The notes: a model not told the origin generated them from the letters alone. Positions 1-64,000 are shown, counted from the stretch's first letter. The stretch is 64,000 nucleotides of DNA from an uncultured Acidobacteriota bacterium (GCA_963770895.1 CAVYRF010000002.1:2976001-3040000); one strand, 5' to 3'. A program made the numbers and translations.

Positions 1-1090
1 CGCCCGCCACCCGGTAGGAGCCGTCGGGCTCCTGTTGCAGGTCGGGATTCTCGGTATCGAATTCGTCCTGGATCTGGCCGACGATCACTTCGATCACGTC
101 TTCGAGCGTCACCACCCCCGAAACGCCGCCGTACTCGTCGAGCACGGCCGCCAGGTGGAAGCGCTCGGTGCGCATGCGCTTGAGCAGGCGGTCGAGGGTC
201 AGCGATTCGGGGACGAAGGCGATTTCGCGCGCCACCTCCTGGAGCTTGGCGGGCGGGCGCTCGCGGCGAAACAGGTCCTTGATGTGGATCACTCCCACCA
301 CGTGGTCGAGGTCGCCGTCGCAGAGGGGGAACCGGGTGTGGCCGCTGCGGCGCGCCAGGCGCAGGTTGTCCGCCACCGGCTGATCGGTCGTCAGATACAC
401 CACGTCCTGGCGGGGCAGCATGATCTGGCGCGCCACCCGGTGTGACAGCTCGAACACGTTGTCCAGCAGCTCGCGTTTCTGCTGCGACACGTCGGATTCG
501 TGCGCCGAGGCCAGCAGCAGGCGCAGCTCCGCTTCGTCGCGCACCCCTTCGCCCGAGCCAGGCGGCGCCAACCCGAACAGAGCCATCAGGCCGCGCGACG
601 AGCGGTTGAGCAGCCAGATCGCCGGATAGGTCACGCGGTAGAACGCGTACAGCGGCAGCGCCACCAGCAACGCCGCCGGCACCACCCGGCGCAGCGCCAG
701 CCACTTCGGAGTCAGCTCTCCCAGCACGATGTGCAGGATGGTGATGGCGAGAAACGAGATGGTGAGACCGATCGAATGCACGATCCGCGGGTTGGGGGCG
801 CCGAACCAACGCACCGCGGGCTCGATCAGCCACGAAAACGCCGGCTCGCCGATCCACCCCAGGGCCAGGGACGCCAGGGTGATCCCCAGCTGCGTCGCCG
901 ACAGGTAGGCGTCCAGGTGCTGCGTCATCCGTCGCGCCACCATCGCCCGCCGCTGCCCGCGCTCGGCGGCCGGCTGCAGCTGCGTCGGCCGCACCCGAAC
1001 CAGCGCGAACTCGGCGGCGACGAAGAAGCCGTTGATCAGCACCAAAAGGAAGCCAAATACCAGCGCCCAGCCTGGTTCCAGCGTGCTCAT
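1..1090 (-). CDS. Hemolysin-family (HlyC/CorC; CNNM/DUF21 + CBS) membrane protein, 3' end outside the window
   Basis: Manual minus-strand translation from the ATG at 1090: MSTLEPGWALVFGFLLVLINGFFVAAEFALV...YLSATQLGITLASLALGWIGEP...HIVLGELTPK...IMLPRQDVV...SGHTRFP. Missing from the ORF track because it runs off the window. Confidence 0.9.
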   Translation of the reverse strand, partial: MSTLEPGWALVFGFLLVLINGFFVAAEFALVRVRPTQLQPAAERGQRRAMVARRMTQHLDAYLSATQLGITLASLALGWIGEPAFSWLIEPAVRWFGAPNPRIVHSIGLTISFLAITILHIVLGELTPKWLALRRVVPAALLVALPLYAFYRVTYPAIWLLNRSSRGLMALFGLAPPGSGEGVRDEAELRLLLASAHESDVSQQKRELLDNVFELSHRVARQIMLPRQDVVYLTTDQPVADNLRLARRSGHTRFPLCDGDLDHVVGVIHIKDLFRRERPPAKLQEVAREIAFVPESLTLDRLLKRMRTERFHLAAVLDEYGGVSGVVTLEDVIEVIVGQIQDEFDTENPDLQQEPDGSYRVAG

Positions 1091-1213
1091 CGCCGGCGCT
1101 CCCGCCGGTACGGCGCCGCGGTCGGACGATCAGGCTTTGAGAAAAGGGGTCGCGGAGGGTCTGTGCTCAAGCTCTGTGACTCTAGCACAGGTCTTTGGGC
1201 TGCTGCCGGCGGC

Positions 1214-1242
1214 TTGACAGCGTGCGCGCGGGGGCTTAGACT
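1214..1242 (+). promoter_or_regulatory. Sigma70-type promoter of groESL
   Basis: TTGACA (1214-1219), 17 bp spacer, TAGACT (1237-1242), directly upstream of the CIRCE element. Confidence 0.8.
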
Positions 1243-1247
1243 GCCTG

Positions 1248-1274
1248 TTAGCAGTCACCGTCGTTGAGTGCTAA
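1248..1274 (+). promoter_or_regulatory. CIRCE element (HrcA operator)
   Basis: TTAGCAGTC-N9-GAGTGCTAA, one mismatch to the consensus TTAGCACTC-N9-GAGTGCTAA, upstream of groES. Confidence 0.93.
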
Positions 1275-1346
1275 CAAGCCACGGTGGGCTGGACCTGAGG
1301 CTGAAGGCTTTTTCCAACCCCCCAGTATTGAAGGAGGCAAGCCGTC

Positions 1347-1643
1347 ATGAACATCCGTCCGTTACACGACCGTGTCGTGGTGAAGCGTATCGAGCAGGAG
1401 GAGCAGGTTCGCGGGGGCATCATCATTCCTGACACCGCCAAAGAGAAGCCGCAAGAGGCCGAAGTGATCGCCGTCGGACCCGGCAAGCTGAACGATGAGG
1501 GCAAGCGTTCGCCGATGGACGTCAAGGCGGGCGACCGCGTGCTGATGGGCAAGTATTCCGGCAGCGAGATCAAGATCGACAACGAGGATTACGTCATCCT
1601 GCGCGAAGACGAAATCCTGGCGGTGGTGAACGGCAAGAAGTAA
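1347..1643 (+). CDS. groES: Co-chaperonin GroES
   Basis: [14 protein letters not shown]...[14 protein letters not shown]...; AAGGAGG RBS upstream. Confidence 0.98.
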
Positions 1644-3377
<1,734 letters not shown>

Positions 3378-3491
3378 ACCCAAGCCTCAAGGCCCAGGCG
3401 CAAGCCGAAGCCAAGCCCCACTCAGCCCGGTGGCCCGCCCGCATCAAGGCGCGCCGCCGGTGCTGTATCCCTTCGCAAATTCGCTCCTTCG

Positions 3492-3523
3492 CGGCCGACC
3501 CGGCTTTCCGGGCCGGCCGTTTT
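3492..3523 (+). terminator. Probable rho-independent terminator after groEL
   Basis: CGGCCGACCCGG-CTTT-CCGGGCCGGCCG hairpin followed by TTTT. Confidence 0.6.
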
Positions 3524-3769
3524 CACGTCCGGCGCCCGGCGCGCCCCGGCGCTTGGCAGCGTCCGTCTGCCGCTCGCCGGTCGTGTTACAGCTTTGCCAA
3601 GCGAACAGCGTGCAACGGAATGTGCTTGTCACCCGTATATACGGAGGTACGGTACTGATTCTGAGTCGCCTTTGGGTGATGACGCGTAGTCGCGGCTAGG
3701 TGGCCGGGTCCCCCCGCCGGTCGGCCTCGCCAGGTGCGACGGGTGTCCTGCGGAAGAAGGGAGCCAGGG

Positions 3770-6700
3770 ATGCGACTGTGCCTCGGCGTAGTGGCGGTGG
3801 TCGTTGGTTTGGCGTTTCCGGCGTCAGGGTCGGCGCAGGCTGCCGGGGGTTCGGCCGGCGGCGCCGGGGTGACCATGGCGGTTGGTGGTAGCGGCCAGAC
3901 CGCCGCGGCGCCCCTGGTGGAGTGGCCGGAGGTGGGGCGGACGTTTGCCGAGCCGCTGGTCCCCGTCGGGGCGCCGGAGGCGCTGGAAACCCGCGAGCTG
4001 GCGGCGGCGATCCGCGCCTACCGCGCGGCGGCGGACGTTGAGGCGGTGGAGCCGATCCTCGCGTTCCTGACGCGGCACCCGGATTCGGCCTGGAAGCCGT
4101 CGTTGCTCGCCAACCTGGCGGTGCTCTATCGCCACACCGGCTACCTGGATCGCGCTCTTGCCGCGGCCGAAGATGCCTGGCGGTTGACCGCGACGTCTGG
4201 GGAGCCCGAGGCGATGAAGGTTGCCGACGCGGCGCTGGCGACCCGCATCGAGATCACCTCCGCCCTGGGCCGCACGGAGGAACTGGCGGCGCTGCTCGAC
4301 GCGGTGCGGAGCCGCCCCCTGCGCGGTCACGCCGCGGAGATCGTTTCCGGCGCGCGGTCGAGCCTGTGGCAGATGCGCCACGACCCGGGCAGCTCCTTCC
4401 GCTGCGGCCCCCTGGCCATCGAGCGGGTCGCCGCGGTGCTGCATCCGGGCGCCGCCCCCGATCCGCGGGTGCTGCGCTACCGCTCGACGGGCCAGGGCAC
4501 CTCGCTGGAGGAGATGGCGCAGCTTGCCCAGGCGACCGGCCTGGAGCTGCAGGCGTTCCAACGCCAGGCCGGCTCTCCAATCCCGGTGCCGGCGGTGGTG
4601 CATTGGAAGGCCGGCCACTTCGCGGCGCTCGTCGCGCAGCAGGGGAGCCGCTACCTGGTCAAGGACATGACCTTCGGCGACAACCGCTGGCTGAGCCGCG
4701 CCGCCGTGGAGGAGGAGTCCTCCGGCTATCTGCTTGCCCGGTCTGGAAAGCCGCTGCCGGAGGGGTGGCGTGCGGTGGCGCCCGCGGAGGCTGCGGCGGT
4801 GCGCGGGCGAGGCGCCAGCGCCAACCCCAACCCGGGAGCGACCACGCCGGCCGACCCCAAGAAGCCGGCGCTGTGCGGTGGCAACGGCGTCGGCATGCCG
4901 GTCTACAACTTTCACACCGCGGTGGTGAGCTTGAACGTCACCGACTCTCCGGTCGGCTATCAGCCGCCGCGCGGACCGGCGATGCGGTTCGGCATCACCT
5001 ACAACAGCCGCGAAGACTTTCAGCCGGCCACGTTCACCTACACCAACCTGGGCTCGCGCTGGAACTTCGACTGGCTCTCCTACGTCGAAGACGACGACCC
5101 CAACGGCAACGGCAACACCATCCGCGTCGCCGAGAGGGGCGGCGGCTCGTACATCCTGTCGCAGGTTTCGGCCATCTATTGGTGGGCGTACGGCCCCAAC
5201 GTGAGCGGTTCGCACGACACGGTGACGCGGCTGTTCCAGGCGGGTGCGAACAGCACCGTCGGCTTTGTGCGGCAGTATCCCGACGGTTCGCAGGACACCT
5301 ATCAGCTTTCGGACAACGCCGCCATGATGCGCAAGTACTACCTGACCGCGGTGACGGATGCGGTAGGCAATACGGTCACGCTCAACTACGACGCCGCGAC
5401 CACGCGCCTGCTGTCGATCACCGATCCGCTGGGCCAGACGACGACGCTCACCTATGGGTTGGCGGGAGACATGTACAAAGTCACCGCGGTCACCGACCCG
5501 TTTGGGCGCCAGGCGCTCTTTCAGTATTCCGGCGGCGAGCTGCAGAGCGTCACCGACGCCGCCGGGATGACATCGTCGTTCGCCTACGGTCCGACCGTGC
5601 CGGCGCCGGCAGCGCCCTATTGCCTCAACAGCAGCTACGACACGGTGTACGCCGTGCCGGCGGATTTCATGAACGCGATGACCACTCCCTACGGCACGAC
5701 GAGCTTCGTCATGGGGGAGGCGCCGCCGTGCGTCGGAACCGACCTTGGCAACATCCGCTGGCTGCAGGCGACCGATCCGCTCGGCCACCAGGAGCGGATC
5801 GAGTTCACGCACGAAGCGCAGAACGTTCCAGAGACCACGACCGAGCCGATCCCCGCCGGCTTTGGCAACGAAAACCTGGCGTATCGCAATACCTACTATT
5901 GGAACCCGACGGCGATGGAGCAGTACAGCGCCGCCGATCCCAATCGGTATCTCAACGCCACCTTCACCATCCACTGGCTGCGCGACTTTTCGGAAGGCGG
6001 GACGGCGGCGTCTTCGATCCCGGGTTTTGTTCAGCCGCAGGGGGAGCGCCGCATCTGGATGAACTATCCCAACATGCCCGGCGACAGCGACCAGGGCAGC
6101 CTTTCGGCGCCGACCGTCACGGCGACGGTGCTCGACACCGGCCAGACCCAGGCAACTGCCTCCAGCTACGATGCCTCGGGCAGGCTGCTGACCTATGCCG
6201 ACCCGGCGGGCCGCACCTATAACTACCTGTATGCGGCCAACCAGATCGATCTGATCAAGGTGCTGGCCGGGCAGCTGGATGGCGGCGGCACTGGCCTTAC
6301 GTCTGCCGGCGAACAGCTGGCCGGCTTGACCTACAACTCGGTGCATGAACCGCTCACCTACGTCGACTACGCGGGCCAGCGGTCGACATTCACCTACAAC
6401 AGCTTTGGCGAGATGACCTCGGCGCAGCGGCCGGATGGGGTGACCACCAACTACACCTACGACAGCCGGGGTTTTCTGATCCAAAAAGCGATCGCCGGGA
6501 CCACCTACCAGGAAACCTACACGTACGACTCCGCCAATCGGCTGCTGACCTGGACGTCGACGGACGGCTACACCTTGACGTTCAGCTACGACTCGCTGGA
6601 TCGCCTCACGCAGATCACCTATCCGGACGGCACGATGGACCAGGTGGTGTTCAACAAGTTGGACGTCGTGGCCTATCAGGACCGCATGGGACGGGTCACC

Positions 6701-7858
6701 ACGTACGCCTACGACGCCGCCGATCGCCTGGCTTCCGTCACCGACCCGGCAGGAAGAACCACGACCTATTCCTGGTGCGGCTGTGGCGCGCTGTCGCAGG
6801 TGGCCGACCCGCGCGGCTACCTGACCACCTGGATGCTCGACGGCCTCAACCGCGTGGTCGGCAAGCAGGTCAACGGCGCCACGGTGGCGCTCTTTGCCTA
6901 CGACGACGCCGGCAGGTTGATCCGGCGCACCGACGGGTTGGGCCAGGTCACCAACTACAGCTATACCGTCGACAACCGGCTGGCGGCGATCACCTATCAG
7001 AACAGCGTCCACGCGACGCCCGGCGTGCAATATTTCTACGATCAGTACTACCCGCGCTTGACGATGATGACCGATGCGTTCGGTTCGACGCTCTACAGCT
7101 ACAACCCCGCGGGCAGCGTCGGAGCGGGACAGATCGCCAGCATCACCGCGCCGGCGCCCAATCACACGATCATCTTTCAATACGACGTCAACGGCCGGCG
7201 CATCGGCCAGACGGTTGACGGCGTGGCGCAGACGCGGACCTACGACAGCGAGGATCGTCTGACGACCCTGGCCAGCCCGCTCGGCACGTTCACCGCGACC
7301 TACGTCGGATCGTCCAGCCGGATGGCCACGCTGTCCTATCCGAACGGTCAGGGAGCGGCGTATTCCTATCTTGGCCCGACGCAAGACTTTCGTTTATCGC
7401 AGGTGGTCTGGGGTTCCACGGCGAACGGCCCCAACCTGTCGCAGTTCGGCTACTCCTATGATCCTGCTCACCAGCAGATCGTCGGCCTCTCCTGGTTCGA
7501 TATCGACAACCCGACGGGGCGATTCTTCAACTTCACCTACGACGGCGCCCAGCAGCTGATCGCGCGGCAGCAGACAACCAACCCGGCGCAGTCGCCGGTG
7601 ACGACGCTGCACACCTACGCGGCCGGCTACGACCCGTCGGGCAACCGCACCAGCGAAACCATCGATACGGCTCTATCGACCGCAACCTACGACGGCGCCA
7701 ATCAGCTGATCACGCTCGATTCCGGGCTCAGCCTGCAGGCGCAGGCGGCAATCCAGCAGCTGCGCGCCCGCCGGCCGGCGGCGACGGTGCCGCCGCGAAG
7801 TCCAGCCGGAGCGCCGGGAACTCCAGGCAACGTCAACGGGGGCGGCCATGAGAACTGA
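3770..7858 (+). CDS. Secreted Rhs/YD-repeat protein with N-terminal peptidase C39-like domain; lacks the Rhs core C-terminus (N-terminal half of a split Rhs)
   Basis: Signal peptide MRLCLGVVAVVVGLAFPASGSA. C39-like residues FRCGPLA / VVHWKAGHFAAL / LVKD. Rhs N-terminal region (VSLNVTDSPVGYQPPRGP...LGSRWNFDW) and many YD repeats. Ends after YDPSGNRTSE...YDGANQL with no DPxGL. Alternative GTG start at 3734. Confidence 0.88.
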   Translation: MRLCLGVVAVVVGLAFPASGSAQAAGGSAGGAGVTMAVGGSGQTAAAPLVEWPEVGRTFAEPLVPVGAPEALETRELAAAIRAYRAAADVEAVEPILAFLTRHPDSAWKPSLLANLAVLYRHTGYLDRALAAAEDAWRLTATSGEPEAMKVADAALATRIEITSALGRTEELAALLDAVRSRPLRGHAAEIVSGARSSLWQMRHDPGSSFRCGPLAIERVAAVLHPGAAPDPRVLRYRSTGQGTSLEEMAQLAQATGLELQAFQRQAGSPIPVPAVVHWKAGHFAALVAQQGSRYLVKDMTFGDNRWLSRAAVEEESSGYLLARSGKPLPEGWRAVAPAEAAAVRGRGASANPNPGATTPADPKKPALCGGNGVGMPVYNFHTAVVSLNVTDSPVGYQPPRGPAMRFGITYNSREDFQPATFTYTNLGSRWNFDWLSYVEDDDPNGNGNTIRVAERGGGSYILSQVSAIYWWAYGPNVSGSHDTVTRLFQAGANSTVGFVRQYPDGSQDTYQLSDNAAMMRKYYLTAVTDAVGNTVTLNYDAATTRLLSITDPLGQTTTLTYGLAGDMYKVTAVTDPFGRQALFQYSGGELQSVTDAAGMTSSFAYGPTVPAPAAPYCLNSSYDTVYAVPADFMNAMTTPYGTTSFVMGEAPPCVGTDLGNIRWLQATDPLGHQERIEFTHEAQNVPETTTEPIPAGFGNENLAYRNTYYWNPTAMEQYSAADPNRYLNATFTIHWLRDFSEGGTAASSIPGFVQPQGERRIWMNYPNMPGDSDQGSLSAPTVTATVLDTGQTQATASSYDASGRLLTYADPAGRTYNYLYAANQIDLIKVLAGQLDGGGTGLTSAGEQLAGLTYNSVHEPLTYVDYAGQRSTFTYNSFGEMTSAQRPDGVTTNYTYDSRGFLIQKAIAGTTYQETYTYDSANRLLTWTSTDGYTLTFSYDSLDRLTQITYPDGTMDQVVFNKLDVVAYQDRMGRVTTYAYDAADRLASVTDPAGRTTTYSWCGCGALSQVADPRGYLTTWMLDGLNRVVGKQVNGATVALFAYDDAGRLIRRTDGLGQVTNYSYTVDNRLAAITYQNSVHATPGVQYFYDQYYPRLTMMTDAFGSTLYSYNPAGSVGAGQIASITAPAPNHTIIFQYDVNGRRIGQTVDGVAQTRTYDSEDRLTTLASPLGTFTATYVGSSSRMATLSYPNGQGAAYSYLGPTQDFRLSQVVWGSTANGPNLSQFGYSYDPAHQQIVGLSWFDIDNPTGRFFNFTYDGAQQLIARQQTTNPAQSPVTTLHTYAAGYDPSGNRTSETIDTALSTATYDGANQLITLDSGLSLQAQAAIQQLRARRPAATVPPRSPAGAPGTPGNVNGGGHEN

Positions 7859-10800
7859 GCGGTGGCTGGAAGCCGTCCGCGGCCGGCTGCTGCCGCTCGC
7901 GTTTGCGGGTGTTGTCCTGGTTACCGGCGGGCTACGCCAGGTCCGTGCGCAGACCAGTGTCACGGTGAGCGGACCGACCACCTTGTATCAAGGCGAAGCC
8001 GCGATCTACAACGCGTCCGTCTATCCCTATCCCACCGGGACCGTGGTCACCTGGTCGGTGTATCCGCCGGCGGGTGTCACCTTGAACGAACCTGGAACGA
8101 CATCCATCAACGTCACGGCAGGCACGACGCCCGGCGTGTACACCCTGACCGCCATTGCCAATAACGTGGCCTCAGGATATTTGAACATCACCGTCCCGGG
8201 GCCTCCGGTCACTTCGGTGACCCCGCTGACCGCCGTGATCGCCGCCGGCCAGGCGGCCTTGTTTTCCGCCAGCGTGATCAACTCGGACTCGCCATACTTC
8301 TTTTGGAGCACGGACGACCCCAGCGGTATTGTTGCGGGAGGCGGGGGCGCGGGCACCGGCCCCGTCGGTCAATTCAGCCACATCGTGGGCCGCTCGGGAG
8401 GGCTGTTTCATGTCTACGTCGTCAACAACGGAGACGGCAATTATGGCGTCCAGGGCACCGCGACCGTGCAGGTGGTCGACGTCGCCGTCGCGCCGGCGGC
8501 CATTACGGTCCTGCCTGGCACCGCGCGGCAATTCTTTGCCGACGTGACCGGCAGCCAGCAGAGCGTGCAATGGTCCTCGACGTTGCCGGGAGCTACCTTT
8601 TCGAGCACCGGCCTCCTTCAGGTGCCGGCCAACGCGGCCGCGGGCTCCTACACCGTCACGGTGCAGACCGTCGGCAACCCGCTGGCGACCAGCACCGCGG
8701 CGCTCACGGTCGTGTCCACCATGCCGGTGAGCGGGGTCGCCGTGTCGCCGTCGCGCTCGGTGATCGATTCGGGGCAGCAGGAGCCCTTCACGGCGGTGGT
8801 GGAAGACCCCAACGGTGAGCCGCATCCCAACCAGGCAGTCACCTGGTCGGTTGCCGGTCCGGGCGCCGCGTCGATTGCCGCCAACGGTCTGTTCACCGCG
8901 CCTGCCGTGCCCGGCGTCTTTACCGTCACGGCGACGGCGGTGGCGAATCCGACCCAATCAGGCACCGCCACGGTGACGGTGGGCGAAGACCTGGAGATCC
9001 TGCCGTCGTCGCCCAGCCTTGCGCCGGGCGCCAGCCAGGCCTTCACCGCGCAGGTCAGCGGCGTCGCCAATCCGGCCGTGACCTGGAGCGTAGAGGAAGG
9101 CTCGGCAGGTGGCAGCATCACCACGGCGGGGCTCTACACCGCCCCCGTCGGCGCCGGCGTCTACCACGTCCTGGCGCTGTCCACCGCGGCGGGAGGCGGC
9201 CCCGTACAGGGCTTGGCGACGGTCACCGTGAGCGCCGGCCCGCTGATCGGGATCGCCGTCGCCCCGGCGGAAACCGCGGTGGCCGCGGGCGGCCTGCAGC
9301 AGTTCACCGCCACTGTGGCAGGCGCCGCCGACACCGGCGTCCTGTGGTCCGTGTCGGCAGGTTCGATCGACGCGACCGGCCTCTTCACCGCCCCCACGAC
9401 CGACGGCACCGTCACCATCACCGCCGCGAGCCACGCCGACCCGCAGGTGCAGGCCTCGGCAACCGCGGTCGTCACGGTTCCCGGCCAGGGGCAGGCGTTC
9501 CAATACGACGCCAACGGCAACCTGCTGTCCGACGGCACCCGCACCTACGAATGGGATGCGGAAAACCGCCTGACCGCGATCAACATCGGCAGTCAGCGCA
9601 GCCAGTTCGCCTACGACGGCCTGGGGCGGCGCGCGCTCATCACCGAGCTGAACAACGGCGCCGTGGTGAGCAGCCGGCACTACATCTGGGTGGAAGACCA
9701 GATCGTCGAAGAGACGGACGCCACCGTCGATCCGACCGGAGCGGTCACCGCGCCTGGCAACTTCGACAGCCTCAACTGCAACCAGGTCGCCGGCTGGGCG
9801 TGGAATCCCGCCCAACCGAACACGCCTGTCAGCGTCAGCATCGAGTCCGGCACGACCAGCGAGGCAACCGTGCTGGCCAACAACTACCGCAGCGACCTCA
9901 AGCTCGCCGGCGCCGGCAACGGCAACCACGGCTTCACCTATCCATTGCCCGCGCAGTTCAAGACCGGCACGGCGCAGGCCGCGACGCTGTTGCTAACCGG
10001 CACCACGACATCGCTCGGCACCCGCACCGTGACCTGTACCGCGCCCAGCTTTTCAGGCTCGTTCGCCAGCCCCAGCTGCACCCAGCTCGCCGGTTGGGCC
10101 TGGGACGCCACCGAACCCAACGACCCGATCAACGTCGACATCTACGACGGCACCACCCTGATCGTCACCGTCCTTGCCAACACCTTCCGCCAGGACCTGG
10201 AAAACGCCGGCATCGGCAACGGTGTCCACGGCTTCTTCCTCCCCACCCCCGCCGCGCTCAAGACCGGCACCGCCCACACCATCACCCTCAAAGCCGGAGG
10301 CACGCCGACGGTCATCGGCGCCCCGCAAACGCTCACCTGCTCCAGCGCCAACTTCGCCGGTTTCTTCGACTATGCTGACTGCACCCAGCTCGCCGGCTGG
10401 GCCTGGGATGCCAACCAACCCAACGCCGCCCTCAACGTGGACCTCTACGACAACGGCGCCCTGCTCGCCACCATCCCCGCCGCCACCTTCCGCCAGGACC
10501 TGCAAACCGCCGGCAAGGGCAACGGCGATCACGGCTTCACCTACACCTCGCCAGCCCTCTACTCCGGCACCACCCACAGCCTGTCCGTCACCTATTCCGG
10601 CACCACCATCCCCTTGGGAGGCACCCCAAAGACCATCACCTGCCCAACCGAGCCCATCCTCACCCGCTTCTTCCCCGGAGGCATGCAGTCCAGCGGCACC
10701 AACTACTACTTCACCTACGACCGCCTGGGCAGCGTCCGCGAAGTCACCGACCCCAACGGCAAGGTCGTCAGCCGCTACGATTACGACCCCTACGGACGCC

Positions 10801-11426
10801 TCACCATCAACCAAGGCACCCCGCCCCGCTTCGGCTTCGCCGGTACCTACTACCACCAACCCTCCGGCCTCAGCCTGACCGAGTACCGCGCCTACGACCC
10901 CAACCTCGGCCGCTGGGAAAGCCGCGACCCGTTGGGTGAAATAGGTGGCGAGTTCAACCTCTACCGCTATACCGGCGGGGATCCGATCAATCTGATCGAT
11001 CCTCTTGGGCTAGCGACGATAGAGGCGACGCCTCCAAACGCCGTTACGTATCTTGCCCCTGACGGTCAGTGTTTTTATGCGCCTCCTGGTGTAGATTGGA
11101 ATGAGGTCCACAAGGCTGGCCATGATCAGGGGCTTCTTGGAGCAGCCGACAACGTCGCACAAAAAGGCAGATATGACGTTCAGCGCAGTGGTGACAACTT
11201 TTATCTCGCCTATGTTCATGCGTCAAATTACGCCGTCGGCGTCTATATGAACGGGGCAGGGATTCCATTATGGGCGACCGACGTGATAGGCAAAACATAC
11301 GGGCTTCTTAAGTCTGACAATACGGCCCATAACGACTGGGTGACCTGGTGGGCAAATGGCTGGAATGCTGCAAACTCTGGACGGCTTCCAGCTAAACCTT
11401 GTAAGTGCCGGCCTGCCAAGCATTGA
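7848..11426 (+). CDS. Secreted Ig-like-repeat protein with Rhs-associated core and C-terminal toxin domain (possibly Ntox44-like)
   Basis: Signal peptide ending VRA-QT; about 6 Big_2-like repeats (VAVSP...QQFTATV...VTWSV...GLFTAP); YDANGNL...WDAENRL; three GWAWD repeats; core YDPYG...RAYDPNLGRW...DPINLIDPLGL; then a lower-GC tip containing YDVQR and SNYAVGVYMNGAG. Confidence 0.88.
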   Translation: MRTERWLEAVRGRLLPLAFAGVVLVTGGLRQVRAQTSVTVSGPTTLYQGEAAIYNASVYPYPTGTVVTWSVYPPAGVTLNEPGTTSINVTAGTTPGVYTLTAIANNVASGYLNITVPGPPVTSVTPLTAVIAAGQAALFSASVINSDSPYFFWSTDDPSGIVAGGGGAGTGPVGQFSHIVGRSGGLFHVYVVNNGDGNYGVQGTATVQVVDVAVAPAAITVLPGTARQFFADVTGSQQSVQWSSTLPGATFSSTGLLQVPANAAAGSYTVTVQTVGNPLATSTAALTVVSTMPVSGVAVSPSRSVIDSGQQEPFTAVVEDPNGEPHPNQAVTWSVAGPGAASIAANGLFTAPAVPGVFTVTATAVANPTQSGTATVTVGEDLEILPSSPSLAPGASQAFTAQVSGVANPAVTWSVEEGSAGGSITTAGLYTAPVGAGVYHVLALSTAAGGGPVQGLATVTVSAGPLIGIAVAPAETAVAAGGLQQFTATVAGAADTGVLWSVSAGSIDATGLFTAPTTDGTVTITAASHADPQVQASATAVVTVPGQGQAFQYDANGNLLSDGTRTYEWDAENRLTAINIGSQRSQFAYDGLGRRALITELNNGAVVSSRHYIWVEDQIVEETDATVDPTGAVTAPGNFDSLNCNQVAGWAWNPAQPNTPVSVSIESGTTSEATVLANNYRSDLKLAGAGNGNHGFTYPLPAQFKTGTAQAATLLLTGTTTSLGTRTVTCTAPSFSGSFASPSCTQLAGWAWDATEPNDPINVDIYDGTTLIVTVLANTFRQDLENAGIGNGVHGFFLPTPAALKTGTAHTITLKAGGTPTVIGAPQTLTCSSANFAGFFDYADCTQLAGWAWDANQPNAALNVDLYDNGALLATIPAATFRQDLQTAGKGNGDHGFTYTSPALYSGTTHSLSVTYSGTTIPLGGTPKTITCPTEPILTRFFPGGMQSSGTNYYFTYDRLGSVREVTDPNGKVVSRYDYDPYGRLTINQGTPPRFGFAGTYYHQPSGLSLTEYRAYDPNLGRWESRDPLGEIGGEFNLYRYTGGDPINLIDPLGLATIEATPPNAVTYLAPDGQCFYAPPGVDWNEVHKAGHDQGLLGAADNVAQKGRYDVQRSGDNFYLAYVHASNYAVGVYMNGAGIPLWATDVIGKTYGLLKSDNTAHNDWVTWWANGWNAANSGRLPAKPCKCRPAKH
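9756..10645 (+). repeat. Three tandem ~100-aa domains inserted in the Rhs core
   Basis: GxFxxxxCxQxAGWAWxxxxPN...RxDLxxAGxGNGxHGF...TxTC occurs three times. Confidence 0.85.
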
Positions 11427-11443
11427 TCACGGTACGCCTTCAA

Positions 11444-12124
11444 ATGCTGGCAACGTTTGCATCCGTAGGTGCGATCGGTATCTTGGTGGCGCTGCTTTGC
11501 TTATCGGGGATGATGTGCCTGGTCTTCAGAGCCGTCCGCATGCCCCAGGCTTTGGCTTGGACTCGGAAGCTCTTTGGTAGCCTCGCTCTGGCAGCTTGCG
11601 GGGTAGGTGTTTTGGTGACGCTGGTTGTCTTCTTTCGGTTACCAGCCCTTTTCGATCCACAGGGCGGCAATAATGGCAGTTGCTTTGATGATGCGCTGGG
11701 ACAGATCTCAAACGGGAGCGGCATGATTGTGTCTGGGCATTACACGTTGTGCGATGACTACTTTCACAGTTCAGGGGTGTATTTATACCTGCACGGATCC
11801 GCCGAGCCCGATAGACGCGAGAACCTGATTCTGCGATATTCCAACGATTGCTGCGGAGGCGCTCGCCCAAAGATTGCATGGCATGGTGCTGGCGCTTTGA
11901 CGATCGCGATTGGCAATGTAGACCAGGTCACGAAACTGGTGCCGTCTCTGCGTGGAGTTCATATTGACTATGCCGTGGGAAGTGAAGCAGTCCCGCGAAG
12001 CGCCTGGCCGGATCATATCCACCACATTCAAGTCCTTGCGGTTGGGTTGGTCGCATTGGATATCGCGCTAATCTTCTTGTCTAGAGCTATTTTGCGCTCT
12101 GTGCGGCGATGGGCAACGAAATGA
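11444..12124 (+). CDS. Putative immunity protein (membrane-anchored, extracytoplasmic domain)
   Basis: Directly follows the toxin tip, lower GC, N- and C-terminal TM segments, paralogous to 12493..13086. Confidence 0.7.
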   Translation: MLATFASVGAIGILVALLCLSGMMCLVFRAVRMPQALAWTRKLFGSLALAACGVGVLVTLVVFFRLPALFDPQGGNNGSCFDDALGQISNGSGMIVSGHYTLCDDYFHSSGVYLYLHGSAEPDRRENLILRYSNDCCGGARPKIAWHGAGALTIAIGNVDQVTKLVPSLRGVHIDYAVGSEAVPRSAWPDHIHHIQVLAVGLVALDIALIFLSRAILRSVRRWATK

Positions 12125-12489
12125 GGCTGCATGGCGCCACAGTAGAGGCACGTCCTTGATGCGAGCGTATCGGGAAGGCGTTCCAATGCTGCGCCGGCGG
12201 CAGGAGGCTTTTCGATGATATCAGCACCAACTAATATGCGGATATGTGACCGCGATCAGCTGTGCGCCGCCGTATGGATGCGCTTCTGAAGCGAGGAGGC
12301 TGGTGGTTAATCGGTGGAAAGCTCTATGGATTATCACAATCCTCTACCTCTGGCGCCACCTTTACGCAGCTCGCGGATGGCCGCGTCGGCATCCAGCCGC
12401 CGTCGTCGAAGGGGATGGTGTCAACATTGCTTGAAAAGCGTGGCGCATGGCTCGATAATCGGCGCTCGTCGCCGCTCCCGCCGCGGTGA

Positions 12490-13090
12490 GGGGTGCGCGT
12501 GATGGTGATATTGAAATACCTTGGCTTGGCGCTGTGCTGCGGATGCGTCATGGTGGCGGCACTCTTTTTGTCGCGACTTCCTGATTATCTGGATCCGCAG
12601 GGAATGGCCCCTGCTGACGAGTATGCCGAGAGCTGCTTCTCGACGGTGCTGCCGGACGTTGCCGGTGGGGATGGGTTCATTGTGTCAGGGCATCACACCT
12701 ATTGTGACGACATCATTCATGACTCGGCTGTGTACGTGTACTTGCATCGCGCCACTGAGTCAGATGACCGCCGGCATCTAGTGTTCAGATACGCCGACAA
12801 TTTCTTGGTGCCGGAACCGAAGATCGTTTGGACCGGAAAGTCTACTTTGTCTATCTCCGTCGGTCCTGTGGTTGCGGTGACGAAGGAGGTGTCCTCCCTG
12901 GAAGGAGTCAGGATCACCTATTCCGTGAAGAGGGAGCAGTATCCGCGCAGCGATATGGAGGCGGATACTCATGAGATGGAGTTACTGGTAGGAGGGGTGC
13001 TCTTGTTTGGCATCTTGATGGCAATTGTATCGTGGCGCCTTATCCGTTCGATTCGGCAGGGCCGGTCCCGGAATGAATCCACGTAGCTAC
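12490..13090 (+). repeat. ~600 bp direct repeat, copy 1 (copy 2 at 15114..15713)
   Basis: Near-identical sequence; by eye it differs by one T in a T-run and one G/A substitution. Confidence 0.92.
12493..13086 (+). CDS. Putative immunity protein, paralog of 11444..12124
   Basis: Shared motifs SCF...IVSGHxTxCDDxxHxSxVYxYLH...RY...PKIxWxG...VTKxVxSLxGVxIxYxV. Confidence 0.72.
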   Translation: MRVMVILKYLGLALCCGCVMVAALFLSRLPDYLDPQGMAPADEYAESCFSTVLPDVAGGDGFIVSGHHTYCDDIIHDSAVYVYLHRATESDDRRHLVFRYADNFLVPEPKIVWTGKSTLSISVGPVVAVTKEVSSLEGVRITYSVKREQYPRSDMEADTHEMELLVGGVLLFGILMAIVSWRLIRSIRQGRSRNEST

Positions 13091-13974
13091 AAACCGCCGG
13101 CAAGGGCACCGGCGACCACGGCTTCACCTACTCCACGCCAGCCCTCTACTCCGGCACCACCCACAGCCTGGCCGTCACCTATTCCGGCACCACCATCCCC
13201 TTGGGAGGCACCCCAAAGACCATCACCTGCCCAACCGAGCCCATCCTCACCCGCTTCTTCCCCGGAGGCATGCAGTCCAGCGGCACCAACTACTACTTCT
13301 CCTACGACCACCTGGGCAGCGTCCGCGAAGTCACCGACCCCAACGGCAACGTCATCAGCCGCTACGATTACGATCCCTACGGCCGCCTGACCGTCAATCA
13401 GGGTGTTCCGCCACGCCTCGGCTTCGCCGGTATGTACGACCACCAACCCTCTGGCCTCGGCCTGACCGAATACCGCGCCTACGACCCCAATCTTGGTCGC
13501 TGGGAAAGCCGGGATCTCGTAGAAAGCAACAACGCCTACATCTATGCGCTGAGCGATCCGATCGACAACCTCGACCCGCTCGGGCTCGACGTCACCGTTT
13601 GCTTTTACTCGGATGCTGCTGGTGGATTCGGGCATATCGGCTACGGCGTCACTGGGGAGACCAGTACCCAAGGTTTCTATCCCAAGAAAGGGGGTTCGGG
13701 GCCAGGAATTATCAAGCCCGATACTCAGAAGGTTGCCCAATGCCTAAGGATTCCAACGCCACCCTTCGTGGATCAGTGCCTCAAGCAATGTCGTGCTGAT
13801 CGGGCAGCAAATCCAGGCAACTACAATTTGCTGAATCGTCAGTGCACGAGCTTTGTCCGCGATTGCCTCAAGGCTTGTGGTATCAACACCACCATGTCAA
13901 GCAGCCCGGAGCCAGGAGACCTGTTCAACTATCTGTTACAGGGTTACCCGTCCACTCCGGGTACGGGAAATTAA
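13087..13974 (+). pseudogene. Orphan Rhs C-terminal cassette with a different toxin tip (permuted papain-like)
   Basis: 13090-13511 closely matches 10503-10924. The frame opens right after the upstream TAG with no ATG or RBS. DPIDNLDPLGL is followed by GHIG...YNLLNRQCTSFV. Confidence 0.82.
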
Positions 13975-14002
13975 ACCGTTGAAAGCCTCAGGTGCTTCGC
14001 AA

Positions 14003-14461
14003 ATGAAAATGGAGAAGTCGAAGTTGTCGGCAGTGGCTACATTTACGGCTGGCGGCGCTCTCGGCCCGCTCATCGTTGTCCTGGCCAAGATCACGCACCA
14101 CGATGGCGCCGCGACAAGTTTTGACATGTTTACTAGAAAGCTGGCGCTATCTTTGTGGCCGACGCAATGGGTCGCGTGGTACAGCCCTTCGATGGATTTT
14201 CAGATTCTGGCCGTTGTGTCAAACCTCGCTCTCTTCTGTTGGTGCTCGCTGCTCCTCTTTCGACTCGTCGGGGGCGTGGTTGTCGTGATAGTAACCATGC
14301 TCCTGGGGGCGATCGTTCTGGTCTTCTGGTTGCCGTTCCTGCTGGGCGCCATTAGGCTCTATACCCTCGCTGCGCTGGCAGTGGCATTCGTGGTTTACTG
14401 CTCACTTTACCTGACGGCAAACCGCAGGTCTTCAGGTGTCAGTCGCGGCTTCGTCGACTGA
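14003..14461 (+). CDS. Putative multi-TM immunity protein of the orphan toxin
   Basis: About 4 hydrophobic segments, immediately downstream of the orphan tip. Confidence 0.6.
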   Translation: MKMEKSKLSAVATFTAGGALGPLIVVLAKITHHDGAATSFDMFTRKLALSLWPTQWVAWYSPSMDFQILAVVSNLALFCWCSLLLFRLVGGVVVVIVTMLLGAIVLVFWLPFLLGAIRLYTLAALAVAFVVYCSLYLTANRRSSGVSRGFVD

Positions 14462-14475
14462 CCCGGGGCCTCACC

Positions 14476-14595
14476 GCATGCCGCAGTCTTTGGTCTGGGC
14501 TCGGAAGCTCTTAAATCGTCTCGCCCTGGTGGCCAGAGTTATATATATTCTATTGATCCATGCCGTCTGCGTTCGGCTTTTAGCCTTTGTGGGTA
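14476..14595 (+). pseudogene. Degenerate remnant of the 11444..12124 gene family
   Basis: RMPQSLVWARKLLNRLAL...VRLLAF versus RMPQALAWTRKLFGSLAL...FRLPAL; DNA similarity also visible. Confidence 0.6.
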
Positions 14596-14621
14596 GACAA
14601 GAGGCCGCGGTAGGCTGGGCT

Positions 14622-14969
14622 CTATCCGTCCTCGAATTCCATCGGCACCACTCGATAATCGACGCCAGGCACCGAGATTGGGGTTTGATCGAGCGAGGGC
14701 TCGAATCTCAAGTCGGCAGCCGTTCTGAACAGGTCGCGACCACAGAGCGGGCATTTCTGGAGGGTAAGGGCGGGGAGGGGCTTGTCTCGGCGCGTCGTCG
14801 TCTGGAGCTCGGGCGAGTATTGATATACGGCGTCGATGATCCATCCGCCCCAACCGCATGCTTTCTTGCTGCAGGCGCACACTGCGTATACGAGCCAGGC
14901 GTAATCCGGTCTGTCGATGTCGGGAAGTTCGATGTCAAGCAGCGGGTTGAACTTTCTTGGATAAGCCAT
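14622..14969 (-). CDS. Small hypothetical protein with probable Zn-binding cysteines
   Basis: AAGGAGG RBS before the ATG at 14969; CACSKKACGWGGW...CPLCG. Confidence 0.65.
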   Translation of the reverse strand: MAYPRKFNPLLDIELPDIDRPDYAWLVYAVCACSKKACGWGGWIIDAVYQYSPELQTTTRRDKPLPALTLQKCPLCGRDLFRTAADLRFEPSLDQTPISVPGVDYRVVPMEFEDG

Positions 14970-15116
14970 GAAATCCTCCTTCGTCAAGGATAGCAGGAAG
15001 AGATTTCTTCTGTAGCGCTGGTTCGATGCGAACTGGATAAAGGAGCCCTGGCGTCGGTGCGGTGGCCGGCCCGGAGGACCTGGAGGCGAGCAGCCGCGAA
15101 TGCGCTATTCTGGGGG

Positions 15117-15709
15117 GTGCGCGTGATGGTGATATTGAAATACCTTGGCTTGGCGCTGTGCTGCGGATGCGTCATGGTGGCGGCACTCTTTTGTCGCGAC
15201 TTCCTGATTATCTGGATCCGCAGGGAATGGCCCCTGCTGACGAGTATGCCGAGAGCTGCTTCTCGACGGTGCTGCCGAACGTTGCCGGTGGGGATGGGTT
15301 CATTGTGTCAGGGCATCACACCTATTGTGACGACATCATTCATGACTCGGCTGTGTACGTGTACTTGCATCGCGCCACTGAGTCAGATGACCGCCGGCAT
15401 CTAGTGTTCAGATACGCCGACAATTTCTTGGTGCCGGAACCGAAGATCGTTTGGACCGGAAAGTCTACTTTGTCTATCTCCGTCGGTCCTGTGGTTGCGG
15501 TGACGAAGGAGGTGTCCTCCCTGGAAGGAGTCAGGATCACCTATTCCGTGAAGAGGGAGCAGTATCCGCGCAGCGATATGGAGGCGGATACTCATGAGAT
15601 GGAGTTACTGGTAGGAGGGGTGCTCTTGTTTGGCATCTTGATGGCAATTGTATCGTGGCGCCTTATCCGTTCGATTCGGCAGGGCCGGTCCCGGAATGAA
15701 TCCACGTAG
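15117..15709 (+). pseudogene. Frameshifted duplicate of the 12493..13086 immunity gene
   Basis: ACTC-TTTT-G near 15185 versus ACTC-TTTTT-G in copy 1, shifting the frame after MVAAL. Confidence 0.8.
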
Positions 15710-15951
15710 CTACCTCCCGCACGGATTCTTTCTGTCGCGCCCAGTCGATTCGCACTGGATCGATCAGCCCCTGTGGCACCGAGAGTTCGCGTTTGCATTG
15801 CCGGCGCAGACTGTCCGAAACCGGCTTTGCTGATGGCGATTTGACGTCCGGGGCTGCGTGAGCCACGGCTCACGCAGCCCTCCTCTGCCTTGCTTGTGCG
15901 GGTTGAGGGCCTGTGTGGCCTGCGCGAGCTGGCGCGAAGCCTGGCCGCGGG

Positions 15952-17115
15952 TCAGCGGGGGCGGGCGGGGTAGGAGTGGAGGTCGGCGGCGGTGGGGGGG
16001 GTGGTGATGGGGGGAGTGGGGGTGGTGCGGGAGCGGGGGCGGCGGCGGGCGCTGCCGAGCTGGCGCATGCCGAAGATGACCAGGAACTCGATGGCGACCA
16101 GGAGGAGGCCGAGGTTGGTGAGGCCGGTGACGGCGACGAGGAGGGCCATGGCGCAGAAGGTGACGACCAGGGCGTAGATGAGGGCGACGACGTGGGCGCG
16201 GCGGGCGCCGAATTGGCCCAGCAGGTGGTGGAGGTGCTTGCGGTCGGCGCGGAACATGCGGAGGAAGCGGCGCAGGGGTTGGGCTTGCGGGCTGTCGATG
16301 AAGCGCACGGCCATGACCAGGAGGGTGTCGATGACCGGGACGCCAAGGGCCAGGAAGGGGACGAGGATGGCTACGGCCGCGGGGGCCTTGAGGGCGGAAT
16401 GCAGGCTCATGGCGGCGAGCAGGAAGCCCAGGGTGAGGGCGCCGGAATCGCCCATGAAAATGCGGGCGGGCTCCCAGTTGTGGCGCAGGAAGCCGATGCA
16501 GGCGCCGGCGACGGCGGCCATCAGGACGACGGTGCCGGGGCTGCCTTGCATGGCGGCGTAGCCGAGCATGCTGATGGAGATGATGGCGACGACGCCGCCG
16601 GCCAGGCCGTCGAGGCCGTCGATGAGGTTGATGGCGTTGGTGACGCCGACGATCCAGAGCAGGGTGACGATGCTGCCCCAGAAGCCCAGGTCGATGCCGC
16701 CGAGGAAGGGGAGGCGCAGGACGTGGAAGGACCAGCCGGCGGCCAGGAGCATGCAGCCGGCGGCGAGCTGGACCAGGAACTTGGTGCCGCTGCCGACCCC
16801 GATCAGGTCGTCGATGACGCCGATGGCGAACACCACCAGGGCGCCGAAGGAGAGGGCGAGGATCTCTTTGCCGGCGATGGTGGTGCCCCAGCTGTGCCAT
16901 TGCAGCAGGGCGGCGCAGCCGGCAGCCAGGCCCAGACCGGCGACGATCGCGACGCCGCCCAGGCGAGGCATGGCGCTCGCCTGCATCTTGCGCACGCTGG
17001 GCTGATCCATCGCGCGCACGGCGATGGCGAGGCGAATGACCGGCGGAACCAGCAGGTGGGTCAGGACCGCGGCGGCCAGGGCGGCGCCGGCGGCATACCA
17101 AGCAAGATGTTCCAT
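15952..17115 (-). CDS. wecA: MraY/WecA-family undecaprenyl-phosphate GlcNAc-1-phosphate transferase
   Basis: [40 protein letters not shown]. Confidence 0.88.
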
Positions 17116-17521
17116 ACCCGTTGCGTCCCTTCCCATCGCCGATCAGCGAAATGGCCTCTTCGAGGTCCGGGTGGATACCCGCACCTGAAGTCCAGCCCCC
17201 GACGGGTGATCCAGCTGATCTCGGCTTAACCGCGAAAGTACCACAGATTCACCCTGAAGCGGCCATTCTTCCCACCCGGCTGAGGCCAAATCTGACCAGC
17301 CTGCCTCAGGGGATGAGGGGGCGACGTGGGAACTTTCGTGCTGGTAGGTGGTCGTGGCGCCGCAATCCGGTCCTCTGGCAAGGCGCGCCGACGCAGGCAT
17401 AGTCGAACGTATGGCGAGGAGGCGGCCGGGGCTGTCGCCTGACCCGGCACTCCCGGCAGGGAGCAAGCCGCCAGGGGGCCGGAGGGCAAGCGAATGCCAT
17501 GCGAATGAACCGGACGGGACA

Positions 17522-18646
17522 CTAACTGCCGACGTCTTCGTCGGGTTCCATGTAGGCGGCGATCTGGCGCCGGCACCAGCCTCCCATGTCGTCCCCTGCG
17601 TAGTACGCGCGGTACCAGTCGACGGTTTGGGCGACCGTCTCGGCGAATCCCCAGCGCGGCGTCCAGCCCAGGGTTTCGCGCGCCTTGTCGATCGACAGCC
17701 GGATCGGCGCCGGCTCCTGCGCGGCGCTGCGCTCGCGGTCGCGCTGCTTGCCGGTGGGTTCTTCGACGCGCTCCCAGGTGCCGCTGCCCCAATGGGCGAT
17801 CACCGCTTCGACCAGCTCCCAGACGGTGCGCCCGGCGGCCGGGGCGAGGGCGAAGTTCCAGGCTCCAGACAGGGTCTGGCGCTCGCTCGGGCCGGCGGCC
17901 AGCAGCCGGCCGCCGATGGTGAGATAGCCCGACAGCGGTTCGAGCACGTGCTGCCAGGGCCGCACGGTGCGCGGCCGCCGCACCTTGACGGCTTCGCCGG
18001 CGGCGAGGGCGCGGATGATGTCGGGCACCAGCAGCCCCGGCGTCCAGTCGCCGCCGCCGATGGCGCTGCCGGCGCGGGCGGTGGCGATGCCGACGCCACG
18101 GTCGGCCAGGAAGGAGGTGTGAAAGGCGCGGCTGAGCAGCTCGGCGGCGGATTGGCTGGCGCTCGCCACGTCGTCGCCTCCCAGCGGGTCGATTTCGCGA
18201 TAGGCGTACGGCCAGCCGCGGTCGTCGTAGCAGCGGTCGCTGGTGACGATGACCAGGGCGGCGGGCGAAGGCTTGCGGCGGGCCAGCTCCAGCAGGTTGG
18301 TGATGCCCAGGACGTTGGTCGCCACGGTCTTGAGCGGGTCGCGCAGACCCTGCTCGACCAGCGGTTGCGCCGCCAGGTGGAAGACGATCTCGGGGCGGCT
18401 CTCCTTCCAGGCGGCTTCGAGCGGCGGCATGTCCTGGATGTCGCCCTGGACGTCGGCCACCAGCGAGTCGGTGACGCGCGCGGCGGCAAACAGATTGGGC
18501 TCGTAGGCGGGCGGCGCGCTGTGGCCGGCGACCCGCGCCCCCAGCTCCGTCAGCCAGGTGGCGAGCCATCCGCCCTGGAAGCTGCTGTGGCCGGTGACCA
18601 GCACGCGGCGCCCGCGATAGACGTTGCGCAGCTCTTCAGGTGTCAA
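17522..18646 (-). CDS. CDP-glucose 4,6-dehydratase (RfbG)-like protein with degenerate catalytic motifs
   Basis: VLVTGH, FHLAAQPLV, TSDRCY, IGGGDW, RPWQHVLEPLSGYL; the YxxxK position reads ASASQ. Confidence 0.85.
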   Translation of the reverse strand: MTPEELRNVYRGRRVLVTGHSSFQGGWLATWLTELGARVAGHSAPPAYEPNLFAAARVTDSLVADVQGDIQDMPPLEAAWKESRPEIVFHLAAQPLVEQGLRDPLKTVATNVLGITNLLELARRKPSPAALVIVTSDRCYDDRGWPYAYREIDPLGGDDVASASQSAAELLSRAFHTSFLADRGVGIATARAGSAIGGGDWTPGLLVPDIIRALAAGEAVKVRRPRTVRPWQHVLEPLSGYLTIGGRLLAAGPSERQTLSGAWNFALAPAAGRTVWELVEAVIAHWGSGTWERVEEPTGKQRDRERSAAQEPAPIRLSIDKARETLGWTPRWGFAETVAQTVDWYRAYYAGDDMGGWCRRQIAAYMEPDEDVGS

Positions 18647-18760
18647 GCGCGCCCTCCGCTCGATCCTCGCGACGACGGTATGTGTCGCGCGGGACCTTCG
18701 CCTTTGTCCGCAGGAGTCTAGTAGAAGCGATGGCGCGGCGCGCGACGGATGTGGATGCTG

Positions 18761-19990
18761 TCACCGCGGCGGCGCGCCGGCGGCGGGCTTGGCCCCGCTC
18801 GCCGCCGGTGTTGTCGCGGTGGTGGCCGCCGCGGGCGCCGTTGCGGGCGGTGCCGAGGCGCTGGCCGCGGCGCGGTCGGCCAGCGCTTCGAGCGCCGCGG
18901 CCAGCGCCTGGGCGTCGCCCGTCTCGACCTGGAAGTATCCGCCGCCGGCGGCGTCCGCCAGCAGGTGGATGTCGGAGCGGCGGCTGCCGACGTAGAGGAT
19001 GTCGCGGCGCGAGGCCAGGCAGCCGTAGATCTTCGACGGCAGCACGTAGCCGACGAAGGGGTTGCGCAGGGTGATCAGGTGCGCATCGGGCGTGACCAGC
19101 AGGCGCGCCAGCAGCGCCAGCGGCAGCGGCCGGCCGCGCACCAGCGGCAGGCCCTCGTCGCGCAGGGCCTTTTCCACCAGGTCGGCGCGCGCCCCGGTGG
19201 CGTTCAGCCACAGCCCGACCCGGCCGGAGCCCTGGCGGTGGTGCAGCCGGTAGCCGGCCACGAAGGTCTGGTGATCGTGGGCGACGCCGAAGTTGCCCGA
19301 GTAGAGCAGCACGCAACGCCCTGCCAGCTCGGCCGGGCGTTCCAGCGGCGCGGTGCCCGGCGGGATCTCGACCGGCGAGGGGTCGCGCTTGAGGACGATG
19401 CGGTCGCCTGCGATGCCCTGTGCCAGCAGTCGCTGGCGCTGGTCCTGCCCCAGCACCTCGAAGCGGTCCACCAGCCGCCGCCGCAGCGCCACGGTCAGCC
19501 GATGGAAGGCGATGAGCAGCGCGCCCCCAGGCCGCCACCGCACCTGGCCGGCGTCGTCGAGCAGCCCGCGCTCCGCCATCAGGCATTCAGGGTGAAAGTC
19601 GGTGATGCGGTAGACCAGGGTCTTGCGCAGCAGCGCCGCCAGCGGCGCCGCCAGGTGGAGCAGGAACGGCGGGCTGCCGGTGATCAGGATCTCGTCGGCT
19701 CGCCGCACCGCTCCGCGCACCCCCCACAGCAGGCCCAGGTTGGTGCGGGCGGTCCACCAGGCGCGCGCCCCCAGGCGGGACCGGTCGTAGAGCGGCGCGC
19801 GCCGCCGCACCACCCGCAGCCGCCCGGCCCCCACCAGCTCGTCGGTGGTGCCCGGTTGTCCCGACGTCAGACCGGCCAGCACGACGTCCTGGCCGGCCGC
19901 GGCGCGCTCGCCGGCGAACAGCAGGCTGTACTGGCCCACGGCGCCGAAGTCCGGGGGCAGCCAGTCGCAGAAGTAGACCAGACGGTGCAT
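18761..19990 (-). CDS. Glycosyltransferase family 4 (WcaI-like)
   Basis: MHRLVYFCDWLPPDFGAVGQY, SPPFL, LYSGNFGVAH, VLPSKIYGCLA. Confidence 0.8.
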   Translation of the reverse strand: MHRLVYFCDWLPPDFGAVGQYSLLFAGERAAAGQDVVLAGLTSGQPGTTDELVGAGRLRVVRRRAPLYDRSRLGARAWWTARTNLGLLWGVRGAVRRADEILITGSPPFLLHLAAPLAALLRKTLVYRITDFHPECLMAERGLLDDAGQVRWRPGGALLIAFHRLTVALRRRLVDRFEVLGQDQRQRLLAQGIAGDRIVLKRDPSPVEIPPGTAPLERPAELAGRCVLLYSGNFGVAHDHQTFVAGYRLHHRQGSGRVGLWLNATGARADLVEKALRDEGLPLVRGRPLPLALLARLLVTPDAHLITLRNPFVGYVLPSKIYGCLASRRDILYVGSRRSDIHLLADAAGGGYFQVETGDAQALAAALEALADRAAASASAPPATAPAAATTATTPAASGAKPAAGAPPR

Positions 19991-20004
19991 CGCCACGCGC
20001 CGCC

Positions 20005-21303
20005 TCAACCCGTCCGCGCGGCAGGGATGGCCGGCGGCGGGGCCGCCGGGGGGATCGGCGTGCTGTCGTCGCCGGCTCCGGTTCCGGCGCCGGCGTCGGC
20101 CGGCTGGGTCGGCACGACGGTGAAGCGCCGGTCCTTGAGCCGCAGGAAGGGCCGTTCGAAATACCGGTACGACAGGAACGCCAGCAGGAACGTCAGGCCG
20201 AACACCACGCCGTAGTAGCCGGCGCAGTAGAGCGCCAGCGGGCGGCCGCGCCACCACGTGGTGTGCTTGAACAGCTGCGAGGCGGCGTACACGGCGGGCA
20301 TGTGCAGCATGTAGATGCCGTAGGAGATCGTCCCCAGGTGGTCCAGGCCGCGGTTGGCGAGCGGCGCCGCCAGGCTGCGCGGATTGGCGGCCACCTCCAG
20401 GATCAGCCAGCAGTACAGGACCACCTGCGCCGCCTCGTAGCCCAGCCAGTTCCAGGGCACGAAGCTGGTCAGGTAGAGGTCGAGCAGCAGGGCGGCCATC
20501 AGCAGCTGCGCCGCCCGGTTGGCGAAGACCGGCAGCCGCATCAGTGCGGCGGGACGCCGGTGCAGCCACCAGGCGCACAGGCCGCCGGCCGCCATGTAGT
20601 GGAACTTGAGCTGTTCGAAAAAGCGCTTGCTCCAGTGCGTCCCCAGGAGGTCGTAGTGGACCAGGCAGAAGCTGGCCAGCGAGACGGCGAAGACCCCGCA
20701 GCAGATGGCGGGCAGCCGCCGGTGCCAGCGTTGCACCACCGGCGCCCACAGCAGGTAAAACTGCTCTTCGACGCCGATCGACCAGCTGGGATTGAGGATG
20801 CCGCCGACCGTGTACAGGCTGTTCATCAGGTTGGGCAGCAGCGCGCCATAGAGGGCCAGGGCGAGCGGCAGGCTGTAGTCGACGCGATAGCGGATGCCCA
20901 GGTGCGGCAGCAGGCCGCTGTAGAAGAAAAGGCCGAAGCCGACGACGGCAAAATAGAGCGGCCAGATGCGGCAGACCCGCCGCAGGTAAAAGCTGCCGAC
21001 CCGGATGGTGCCGCCGGCGCGCAGCTCGTCGAGCAGCAGGTAGGTGATCAGGAAGCCGGACAGCGCGAAGAAAAAGCAGACCGCGAAAGAGCCGCGGTAA
21101 AAGAACGTGCCGCTGTTGGGGTGCGGCAGCCCGACGCTCTCCTGGTTGAGCGGCACGTGGTCCAGGACGACGAAGAACGCCGCCAGGAACCGCAGGCTGT
21201 TCAGGCCCCGGAAGTGGACTTTGTGCGGCGCGGCCGGCTGCTCAGCGCTCGGTGAGCATCTCGGCGAGGTAGCCACCGACCTTTTGCCGCTCGTGGTGCG
21301 CAA
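20005..21303 (-). CDS. Acyltransferase family 3 (O-acyltransferase); start uncertain (possibly GTG at 21276)
   Basis: GLNSLRFLAA, FFALSGFLIT, FYLRRVCRIWPLY, WSIGVEEQFYLLW, SYGIYMLH, SYRYFERPF. Confidence 0.9.
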   Translation of the reverse strand: MRTTSGKRSVATSPRCSPSAEQPAAPHKVHFRGLNSLRFLAAFFVVLDHVPLNQESVGLPHPNSGTFFYRGSFAVCFFFALSGFLITYLLLDELRAGGTIRVGSFYLRRVCRIWPLYFAVVGFGLFFYSGLLPHLGIRYRVDYSLPLALALYGALLPNLMNSLYTVGGILNPSWSIGVEEQFYLLWAPVVQRWHRRLPAICCGVFAVSLASFCLVHYDLLGTHWSKRFFEQLKFHYMAAGGLCAWWLHRRPAALMRLPVFANRAAQLLMAALLLDLYLTSFVPWNWLGYEAAQVVLYCWLILEVAANPRSLAAPLANRGLDHLGTISYGIYMLHMPAVYAASQLFKHTTWWRGRPLALYCAGYYGVVFGLTFLLAFLSYRYFERPFLRLKDRRFTVVPTQPADAGAGTGAGDDSTPIPPAAPPPAIPAARTG

Positions 21304-30208: not shown

Positions 30209-31240
30209 TCAGCGTGCCGCCCGCGCCGGCGTTGCCCGCGCCGCGCGCGGTGCGCGCAGCACCTGCCAGCCCGGCGCGCGCAGACGTGCAAGCGTCGGAC
30301 CGGGGTCGCGCATGGCCAGAAAGTTAGGCGCTTCGTAGGGCGGCAGCCGCGGCGGCTCGCACGGCGACGACAGCACCAGGCCGCGCAGGTTCCAGCCCAG
30401 GGCGACGACGTGGTAGCCGTGCGCGCACAGCAGGTCGCACAGCGTCTGGCGCAGCGGCCCGTAGGCTTCGTAGATGACGTTGGCGATCGCCCCTGCCGCC
30501 AGGGCTCGCGCGGCGCCGGCCAGCACCTGCGGCTCGCCGCCTTCGACGTCGATCTTCACCATCTTCACCGCCGGCGTGTCCGCGGCCGCCGCGGCCAGCG
30601 GCTCGGCCGCGGTTGGAGTCGCGGTCGCCGGCACACCCGCCGGCGCCGCCATGGCCGCCATGGCCGCCATGGCCGCCGACGGCGCCAACGCCGCCAGCGT
30701 CGCGTCGAGCGTCGTCACCGGGATGCGCAGCGCGCCCTCCTGATCGGTGAGGCGGGCGGTGCCCTGGTTGGCGGCGAAATAGGTGCCGCAATCCAGGAAT
30801 CCATCGCCCGCGCGTTCGCCCAGGGCGCTGGCCACGACTTCGATCGGCGCCAGGCTGGGGCAGCGCTCCTGGAACGCCGCCACGTTGTCGCGCAGGCGCC
30901 GGCAGACGTCCGGATGCGGCTCGAAGGCCAGCACCCTGCCGGCGGCGCCCGCCCGCAGCGCCATGATGCTGGTCATGTAGCCCAGGTTGGCGCCGGCGTC
31001 GATCGCCACGTCGCCGGGCTCGATCAGCCGCCACAGGGTTTCGCTCACCGCCAGGTCGTACAGACCCAGCCGCCAGATGGCGCCGCCGACGTCTTCGCCG
31101 GCGTCGACCGCCAGCGGCAGCCCCCAGGGCAGCTCGACCACCACCTTCCGGGGTGGCGCGCCGGTCAGCACCTGGCGCAGCCGCCGCGCCGCCTGGCCGG
31201 GGCGCCACAGGTAGTGCGGCTTGAGGATGCCGGCGATCAC
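30209..31240 (-). CDS. FkbM family methyltransferase
   Basis: IDAGANLGY, LAFEPHP, TTLD, VKIDVEGGE; Ala/Met-rich insert. Confidence 0.88.
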   Translation of the reverse strand: MIAGILKPHYLWRPGQAARRLRQVLTGAPPRKVVVELPWGLPLAVDAGEDVGGAIWRLGLYDLAVSETLWRLIEPGDVAIDAGANLGYMTSIMALRAGAAGRVLAFEPHPDVCRRLRDNVAAFQERCPSLAPIEVVASALGERAGDGFLDCGTYFAANQGTARLTDQEGALRIPVTTLDATLAALAPSAAMAAMAAMAAPAGVPATATPTAAEPLAAAAADTPAVKMVKIDVEGGEPQVLAGAARALAAGAIANVIYEAYGPLRQTLCDLLCAHGYHVVALGWNLRGLVLSSPCEPPRLPPYEAPNFLAMRDPGPTLARLRAPGWQVLRAPRAARATPARAAR

Positions 31241-32004
31241 GAGCGCACGTCTTCCAGGCGCCACAGGCTCAGGGTGCGGTGGAGGTGCCGGCCGTCCTCG
31301 TCGTACTCCTTTTCCAGGATGGCCTGGCGCGGCGGCGGCAGGCGGAAGGGCGGCAGCTCCAGGTCGAGCGGCCGCCATTGGCCGCTCAGGATGTCCTGGT
31401 TGGCGGCGAGCCCCGGATAGTGGGTGGTGAGCAGCCAGGTCGCGCCGCTGGCGCGAAAGTTGGTCAGCGCGCGGCGGATGTAGAAAAAGGACAGGTGGAT
31501 CAGGGCGTCGCGGCAGAGGATCAGGTCGGCTTCGGGCAGGCCGTCGGCGGTGAAGTCGGCCACCGCGAAATGGACGCCGCGGCCGGTCACGCGCCGGCGG
31601 TTGCGCTCGACGAGCGCCGGCACGATGTCGACGCCGGTGTAGCGATCCAGCCCCATCTCGGCGGGAACCAGCCAGTTGCAGTCGCCGCAAGGCGCGTCGA
31701 GCAGCGAGCGGACGCCCAGCTGGCGCAGCAGCGGCGGCAGCTGGGCGCGCACCGCGCGCGTTTCTTCCAGGGTCGAGCCCAGCCCCGAAACCGTTTCCGC
31801 CTGGCCCCACATGTTGCCGTCGTGGATGGCGCCGAAGATGCCGCCCAGGTGATCGCCGCGGCCGCCCAGGCGCCGCGCCAGCTCCTTGAGCTGAAGATAG
31901 CCCGCCGCCGCCCGCGGCAGTGCCGCCCGCGGCAGCGCCGCCTTGAGGCACGCCTTCAGGCGCGCTCTCCAGCGGGCCCGTTCGGCGCTGGGCGGGTGGG
32001 TCAC
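31237..32004 (-). CDS. Class I SAM-dependent methyltransferase
   Basis: WGQAETVSGLGS, LLDAPCGD, YTGVDIV, DLILCRDALIHL. Confidence 0.85.
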   Translation of the reverse strand: MTHPPSAERARWRARLKACLKAALPRAALPRAAAGYLQLKELARRLGGRGDHLGGIFGAIHDGNMWGQAETVSGLGSTLEETRAVRAQLPPLLRQLGVRSLLDAPCGDCNWLVPAEMGLDRYTGVDIVPALVERNRRRVTGRGVHFAVADFTADGLPEADLILCRDALIHLSFFYIRRALTNFRASGATWLLTTHYPGLAANQDILSGQWRPLDLELPPFRLPPPRQAILEKEYDEDGRHLHRTLSLWRLEDVRS

Positions 32005-33827
32005 GACTCGCTCCGGGTGACGACGACGTCGCCGAGCACCAGCCGGTCCATGCGCGTGCGCAGGAAGCAGTCGAGCGCCTCGCCGGGGGTGTTGACGATC
32101 GGCTCGTTCTCGTTGAACGAAGTATTGAGCACCATCGGCACGCCGGTCTGTTCCTCGAAGGCGCGGATCAGCTGCCAGTAGCGCGGATTGGTGGCGCGCG
32201 ACACGGTTTGCAGGCGGCCGGTGCCGTCGACGTGGGTCACCGCCGGGATGAGCGGGCGCCGCTCGGGGCGGATCGGATAGACCTTGATCATGAACGGGTC
32301 GGGATAGGCGAGGGTGAACCAGTCGCCGGTGCGCTCGGCGAGCACCGACGGCGCGAATGGGCGGAACGATTCGCGCCGCTTGATCTTGCGGTTGAGCAGC
32401 TCCTGCATGTCGGCGCGGCGCGGGTCGGCCAGGATCGAGCGGTTGCCGAGCGCCCGCGGCCCCCATTCGGAGCGCCCCTGGTACCAGCCGACGACCTCGC
32501 CGCGGGCCAGCGCCGCGGCGGTGTCGGCGGCCAGGCTGTCGCCGCCGCCGGCCGCCTGGACGCGGATGTCGCCCCAGCTGCCGTCGCGGCCGCCGGAGTC
32601 GGGGAGCGCCGCCGCCAGCGCCTGGCGCGCCTGCGCTTCGTCGAAGGCGGGGCCCCAATAGCAGTGCTCCATGACGAAGCCGCGCGGCGCGCCCAGCACC
32701 GCGTGCTGCACCCACAGGGCGGCGCCCAGCGAGGTGCCGGCGTCGCCGGCGGCGGCCTGGATGTAGACGTCCTGGACGTCGGTGTGGTCGAACAGCTTGC
32801 CGTTGGCAAGCGAGTTCATGGCGCAGCCGCCGGCGAGCGCCAGGCGGCGCAGGCCGGTGCGCCGGGTGACGGCCCTGACCAGGGCGAAGAAGCGCTCTTC
32901 GTAGACCTGTTGCAGCGAGGCCGCCAGGTCCTTGTGCTGCTGGGTCAGCTCCTCGCCGGCCTGGCGGGCCGCCATGCCCAGGAGCGCCCCGACGGCCGGG
33001 GTGAAGAGCGGCGCGAGCACCGGCGCGCCGTCGTCCCAGGTCATGTCCACGCCTTCCGAAAGGTGGCGGAAATAGCGCAGGTCGAGGCGGAAGGTGCCGT
33101 CGGGAAGGGCGGGCGCCAGGCGGCCGAGCCGGTCGGCGAAGCGCGGCGACCCGTAGGCCGCCAGGCCCATCACCTTGTATTCGTCGCCGAAGCCCAGGAA
33201 GCCCAGGAACTGCGTGATCGCCGTGTACAGCTGCCCCAGGGAGTGCGGAAAGTGGACGCGCTGCAGGACGTCGATGGCGTTGCCGCGGCCGTGCGCCAGC
33301 ATCGTCGAGGTGAAGTCGCCGAAGCCGTCGACCGACAGGCAGGCGGCCTCTTCGAAGGGCGAGCAGAAAAAGGCGGAAGCCAGGTGCGCCAGGTGGTGCT
33401 CGACCGGGTAGAGGCGCGGCAGCGGGGCGGCCGCGCCGCGGGCGGTGCCGGGCCTGTCCGGCGCCTTGGCGCCGCCGCCACCGCCGCCCACCGCGGCGGC
33501 GATGCGGTCGCCGAGCGCTCCGACCTGCGCCAGGTTGCGCGCCCGCGACATCGCCCGCCGCAGGCTGCGCGGGTGGGTGAGCGCGAGCAGCGCCTTGCGC
33601 CACAGGTAGGCGCGCGGCTGGCGCGACACGGCGAGCGCCGAGACGGCGCCCAGGTCGCCGCCCAGCTGGTCCAGGCAATAGGCGAGCGAGTGCGAGGGGA
33701 ATCCGGCCCAGTGCTTGATGCGGCGAAAGCGCTCCTCTTCGACGCCGGCGACGAAGCTGCCGTCGCGCACCGCCGCCGCCGCCGCGTCGGCATGAAACGC
33801 CGAAAGGCCCAGGACGCTAGACCCCAT
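32001..33827 (-). CDS. Carbamoyltransferase (NodU/CmcH family)
   Basis: EEERFRRIKH, EHHLAH, EYKVMGLAAYG, LAGGCAMN, GPRALGNRSILADP, RESFRPFAPS, LNTSFN. Confidence 0.95.
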   Translation of the reverse strand: MGSSVLGLSAFHADAAAAAVRDGSFVAGVEEERFRRIKHWAGFPSHSLAYCLDQLGGDLGAVSALAVSRQPRAYLWRKALLALTHPRSLRRAMSRARNLAQVGALGDRIAAAVGGGGGGAKAPDRPGTARGAAAPLPRLYPVEHHLAHLASAFFCSPFEEAACLSVDGFGDFTSTMLAHGRGNAIDVLQRVHFPHSLGQLYTAITQFLGFLGFGDEYKVMGLAAYGSPRFADRLGRLAPALPDGTFRLDLRYFRHLSEGVDMTWDDGAPVLAPLFTPAVGALLGMAARQAGEELTQQHKDLAASLQQVYEERFFALVRAVTRRTGLRRLALAGGCAMNSLANGKLFDHTDVQDVYIQAAAGDAGTSLGAALWVQHAVLGAPRGFVMEHCYWGPAFDEAQARQALAAALPDSGGRDGSWGDIRVQAAGGGDSLAADTAAALARGEVVGWYQGRSEWGPRALGNRSILADPRRADMQELLNRKIKRRESFRPFAPSVLAERTGDWFTLAYPDPFMIKVYPIRPERRPLIPAVTHVDGTGRLQTVSRATNPRYWQLIRAFEEQTGVPMVLNTSFNENEPIVNTPGEALDCFLRTRMDRLVLGDVVVTRSES

Positions 33828-34758
33828 CGCGCGCCCCCGCGCCGGCCGCGCCGCCGGTCTGGCCGTCCGCGGCCGATGTTGCCGCGGCCGCTGCCGCCGC
33901 GGCGCGCTGCAGCTCCTGCAGGCGGATGTCGACCACCAGGCGGAACCAATAGGCCTGCAGGAAATGGAAGACGAAACCGTTGCTGCCGTCCAGGACGCCG
34001 AGCAGCACGACGTAGCGGTAGAAAAAGTAGAGCGCCGGGCGCAGGAAGAGCGGCATGCGGTAGTAGCGGCTCTTGAGCCACAGGACGCGCTCGTCGGAGG
34101 CGCCGAACAGGCGCGGCGTGAGCTTCCAGGGGAGCCCGCCGCCGCGCCGCGCCAGCTCCTCGCGGGCGAAGGCGTCGGCGTAGCGCAGGTGCTTTTCCAG
34201 GTAGAACAGGATCGCGTCTTCCTTGCGGTTCCACTCTTCGAGCGGCGCGCGCAGGCGGCCGACCGGGCCGTGTACGTAGACGCGGGTGTCCTGCTCGTCG
34301 GGATCGAGCTCGCAGCGGTCGCGCCGGAACAGCTTCAACAGGTGTTTGCCGCCGTAGCCGCCGAAGCGGATGGGGCGGCCGCGAAAGATCTGGCGGCGGC
34401 GAATGTAGAAGCCGGCCTCGGGCCGGCCGGCGTCGGCCAGCACGGCGGCGATCTCCTGGCGCAGGGCGGGGCCGAGCGCCTGGTCGGCCTCCAGGATCAG
34501 CACCCAGGCGTTGCGGATCGGCAGGTGGTCCAGTCCCCACTGGAAGATCCAGGGAATGATGCGCGAATGGTCGTAGGCCAGCACCTGCACCTGGTCGGCG
34601 TAGCGCTGGGCGATCTCGCGCGTGCGGTCGCTGCTCTCTGAATCGATGACGAAGACCTGGTCGGCGAAGCCGTGGACGCTGGCCAGGCAGCGCTCCACGT
34701 TCGCCTCTTCGTTGCGGGTCACGACCAGCACGGACAGCGGTACAGCCGGGGGAGTCAC
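33817..34758 (-). CDS. Glycosyltransferase family 2
   Basis: LSVLVVTRNEEANVERCLASV, IDSESSDRT, LILEADQ, LGVLDGSNGFVFHFLQAYW. Confidence 0.88.
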   Translation of the reverse strand: MTPPAVPLSVLVVTRNEEANVERCLASVHGFADQVFVIDSESSDRTREIAQRYADQVQVLAYDHSRIIPWIFQWGLDHLPIRNAWVLILEADQALGPALRQEIAAVLADAGRPEAGFYIRRRQIFRGRPIRFGGYGGKHLLKLFRRDRCELDPDEQDTRVYVHGPVGRLRAPLEEWNRKEDAILFYLEKHLRYADAFAREELARRGGGLPWKLTPRLFGASDERVLWLKSRYYRMPLFLRPALYFFYRYVVLLGVLDGSNGFVFHFLQAYWFRLVVDIRLQELQRAAAAAAAATSAADGQTGGAAGAGARDGV

Positions 34759-35975
34759 GGGGCCGAGCCTCCCACGATCCGCCCCGCGGCGTCCAGGAGA
34801 TGCCGCCAGGTCGCCGCATAGTCCCAGCGCGCCAGGATCTCGCGATTGGCCGCCGCCACCGCCGCGCGATCGAGCGCCAGCGCCTCGCCGATGCGGCCGG
34901 CCAGCGCCGCGGCGTCGCCAACCGGGTAGAGCCCGCCGTTCGCCCCCGCCGCCAGCAGGTCGTAGCCCGCGCCGACCCGCGACGAAGCCACCACCGGCAG
35001 GCCGCAGGCCAGCGCCTCCTCGACCGACACCCCCCAACGCTCCTCCCGCGCCGGGTGCACGAACAGGTCCGCCGCCGCGTACAGCCGCGGCAGCTCGGCG
35101 TACGGCACGTAGCCCAGAAAGTGCACCCGGCCGGAGTCCGCCGGCGCGTCGTGGGACAGGCCGGCGGCCGCCGCATCTTCCAGGGAGCCCTTGGGGCGAG
35201 GCGCCGGTCGGGCGCCAGCGTGGTCTGCCAGGCGCGCCAGCTCGTCGCGGGCCGGGCCGTCGCCGGCGATCAGCAGGTGGACGTCCGGCGGCAGCAGCGG
35301 CAGCGCGCGCAGCAGGTCCCAGGGGGCCTCGCGCGGGTTGAGCTTGGTGACGGCCAGCACCGCCCTGGCGGCGGGCGGCAGCCCCAGGCGCTGCCGGGCC
35401 GCCGCCCGCGCGGCGGGGGAGACGCGCGCCGCGGCGGTGCGGAAGTGATCGACGTCCACGGCGTAGGGAAAGAGGCCGCGCCGCGCCTGCGGCACGCCGC
35501 AGGCGGCCAGATACTCGAGCGTCAGGCTGCCGGTCCCCAGGTAGAGATCGAACAGCGGCCGCAGCAGCAGCGAGAACAGCACCCGCTTCGCAGCCCGCCG
35601 CGGCGCCCGCGTCCCCCACAGCACGGAATCCAGCCGCAGCGCGGTGGCGATGCGCGCCCGCCGGGCGAGCGCCGCCGCCAGCAGGTAGTGCGACCGCGTG
35701 TAGCCGTTGACGATCAGCAGGTCGCAGGCGCCGGGCGCCAGCCGCTGCGCCAGCCACCGGCCGCGCCCCCGCGCGGGCGCCACGGCATGTGGAAACCCGC
35801 CCAACAGGTCGATTCCCCAGGTCACCGTGCGGCCCAGCTCGGGATCGAACACCGGCTTGCCCGGCGCCGCGCCGGTGAACAGCACCCGCAGCTCGTGCCG
35901 CCGGTCGCGCGCGGCGAAGCGATAGAAAGGCGCCTCGAACTGCGTCGGCCGCTCGACCAGAAAGGTTATCTTCAC
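34755..35975 (-). CDS. Glycosyltransferase family 4
   Basis: KITFLVERPTQFEAPFY, AGDGP, DLFVHPAREERWGVSVEEALACGLP. Confidence 0.88.
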   Translation of the reverse strand: MKITFLVERPTQFEAPFYRFAARDRRHELRVLFTGAAPGKPVFDPELGRTVTWGIDLLGGFPHAVAPARGRGRWLAQRLAPGACDLLIVNGYTRSHYLLAAALARRARIATALRLDSVLWGTRAPRRAAKRVLFSLLLRPLFDLYLGTGSLTLEYLAACGVPQARRGLFPYAVDVDHFRTAAARVSPAARAAARQRLGLPPAARAVLAVTKLNPREAPWDLLRALPLLPPDVHLLIAGDGPARDELARLADHAGARPAPRPKGSLEDAAAAGLSHDAPADSGRVHFLGYVPYAELPRLYAAADLFVHPAREERWGVSVEEALACGLPVVASSRVGAGYDLLAAGANGGLYPVGDAAALAGRIGEALALDRAAVAAANREILARWDYAATWRHLLDAAGRIVGGSAP

Positions 35976-37570
35976 GGCGCTCCGTCCCCCGGTTCCTGCG
36001 GGCCGCGTCGCCGCGTCGCGTCGAGCGGCGCTGGCGCTCCCGGCGCTGGCGCCGGTTGGGCTGCCGCCAATGCTGGAATGGCTGCTCTTGTCGCAAATGG
36101 TTGTCCGGATGATGGCTTGGGCTGCGACATCAGGATCTCTTGATAGAGCTGTTCCATGCGAGCGGCGACGTCCTGCCATGAGAACCGGCTCGCCGCGGCG
36201 AGCCCGCGCTGCCCCATGGCCTGCCGCAACGGCGCATCGGCAAGCAGGCCGGCCAGGGCCGCGGCGAGCGCCGGCGGGTCGCCGGCGGTGACCAGGCCGG
36301 CGCCCGATTCGGCCACCACCTGGGCGGCGCCGACTTCCGCGGTGACGGCGACCGGCAGGCCGGCGGCCATCGCTTCCAGCACGACGTTGCCGAAGTTCTC
36401 CGAATAGGATGGCAGCACCAGCACGTCGGCGCCGTGCAGCAGCGCCGCCTTGTCGGCGCCGGCGACCGCGCCGACGAAGAGAATGCGTCCGGCGACGCCC
36501 GCGCCGGCGGCCAGGGATTCCAGGCGCTGGCGGTATCCCTCCTCGTCGTTGCCGGCGATGACCAGCGTGGCGCCGGGCACCTGGGCAAGCGCCTGCACCA
36601 GGCGATCCAGCCCTTTTTTCCAGGAGATCCGTCCCAGGAAGAGCAGCAGCGGACGGTGCTCCAGGGCGGCGCGAACCGCGGGGGCGAGCGCCAGAGCCGG
36701 CGCGCCAGCCAATCGGTCGGGCGCCGCGAGGAACGCCGCGCCTGGCGCGGCTGCAAGCGCGGCATCGGCCTGGAGGCGCTCGGGCTGCCAAGACTCGGCC
36801 CTTTGAGACGCGAGCGGTTCCGAATTCGACTGGCGGCCCGCTGGCGGCCAAGGTGCGGGGAACCGCGCCGTGGGCGACGCAAGGTTCGGCTGCCCGGCCG
36901 CCTGCGGCCACGCCTGGGGCTGCCAAAGATCCGGGTCGACGCCGTTGGGGATCACGACGACCGGCGGCAGGCGCAACCCGAGGCGCGACGCTTCGTCGGC
37001 TTCCAGCTGGCTGGTGGCGTGGAGGGCGGCGGCGCGCTCCAGGTTGCGGCGCTCGACCAGGGCGATCCACAGGCGCTTGCGCAGCCGGCCGCGTCGGCGG
37101 AGCAGGTCGGCGACCAGCATGCCGCGGGGGGAAATCAGGTAGGGCACCCGCGCCCGCCGCGCTGCTGCTGCTGCTGCTGCGGTCGGCCACAGGAAGACGG
37201 AATGCAGGTGCACGATGTCGAAGCGCGCGCCGGCGTTTGCGCTGGCGGCGGTGTCGCCCGCCAGGTCCCCGGCGCCGTCGTGGGCGGCATCGGGCAGCGC
37301 GCGGCGGAGCGCCTGCTGGAGCGCCGGCGACCGGTAGAGGCGCCGCGGCGTGGTGACCGGGAAGTACCAGGCGGTGACGTCCTCGACCGCCACCGGCGCG
37401 GCGCGCGGCACCTCCGGCCCCAGCGTGCCGCTGCCGTGGACGTCGGTGGTGAACACCGTGACGTCGTGGCCGCGCGCCGCCAGCGCCTTGCAGAGGCCGT
37501 GCACGGCGAAGACGGGGCCGCCGTGACGCCAGGCGGGCACGTAGGTGGGCACCACGTGCAGCACCCTCAT
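35972..37570 (-). CDS. Glycosyltransferase family 4 with a long interdomain insert
   Basis: MRVLHVVPTYVPAWRHGGP, SPRGML, LGRISWKKG, LPSYSENFGNVVLEAMAAG. Confidence 0.9.
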   Translation of the reverse strand: MRVLHVVPTYVPAWRHGGPVFAVHGLCKALAARGHDVTVFTTDVHGSGTLGPEVPRAAPVAVEDVTAWYFPVTTPRRLYRSPALQQALRRALPDAAHDGAGDLAGDTAASANAGARFDIVHLHSVFLWPTAAAAAAARRARVPYLISPRGMLVADLLRRRGRLRKRLWIALVERRNLERAAALHATSQLEADEASRLGLRLPPVVVIPNGVDPDLWQPQAWPQAAGQPNLASPTARFPAPWPPAGRQSNSEPLASQRAESWQPERLQADAALAAAPGAAFLAAPDRLAGAPALALAPAVRAALEHRPLLLFLGRISWKKGLDRLVQALAQVPGATLVIAGNDEEGYRQRLESLAAGAGVAGRILFVGAVAGADKAALLHGADVLVLPSYSENFGNVVLEAMAAGLPVAVTAEVGAAQVVAESGAGLVTAGDPPALAAALAGLLADAPLRQAMGQRGLAAASRFSWQDVAARMEQLYQEILMSQPKPSSGQPFATRAAIPALAAAQPAPAPGAPAPLDATRRRGPQEPGDGAP

Positions 37571-37651
37571 GGCGCTATCTCCCGCAGCGGCACGATGGTG
37601 CGCAGCACCCTCACGGCGCCGTCTCCCGCAGTGGCACGATGGTGCGCAGCA
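37558..37651. repeat. 44-bp tandem duplication of a stop/start gene junction
   Basis: gcagcaccctcaYggcgcYRtctcccgcagYggcacgatggtgc at 37558-37601 and 37602-37645, followed by gcagca. Confidence 0.9.
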
Positions 37652-39179
37652 AGCCGGTCAGGCGCTCGTAGTAGGCGGGCCAGGTTGCCGCCGCCGCCGA
37701 GGCGCGACATGCCGCGCGCATGGCGCGCACGGCCGGCGCGTGCCCGGCGCACCACGCCATCTGCGCGGCCAGGGCGGCGGCGTCGCCGGCCGGCACGATC
37801 CAGCCGTTGCTCCCGGCGGCGACCAGCTCGGCGGCCCCCACCATGTCGGACACCAGCACCGGCAGGCCGCAGGCCAGCGCCTCGGGCACCACCATGCCGT
37901 ACGAATCGTTGCGCGACGGTAGCACCAGGCAGTCTGCCCGCCGCAGCTCCTGCGCCAGCCGCGGCTGGTCCACCTTGCCGGCGTGGCTGATCCGCCTTCC
38001 GGCGGTAACGCGAGCCAGCAGGGGTGAGGCGTCGCCGGGCGGCCCGACGGTGCGCAGCTCGACCGCGCCAGCAGTCGTGGTGGCCACCCGGTCAAAAGCG
38101 TCGAGCAGCACGTCGAACCCCTTGCGCCGCAGCGCTGCGCCGCAGAAGAGAAAGCGGAAGGGACGGCTTGAACGGTCCGCGCCGGCACCGTCGGTCGCGC
38201 CAGCCGCACCGCTCAGCCCGCGGTCGTCGGCGATTTCCGGCAGCCCCAAACCCTCGGTCGCCCCTGCGTGGTCTGGCCGATCTGTGCCTTTCGTGCCGAC
38301 CGCCGTCTGCGGCGCTTGCATCCGGTAGCCGTCGCTGGCGAGGCGCCGTGCCATTGCTCCCAACCCTGCGCGGTCAGGGTCGGCGCCGCCGTCAACGGTG
38401 GTTGCCGGCAGTCCTTCGTCAGGAGGGCCGGCGTGACCAGCCAGCCCCCCTGCATCTTCGCTTCCCGGCTCCTCGGGCGTGAACAGGTCCAGGTCGGCCC
38501 CCAGGGCGACGGCGTGGACCTTGTCCGGCGACACGCCGGCTTCCAGGTAGCTTTCGCGGGCGAGCTCCGAGACGGTGAGGATGTGGTCGGCGAGCTCGAT
38601 TTCGAGATCCTTGATGCGAGTGATGCGGCGGTGCAGGGCGGGCGGATCGGTCGTGCCGTGCAGGCGGTCCTGCGCCTGGTGGTGCAGCGAGGGCGCGTCC
38701 AGGATGGCGATGATGCCGCGGCGGCGGGCGGCGCGCAGGGTGGTGAGGGCGGAGATTTCGCAGGCGATGACTGCCGATGGCGCCGCTGGTGCCGATGGCG
38801 CCGCCGGCGCCACCTGTGCCGACAATGCTGACGGTGCCGGCGGGCTACCGGCCGCCAGGCGCCGCAGGCCGGCCGCCGCCCAGCGGTCGAACAGGCGGCA
38901 GGCAAGGAGGTCCAACCAGGCGGCGCCGGCGCGCGGCAGCAGGGCATCGCCGGCGCGGCGCAGGGCCGGCGCCGCCGGCCAGCTGCGCAGCAGGTGCGGC
39001 GGCAGGGGCACGGGCTGATAGCCGGCGAGGCGGCGGCGCAGCGACGGCGGCAGCCAGGGGGCCTGGGCGGCGGCTGCCGGAACGCCGGACCAGTAGCCGG
39101 CGAGCATGCCGCCGCCGGCCAGGGCCAGGGCCGCGCGGTGGGAGTGCTGGCGGCCCGGGTGGGTGATCAGGACCTTCAT
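37611..39179 (-). CDS. Glycosyltransferase family 4 with a long interdomain insert
   Basis: MKVLITHPGRQHS, RRKGFDVL, LPSRNDSYGMVVPEALACGLP. Confidence 0.88.
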   Translation of the reverse strand: MKVLITHPGRQHSHRAALALAGGGMLAGYWSGVPAAAAQAPWLPPSLRRRLAGYQPVPLPPHLLRSWPAAPALRRAGDALLPRAGAAWLDLLACRLFDRWAAAGLRRLAAGSPPAPSALSAQVAPAAPSAPAAPSAVIACEISALTTLRAARRRGIIAILDAPSLHHQAQDRLHGTTDPPALHRRITRIKDLEIELADHILTVSELARESYLEAGVSPDKVHAVALGADLDLFTPEEPGSEDAGGLAGHAGPPDEGLPATTVDGGADPDRAGLGAMARRLASDGYRMQAPQTAVGTKGTDRPDHAGATEGLGLPEIADDRGLSGAAGATDGAGADRSSRPFRFLFCGAALRRKGFDVLLDAFDRVATTTAGAVELRTVGPPGDASPLLARVTAGRRISHAGKVDQPRLAQELRRADCLVLPSRNDSYGMVVPEALACGLPVLVSDMVGAAELVAAGSNGWIVPAGDAAALAAQMAWCAGHAPAVRAMRAACRASAAAATWPAYYERLTGLLRTIVPLRETAP

Positions 39180-40609
39180 GCGGCTCCGCCGGCGGCGGCG
39201 GCCGCCGTGTCGCCGACGGGCACGGCGGCCAGGAGCTGCTGCTGCCGCAGCTGCCGGAGCACCGTCTGGCGGTCGAGGTGCTGCACCAGAAAGAGGAGGC
39301 CGCCGAAGAACCAGAAGTAGAGATCGGCGGTGATGTCGAAGACGATGCTGCCGAGCAGCTGGGCGAGGAAGAACATCAGGCAGGCGGTGGCCAGCGCGCG
39401 GTGGAACCGCGTGCGCAGCAGGAACACCTGGCGCAGGGCGTAGGCGACCAGGAAGACGCGGATGAAGTACATGAGGAAGAAGCCGACCGGCCCCAGCTCG
39501 ATCATGATGCGGCCGGTTTCGGCTTCGACTTCCAGGCCGTGCAGCCAGCTGTAGGGCACGATGCCGGGGGTGACCGCCGTGGCGGTCTGGTGGGTGGCGC
39601 CGATGCCGTAGCCGAAGAGGCCGGCGTCGGGCAGGATCTCGAAGGGCGAGGTGAAGGGCACCACCAGCCGCGTTTCCAGGTCCTCGGACGATCCCGCCGC
39701 GCGGCCCAGGAAGGCGTGCAGGGGACCGGCGCCCACCGAGCCGATCAGGCCGGCCAGCAGCGCCACGCCGACGAGCAGCCGCATGAAGGTCATGCCGCCC
39801 TGGGAGTCGCGCAGCACCGCCAGCCACCAGTAGAGTGGAAAGAGCAGCGCCAGCATGAAGATGGGGCCGCGCGAGCCGGTCATCAGCATGCCCAGGAGGG
39901 CGGAGCCGAGCGCGACGTAGACCGGCAGGCTGCCCTGCATCCGCCAGCGCACCGCCGCCATGTAGGCCAGCATCAGGATGGTCATGGCGACCAGGTAGGA
40001 GCTGTAGCCGGTGATGTACGAAAACGTGGCGGTGACGCGCACGAACTCCGACGAGCCGAAGGTCGAGACGTAGCCGGGGCCGACCCCCTCGGTCGCCCGC
40101 GCGTAGGTGTTGAGCGCGCTCGATGCCGGGCTCAGGAACTGTGCCCCGGCGAGCAGCCCGACGGGGATCGACAGGATGATGTAGCGGCGCAGAAACCGCA
40201 GCAGCGCGCGGTCGTCGGCGAACGCCGCCGGCACCACGAACAGCAGCGGCACGTATAGAAAGTAGGCCTTGAAGCCGAGCGCGCCGACCAGCGGGTTGGG
40301 GAGCCGGGGGTTGAACACCTGCAAGGCGCCGACGACGGCGGCGAAGGCCAGCGCCAGGTAGAGCACCGGCAGCTCGGGCGCGCGCACGCGCAGGCGCCCG
40401 CGATCGCGCAGGTAGCCGATGTAAACGCCCACCAGGATCACGTCCTTGGCCAGGTATACCAGGTCCTGGGCGCCGGCGAAGAGCCACTTGCGGATGGCTC
40501 CTTCGACGACCAGCAGCACCATCACCACCTGCAGGCCCTGGCGCCAGCGGTTGGTGGCCCACAGGAAGGCGCCGGCGCCGGCAAGCAGGACGACGATACG
40601 CAGGTCCAT
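39176..40609 (-). CDS. Putative Wzy-like polysaccharide polymerase / O-antigen ligase-like membrane protein
   Basis: Many TM segments; EGAIRKW, RVTATFSY, TGSRG, FGYGIG, IELGPVG. Confidence 0.75.
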   Translation of the reverse strand: MDLRIVVLLAGAGAFLWATNRWRQGLQVVMVLLVVEGAIRKWLFAGAQDLVYLAKDVILVGVYIGYLRDRGRLRVRAPELPVLYLALAFAAVVGALQVFNPRLPNPLVGALGFKAYFLYVPLLFVVPAAFADDRALLRFLRRYIILSIPVGLLAGAQFLSPASSALNTYARATEGVGPGYVSTFGSSEFVRVTATFSYITGYSSYLVAMTILMLAYMAAVRWRMQGSLPVYVALGSALLGMLMTGSRGPIFMLALLFPLYWWLAVLRDSQGGMTFMRLLVGVALLAGLIGSVGAGPLHAFLGRAAGSSEDLETRLVVPFTSPFEILPDAGLFGYGIGATHQTATAVTPGIVPYSWLHGLEVEAETGRIMIELGPVGFFLMYFIRVFLVAYALRQVFLLRTRFHRALATACLMFFLAQLLGSIVFDITADLYFWFFGGLLFLVQHLDRQTVLRQLRQQQLLAAVPVGDTAAAAAGGAA

Positions 40610-41721
40610 CAGCGCCCTCCCGGCCTGGTGGCGTCGTTGCCGCGCTTGCCGCTGGCGCCTTCGGCACCCCCGACCGGCACCGCCGCGGCGAGCGCCGCCA
40701 GGTAGCGCCGGGCGACGGTTTCGCCGCGGTGGGCTTCCAGGTGGGCGGCGGCGCCGGCGCGCAGGGCCTGGAGGGCTGCGGGCTGCCGCAACAGCTCCTG
40801 CAGCACGGCCGCCAGCTGCGCCACGTCGCCGTTGGGGAACAGCCGCCCGCAGGGGCCGATCGCTTCGGGCAGGCCGCCGCCGGCCGAGCCCACGACGACG
40901 CAGCCGCAGGCGATGCCTTCCAGGGCGGCGATGCCGAAGGGCTCCTGGTAGCGGGAGGGGACGACCAGGATCTGGTGGCGGTTGAGCAGGCGCACCAGCT
41001 GGGCGCCGGTGCGGGCGCCGGCGAAGTCGATCTGTGCCGCGACCCCCAGGCGCGCCGCCTGCGCTTTGAGCGGCACGGCCTCGGGGCCGTCGCCCACCAC
41101 CGTCAGGCGCGGCCGCAGACCCGCCGCCGCCAGGCGCGCGAGCGCCTCGACCAGCAGGTCGGCGCCCTTGTCGGAGACCAGGCGGCCGAGGAACACCAGC
41201 TCCCGGTCGCGCGGTGTGCCGGCGTCCGGCTGGCATCGGAACAGTTCGTCGCGGTAGGCGTTTTCGATCACCACCGATGGAGTATCCAGGTCGGCCGCCA
41301 TCGCCCTGCTGACCGAGACGGAGAGCACGGCGAAGCGGAGCAGGCGCCGCTTGAGGCGGTCCTGCCAGGCGCGCCGTCCGTCGGCGCGCCGGTACCAGCT
41401 GTGATGCGACACCGCCCAGGGGCGGCGCACCAGCAGCAGCGGCCACAGGCCGCGCAAGCTGACGTTGGCCTGGAAGAAGACGTCGCAGGAGCGCACCGCC
41501 CCGAGCAGCGCCGCGGCGCCAGGCCGGCGCAGCACGCGATAGGGAACGGCCGGCTCGCCAGGGTCTGCCGCCGTCGCCGGGGTTGCCGGCGCGGCTGGGG
41601 TGAGCGTCACCACGGTGACCTGCTGGCCCAGGCGGGTCAGCCATTCGGCCAGCTGCGCCTGGCAGACTTCGAGCCCGCCGAGCGACGGCAGGAAGGCCGG
41701 CGAATAGAGCAGCACCTTCAC
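40609..41721 (-). CDS. Glycosyltransferase family 4
   Basis: KVLLYSPAFLPSLGGLE, LGRLVSDKG, VPSRYQEPFGIAALEGIACG. Confidence 0.9.
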   Translation of the reverse strand: MKVLLYSPAFLPSLGGLEVCQAQLAEWLTRLGQQVTVVTLTPAAPATPATAADPGEPAVPYRVLRRPGAAALLGAVRSCDVFFQANVSLRGLWPLLLVRRPWAVSHHSWYRRADGRRAWQDRLKRRLLRFAVLSVSVSRAMAADLDTPSVVIENAYRDELFRCQPDAGTPRDRELVFLGRLVSDKGADLLVEALARLAAAGLRPRLTVVGDGPEAVPLKAQAARLGVAAQIDFAGARTGAQLVRLLNRHQILVVPSRYQEPFGIAALEGIACGCVVVGSAGGGLPEAIGPCGRLFPNGDVAQLAAVLQELLRQPAALQALRAGAAAHLEAHRGETVARRYLAALAAAVPVGGAEGASGKRGNDATRPGGR

Positions 41722-42869
41722 CGCGGCCGCCCTTCCACCAAGTCGCGATACCAGCCTGCCTGGAGCGCCAGGCGGTGCCCGTGGTACCACGCCCGCGCCC
41801 GCGCGGCGAGCGCGTCTGGATCGGCGGGAGCGGCGCCGCCGGCCGGGTTCCAAAACGGCGGTTCGCCCGGGTTCAGGCCCTCGCCGTCGCCGTCGGCGGC
41901 GCCGTCGAACGCGGCGGCGCTCTCCCCCGGCGATCCCGGCCAGGCGCAGACCGGCACCATGCCGTGGGCGCAGTAGGCGGCGTGTACCGTGGATTTGGCC
42001 AGCAACCCGGACGGATAGGCGACGAAGCCCGCGTAGGCACGGGCCAGGACGGCGCCCACGTCGCCGGCGGCGAGCGCGCCCAGGGCGCGCACCGGCACGC
42101 CGGCGACCTGCGCCGGCAGTTGGGGCAGCGGCGGCCCGACGTCCACGATCTGTTCGATCGCCAGGGCGCGGCAGGCGGCGGCCAGCTGGGCAGCGAGCTC
42201 AGCGTAGGCGCGACCCCGCGTGCCGGCGCCGCCGAAGACCGCCAGGGTGCGCGGCCGGCGGGCCGCCGGCGCCGTTACCGTGTCCGGTTCGCCGACGGTT
42301 GAAAACACCGGCGCCAGCAGCACCGGGCACGCCGCGGGCCGCCGCAGGCGCGCCAGGATCGCGCCGTACAGGCCGAGCGTGGTGACGGCGGCGTCGCTCG
42401 CGGCAAGCAGCCGCGCCGCCAGCCCGCGCTGCACCGGAAAGAGCCAGAACGAGCTGCGCCAGGGCGGCCCGGTGGCGTAGACCTCGTGAAACACCGTCAC
42501 CAGGCGGCGCCCCGGCGCGGCGCGGCGCCAGCGCACGGCGCCGCCGACCAGCCAGCGCGGGCAGCCGCGCCGCTGGTAGGCGTAGTTGACGTAGTGCACC
42601 AGCACGGTGCCGGCGCCGCTTGCCGCCAGCTGTCGCGCCAGGGCGCCGGCGCGGGGCGCGTCGAGCACCACCGCGGCCGCCGCCGGGTCGCCCTCCGCCA
42701 GGTTGCCCGGGCCGCCATCGCCCGGCGGCGCGGCGTGGTCGGTCACCAGGAAGCGTGACGGGAGGCCGCAGTCGCCGAGCGCCCGCGCCAGCGCCGCGGC
42801 GTAGGCGCCGACGCCGTCGAAGCTGGGCGGCAGGCGGGGCACCACCTGGAGCAGCGGCGTCACGGCCAT
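41718..42869 (-). CDS. Glycosyltransferase (GT-B, family 1/4-like)
   Basis: LQVVPRLPPSFDGVGAYA, HYVNYAYQRRGCP, FHEVYA, PVFSTVGEP, LAKSTVHAAYCAHG. Confidence 0.78.
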   Translation of the reverse strand: MAVTPLLQVVPRLPPSFDGVGAYAAALARALGDCGLPSRFLVTDHAAPPGDGGPGNLAEGDPAAAAVVLDAPRAGALARQLAASGAGTVLVHYVNYAYQRRGCPRWLVGGAVRWRRAAPGRRLVTVFHEVYATGPPWRSSFWLFPVQRGLAARLLAASDAAVTTLGLYGAILARLRRPAACPVLLAPVFSTVGEPDTVTAPAARRPRTLAVFGGAGTRGRAYAELAAQLAAACRALAIEQIVDVGPPLPQLPAQVAGVPVRALGALAAGDVGAVLARAYAGFVAYPSGLLAKSTVHAAYCAHGMVPVCAWPGSPGESAAAFDGAADGDGEGLNPGEPPFWNPAGGAAPADPDALAARARAWYHGHRLALQAGWYRDLVEGRPR

Positions 42870-43975
42870 CGCCAACCTTCGCCGTCGGGGCCGGGCAGGT
42901 CCTGGTACGCCGCCAGGCACCGGTCGGCGACCCGCCGCCAGGTGAAGTGCTCCTCGACGCGCTGCCGCGCGCCGTGCGACAGGTGCGCCCACAGGCCCGG
43001 CTCGGCGGCGAGGCGGTCCAGGGCGGCGCCGATGGCAGCGGGGTCGTTGGGTGGCACGAGCAGGCCGCTCTGCTCGTGCTCGACCACCTCGGGCAGCGAC
43101 GCGGCGCGCGACGCGATGACCGGACAGCCGCTCGCCATCGCTTCGATGGGCGCGATACCGAACAGCTCGTTGGCGCCGGCGTCGCCGTTGGCGTCCACCG
43201 GCGTCGGGTGGACCAGGGTCATGGCCCGGCGCAGCAGGTCGGCGACCGCGGCGTCGCCCAGGTCGAGGTGGAAACGCACGTCCTTGCCCGCGGCAAGCGA
43301 CCGCAGACGCTCCAGGTAGTCGGCGTCGAGCGGCGAGCCGACGACGTGCAGGGTGCGGCCCGCCGGCAGACCCTCGATCAGGTAGTGGACGCCCTTGTGC
43401 GGCAGCAGGCGGCCCAGGAAGACGGCGGAGCCGTCGTGCTCGGCCGCGGCGCGCGGGCGATAGCGGCCGGTGTCGACGCCGCAATAGATCACCCGGTAGG
43501 GGAGCGGGCGGCCCGGCAGGCCGCGGGTGGCGTATTCCGAGATCGGCAGGTGCGCCGTCAACCAGCGCGATTGGTCGAATTGATAACCCGGTGTCCAGCC
43601 GCCGCCGCCCAGGTCGGAGACGAAGACGCGGCTGCCCTGGCGGTGGCCGCAGGCGGCGGCGAGAAACGTCGACAGGACGAAGTATTGATGGCAGTGGATC
43701 GCGTCGGCGCCGCGCAGCTCGCGCGCCAGGGCGGGCGAATAGGGCACCATCTTGGAGCGCGACCAGCTGCGCAGGATGACGCGCTCGAAGGAGGCGCTGA
43801 GCCGCTGGCGCAGCGGCCGCCGTCCGAAGCTCACCAGCTTGACCTGGGCGCGGTGGGAAGTGGCAAGGGCCAGCTCTTCGGCGAACCGCTCACCGCCACC
43901 CAGGTACGATTCGGGCGCAAAGTACGTCGGTGTCACGTGGCAGACGGCCAGCCGCCAGCCGGGCTGCCGTGTCAT
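42860..43975 (-). CDS. Glycosyltransferase family 4
   Basis: GGGERF, LGRLLPHKG, ELFGIAPIEAMASGCPV. Confidence 0.9.
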   Translation of the reverse strand: MTRQPGWRLAVCHVTPTYFAPESYLGGGERFAEELALATSHRAQVKLVSFGRRPLRQRLSASFERVILRSWSRSKMVPYSPALARELRGADAIHCHQYFVLSTFLAAACGHRQGSRVFVSDLGGGGWTPGYQFDQSRWLTAHLPISEYATRGLPGRPLPYRVIYCGVDTGRYRPRAAAEHDGSAVFLGRLLPHKGVHYLIEGLPAGRTLHVVGSPLDADYLERLRSLAAGKDVRFHLDLGDAAVADLLRRAMTLVHPTPVDANGDAGANELFGIAPIEAMASGCPVIASRAASLPEVVEHEQSGLLVPPNDPAAIGAALDRLAAEPGLWAHLSHGARQRVEEHFTWRRVADRCLAAYQDLPGPDGEGWRWP

Positions 43976-44721
43976 CCCCGCCCTGCCGCCTTGTCGCGCG
44001 CCCGCCGCAGGTACCAGCCGGCGGTGCGCAGCCAGCGGTCGGCGGCGAGCCGGGCGCGCGGATACGGCCTGACGCGCTCCACGAAGCGCGCCAGCTCCGC
44101 CTCGATGTTGGGGGCGCCGTGCACGATGGTTTCGGAAAACTGGAAGGTGTCGTCCCAGAACAGCCACTGCACGTGGCCTTCCGGCGGCAGGCGGCGCAGG
44201 AAGCGCGGCGGCAGGGACAGCCGCCAGTGGCTGTGGATCTTGTGATACTTCATCATGAAACGCGCGGCGGCCGGCGCCGCGCCGGCGGCGGGGATGAAAT
44301 CGATCAGCCAGCGGTGATGCGACCAGCCCACCTGTCCCGGCTCGATGCCGCGGCTCGATTCGGCGATACGCGACGGCACCTCCAGGTATCCGGCCCTGCC
44401 GATGCGCACGATCTCGGAGCACACCCACAGCGGATCGCGCAGGTCTTCCAGGGTGTGGGAGCAGATCACGAAATCGATCGACTTATCCGCAAACGGGTAG
44501 GGCTCGCGGGTGCAGAGATCGCGCCGGATCCAGGTGGCGCTGCTGAAGTGCTCGCGCTGCCCGCCCTGCGCCGGCAGGCCGTAGTGGCCGCGCGTTTCGT
44601 AGGACTCCTGATCGATCACGTAGTTGGCGCGATTGAACGGGCGCGCCCAGCCGCCGATGTCGAGCACCACGTCGCCTGCGGAAAGGCGGCTCAGAATGAG
44701 CTGGTCGTTGGCCGGATGCAA
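43972..44721 (-). CDS. SAM-dependent methyltransferase (type 11-like)
   Basis: VLDIGG, PFADKSIDFVICSHTLED; TTG start. Confidence 0.8.
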   Translation of the reverse strand: MHPANDQLILSRLSAGDVVLDIGGWARPFNRANYVIDQESYETRGHYGLPAQGGQREHFSSATWIRRDLCTREPYPFADKSIDFVICSHTLEDLRDPLWVCSEIVRIGRAGYLEVPSRIAESSRGIEPGQVGWSHHRWLIDFIPAAGAAPAAARFMMKYHKIHSHWRLSLPPRFLRRLPPEGHVQWLFWDDTFQFSETIVHGAPNIEAELARFVERVRPYPRARLAADRWLRTAGWYLRRARDKAAGRG

Positions 44722-44752
44722 GGGGTGGGCTCCTGGTCGCAGGCAGGATCGA

Positions 44753-45355
44753 TCAATCGCCGCCGGTAGCGGAGACCTTGACGGCGCTCAGCTTGAACTG
44801 CAGAAACCAGGCCGGGTAGATCCAGGCGAAGCGCCGCTCGTAGGTCTGCGGGTGGCGGTTGGCGAACCGCGCCATGAGCCGCGCCAGCGGGCCGCCGGTA
44901 TGAAACGCGATAAAGCGCTCGACGATGCGAAAGCGCGCCGCCGAATAGAAATCCCATTGGTGGCCTGCGGTGAAGTAATCGAAAGAAAAGTAGCTGAGGT
45001 GAAAGCGGTGGGTCGGGTCGGTATAGGAATTGGCGCTGGAAAAGTGCGGCGTGGTGATCTCCAGCACGCCGCCCGGCGCCAGCAGGGCGTGCGCCTCCTC
45101 CATGAAGCTCCGGATGTCGGCCAGGTGCTCCACCACGTCGTGCGCGTAGATGTGCTGGAAATGATCGCGCGGCAGGGGGTAGGGATGGCGGTCGAGATCC
45201 ATCACCAGGTCCGGCTGGACCTGCGGCAGGACGTCCACGTTCAGGCAGCCGGGCCGCCGCTTGCGGCCGCAGCCCAGGTTGAGCTCCAGGGGCACCTCTC
45301 CGTCGGCGCCGGTGGCGATGGTGGCGGCGGGGGGCGGCGTGGTGGCGGCGGTCAT
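44753..45355 (-). CDS. SAM-dependent methyltransferase (type 11-like)
   Basis: LNLGCG, HDVVEHL, LAPGG, DPTH. Confidence 0.85.
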   Translation of the reverse strand: MTAATTPPPAATIATGADGEVPLELNLGCGRKRRPGCLNVDVLPQVQPDLVMDLDRHPYPLPRDHFQHIYAHDVVEHLADIRSFMEEAHALLAPGGVLEITTPHFSSANSYTDPTHRFHLSYFSFDYFTAGHQWDFYSAARFRIVERFIAFHTGGPLARLMARFANRHPQTYERRFAWIYPAWFLQFKLSAVKVSATGGD

Positions 45356-45362
45356 GCGGGCA

Positions 45363-46751
45363 TCACTCCCAGTGCACCAGGGTGGGGCGCACAAAACCGA
45401 TGGCGGTGATGACCGCCTGCTCGCAAAGGCCGAAGGCGGCGCTGCCCAGGTTGAAGAGCAGCACGCCGTGGGTGGTGCCGAGCGGCAGCCAGGCGACCAG
45501 CGCCGCCTGGGCGCAGGCATACACCAGCATGGCGAGCCCCTGCCAACGGTTCCACGAGCGGGCGAGGTTGACGCCCACCAGGTAGCCGCTCACCAGGGTG
45601 ATACCGGCCGACGCCACCACCAGCCCCAGCTCGCTGTCGAGCCCCCGGTAGTGCTCGCCCAGAATCGTCAGCAGCAGGTGCGGGATGGCGGCGGCGACCA
45701 GCCACATCGCCGCGGCGATGGCGGCGAGCAGGGCGCCGAACTGCAAAAACCGCATGCGGTAGTGGCGCTCGTCGTGGATGCGCGACAGGCGCGGCAGCAG
45801 GACGGTGGCCGACAGGTTCGAAAACAGGGCTAGCGCCAGGCCGAGCCGCGACAGGGCGCCGACCTCGGCGATGTTGCGCGCCGAGCCGAAGGTGGCGGAC
45901 AGCCATACCACCAGCGGCGTCTGGATCGAAAAGTAGAGAGCGCTGGGAAGCGTCGGCAGCAGGTAGCGCAGGACCCGGCGGCGGTACGGCGCCAGGGTCT
46001 GGCGCGAGGGCGGTGTCGCGGCGGCCGCGGCGGCTTTTGCGTCACCCCGCGGGCGCGCCAAAAGCGCGGTCAGGGCGATCGCCGCAGCGTTGGCGGCGAC
46101 GGCCAGCCAGGCATACAGCACGGACGTCAGCGCCATGGTGCCGGCCGCCGCCAGGCGCACGCCGCCGCCGGCGATCTCGGCGCGGTAGGACTGGCCGTAG
46201 CGATCGAGCAGACGCAGGACCAGCACCCCGAGCGACGAGCGGATCTGGAACCAGGCGCACACCAGGACGCCGGCGGTCGCCAGGGCGATGTCGCGGCCGG
46301 CGAACCCCTGCGCCGCGGCGGCGCGCGGCAGCGCCACCAGCACGGCGGCGGCGCCCACCAGGAAGGCGGTGCTCCGCAGCGAGCGCACGGCGGCCAGGTA
46401 GAGGGGGAACTCGCCCGGTCCGTTCATCTCGGCGGCCGCCGCTGGCGCGGCGCCGTTCGGCCGCGCGGGGCCTCCGGTGCGATGGAAGAAGTAGAGCAGC
46501 GAGCTGGTGCTTCCCAGGTCCGAGACGAAGGTGAAGAAGGTCACCACCGACAGCGCCAGCGTGTAGAGCGCAAACTGGCGCACCGGCATGGTGCGCACCA
46601 GGACCAGGCCGGCGCTCAGGCCCAGCAGCTGGGTGAGCGCCTGGGCGCTGAAGTATGCCGACAGCAGCTTGAACCAGCGCCGCAGGCGCGACGACGCCGG
46701 CGCCGCGGCCGGTTGGGGATGCGTCGCCAGCGCTTCGGGAAGGGCGCTCAC
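45363..46751 (-). CDS. Wzx-like polysaccharide flippase
   Basis: About 12 TM segments; AQALTQLLGLSAGLVLVR, SDLG, AEVGALSRLG, ILGEHY. Confidence 0.75.
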   Translation of the reverse strand: MSALPEALATHPQPAAAPASSRLRRWFKLLSAYFSAQALTQLLGLSAGLVLVRTMPVRQFALYTLALSVVTFFTFVSDLGSTSSLLYFFHRTGGPARPNGAAPAAAAEMNGPGEFPLYLAAVRSLRSTAFLVGAAAVLVALPRAAAAQGFAGRDIALATAGVLVCAWFQIRSSLGVLVLRLLDRYGQSYRAEIAGGGVRLAAAGTMALTSVLYAWLAVAANAAAIALTALLARPRGDAKAAAAAATPPSRQTLAPYRRRVLRYLLPTLPSALYFSIQTPLVVWLSATFGSARNIAEVGALSRLGLALALFSNLSATVLLPRLSRIHDERHYRMRFLQFGALLAAIAAAMWLVAAAIPHLLLTILGEHYRGLDSELGLVVASAGITLVSGYLVGVNLARSWNRWQGLAMLVYACAQAALVAWLPLGTTHGVLLFNLGSAAFGLCEQAVITAIGFVRPTLVHWE

Positions 46752-48715
46752 GCCGCCGCCGCCGCCCTGCCGGCTGCCGCGGCGCCCGCCGCCGCCGCCG
46801 GCAGCGCCGGGATGGTGATGCCGAACTCCGCCAGGATCAGCCGCGCCAGGACGCGCGAGCGGGCCCCCAGGTGCTGTGCCGCCGGCCCCAGCTCGCCCGG
46901 CCGCAGCCATTCCAGGACCGGGATGTAAAAGCCGCTCTTGGGCCGCTGCCACAGGCCGTCCGGCAGCTCGGGAGCCAGGCGCCGCACCAGGGCGGCCTTG
47001 CCCAGCCGCCGGGCGGGCTGGAAGCCCTGGGCGGCCAGCTGCCCGCGCAGCACCGCGTCCACCAGCGGCACCCGCAGCTCGACCGACCAGGCCATCGACG
47101 CCCAATCGGCGTCGCGCAGCAGCTGGTTGCGCAGATAGAGAGCGGATTCCATCTGGTGCACGGCGAGCCAGGGATCGGTGCGGCCCGCCGCGCCGGCCGC
47201 CGTGCCGTGCGCCGCGGCGTCGCCGTCGCGGGTGTCGGGGCAGGGGCCGGGGCCGGCGAGAGCGGCGCCGGCGCCGGCGATCGGGTCGTAGGCGGCGAGC
47301 GCCGCGGCGGCGGCTTCGGCGCCCAGGAGCGCCGGCAGCTCTTCGGGCAGGAACAGGGCGCGGCGCAGAAAGTAGCTGCCCGGCAGGGTGGCGCCGTAGC
47401 GCAGCAGCCCGGCGAGCTTGGGGCGCGACGGCGCCAGGTGCCGCGCCAGGGCCGGCCAGCCGGCGGCGAGCCCCGGCAGCCGGCGCCCCCAGCGGGCGGC
47501 GCGGGCGGCGCGCGGCACGTCGGCGAACGACGGGTAGCTGCCGAACAGCTCGTCGCCGCCGAGGCCGGACAGCACCACCTTGAAGCCGGCCTGGTGCGCG
47601 GCGCGGCTGATGACGAAGGTGTTGAAGCCGTCGATCGAGGGTTGGTCCATGGCGGCGAGCGCCGCCGGCCACAGTGGCGCGAAGTCGGCGCGGCCCATGT
47701 CGATGGCGTGATGGCGGGCGCCCAGCCGCCGCGCCACCTGGGCGGCCAGCGGCGCTTCGTCGCGCGGCGTGCCGGCCAGGACGTCGAAGCCGACCGTCAG
47801 GGTGGTCAGCGGCGCGGCGGCGTGGCGGCGTGCCAGCGCCGCGACCAGGGCCGAATCGAGCCCCGCCGAAAGGAACACCGCCACCGGCACGTCCGCCACC
47901 AGGTGCGCGGCGACCGACTGCTCGATCGCCGCACCGGCGGCGGCGGTCGCGGCATCGGGCGCCTGCCGCGGCGCCGGGTGAGTGGCTGCGACCGCGGCCG
48001 GGGCGGCCGCCAGCGGGTAGCGCCGCGGCTCGCCGGGACCGTCGCCGTCCACCCACAGCAGGTGGCCGGCGGGCAGGCAGCGGATTTCCGCGTAGAGCGT
48101 CGCCGGCTCGGGGACCGATCCCCAGAGCAGGAACCCGGCGAGCCCCGCCGGGTCGACGGCGCGCGACACCGGGCCGCCCGCGGTCAGCGCCTTGACCTGC
48201 GAAGCGAAGCGCAGCTGGCCCCGCCCCGGCGAACACGACGGGCACGAGTAATACAGCGGCTTGATGCCGCAGGGGTCGCGCGCCAGCAGCAGGCGCGGAC
48301 GCTGGCGGTCGCGGCCGTCCCAGATCGCCAGGCCGAACATGCCGCGCAGCAGCGGCAGGAACGCTTCGCCGTGCCGCAGGTAGAGGGCCAGCACCACTTC
48401 GGTGTCGCCGGCGCCGCGCGGCGGCAGCCCCGCCGCGGCAAGCCCGGCGGCCAGCTCGCGGAAGTTGTAGATCTCGCCGTTGAAGGCGATCTGGACGCGC
48501 CCCCCGGCCGCCGCCATCGGCTGGGCGCCGGCCGGCGACAGGTCCAGGATCGCCAGGCGCCGGCTGGCCAGGCCGGCCCTGCCGTCGTCGCTGATCCAGG
48601 CGCCGGCGTCATCCGGCCCGCGCGCCGCCATCAGGTCGCGCGTCCGCAGCAGCTCGGCGCGATCGACCGCCGGCGCCTGGGGCGCGAAGCTGAAAATGCC
48701 GTTGATGCCGCACAT
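46748..48715 (-). CDS. asnB: Asparagine synthase (glutamine-hydrolysing) family amidotransferase
   Basis: MCGING, RGPD, RRLAILDLS, FNGEIYNF, RDPCGIKPLY, FLSAGLDS, VLSGLGGDELFG. Confidence 0.93.
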   Translation of the reverse strand: MCGINGIFSFAPQAPAVDRAELLRTRDLMAARGPDDAGAWISDDGRAGLASRRLAILDLSPAGAQPMAAAGGRVQIAFNGEIYNFRELAAGLAAAGLPPRGAGDTEVVLALYLRHGEAFLPLLRGMFGLAIWDGRDRQRPRLLLARDPCGIKPLYYSCPSCSPGRGQLRFASQVKALTAGGPVSRAVDPAGLAGFLLWGSVPEPATLYAEIRCLPAGHLLWVDGDGPGEPRRYPLAAAPAAVAATHPAPRQAPDAATAAAGAAIEQSVAAHLVADVPVAVFLSAGLDSALVAALARRHAAAPLTTLTVGFDVLAGTPRDEAPLAAQVARRLGARHHAIDMGRADFAPLWPAALAAMDQPSIDGFNTFVISRAAHQAGFKVVLSGLGGDELFGSYPSFADVPRAARAARWGRRLPGLAAGWPALARHLAPSRPKLAGLLRYGATLPGSYFLRRALFLPEELPALLGAEAAAAALAAYDPIAGAGAALAGPGPCPDTRDGDAAAHGTAAGAAGRTDPWLAVHQMESALYLRNQLLRDADWASMAWSVELRVPLVDAVLRGQLAAQGFQPARRLGKAALVRRLAPELPDGLWQRPKSGFYIPVLEWLRPGELGPAAQHLGARSRVLARLILAEFGITIPALPAAAAGAAAAGRAAAAA

Positions 48716-48738
48716 GACCGAGATCGCCGCGCCGCCGC

Positions 48739-49842
48739 TCAGGCCACCAGGCGGTCGAGCAGCGGCCACAGCCGCTGGGCAAACCGCTCCGGAGCGAAGT
48801 CCCGCTCGAAACGCCGGCGCCCCGCCGCGCCCAGGTCCGCGGCGTAGGCGGGCGCAGTGAACAGGCGGTCGAGCGCGGCGGCGATCGCCGCCGGGTCCGC
48901 CGGGTCCACCAGCAGACCGGTCTGACCGTCGACGACGATCTCCGCCGCGGCGCTGTCGCGCGCCGCGACGCACGGCTTGCCGGCCCGCATCGCCTCCAGG
49001 TAGACCAGGCCGAAGCCCTCTCCCTGGCTGGGCATCACCAGCACCGCGGCGCGCGCATACAGCTCGGCCAGCGTCGCTTCGCTGACGAAGCCGGTGAACA
49101 GCACCCGCTCGCCAAGCCCCAGGTCTGCCGCCAGGGCGGCCAGACGCGGCCGGTCGTCGCCGTCGCCGGCCACCACCAGCCGCACGCCGCCGGCAGGCGC
49201 GGCCGGCATCCCCGCCAGCGCGGCAAACAGCGCCTGGTGCCCCTTGTAGCGCTCGCTCGCCGCCATGCGTCCGACGATCAGCGCGAAGCCGGAGCCGGCC
49301 TGCGCCAGCAGCGCCGGATCGCGGTCGCCCCCGGGCGGCCGCTCTTCCAGGCAGAGCGGCACCACGTCGATGCCGCCGATGCCGCCGTTGGCCGCCAGCG
49401 TCCGCGCCCGCGTGTACTCCGAGATCGCCAGCCGCACCGCCGCCTGGCGCAGGGCGCGCCGCCGCCCGCCGGCCAGCCGGCGCCACACTTCGATGCCGTA
49501 GATCGTCACCAGGTAGGGTGCCCGCAGCGGCGGCGGCAGCAGGGTCTGCACCCGCGCCGGCCCCAGCAGGTCATAGACGCACGCCGCCCGCCCGCCGAGC
49601 TGCTGCCGCCATGCCGCCAGCGCCAGCGCCCGCCGTCCGTCGCCGAAGCTGCGGGCGCGCGGATCGGAGCCGAATCCGTCCAGCCCGCGCAGCGACAGCA
49701 GCCGCCAGCCGATGCCGCGGTCGCGCGCAAACGCCGCGCAGCTCCCCGCCAGCAGCCGCGCCGCCAGCGCCCGCCCGCCACCGTCCAGATCCAGTCCCGC
49801 AGATACGAAGATCAGGTCGCGGATGGCGAATAGCCTTTGCAC
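48739..49842 (-). CDS. Glycosyltransferase family 4
   Basis: YGIEVW, VGRMAASERYKGH, MPSQGEGFGLVYLEAMRAG. Confidence 0.9.
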   Translation of the reverse strand: MQRLFAIRDLIFVSAGLDLDGGGRALAARLLAGSCAAFARDRGIGWRLLSLRGLDGFGSDPRARSFGDGRRALALAAWRQQLGGRAACVYDLLGPARVQTLLPPPLRAPYLVTIYGIEVWRRLAGGRRRALRQAAVRLAISEYTRARTLAANGGIGGIDVVPLCLEERPPGGDRDPALLAQAGSGFALIVGRMAASERYKGHQALFAALAGMPAAPAGGVRLVVAGDGDDRPRLAALAADLGLGERVLFTGFVSEATLAELYARAAVLVMPSQGEGFGLVYLEAMRAGKPCVAARDSAAAEIVVDGQTGLLVDPADPAAIAAALDRLFTAPAYAADLGAAGRRRFERDFAPERFAQRLWPLLDRLVA

Positions 49843-49998
49843 GCGCCGCCGTGCGCCGCGGAAGAAACCGCCGAAGAGACGCTAAACCCATGAAGATGCA
49901 AGACGCTACCCACCACAGAGCACCAGGAGATCCCCCCGGCGATTGTCCCAGAAGCCGCCGGGCGGCGCAACCGCTTGTCCTGGCGGATTGCCCTGGGC

Positions 49999-51216
49999 TC
50001 AAGGTGTTCGCGGGCCCTGCCGGGAGGGCTCCGGCGCCGACCTCCCAGCCAGGATGGCGCAGACACATCCGATGATGCTCGATACCAGCAAAGAGGCCCA
50101 GATTGGCTCGCCGGTCAGCAGCCCGAAGGCGAACCCGATCGCGAGCCCGATCAGGAGGCCGCCGAAGGCCGGGCTCACGCCGGAAGACGAGTCGGCAGGA
50201 CCGGCGGCGGCCGCAAGGCGTGCGTCCGGAGCCGGTCCGGGGATGTGCCGGGGATCGTCCCAAGTGGTCCATCCCGCAAACCCTGGGACCTGCGATTGCG
50301 CCAGCGCGATGGCGTCGCGTAGCGCTGCCAGGGTGGGGCAGCTCTCAAGCTTCGGCTCGTTCCAGGAGCGGCGAAAGACCTCCAAAAAGGCGGGCGCGAT
50401 CAGGTGGAGCCAGGGCTCGGCAAGCTGGTAGCGGGCGCGGCCGACGTCGGTCCCATGGTGGTCGGTGAAAAAGCCTTGCTCGGTGGCCAGCCGGGAGAGG
50501 TCGGCGTCCGCCAGGATCAGGATCTCCGCCGCCAGGACGGCGGCGGCATAGCGGTCGCCCGCGGCATGCCAGAGGTTGGCGCCGGGCGCCATGCTCACGT
50601 GACGATATCCGGGTGATCCAGTGGACGGATCGATGGGCCGCACGGCGCCCGGCAGGTACATATCCTCCAGGTCCAGGAGCGCGATCTCATGCACGCTCCG
50701 GTCGATCATCACGTTGCCGGGCGAGATGTCGGTGTGGGCGGCTCCGCGCTCTTCGAGCCCCGCCACGATGGTCAGGAAACGCTGGCACAGCTCGATCGCC
50801 ACGCCGCGATCGAGCTTCCAGGCCCCGGCCCTGGCCTCGTTGAGCAGATCGAACCAGGTGCTGCCGGCGAGCCAGGGGATGAGGATCGAATAGGAGAGAT
50901 CGGGATTCAGGAGCGCCGCCGGCTCGGACTCCAGGACGACCCGCCGGTTGGCCGCGGCGAGGCCGGGGAGGTCGTGCAGCGCCCGCAGGTGATCGTTCGC
51001 CGCGACCAGGTTTGGTCCGCGGTACTTTCGCCGCAGCAGCTTGAGGGCGAACAGCCGGCCGTCTTTTTGACTCGTCAGGGCATAGACGACGGCGCGAGTG
51101 CCCTCGGACGAATGAGGCATCCCCGCGGCGCCGGGATGCGTCCGCACGTGGAAGGTCTCGCCGAACAGGACCAGCTGTTCGCCCGCGACCGGGGCGAACC
51201 GGCTAGGGCTTGCCAT
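49999..51216 (-). CDS. Atypical Ser/Thr protein kinase with C-terminal TM segments
   Basis: EGTRAVVY, FALK, ILIPW, HTDISPGNV, LLDLED, GSPGY, DRYAAAVL; hydrophobic C-terminus. Confidence 0.8.
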   Translation of the reverse strand: MASPSRFAPVAGEQLVLFGETFHVRTHPGAAGMPHSSEGTRAVVYALTSQKDGRLFALKLLRRKYRGPNLVAANDHLRALHDLPGLAAANRRVVLESEPAALLNPDLSYSILIPWLAGSTWFDLLNEARAGAWKLDRGVAIELCQRFLTIVAGLEERGAAHTDISPGNVMIDRSVHEIALLDLEDMYLPGAVRPIDPSTGSPGYRHVSMAPGANLWHAAGDRYAAAVLAAEILILADADLSRLATEQGFFTDHHGTDVGRARYQLAEPWLHLIAPAFLEVFRRSWNEPKLESCPTLAALRDAIALAQSQVPGFAGWTTWDDPRHIPGPAPDARLAAAAGPADSSSGVSPAFGGLLIGLAIGFAFGLLTGEPIWASLLVSSIIGCVCAILAGRSAPEPSRQGPRTP

Positions 51217-52777
51217 CGCTTTTCCCCTTCCGGGTGAGCTCGATGTCGTAGTAGCCGAGGAATCGCTTTCTGGAAAGCCCCATTTGCCGGCCGGAAAGAG
51301 TGATCTGGCTGCGGCCGAGGAGCCCTCCTGTTCTGTCCAAGGCGTCGAATGTCACTTCCGTCCTTGGTGCCGAGCCGGTCAGGTACGCCAGCAAGCAACT
51401 CTCGCCGGTTCTACATTTCTGCGTCAGCACGCTCGTCCCAGACGCGGCGATGACTTTAAGATCGGAGGCGCCGGTCGCAGCGAATTCGACGTGAGCTACG
51501 ATCTCTCCAACTCGGCCTTTGTGCTGCGCGGGGAAATCGCCGAATCGTTTTGTGAAGTCGAGCTGCGACAGCTGCCGCTGGTTCACCTCGAACGTCTGCG
51601 GGACCGGCGCCGGCGACACGGGCGTGGTGGCTCGAATTGGAGCTGGGGCCGGGACTGGGTCCTTCTTCGTCGTCGTTCCTGCTTTGCGGCCCGCCGGTCG
51701 CGGTGTCACCGCCGTTTTCCCGGCGGACACGCGAAAAAACCAAAAACAGAGCAGGAGGCCAACCACCCCCGCCGCCAGGCCCGCCGCGAAACTTGCGAGA
51801 AGCGGCCGCCGATGCATGCGCCCGTAGCGCCGAATGGACGAGACCCTCCTGGACTGTGCTGTCGCGCCTCTCCGGTTTACTTTGGCTCCTGAACGCGGCC
51901 CGGACGCGCCCGCCGCCATTTCTGGCCTGGGATTACGGACAATGATCGGGGGTTGCGACACCGCAGTCCCCATCGCCAGTTTTTTCTCTTTGCCCGCGGG
52001 AAGGGACCTCCGAATCTCGAGGGCGATGAAGGACAGGTCATCCACCTTGGCGCGCTCGTCCGCTTCGGCCTGGAAAACCTGTTCCGACACCCACGGCTTC
52101 GCCAGCGACTCGGCCCACACCTTTCGCAGGCCGTCGGAATGGATGACGATTCCGGCCACGTCGTGCAGTGGCGTGACCCGTAGCCGGAGGTCGCTCTGCC
52201 CGCGGCTGGCCCACCTGCCGTTGGCATCCGCCTTTTCTTCCTGGCGGCCGTTCTTGCGATGGAAGACCCAGGAAAAGATGTCGCCGACTTGATAGAGCGT
52301 CAAATCCTCGCGCGGACCGCGAAAATCGAGCAGGAAGGCAGCGAAGACGGCCCGGCTGCCTTTTTTTTCCCGCACTGGCGCCAGCGCTTCTTCCAGGTTT
52401 GGATTTGCCGGCCGCGTCTCCTGCACGACCGGATCCACTTCGCCGGCCAGCGCAAGGAGCCACTGTGCGAAGTCCTCTTCGGCCGGCGGCTGAGCGCGCT
52501 TCTGCCAGAGGTAATCCATCACCTTTTGGCTCACCTCTCGCGCCGCGATGTCGCCGTAATACGATTGGCTGACCCCGTCGGCCACGATTCCCACCACATA
52601 GCCAACGTCGCCACGAACAGCGCAGAAGTCCTGGCCGCAGGAGTTATCCGCTTCGAAGTCCAGGCACCGGCGGTAGCCCCATGCGCCCGTTACCTCGATG
52701 CCGCCACGTAGGCCACGGATTTGGAAAGGTGTGTACTGCACCTTTCCGCTTCGCTGCTCCGAGTGATCGTCAATCAT
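51203..52777 (-). CDS. PP2C-family phosphatase with a TM segment and extracytoplasmic C-terminal region; start uncertain (52777 or 52810)
   Basis: GQD, VADGVSQS, VGD, HSDGL, DDLSFI; TM LLASFAAGLAAGVVGLLLCFWFF. Confidence 0.8.
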   Translation of the reverse strand: MIDDHSEQRSGKVQYTPFQIRGLRGGIEVTGAWGYRRCLDFEADNSCGQDFCAVRGDVGYVVGIVADGVSQSYYGDIAAREVSQKVMDYLWQKRAQPPAEEDFAQWLLALAGEVDPVVQETRPANPNLEEALAPVREKKGSRAVFAAFLLDFRGPREDLTLYQVGDIFSWVFHRKNGRQEEKADANGRWASRGQSDLRLRVTPLHDVAGIVIHSDGLRKVWAESLAKPWVSEQVFQAEADERAKVDDLSFIALEIRRSLPAGKEKKLAMGTAVSQPPIIVRNPRPEMAAGASGPRSGAKVNRRGATAQSRRVSSIRRYGRMHRRPLLASFAAGLAAGVVGLLLCFWFFRVSAGKTAVTPRPAGRKAGTTTKKDPVPAPAPIRATTPVSPAPVPQTFEVNQRQLSQLDFTKRFGDFPAQHKGRVGEIVAHVEFAATGASDLKVIAASGTSVLTQKCRTGESCLLAYLTGSAPRTEVTFDALDRTGGLLGRSQITLSGRQMGLSRKRFLGYYDIELTRKGKSDGKP

Positions 52778-52790
52778 GGATGGTGCAAGG

Positions 52791-53960
52791 CTATGGTTTC
52801 GGGGTGCCATGAGCGCCATTCCCCGCAAGAGCTGGAGCGTTGGGGTCGGGGGTGACCGCAGGGTGAGGGGCCCATGCGAGGATCTGCCTTTCCGGTACGG
52901 ACGGGAGCGGTGCTGCATGCTTCTCCCACCGCACCGGCTCTGGTGCGACAGGGGCCTGGGGGAGCGGCTCCACGGGCCCGAAGGTCACCAGCTCCTTGGG
53001 CGACTGTCGCTCCAAAGGAGCAAAGGGCTCCCAGGTGACGTCGTCCAGGGCCGTCACCCACTCGGCGAGCCTTGGGCACTCGGCGAAGGTCCGTGAAGCC
53101 CAGGCGCGTTCCAGCAGGGCCCTGGCAGTGGGACGTTGCGCCTCGACCGCCGAGGCGAGCACATGGAACCGTGCGCTCGAAGGGATCTGCATCTCCTTCG
53201 GATCGAAGAACGACTCGCCGTAGCGGGCGGCGCGCACCGGTTCGGCGTACCAGGCGAGGATCTCGGACAGCAGGATGGCGCCGGCGAAGCGGTCAGCATC
53301 AGCTCCCCTCTGCCCCTGGGCGCTGGCGTGGTGCTGATAGCCGGGGGTGCCCAGCATGACGTTCTTCGGCGTCGCGAAACCGGGTCCGAACAGGTCCTCG
53401 ACGTCGATCAGCTGAGGACTGCCGTCGACGGCGTCGAGAAGCAGGTTGGCCGACGAAATGTCGCAGTGGGCCATCGACTCGCGCTCGAGGTGAGCCAGGA
53501 TGAGCGCAAACCTTCTGGTCAGCGAAAGAGCCGCGGGAGCGTTCACCACGTGCTGCTGCTGATTCAGGATCTCCGTCCAGGAGGGACCGGAGATCCACGG
53601 CATGAGGATCGAAAAGGAGAGGTCCGGAAAGCTGCCGAGAATGCTCGCGGCGGTGCTTTGGCTCAGGCAGCGACGCTTGCAGACCCGCAGACCGTCCCAG
53701 CTGTGCAGCGGTTCGAGGCGCTGACAGACGTCGACCAGGGCCGGGTCGATGAAGCGCTGGCGCATCACCTTGAATGCATATTCGGCCGCCCCCGGCGAGC
53801 GCGATCCCCTCTCCCGCAAGTGATAGACGAATGCCTGCCCACCTTCCATCGAATGGACCGTTCCTCGGGCGTTCGGATGCTCGATGGCCTCCAGCCGGTA
53901 GGTGTCGGCGCCGATGGAAAGATCGAGCTGCTGGCCTGGATTCAGGCGGAAGCGAGTCAT
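52791..53960 (-). CDS. Atypical Ser/Thr protein kinase (paralog of 49999..51216)
   Basis: EGGQAFVY, YAFK, ILMPW, HCDISSANL, LIDVED, GTPGY, DRFAGAIL. Confidence 0.82.
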   Translation of the reverse strand: MTRFRLNPGQQLDLSIGADTYRLEAIEHPNARGTVHSMEGGQAFVYHLRERGSRSPGAAEYAFKVMRQRFIDPALVDVCQRLEPLHSWDGLRVCKRRCLSQSTAASILGSFPDLSFSILMPWISGPSWTEILNQQQHVVNAPAALSLTRRFALILAHLERESMAHCDISSANLLLDAVDGSPQLIDVEDLFGPGFATPKNVMLGTPGYQHHASAQGQRGADADRFAGAILLSEILAWYAEPVRAARYGESFFDPKEMQIPSSARFHVLASAVEAQRPTARALLERAWASRTFAECPRLAEWVTALDDVTWEPFAPLERQSPKELVTFGPVEPLPQAPVAPEPVRWEKHAAPLPSVPERQILAWAPHPAVTPDPNAPALAGNGAHGTPKP

Positions 53961-53997
53961 CGCGATCGTCCTCTGTCGAGTTGGAGTCGCATGGGCA

Positions 53998-54747
53998 TCA
54001 CCGGGTCGGCGTCGCGCCCGACATCGCGAAAGCCAGCTCCACCAGCTCCTTGCTGATGCCCGGGATGAGCATCCGGCAGCCGGCCTTGAGCGCATACCCG
54101 TCGGCCTGCACCACCTCGGCGTAGCCGGCAGGGAGCTCCGACGACATGTTGAACAGCTTGGCGGCGTAGGGATTATTGAGCTCCGCGACGTCCGTGAACC
54201 CGGCCCATGTGGAGGCGTCGGTGATCGGCTGCCGGGTGAGGTCGGGGGCGATGAAAATGTTTTCGACCAGCACCTTGCCGTCGTCGTTGCTCAGCTGCAT
54301 GATCTGCTGGGCAATCGGCTCCGGATCGTCGCCGGTGTAGGCCCCGTCCGTGAGGTGGCAGACCATCGGCGCCGGGTGGCCCTTCAGGTTCGGCAGCTCC
54401 TTCTGCAGCAGACCGAGCGCGAAGCGGAACGCCTCGGCCGTATCCGTGGTGGTGGTCGGGGAGAAGTTGGGGCGCCCCAGGTCCCAGACCTCCTTGATCG
54501 TCTTGACGCCGCCCACCACGTCGCGCGGCCTGTCGCTGTAGGGGATCAGGGCCAGGTTGTAGCGGGGCGAAACCACGTTGCCCTTGGTCGAGCGCTGCAC
54601 CATGCGCCGCAGGACGCCATGGAGAGCCTCGTTCAGATGCTCGATCTTCCTGGCGCCCTCGAATTGCTCGCCCATCGAGCCGCTGCAGTCGAGGAGGTAG
54701 ATGACCAGCGCGGGCGTGGCCGCCGTCGCCACGGTGTTATAGGGCAT
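53998..54747 (-). CDS. vWA-domain (TerY-like) protein
   Basis: MIDAS motif LLDCSGSM, TDTAEAF, HLTDG. Confidence 0.88.
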   Translation of the reverse strand: MPYNTVATAATPALVIYLLDCSGSMGEQFEGARKIEHLNEALHGVLRRMVQRSTKGNVVSPRYNLALIPYSDRPRDVVGGVKTIKEVWDLGRPNFSPTTTTDTAEAFRFALGLLQKELPNLKGHPAPMVCHLTDGAYTGDDPEPIAQQIMQLSNDDGKVLVENIFIAPDLTRQPITDASTWAGFTDVAELNNPYAAKLFNMSSELPAGYAEVVQADGYALKAGCRMLIPGISKELVELAFAMSGATPTR

Positions 54748-54849
54748 GCAGGTCCCCTTTCAGGTTGCCGTCAGCCGGGCAGATCCCAGCTGGCAACCTC
54801 AGGAGACACCTCGCACGCGAGGACTGTTTAGTACATTGCAGCCCGGCCG

Positions 54850-55635
54850 CTACCCCTGCGTGCGGCGCTGGATCTCGGCTTCGATGGCGGGCATGAGCTG
54901 GGGCGGGGCGGCGACCAGGCGGGTGAGCAGGGGGTGGGGGCGGTTGAAGCGCTCTTCGTCGCGGCTGCCGGCGGCGATGCGGCCGCCGGCGGCGAGGACC
55001 AGGGCGGCGCCGGCGGCGACGTCCCATTCGTGTTTGGGCACCAGGGTCCAGGTGGCGTCGGCGAGGCCGGCGGCGACCAGGGCCAGCTTGTAGGCGACGG
55101 AGCCCAGCGGCACGACGCGGAAGGGGGCGCCGGCGAAGGGCTGCCAGCGGCCTTTTTCCACCTCGGTGCGGCTGGCCAGGACCTGGGCTCCGGCGAGCGT
55201 CGGCCGGTCGCTCATGCGCGCCGGCTGGCCGTTGAGGGTGACGCCGTGGCCGCGGGCGCCCAGGAAGACCTGCTGGGCGGGCGGGCAGGCGATGCCGCCG
55301 GCGACGGGCTGGCCGTCTTCGACCAGCCCGACCGAAATGGACCATTCGGGCAGGCCCAGGACGAACTCGCGGGTACCGTCGAGCGGATCGACCACCCAGA
55401 CCCTGCGGTGGTCGAGCCGCGCGCGGTCGTCGGCGGTCTCTTCGGAGAGCCACCCCTCGCCCGGCTGGTGGAGCAGCCGCTTGAGCACCGAGTCGACCAG
55501 GGTGTCGGCCTCGGTGACGGGGTCGCCGCCGCTCTTGCGCCGGGCCTCGATGGCGCCCGGCACGAAGCGGGCTATCACCCGCTGCGCTTCGTCAAGAGCG
55601 GCGGCGATGCGGGCCAGGTCTTCGCTGTACGGCAT
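54850..55635 (-). CDS. cysQ: 3'(2'),5'-bisphosphate nucleotidase CysQ / inositol monophosphatase family
   Basis: DPVTEAD, LSEE, VWVVDPLDGTREF, HEWDVAAG; adjacent to sat-cysC. Confidence 0.85.
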   Translation of the reverse strand: MPYSEDLARIAAALDEAQRVIARFVPGAIEARRKSGGDPVTEADTLVDSVLKRLLHQPGEGWLSEETADDRARLDHRRVWVVDPLDGTREFVLGLPEWSISVGLVEDGQPVAGGIACPPAQQVFLGARGHGVTLNGQPARMSDRPTLAGAQVLASRTEVEKGRWQPFAGAPFRVVPLGSVAYKLALVAAGLADATWTLVPKHEWDVAAGAALVLAAGGRIAAGSRDEERFNRPHPLLTRLVAAPPQLMPAIEAEIQRRTQG

Positions 55636-55664
55636 CGTTTGCCTTCCCGTCCCGCCGCGCCGGC

Positions 55665-57461
55665 CTAGCTGGCGAGGGTGGCGCCGAGATAGCCTTCGCG
55701 CTCCAGGTACAGCAGGATCTCCTGGGCCGACTGCTCGGGGGAGAGGCTGCCGGCGTCGAGCGTCAGCTCGGCGTCCACCGGCGCCTCGTAGGGGTCGGAG
55801 ATGCCGGTGAACTCCTTGAGGATGCCGGCGCGGGCCTTGGCGTACAGCCCCTTGCGGTCGCGTTGCTCGCAGACGTCGATCGACGTCGCCACGTGCACCA
55901 GCATGAAGCCGCCGCCGGGCTCGACCATCGACCGCACCTCCTTGCGCACCGCGTCGTAGGGGGCGATGGGGGCGCACAGCGCGATGCCGCCGTTGCGGGT
56001 GATCTCGGCGGCGACGAAGCCGATGCGCCGGATGTTGATGTCGCGGTGCTCCTTCGAGAAGTTGAGCTCGGAGGAGAGGTTCTTGCGCACGATGTCGCCG
56101 TCGAGCAGCGTCACCGGCCGGCCTCCCATCTCCATCAGCTTGATCTGCAGGGCGTTGGCGATGGTCGATTTGCCGGCGCCCGACAGGCCGGTGAGGAAGA
56201 TGGTGAAACCCTGCCGCGCGCGCGGCGGGTGGGTGCGGCGCAGCTCGTCGGCCACCTCGGGGAAGGTGAACCAGCCGGGCAGGTCGCTGCCCTCGGCGAG
56301 GCGGCGGCGCAGCTCGGTGCCCGAGATGTCGAGCGTCCGTCTGCCCTCCGGCACTTCGTCCACCGGCAGGTAGGTATCCATGTCCTCGACGTAGACCAGC
56401 TGCTTGAACGGCACCATCTGCACGCCCAGCTCCCCTTCGTGGGCGCGCAGCAGCTCCTGCGCGTCGTACGGGCCGTAGAACGGCTTGCCGGACGAATCGG
56501 CGCCCGGTCCGGCGTGGTCGCGGCCGACGATGAAGTGGGTGCAGCCGTGGTTCTTGCGGATGATGGCGTGCAGCAGCGCTTCGCGCGGGCCGCCCATGCG
56601 CATGGCGAGGCCGAGCAGGGCGAGCTTCGCGGTGTGCTGCGGGAAGCGGTGCAGGATCGCCTGGTAGCAGCGCACGCGGGTGTAGTGATCCAGGTCGCGC
56701 GGCTTGGTCATGCCGACGGTGGGATGGATCAGCAGGTTGGCGCGCGCCTCCTTGGCCGCGGCCAGCGTCAGCTCGCAGTGGGCGCGGTGCATCGGGTTGC
56801 GGGTCTGGAACGCCACCACCCGCCGCCAGCCTTCGCGCGCCATCTCGGCGCGCAGCTCGGCGGGCGTCAGGCGCAGCGGGCGAAAGTCGTAGTGGACCGG
56901 CGCCTGCACGCCTTCCAGGCGGCCGGCGACAAACACCGGGTGGGTGCGGTCCAGCTGGTAGGCGACGCCGGGATGCTTCTTGTTGGTGGTGCCGAACACG
57001 GCCTTGGCGCTGGCCGCCAGGTCGGGCTCCCACATCTCGTCGACGTGCAGGGCGGCGAGCATGACGCCTTCGGCGTCGCGCAGGGCCAGCACTGAGCGCC
57101 CGACGTGCAGCGTCGCGGCCAGCTCGCGCGGGATGTCCAGGGTGATCGGGATCGGCCACAGCGTGCCGTTGGCCAGCCGCATGCCGGCGCAGACCGCGTC
57201 GTGGTCGGCCTGGCCCAGGAAGCCGGTGAGCGGCGAAAAGCTGCCGTCCAGCAGCAGCTCCAGGTCGCAGATCTGCCGCGGCGTCAGGTCCCAGGACGGC
57301 CAGTCGCGGGACGCTGCCTTCAGCTCGGCGGCGCGCTGCGGCTCCGCCATCAGGTTGACCAACGTGCCGCCGTGCGGCTCGATCAAGGCATCGGCGCCGC
57401 TCTCTCTGGGGTCGGCCGGGGCGCCGGAAGGAAACGCAAGGGTATTTTTCATTGAGTCCAT
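55665..57461 (-). CDS. sat/cysC: Bifunctional sulfate adenylyltransferase / adenylylsulfate kinase
   Basis: AFQTRNPMHRAH, MGGPREA, FIVGRDHAG, ISGTELR, FLTGLSGAGKST, LLDGDIVR, RDRKGLY, FTGISDPYE. Confidence 0.96.
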   Translation of the reverse strand: MDSMKNTLAFPSGAPADPRESGADALIEPHGGTLVNLMAEPQRAAELKAASRDWPSWDLTPRQICDLELLLDGSFSPLTGFLGQADHDAVCAGMRLANGTLWPIPITLDIPRELAATLHVGRSVLALRDAEGVMLAALHVDEMWEPDLAASAKAVFGTTNKKHPGVAYQLDRTHPVFVAGRLEGVQAPVHYDFRPLRLTPAELRAEMAREGWRRVVAFQTRNPMHRAHCELTLAAAKEARANLLIHPTVGMTKPRDLDHYTRVRCYQAILHRFPQHTAKLALLGLAMRMGGPREALLHAIIRKNHGCTHFIVGRDHAGPGADSSGKPFYGPYDAQELLRAHEGELGVQMVPFKQLVYVEDMDTYLPVDEVPEGRRTLDISGTELRRRLAEGSDLPGWFTFPEVADELRRTHPPRARQGFTIFLTGLSGAGKSTIANALQIKLMEMGGRPVTLLDGDIVRKNLSSELNFSKEHRDINIRRIGFVAAEITRNGGIALCAPIAPYDAVRKEVRSMVEPGGGFMLVHVATSIDVCEQRDRKGLYAKARAGILKEFTGISDPYEAPVDAELTLDAGSLSPEQSAQEILLYLEREGYLGATLAS

Positions 57462-57688
57462 GGGGTCGGGTCTTTCGGACGGCGCAGCGAGGACGCCTGG
57501 TCAGGGAGGCAGGAATGCCCGTAACAGTTGTGCTGGGCAAGGCCAGGAAGCGGACAGCCGCGGCGTATTTCAGCCCGCGCGCGCAAGCCGGCCGCGCCGC
57601 CGGCCGCCGGCACGAAGCTGCCGCGAGCCGCCGGCAGGGTGCCGCGGGGCGTCGGGCGCCGGCAGGGCCGGCAGCGGTGCGTTGGGGA

Positions 57689-58354
57689 TTACGGCCGCGA
57701 CGGCGACGACTGCGGGCGATCGACGATGATCGTCGTGATGCCGCCGGCGCCGGCGGCGATCAGCGGGATGAGGATCTCTTTGCGCTCCCACCAGGCGACG
57801 ACACAGGTGCGGCAGGTCTTGTCGGTGCGCGTGATGGTCTGGTAGTTGATGCGGGTGGCGATGCCGTCGCACAGGAAGCCCATGACGCGGTTGTTTTCCT
57901 GCTGGGCGGTGGTTTCGCCGATCGTCAGGTTTTGCGCCGCGCCGTACTGTTGCGGCGTCAGCTGCACCTTGCAGTCGCTGGTCACCTTGGCGGTGCGCAC
58001 CGCCGAGCGCACGACTTCGGCGCCGGCGGCGTCGACCAGCACGCCGTAGTATTCGACCTGGGTGGTGTGCGATTCGGGCTTGGGGGGCGTCGCCCAATAC
58101 TTGCCCGGACCGTCGTGCTCCAGCTCCACCCAGTATTTGTCGCCGTGATCCAGCCAGCGGAAGTAGAGCCGCGCCGAGCTGCCGCCAGGTTCGCCCGCCG
58201 TCGTGGCGTGCACCACCTGGTTGTCGGCGGTCCGCATGCAGCTCAGCTGTTCCACCGCAATCGTCGGCCCCTGCGCCGCCAGGGGCCCACCGGCTCCGGC
58301 GGCAAGCGCCAGCGTGGCGACCGCAGCGGCACTCAGGATCTGGCGTACAGTCAT
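57689..58354 (-). CDS. Secreted hypothetical protein with a hydrophobic C-terminal tail ending SSPSRP
   Basis: Signal peptide MTVRQILSAAAVATLALAAG; beta-rich body with several Cys; ...ILIPLIAAGAGGITTIIVDRPQSSPSRP. Confidence 0.7.
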   Translation of the reverse strand: MTVRQILSAAAVATLALAAGAGGPLAAQGPTIAVEQLSCMRTADNQVVHATTAGEPGGSSARLYFRWLDHGDKYWVELEHDGPGKYWATPPKPESHTTQVEYYGVLVDAAGAEVVRSAVRTAKVTSDCKVQLTPQQYGAAQNLTIGETTAQQENNRVMGFLCDGIATRINYQTITRTDKTCRTCVVAWWERKEILIPLIAAGAGGITTIIVDRPQSSPSRP

Positions 58355-58504
58355 CGATCAGACCAACCTTTCTGGAACTACCACCCGCAGCTGCCCAAAC
58401 CGCGACGCGCAGTCGTCAAGCGACGCAATTATATACCCCGTGACGCCTTGCTGGAAAGTGCCGGCGCGGCAGCGCGTGGACGTCGGCCCTGGGGGCATGG
58501 GTTT

Positions 58505-64000: not shown

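Follow-up and report, generated by a model that had tools for sequence, protein, structure and literature searches.

A Rhs toxin locus of an uncultured acidobacterium, with a cage predicted to be formed by two separately exported chains

The prevailing view of Rhs cages is that the toxin becomes enclosed as a single chain folds, or as a TcB and a TcC co-fold in the cytoplasm. In the insecticidal Tc toxins, such as TcdB2-TccC3 (PDB 4o9x, 6h6g) and YenB/YenC (4igl), two adjacent genes supply the RHS/YD cage, the second chain bears the core aspartyl autoprotease and the variable toxin, and natural fused and split forms both exist. The T6SS Rhs effectors, including RhsA (7q97), S. bongori Rhs (8qjb, 8qjd), RhsP (8h8a), Tse15 (8uxt) and Tre23-Rhs (7pq5), are single chains on PAAR/VgrG. 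The Sec-dependent Rhs/WapA-type toxins ("T2SS" class, Zhang et al. 2012, PMC3482391) are described, in the passages of that paper considered here, as single, signal-peptide-led proteins with swappable tips and immunity genes. Those passages link no C39-type N-terminal domain to RHS and mention no split shell; the supplements of the paper may list such proteins.

The locus described here lies in a window of 64,000 nucleotides from an uncultured Acidobacteriota bacterium. Its two overlapping genes together contain the YD-repeat β-spiral shell of Rhs toxins. They probably encode a Rhs polymorphic toxin whose cage is made of two separately Sec-exported polypeptides of one coupled operon.

Anatomy of the two genes

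Gene 1 (3770-7858, plus strand) encodes 1362 residues from ATG 3770, the likely start in a frame open from GTG 3734, from which the P0001 numbering is counted; its stop is at 7858. A signal-peptide-like N-terminus comes first, followed by a TPR-like region, then by a C39-type peptidase domain and finally by the larger part of the YD shell. The signal-peptide-like segment (MRLCLGVVAVVVGLAFPASGSAQA, 3770-3841) was recognized by sequence inspection and hydropathy, the Kyte-Doolittle scan giving a hydrophobic stretch with a charged start at residues 1-25. The helical TPR-like region (P0001 about 60-215, 3911-4378) is delineated by columns conserved in split and single-chain relatives. In the family search gene 1 matches RHS_repeat (7.7e-52), YD_repeat_2x and Peptidase_C39 (PF03412, 27.6 bits, cut-off 22); Rhs_assc_core has no match in gene 1 by the same family profile search.

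The peptidase domain spans P0001 217-339 (4382-4750). In an alignment of 36 sequences H295 and D311 never vary and C224 reaches at least 90% conservation, giving a putative Cys-His-Asp triad whose spacing presumably resembles that of the equivalent residues in ComA-type peptidases. The domain model matches the double-glycine peptidase 6mpz_B (Z 12.9, rmsd 2.8, 119 of 140 residues aligned) and the peptidase domains of ComA and PCAT1 (Z 11-12). It thus has the Peptidase C39 (double-glycine peptidase) fold and is a predicted peptidase.

The N-terminal part of the YD/Rhs shell, about 80% of it, follows at P0001 376-1332 (4859-7729) and is modelled with a pLDDT of 84.3. The C-terminus runs through YDPSGNRTSETIDTALSTATYDGANQL into a tail of 40 residues (7730-7855), made of a short helix (LSLQAQAAIQQLR) and a disordered Pro/Ala/Gly-rich end in which the ribosome-binding motif for gene 2 sits. 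A GG near this C-terminus suggested a double-glycine site for the C39-type domain, a reading not adopted because the overlapping ribosome-binding motif explains it.

Gene 2 (7848-11426, plus strand; P0002) encodes 1192 residues from ATG 7848 to a stop at 11426, beginning with MRTERWLEAVRGRLLPLAFAGVVLVTGGLRQVRA followed by QTS. Its signal-peptide-like N-terminus (7848-7949) has the h-region LLPLAFAGVVLVTGG and ends in VRA before Q; the hydropathy scan places a hydrophobic stretch with a charged start at residues 14-32. On both chains these segments are judged by eye and hydropathy only, and equivalents occur in all intact split loci. That of gene 2 could instead be an uncleaved membrane anchor.

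About six Ig-like domains of Big_2/I-set type come next (7950-9467), ending near residue 540. From FQYDANGNLLSDGTRTYEWDAENRL onwards the YD pattern reappears, continuing the shell from the last strand of gene 1; this stretch (residues 541-628, 9468-9731) is defined by a TIGR01643 match at 569-596 and by colinearity with single-chain relatives, and gene 2 matches RHS_repeat at 2e-09. A shell loop holds three tandem inserted domains of about 100 residues with two Cys each (residues about 629-936, 9732-10655), at a position where relatives carry other domains (NBR1-Ig, CARDB-type) or none. The last YD strands, the Rhs-associated core and DPLGL occupy 10656-11012, with a TIGR03696 (Rhs_assc_core) match of 7.9e-21 at residues 979-1055. 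Among 26 sequences core Asp1027 shows at least 90% conservation, and neither Asp1051 nor G1054 varies. The Asp pair and the DPxGL motif, here DPLGL, precede the toxin as in other Rhs proteins, and cleavage is predicted on this sequence pattern. The C39-type domain, the three inserts, the paralogs and the one-gene relatives had gone unmentioned in the initial annotation.

The junction and its recurrence

The genes share a start/stop overlap of 11 nt (ATGAGAACTGA, 7848-7858, plus strand). Five of the seven pairs of the source genome have the same layout, ATGA(G/A)AACTGA, and one has an ATGA overlap. A GTGA overlap with AAGGAGG or GGGAG just 5' is found in genomes G011 (two pairs) and G005 (one pair), and TAATG at locus L037; at L039, L054, L057, L121 and L123 a short gap precedes a new signal-peptide-like start. 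Nearly all split loci therefore combine an overlap or short gap with a Shine-Dalgarno-like motif and a second signal-peptide-like start. Shell, core and toxin do not lie on one polypeptide as in typical Rhs proteins: the arrangement of a stop (here at 7856-7858) with a new start (here at 7848) is kept in 16 loci. One translationally coupled operon is the best explanation for this layout.

These 16 split loci, from at least nine genomes, are 37-96% identical and keep intact domains in both genes. Seven are in the source genome (59-96% identity), three in two related genomes and six on other Acidobacteriota MAG contigs, which answers the proposal of the initial annotation to look for the same split elsewhere. 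One source-genome pair (p7) is degraded by deletion, and in another (p3) the N-terminus of gene 1 is spread over two frames. Each gene 2 copy has, as a whole, diverged in step with its gene 1 partner, the identities across source-genome pairs being 96/91, 92/85, 83/79, 71/62, 64/59 and 65/61%. Gene 1-type and gene 2-type matches occur in the same 4 of 41 genomes, with equal numbers of full copies (7, 1 and 2) and, in G001, fragments of both types; neither type was found in the other 37 related genomes. Wherever the DNA upstream of a gene 2-type locus is long enough and a gene 1 match exists, gene 1 lies immediately upstream (L114-L116, L121, L123, L037, L039, L054, L057). An apparent split at L063 was set aside for an NN at its junction.

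It is hardly credible that the break reflects faulty assembly or sequencing, or recent decay into a pseudogene. High G+C does give long spurious frames, such as an antisense frame of 1186 residues at 3824-7384 and one of 2798 residues in G011:C3, the latter an apparent fusion that is in fact a stop-free out-of-frame read of gene 1; the states of p7 and p3 point the same way. Against this stand the 16 loci with intact domains in both genes and the grouping of the split forms in one old clade. The earlier view that the split is real and no frameshift artefact is thus borne out by its recurrence in paralogs and orthologs. Parts of 7500-8200 are present in 14 of the 15 listed sequencing runs, the best run holding 36% of the sampled words, and none of the runs is recorded as RNA; the X1-X4 contigs placed on the window do not bridge 7840-7870. 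It is also very unlikely that programmed frameshifting or read-through yields a single polypeptide in which the second signal peptide is an internal hydrophobic segment. The overlap is short and conserved in five paralogs, as this would predict, and the database protein P0048 is an in-frame fusion of genes 1 and 2. However, the frame offset from gene 1 to gene 2 varies (+1 in p1-p5, +2 in p6 and G011), the gaps of L039, L054, L057, L121 and L123 contain stops, and a Shine-Dalgarno-like motif with ATG or GTG precedes nearly all gene 2 copies. P0048 itself joins residue about 1303 of gene 1 to residue about 328 of gene 2, so that it lacks both junction and signal peptide; it also bears a further internal deletion and derives from a MAG contig of 6.8 kb.

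One-gene relatives and solved cages

Single-chain proteins with a signal peptide, TPR, C39 and Rhs regions occur in Verrucomicrobiota, Acidobacteriota and Proteobacteria (P0166, P0144; loci L038-L112). They are homologous to the whole of gene 1 (33-39% identity) and to the YD and core parts of gene 2, with the same N-terminal signal peptide and the same peptidase triad columns. They differ in being one polypeptide, in carrying nothing or one Ig-like domain at the split site, and in the absence of the triple insert. Literature searches, with passages of PMC3482391 and of a 2024 Rhs-container preprint, returned no description of a C39-Rhs family or of a split Sec-exported Rhs; this is a widespread Sec-dependent Rhs family with an N-terminal C39-type peptidase, so far undescribed in the literature searched.

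The relation is exact in P0166, whose residues 65-1333 align with gene 1 57-1333, 1333-1394 with gene 2 564-625 and 1398-1524 with gene 2 937-1056. It is colinear without gaps to gene 1 and then to the YD parts of gene 2, and this alignment upholds the initial reading that gene 2 resumes the YD shell where gene 1 stops. The YD restart and core lie in one protein in 21 single-chain homologs, and in P0144, P0147, P0154 and P0160 a single Ig-like domain is inserted precisely where the split forms break.

A contig scan (79 loci kept, 199 confirmed) gave 61 of the 79 kept loci with a match to the end of gene 1: 51 single-chain, 7 split and 3 without class. In FastTree trees the split label requires one change, with SH-like support of 100 (40 rows) and 98 (61 rows), and all split forms fall on one side of one branch. 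As the trees are midpoint-rooted, one fusion event in place of one split would also fit the tree alone. The best explanation is that the split arose once, from a single-chain C39-Rhs already tolerating an Ig-like insert in the same shell loop.

The gene 1 shell is matched best by the T6SS Rhs effectors (Z 18-24). Its model at 162-1121 superposes on 8qjb_A 360-1173 with Z 24.4, the core of 8qjb_A running on to 1420, and on 7q97_A 273-1122 with Z 23.8; the superposition on solved Rhs cages extends up to about 250 residues before their end. The end itself is found in gene 2, where residues 941-1055 match the last 115 residues of 8qjd_A, and 953-1055 match 7q97_A 1185-1290, by sequence. With the colinearity, a modelled gene 1 that stops before the end of solved cages makes the predicted two-chain cage well supported by comparison.

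The core domain and DPxGL in gene 2, the variable tip, the downstream immunity genes and the orphan cassettes are likewise shared with T6SS Rhs effectors, which differ in being single chains on PAAR/VgrG; here there are two chains with Sec-type N-termini. No TssC (T6SS sheath), PAAR or VgrG-type GPD was found in the source genome, 94.95% complete, in which PF05488, PF05954 and PF05943 had no matches and the controls matched. The lack of PAAR and VgrG remarked on earlier for the window extends to this genome.

Its gene layout and colinearity would fit a Tc-like cocoon of two chains of which the second bears core and toxin, the joining of the chains being a prediction here. The gene 1 model resembles the start of the TcB shell and the SpvB N-domain (Z 12.9-17.2), and the gene 2 core matches TccC3 by sequence. 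In Tc cocoons the break falls at about two thirds of the shell, whereas here it is at about 80-85%, chain 2 adds only the last hairpins and the plug, and each chain has a predicted signal peptide. Here, too, an Ig-like stalk starts chain 2 and a C39-type peptidase starts chain 1. Of the N-terminal parts of TcB, the SpvB family PF03534 had no match in the source genome and its control matched, the likeness to the SpvB N-domain (Z 12.9) being structural only, and no β-propeller was seen. The TcA family VRP1 (PF03538) also had no match in this soil acidobacterium, a weak result since its control was silent.

Toxin exchange and proposed assembly

The C-terminal toxin tip (137 residues, 11013-11426, plus strand) belongs to an unnamed family with 289 relatives at E≤0.001, which sit at the C-termini of Rhs, PAAR-Rhs, TPS and LysM proteins. 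Neither Pfam nor NCBIfam contains a family that matches it, even with the threshold relaxed to E≤10 or E≤0.1, and a search of PDB sequences with a 31-sequence profile gave nothing at E≤1. Ntox44 was not adopted, the leads being weak ones to partly Ntox44-labelled clusters (0.86, Atlas). Six kinds of tip occur across the seven pairs.

Downstream on the same strand, a candidate immunity protein whose two ends carry hydrophobic helices (11444-12124, in a frame open from GTG 11405) is 39-40% identical to the products of ORFs at 12493-13086 and 15062-15709. The first of these is a second immunity-like membrane protein, and the other is its 97% copy. We infer that these membrane-protein paralogs act as immunity proteins. 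An orphan cassette at 13201-13974 holds last YD strands, a Rhs core and a different tip, without an N-terminal part of its own; variable tip, adjacent candidate immunity gene and orphan cassettes together are typical of Rhs loci. The suggestion of an exchangeable adhesin-plus-toxin subunit holds in part: tips differ and orphan cassettes start at the YD restart, but gene 2 as a whole co-diverges with gene 1. The upstream GroEL gene (1734-3377) was rejected as a dedicated chaperone, as it is an ordinary GroEL (854 bits) and is absent beside other pairs, bar a fragment of 41 residues by p5.

In the proposed mechanism, chain 1 would be exported by Sec, bringing the C39-type peptidase domain together with some four fifths of the YD spiral. 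Chain 2, with its own Sec signal, would provide a stalk of about six Ig-like domains, then the last YD hairpins with three outward-facing inserted domains, and finally Rhs core and toxin. Both chains would meet after translocation, the YD strands of chain 2 extending the sheet of chain 1 and the toxin ending inside the cage; the core would close this cage and cut the toxin free at DPLGL. Two secretins in the source genome may offer a route across the outer membrane. Tips and membrane-anchored immunity genes would be swapped by recombination, as in other Rhs loci.

The two products might also be independent, gene 2 encoding a cage-free Ig-stalk adhesin with a minimal self-cleaving YD/core and toxin, and gene 1 a merely co-transcribed secreted peptidase/YD protein. 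On the 15.6-kb contig of L117, tandem gene 2-type ORFs stand without any gene 1, so that proteins of this type might function by themselves or have a shell gene in common that lies far away. At L120 a single ORF of 982 residues joins an N-terminal domain directly to Ig, YD tail and core, without a shell. P0036, P0081 and P0116 are long Ig arrays with only a short YD tail, though the upstream DNA of such loci (L118, L119, L124) meets contig edges. Small Rhs proteins with incomplete containers exist elsewhere, according to a figure legend of a 2024 Rhs-container preprint, so a closed cage may not be obligatory. This independence is nevertheless unlikely given the complementary, gap-free colinearity of the two genes with one-gene relatives, the conserved start/stop coupling, the equal copy numbers and co-occurrence, the co-divergence of partners and the constant upstream position of gene 1.

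For the two-chain cage, we tentatively propose, at somewhat less than even confidence, completion outside the cytoplasm: unfolded chains would cross the inner membrane separately, and the stalk-plug-toxin chain would zip onto a preformed open shell, trapping its own toxin. Encapsulation of this kind would need no co-folding in the cytoplasm. The tandem ORFs of L117 hint that several alternative stalk-toxin chains may depend on a single shell gene. The C39-type peptidase may replace the N-terminal autocleavage processing of T6SS Rhs proteins.

Altogether, the locus represents a heritable two-gene arrangement for a predicted Rhs cage, probably derived from one-gene relatives and so far known in comparable shape only from insecticidal Tc toxins. 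Its natural and long-conserved break near the end of the spiral, with separate export signals, would show where the cage opens and re-closes and, if true, that a toxin can be encapsulated once Sec has translocated the chains. Together, the split site, the variable loop domains and the Ig insert found in one-gene relatives offer a series on insertion tolerance of the shell and on toxin targeting. For Acidobacteriota, abundant in soil and here with no T6SS found, the locus is a candidate competition weapon.

Anatomy of the two genes

Gene 1 lies on the forward strand in a frame that is open from a GTG at 3734, with its likely start at ATG 3770 and its TGA at 7856-7858. Gene 2 follows on the same strand from ATG 7848 to 11426, and the two share an 11-nt overlap, ATGAGAACTGA. 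The product of gene 1 (P0001, whose residues are numbered here from the GTG) opens with a signal-peptide-like N-terminus, MRLCLGVVAVVVGLAFPASGSAQA, followed by a helical region, a Peptidase_C39 match (residues 224-336; 27.6 bits for a cut-off of 22) and strong RHS/YD repeat matches; a family search of the translation found no Rhs-associated core in it. Gene 2 starts with a charged stretch, then a hydrophobic stretch and VRA|Q. About six Ig-like domains reach to residue ~540, after which the YD pattern restarts at FQYDANGNLLSDGTRTYEWDAENRL; three tandem repeats of ~100 aa with two cysteines apiece (residues ~629-936) precede the final YD strands, which lead into the Rhs-associated core (TIGR03696, 7.9e-21, residues 979-1055). 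The chain ends with DPLGL and a tip of 137 aa. The initial annotation had described the split between the two genes, and it was right in every detail that could be checked. An antisense frame of 1186 aa running across gene 1 (3824-7384, minus strand) was rejected as a gene and attributed to the high G+C content (64-73%).

The insert in the shell loop of gene 2 (9732-10655) varies among relatives: the window copy has its three Cys-containing repeats, and a copy in the related genome G011 (locus L032 on contig C3) has three of another kind, whose relatives bear NBR1-Ig/CARDB Pfam labels. Nothing is inserted at this place in more distant Ig-array proteins.

Shell structure and single-chain relatives

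We folded residues 215-1374 of gene 1 from a 36-sequence alignment (mean pLDDT 84.3, pTM 0.74). The model consists of β-hairpins up to P0001 residue ~1332, then a helix (LSLQAQAAIQQLR) and a disordered tail. Its residues 3-125 superpose on double-glycine C39 peptidases (6mpz_B, Z 12.9; ComA and PCAT1 domains, Z 11-12), residues 162-1121 on the Rhs core of S. bongori (8qjb_A 360-1173; Z 24.4, rmsd 3.0, 778 aligned residues) and residues 154-1109 on RhsA (7q97_A 273-1122; Z 23.8). The S. bongori core construct extends to residue 1420, according to its entry title. At the level of sequence, residues 941-1055 of gene 2 match the last 115 residues of 8qjd_A, and residues 953-1055 match 7q97_A 1185-1290. 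The model thus ends short of the solved cores while gene 2 matches their ends: gene 1 is without the final ~250 residues of the cage. Gene 2 supplies the segment that, in Rhs proteins of known structure, shuts the cage and cuts off the toxin, and it would presumably do the same here.

P0166 is a homologous single-chain protein from the database. Its residues 65-1333 align to gene 1 57-1333, residues 1333-1394 to gene 2 564-625 and residues 1398-1524 to gene 2 937-1056; therefore, gene 1 and two YD/core pieces of gene 2 make up one ordinary Rhs protein, with neither gap nor overlap. The tail of gene 1, the signal peptide and Ig stalk of gene 2, and the triple insert are additions relative to the single-chain form, where shell, YD-restart and core are on one polypeptide.

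A search with the N-terminal 400 residues of gene 1 gave 51 proteins, which were classed by BLAST against the segments of gene 2. Nineteen are split-type gene 1 products without YD-restart or core (at least 45% identical, 1212-1367 aa); 21 are single chains with both segments in one polypeptide (30-39% identical, 1517-1880 aa); three carry only one of the two segments and seven are fragments. The remaining one, P0048, is a natural-looking protein of 1905 aa in which gene 1, up to residue ~1303, is joined in frame to gene 2 at the latter's fourth Ig domain, from residue ~328. It has no second signal peptide and an extra internal deletion near the N-terminus, and comes from a 6.8-kb MAG contig.

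The residues Cys224, His295 and Asp311 of the C39-type domain are kept across split and single-chain forms. More widely, a signal peptide, TPR-like region and C39-type peptidase followed by a single-chain Rhs protein define a widespread C39-Rhs family (window 4382-4750; loci L038-L112), whose 199 confirmed loci occur in Verrucomicrobiota, Acidobacteriota, Rhizobium/Mesorhizobium, Acidithiobacillus, Tolumonas and others. A conserved G-K-G-A linker stands directly before the shell in this family; that it is a cis-cleavage site for the peptidase is speculation.

Recurrence and origin of the split

The window's own genome, G000 (8.16 Mb in three contigs, 94.95% complete), contains seven pairs of gene 1 and gene 2, with 64-96% and 59-91% identity to the window copies, respectively. 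Five of the seven have the 11-nt overlap in common, in which GHEN and the stop are read against MR/KTE; in a sixth, the overlap is ATGA. The pair p7 (G000:C2:5442936-5449369) is degraded: ~800 nt are lost across the junction, gene 1 ends at residue ~1231 and gene 2 starts at residue ~123, out of frame. In p3 (G000:C2:653368-660680) the N-terminal part of gene 1 is in two frames, its first 369 residues sitting in another frame with only 62% identity. Other, unrelated giant YD/Rhs-like frames of up to 4228 aa are also present in G000 (G000:C1:592226-596794; G000:C2:4905140-4936054; G000:C2:5807310-5826852), with one cluster of three on C2.

Upstream of gene 1 in the window, 1734-3377 encodes an ordinary GroEL; tblastn gave no other full groEL match in the genome. 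Close upstream of another pair, p5, there is a GroEL-like fragment of 41 aa (76% identity; G000:C2:2573037-2573159), a hint of a duplication that took flanking DNA along.

Of 41 related genomes, only G000, G005 and G011 have full gene 2-type matches, and G001 has a fragment. Gene 1-type matches fall in these four genomes and no others, with equal numbers of full copies (7, 1 and 2 in G000, G005 and G011); neither type was found in the remaining 37. At both loci of G011 and in G005, the GTG of gene 2 overlaps the TGA of gene 1 (GTGA), 6-9 nt after AAGGAGG or GGGAG, and each gene 2 opens with a signal-peptide-like segment. An apparent fused frame of 2798 aa in G011 was rejected: in this high-G+C DNA, gene 1 happens to be free of stops when read out of frame.

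We then scanned the family more broadly with one genome per species, keeping 79 of the 199 confirmed loci, mostly from Verrucomicrobiota, Acidobacteriota and Proteobacteria. The end of gene 1 is matched in 61 of these and in none of the other 18. Fifty-one of the 61 run on in frame into YD-restart and/or core, in seven a stop comes within 36-50 residues and Ig-like sequence or the contig end lies beyond it, and three, with a contig end or NN at the junction, were not classed. Further split loci are found in MAGs labelled Thermoanaerobaculia (L037), Holophagaceae (L039), Solibacteraceae (L053, L057), Mesoterricola (L123) and Acidobacteria (L054, L121), L121 and L123 coming from a reciprocal scan with gene 2. 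In each of them the stop is followed by a new start, either in a TAATG overlap or after a gap, and the new frame opens with a hydrophobic signal-like segment. The gene 2-type loci L118, L119 and L124 start at contig edges, their upstream genes being off the contig. The initial annotation had argued that the split is no artefact and proposed a search for it in other genomes: seven pairs in one genome, together with the loci in G005, G011 and further Acidobacteriota MAGs, uphold that view.

FastTree trees of the gene 1-homologous region were built from 40 rows (omitting 12 fragmentary or irregular proteins) and from 61 rows (omitting 18 loci without the end match and 12 partial, duplicate or irregular ones). 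In both, the split forms are all on one side of a single branch, with one label change and SH-like support of 100 and 98, respectively. The single-chain forms closest to them in the second tree, P0144, L044 and L052, are all acidobacterial. P0144 carries a single Ig-like insert; like the single chains P0147, P0154 and P0160, it has this domain of ~70-80 aa exactly at the split site. With an assumed midpoint root, the pattern suggests that a single-chain ancestor was split once, long ago, in a loop that already accepted an Ig-like domain.

Toxin tips, delivery and a putative two-chain cage

Downstream of gene 2, 11444-12124 encodes a candidate immunity protein whose two ends are hydrophobic helices. 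The same region has two paralogs of this protein, a multi-helix membrane ORF, and an orphan cassette (13201-13974) in which the core is joined to a different tip. The tips in the seven pairs are of six different kinds. Another orphan cassette, downstream of p2 (G000:C2:1555181-1556869, minus strand), is 85% identical to gene 2 538-1095 and begins exactly at the YD restart, residue 538. The window tip falls in an unnamed family; its 289 relatives (E ≤ 0.001) form the C-terminal ends of Rhs, PAAR-Rhs, TPS and LysM proteins. Because the candidate immunity proteins are membrane-anchored, they suggest an envelope target for the toxin.

The absence of PAAR and VgrG, noted initially for the window, extends to the whole genome: TssC, PAAR, VgrG-type GPD and SpvB have no match in G000 (94.95% complete), with positive controls. 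TcA VRP1 has none either, its control being silent too. Two secretins are present.

With neither PAAR nor VgrG, the system differs from T6SS Rhs effectors. The closest known two-chain RHS cage is the one that TcB and TcC of Tc toxins form; here, however, the break is at another position, each chain has a predicted signal peptide, chain 1 starts with a C39-type domain and chain 2 with an Ig stalk, the host is different, and no SpvB-type or TcA-type gene was found (the TcA control being silent). Full-text searches, together with text from PMC3482391 and a 2024 Rhs-container preprint, turned up no account of a split Sec-type Rhs or a C39-Rhs family; the supplements to these papers may list related architectures.

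In the mechanism that we propose, translational coupling would yield both chains in fixed proportion and Sec would carry each across the inner membrane. The YD strands of chain 2 would then prolong the open spiral of chain 1, and its core would plug the cage and cut the toxin at DPLGL. On this model, residues 541-628 and 937-1055 of gene 2 would be the ones that carry on the sheet and seal it, with the toxin enclosed. Several points count against this. Enclosing the toxin is a difficulty if the chains fold after separate export. At L120 (5750-8695), one ORF of 982 aa runs straight from an N-terminal TPR/C39-like domain into Ig domains, followed by a YD tail, core and toxin; it has no shell, and Tyr at the Cys position. 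This shell-less fusion arose either by deletion or as a MAG chimera. Likewise, tandem gene 2-type ORFs at L117 (1-10741; LamG, Ig, short YD tail, core and toxin) stand without any gene 1 on their 15.6-kb contig. From the proposed two-chain cage, the Ig stalk and the trio of loop domains would face outwards as binding modules. The tandem ORFs of L117 could mean that a shell gene is served by more than one alternative stalk-toxin chain.
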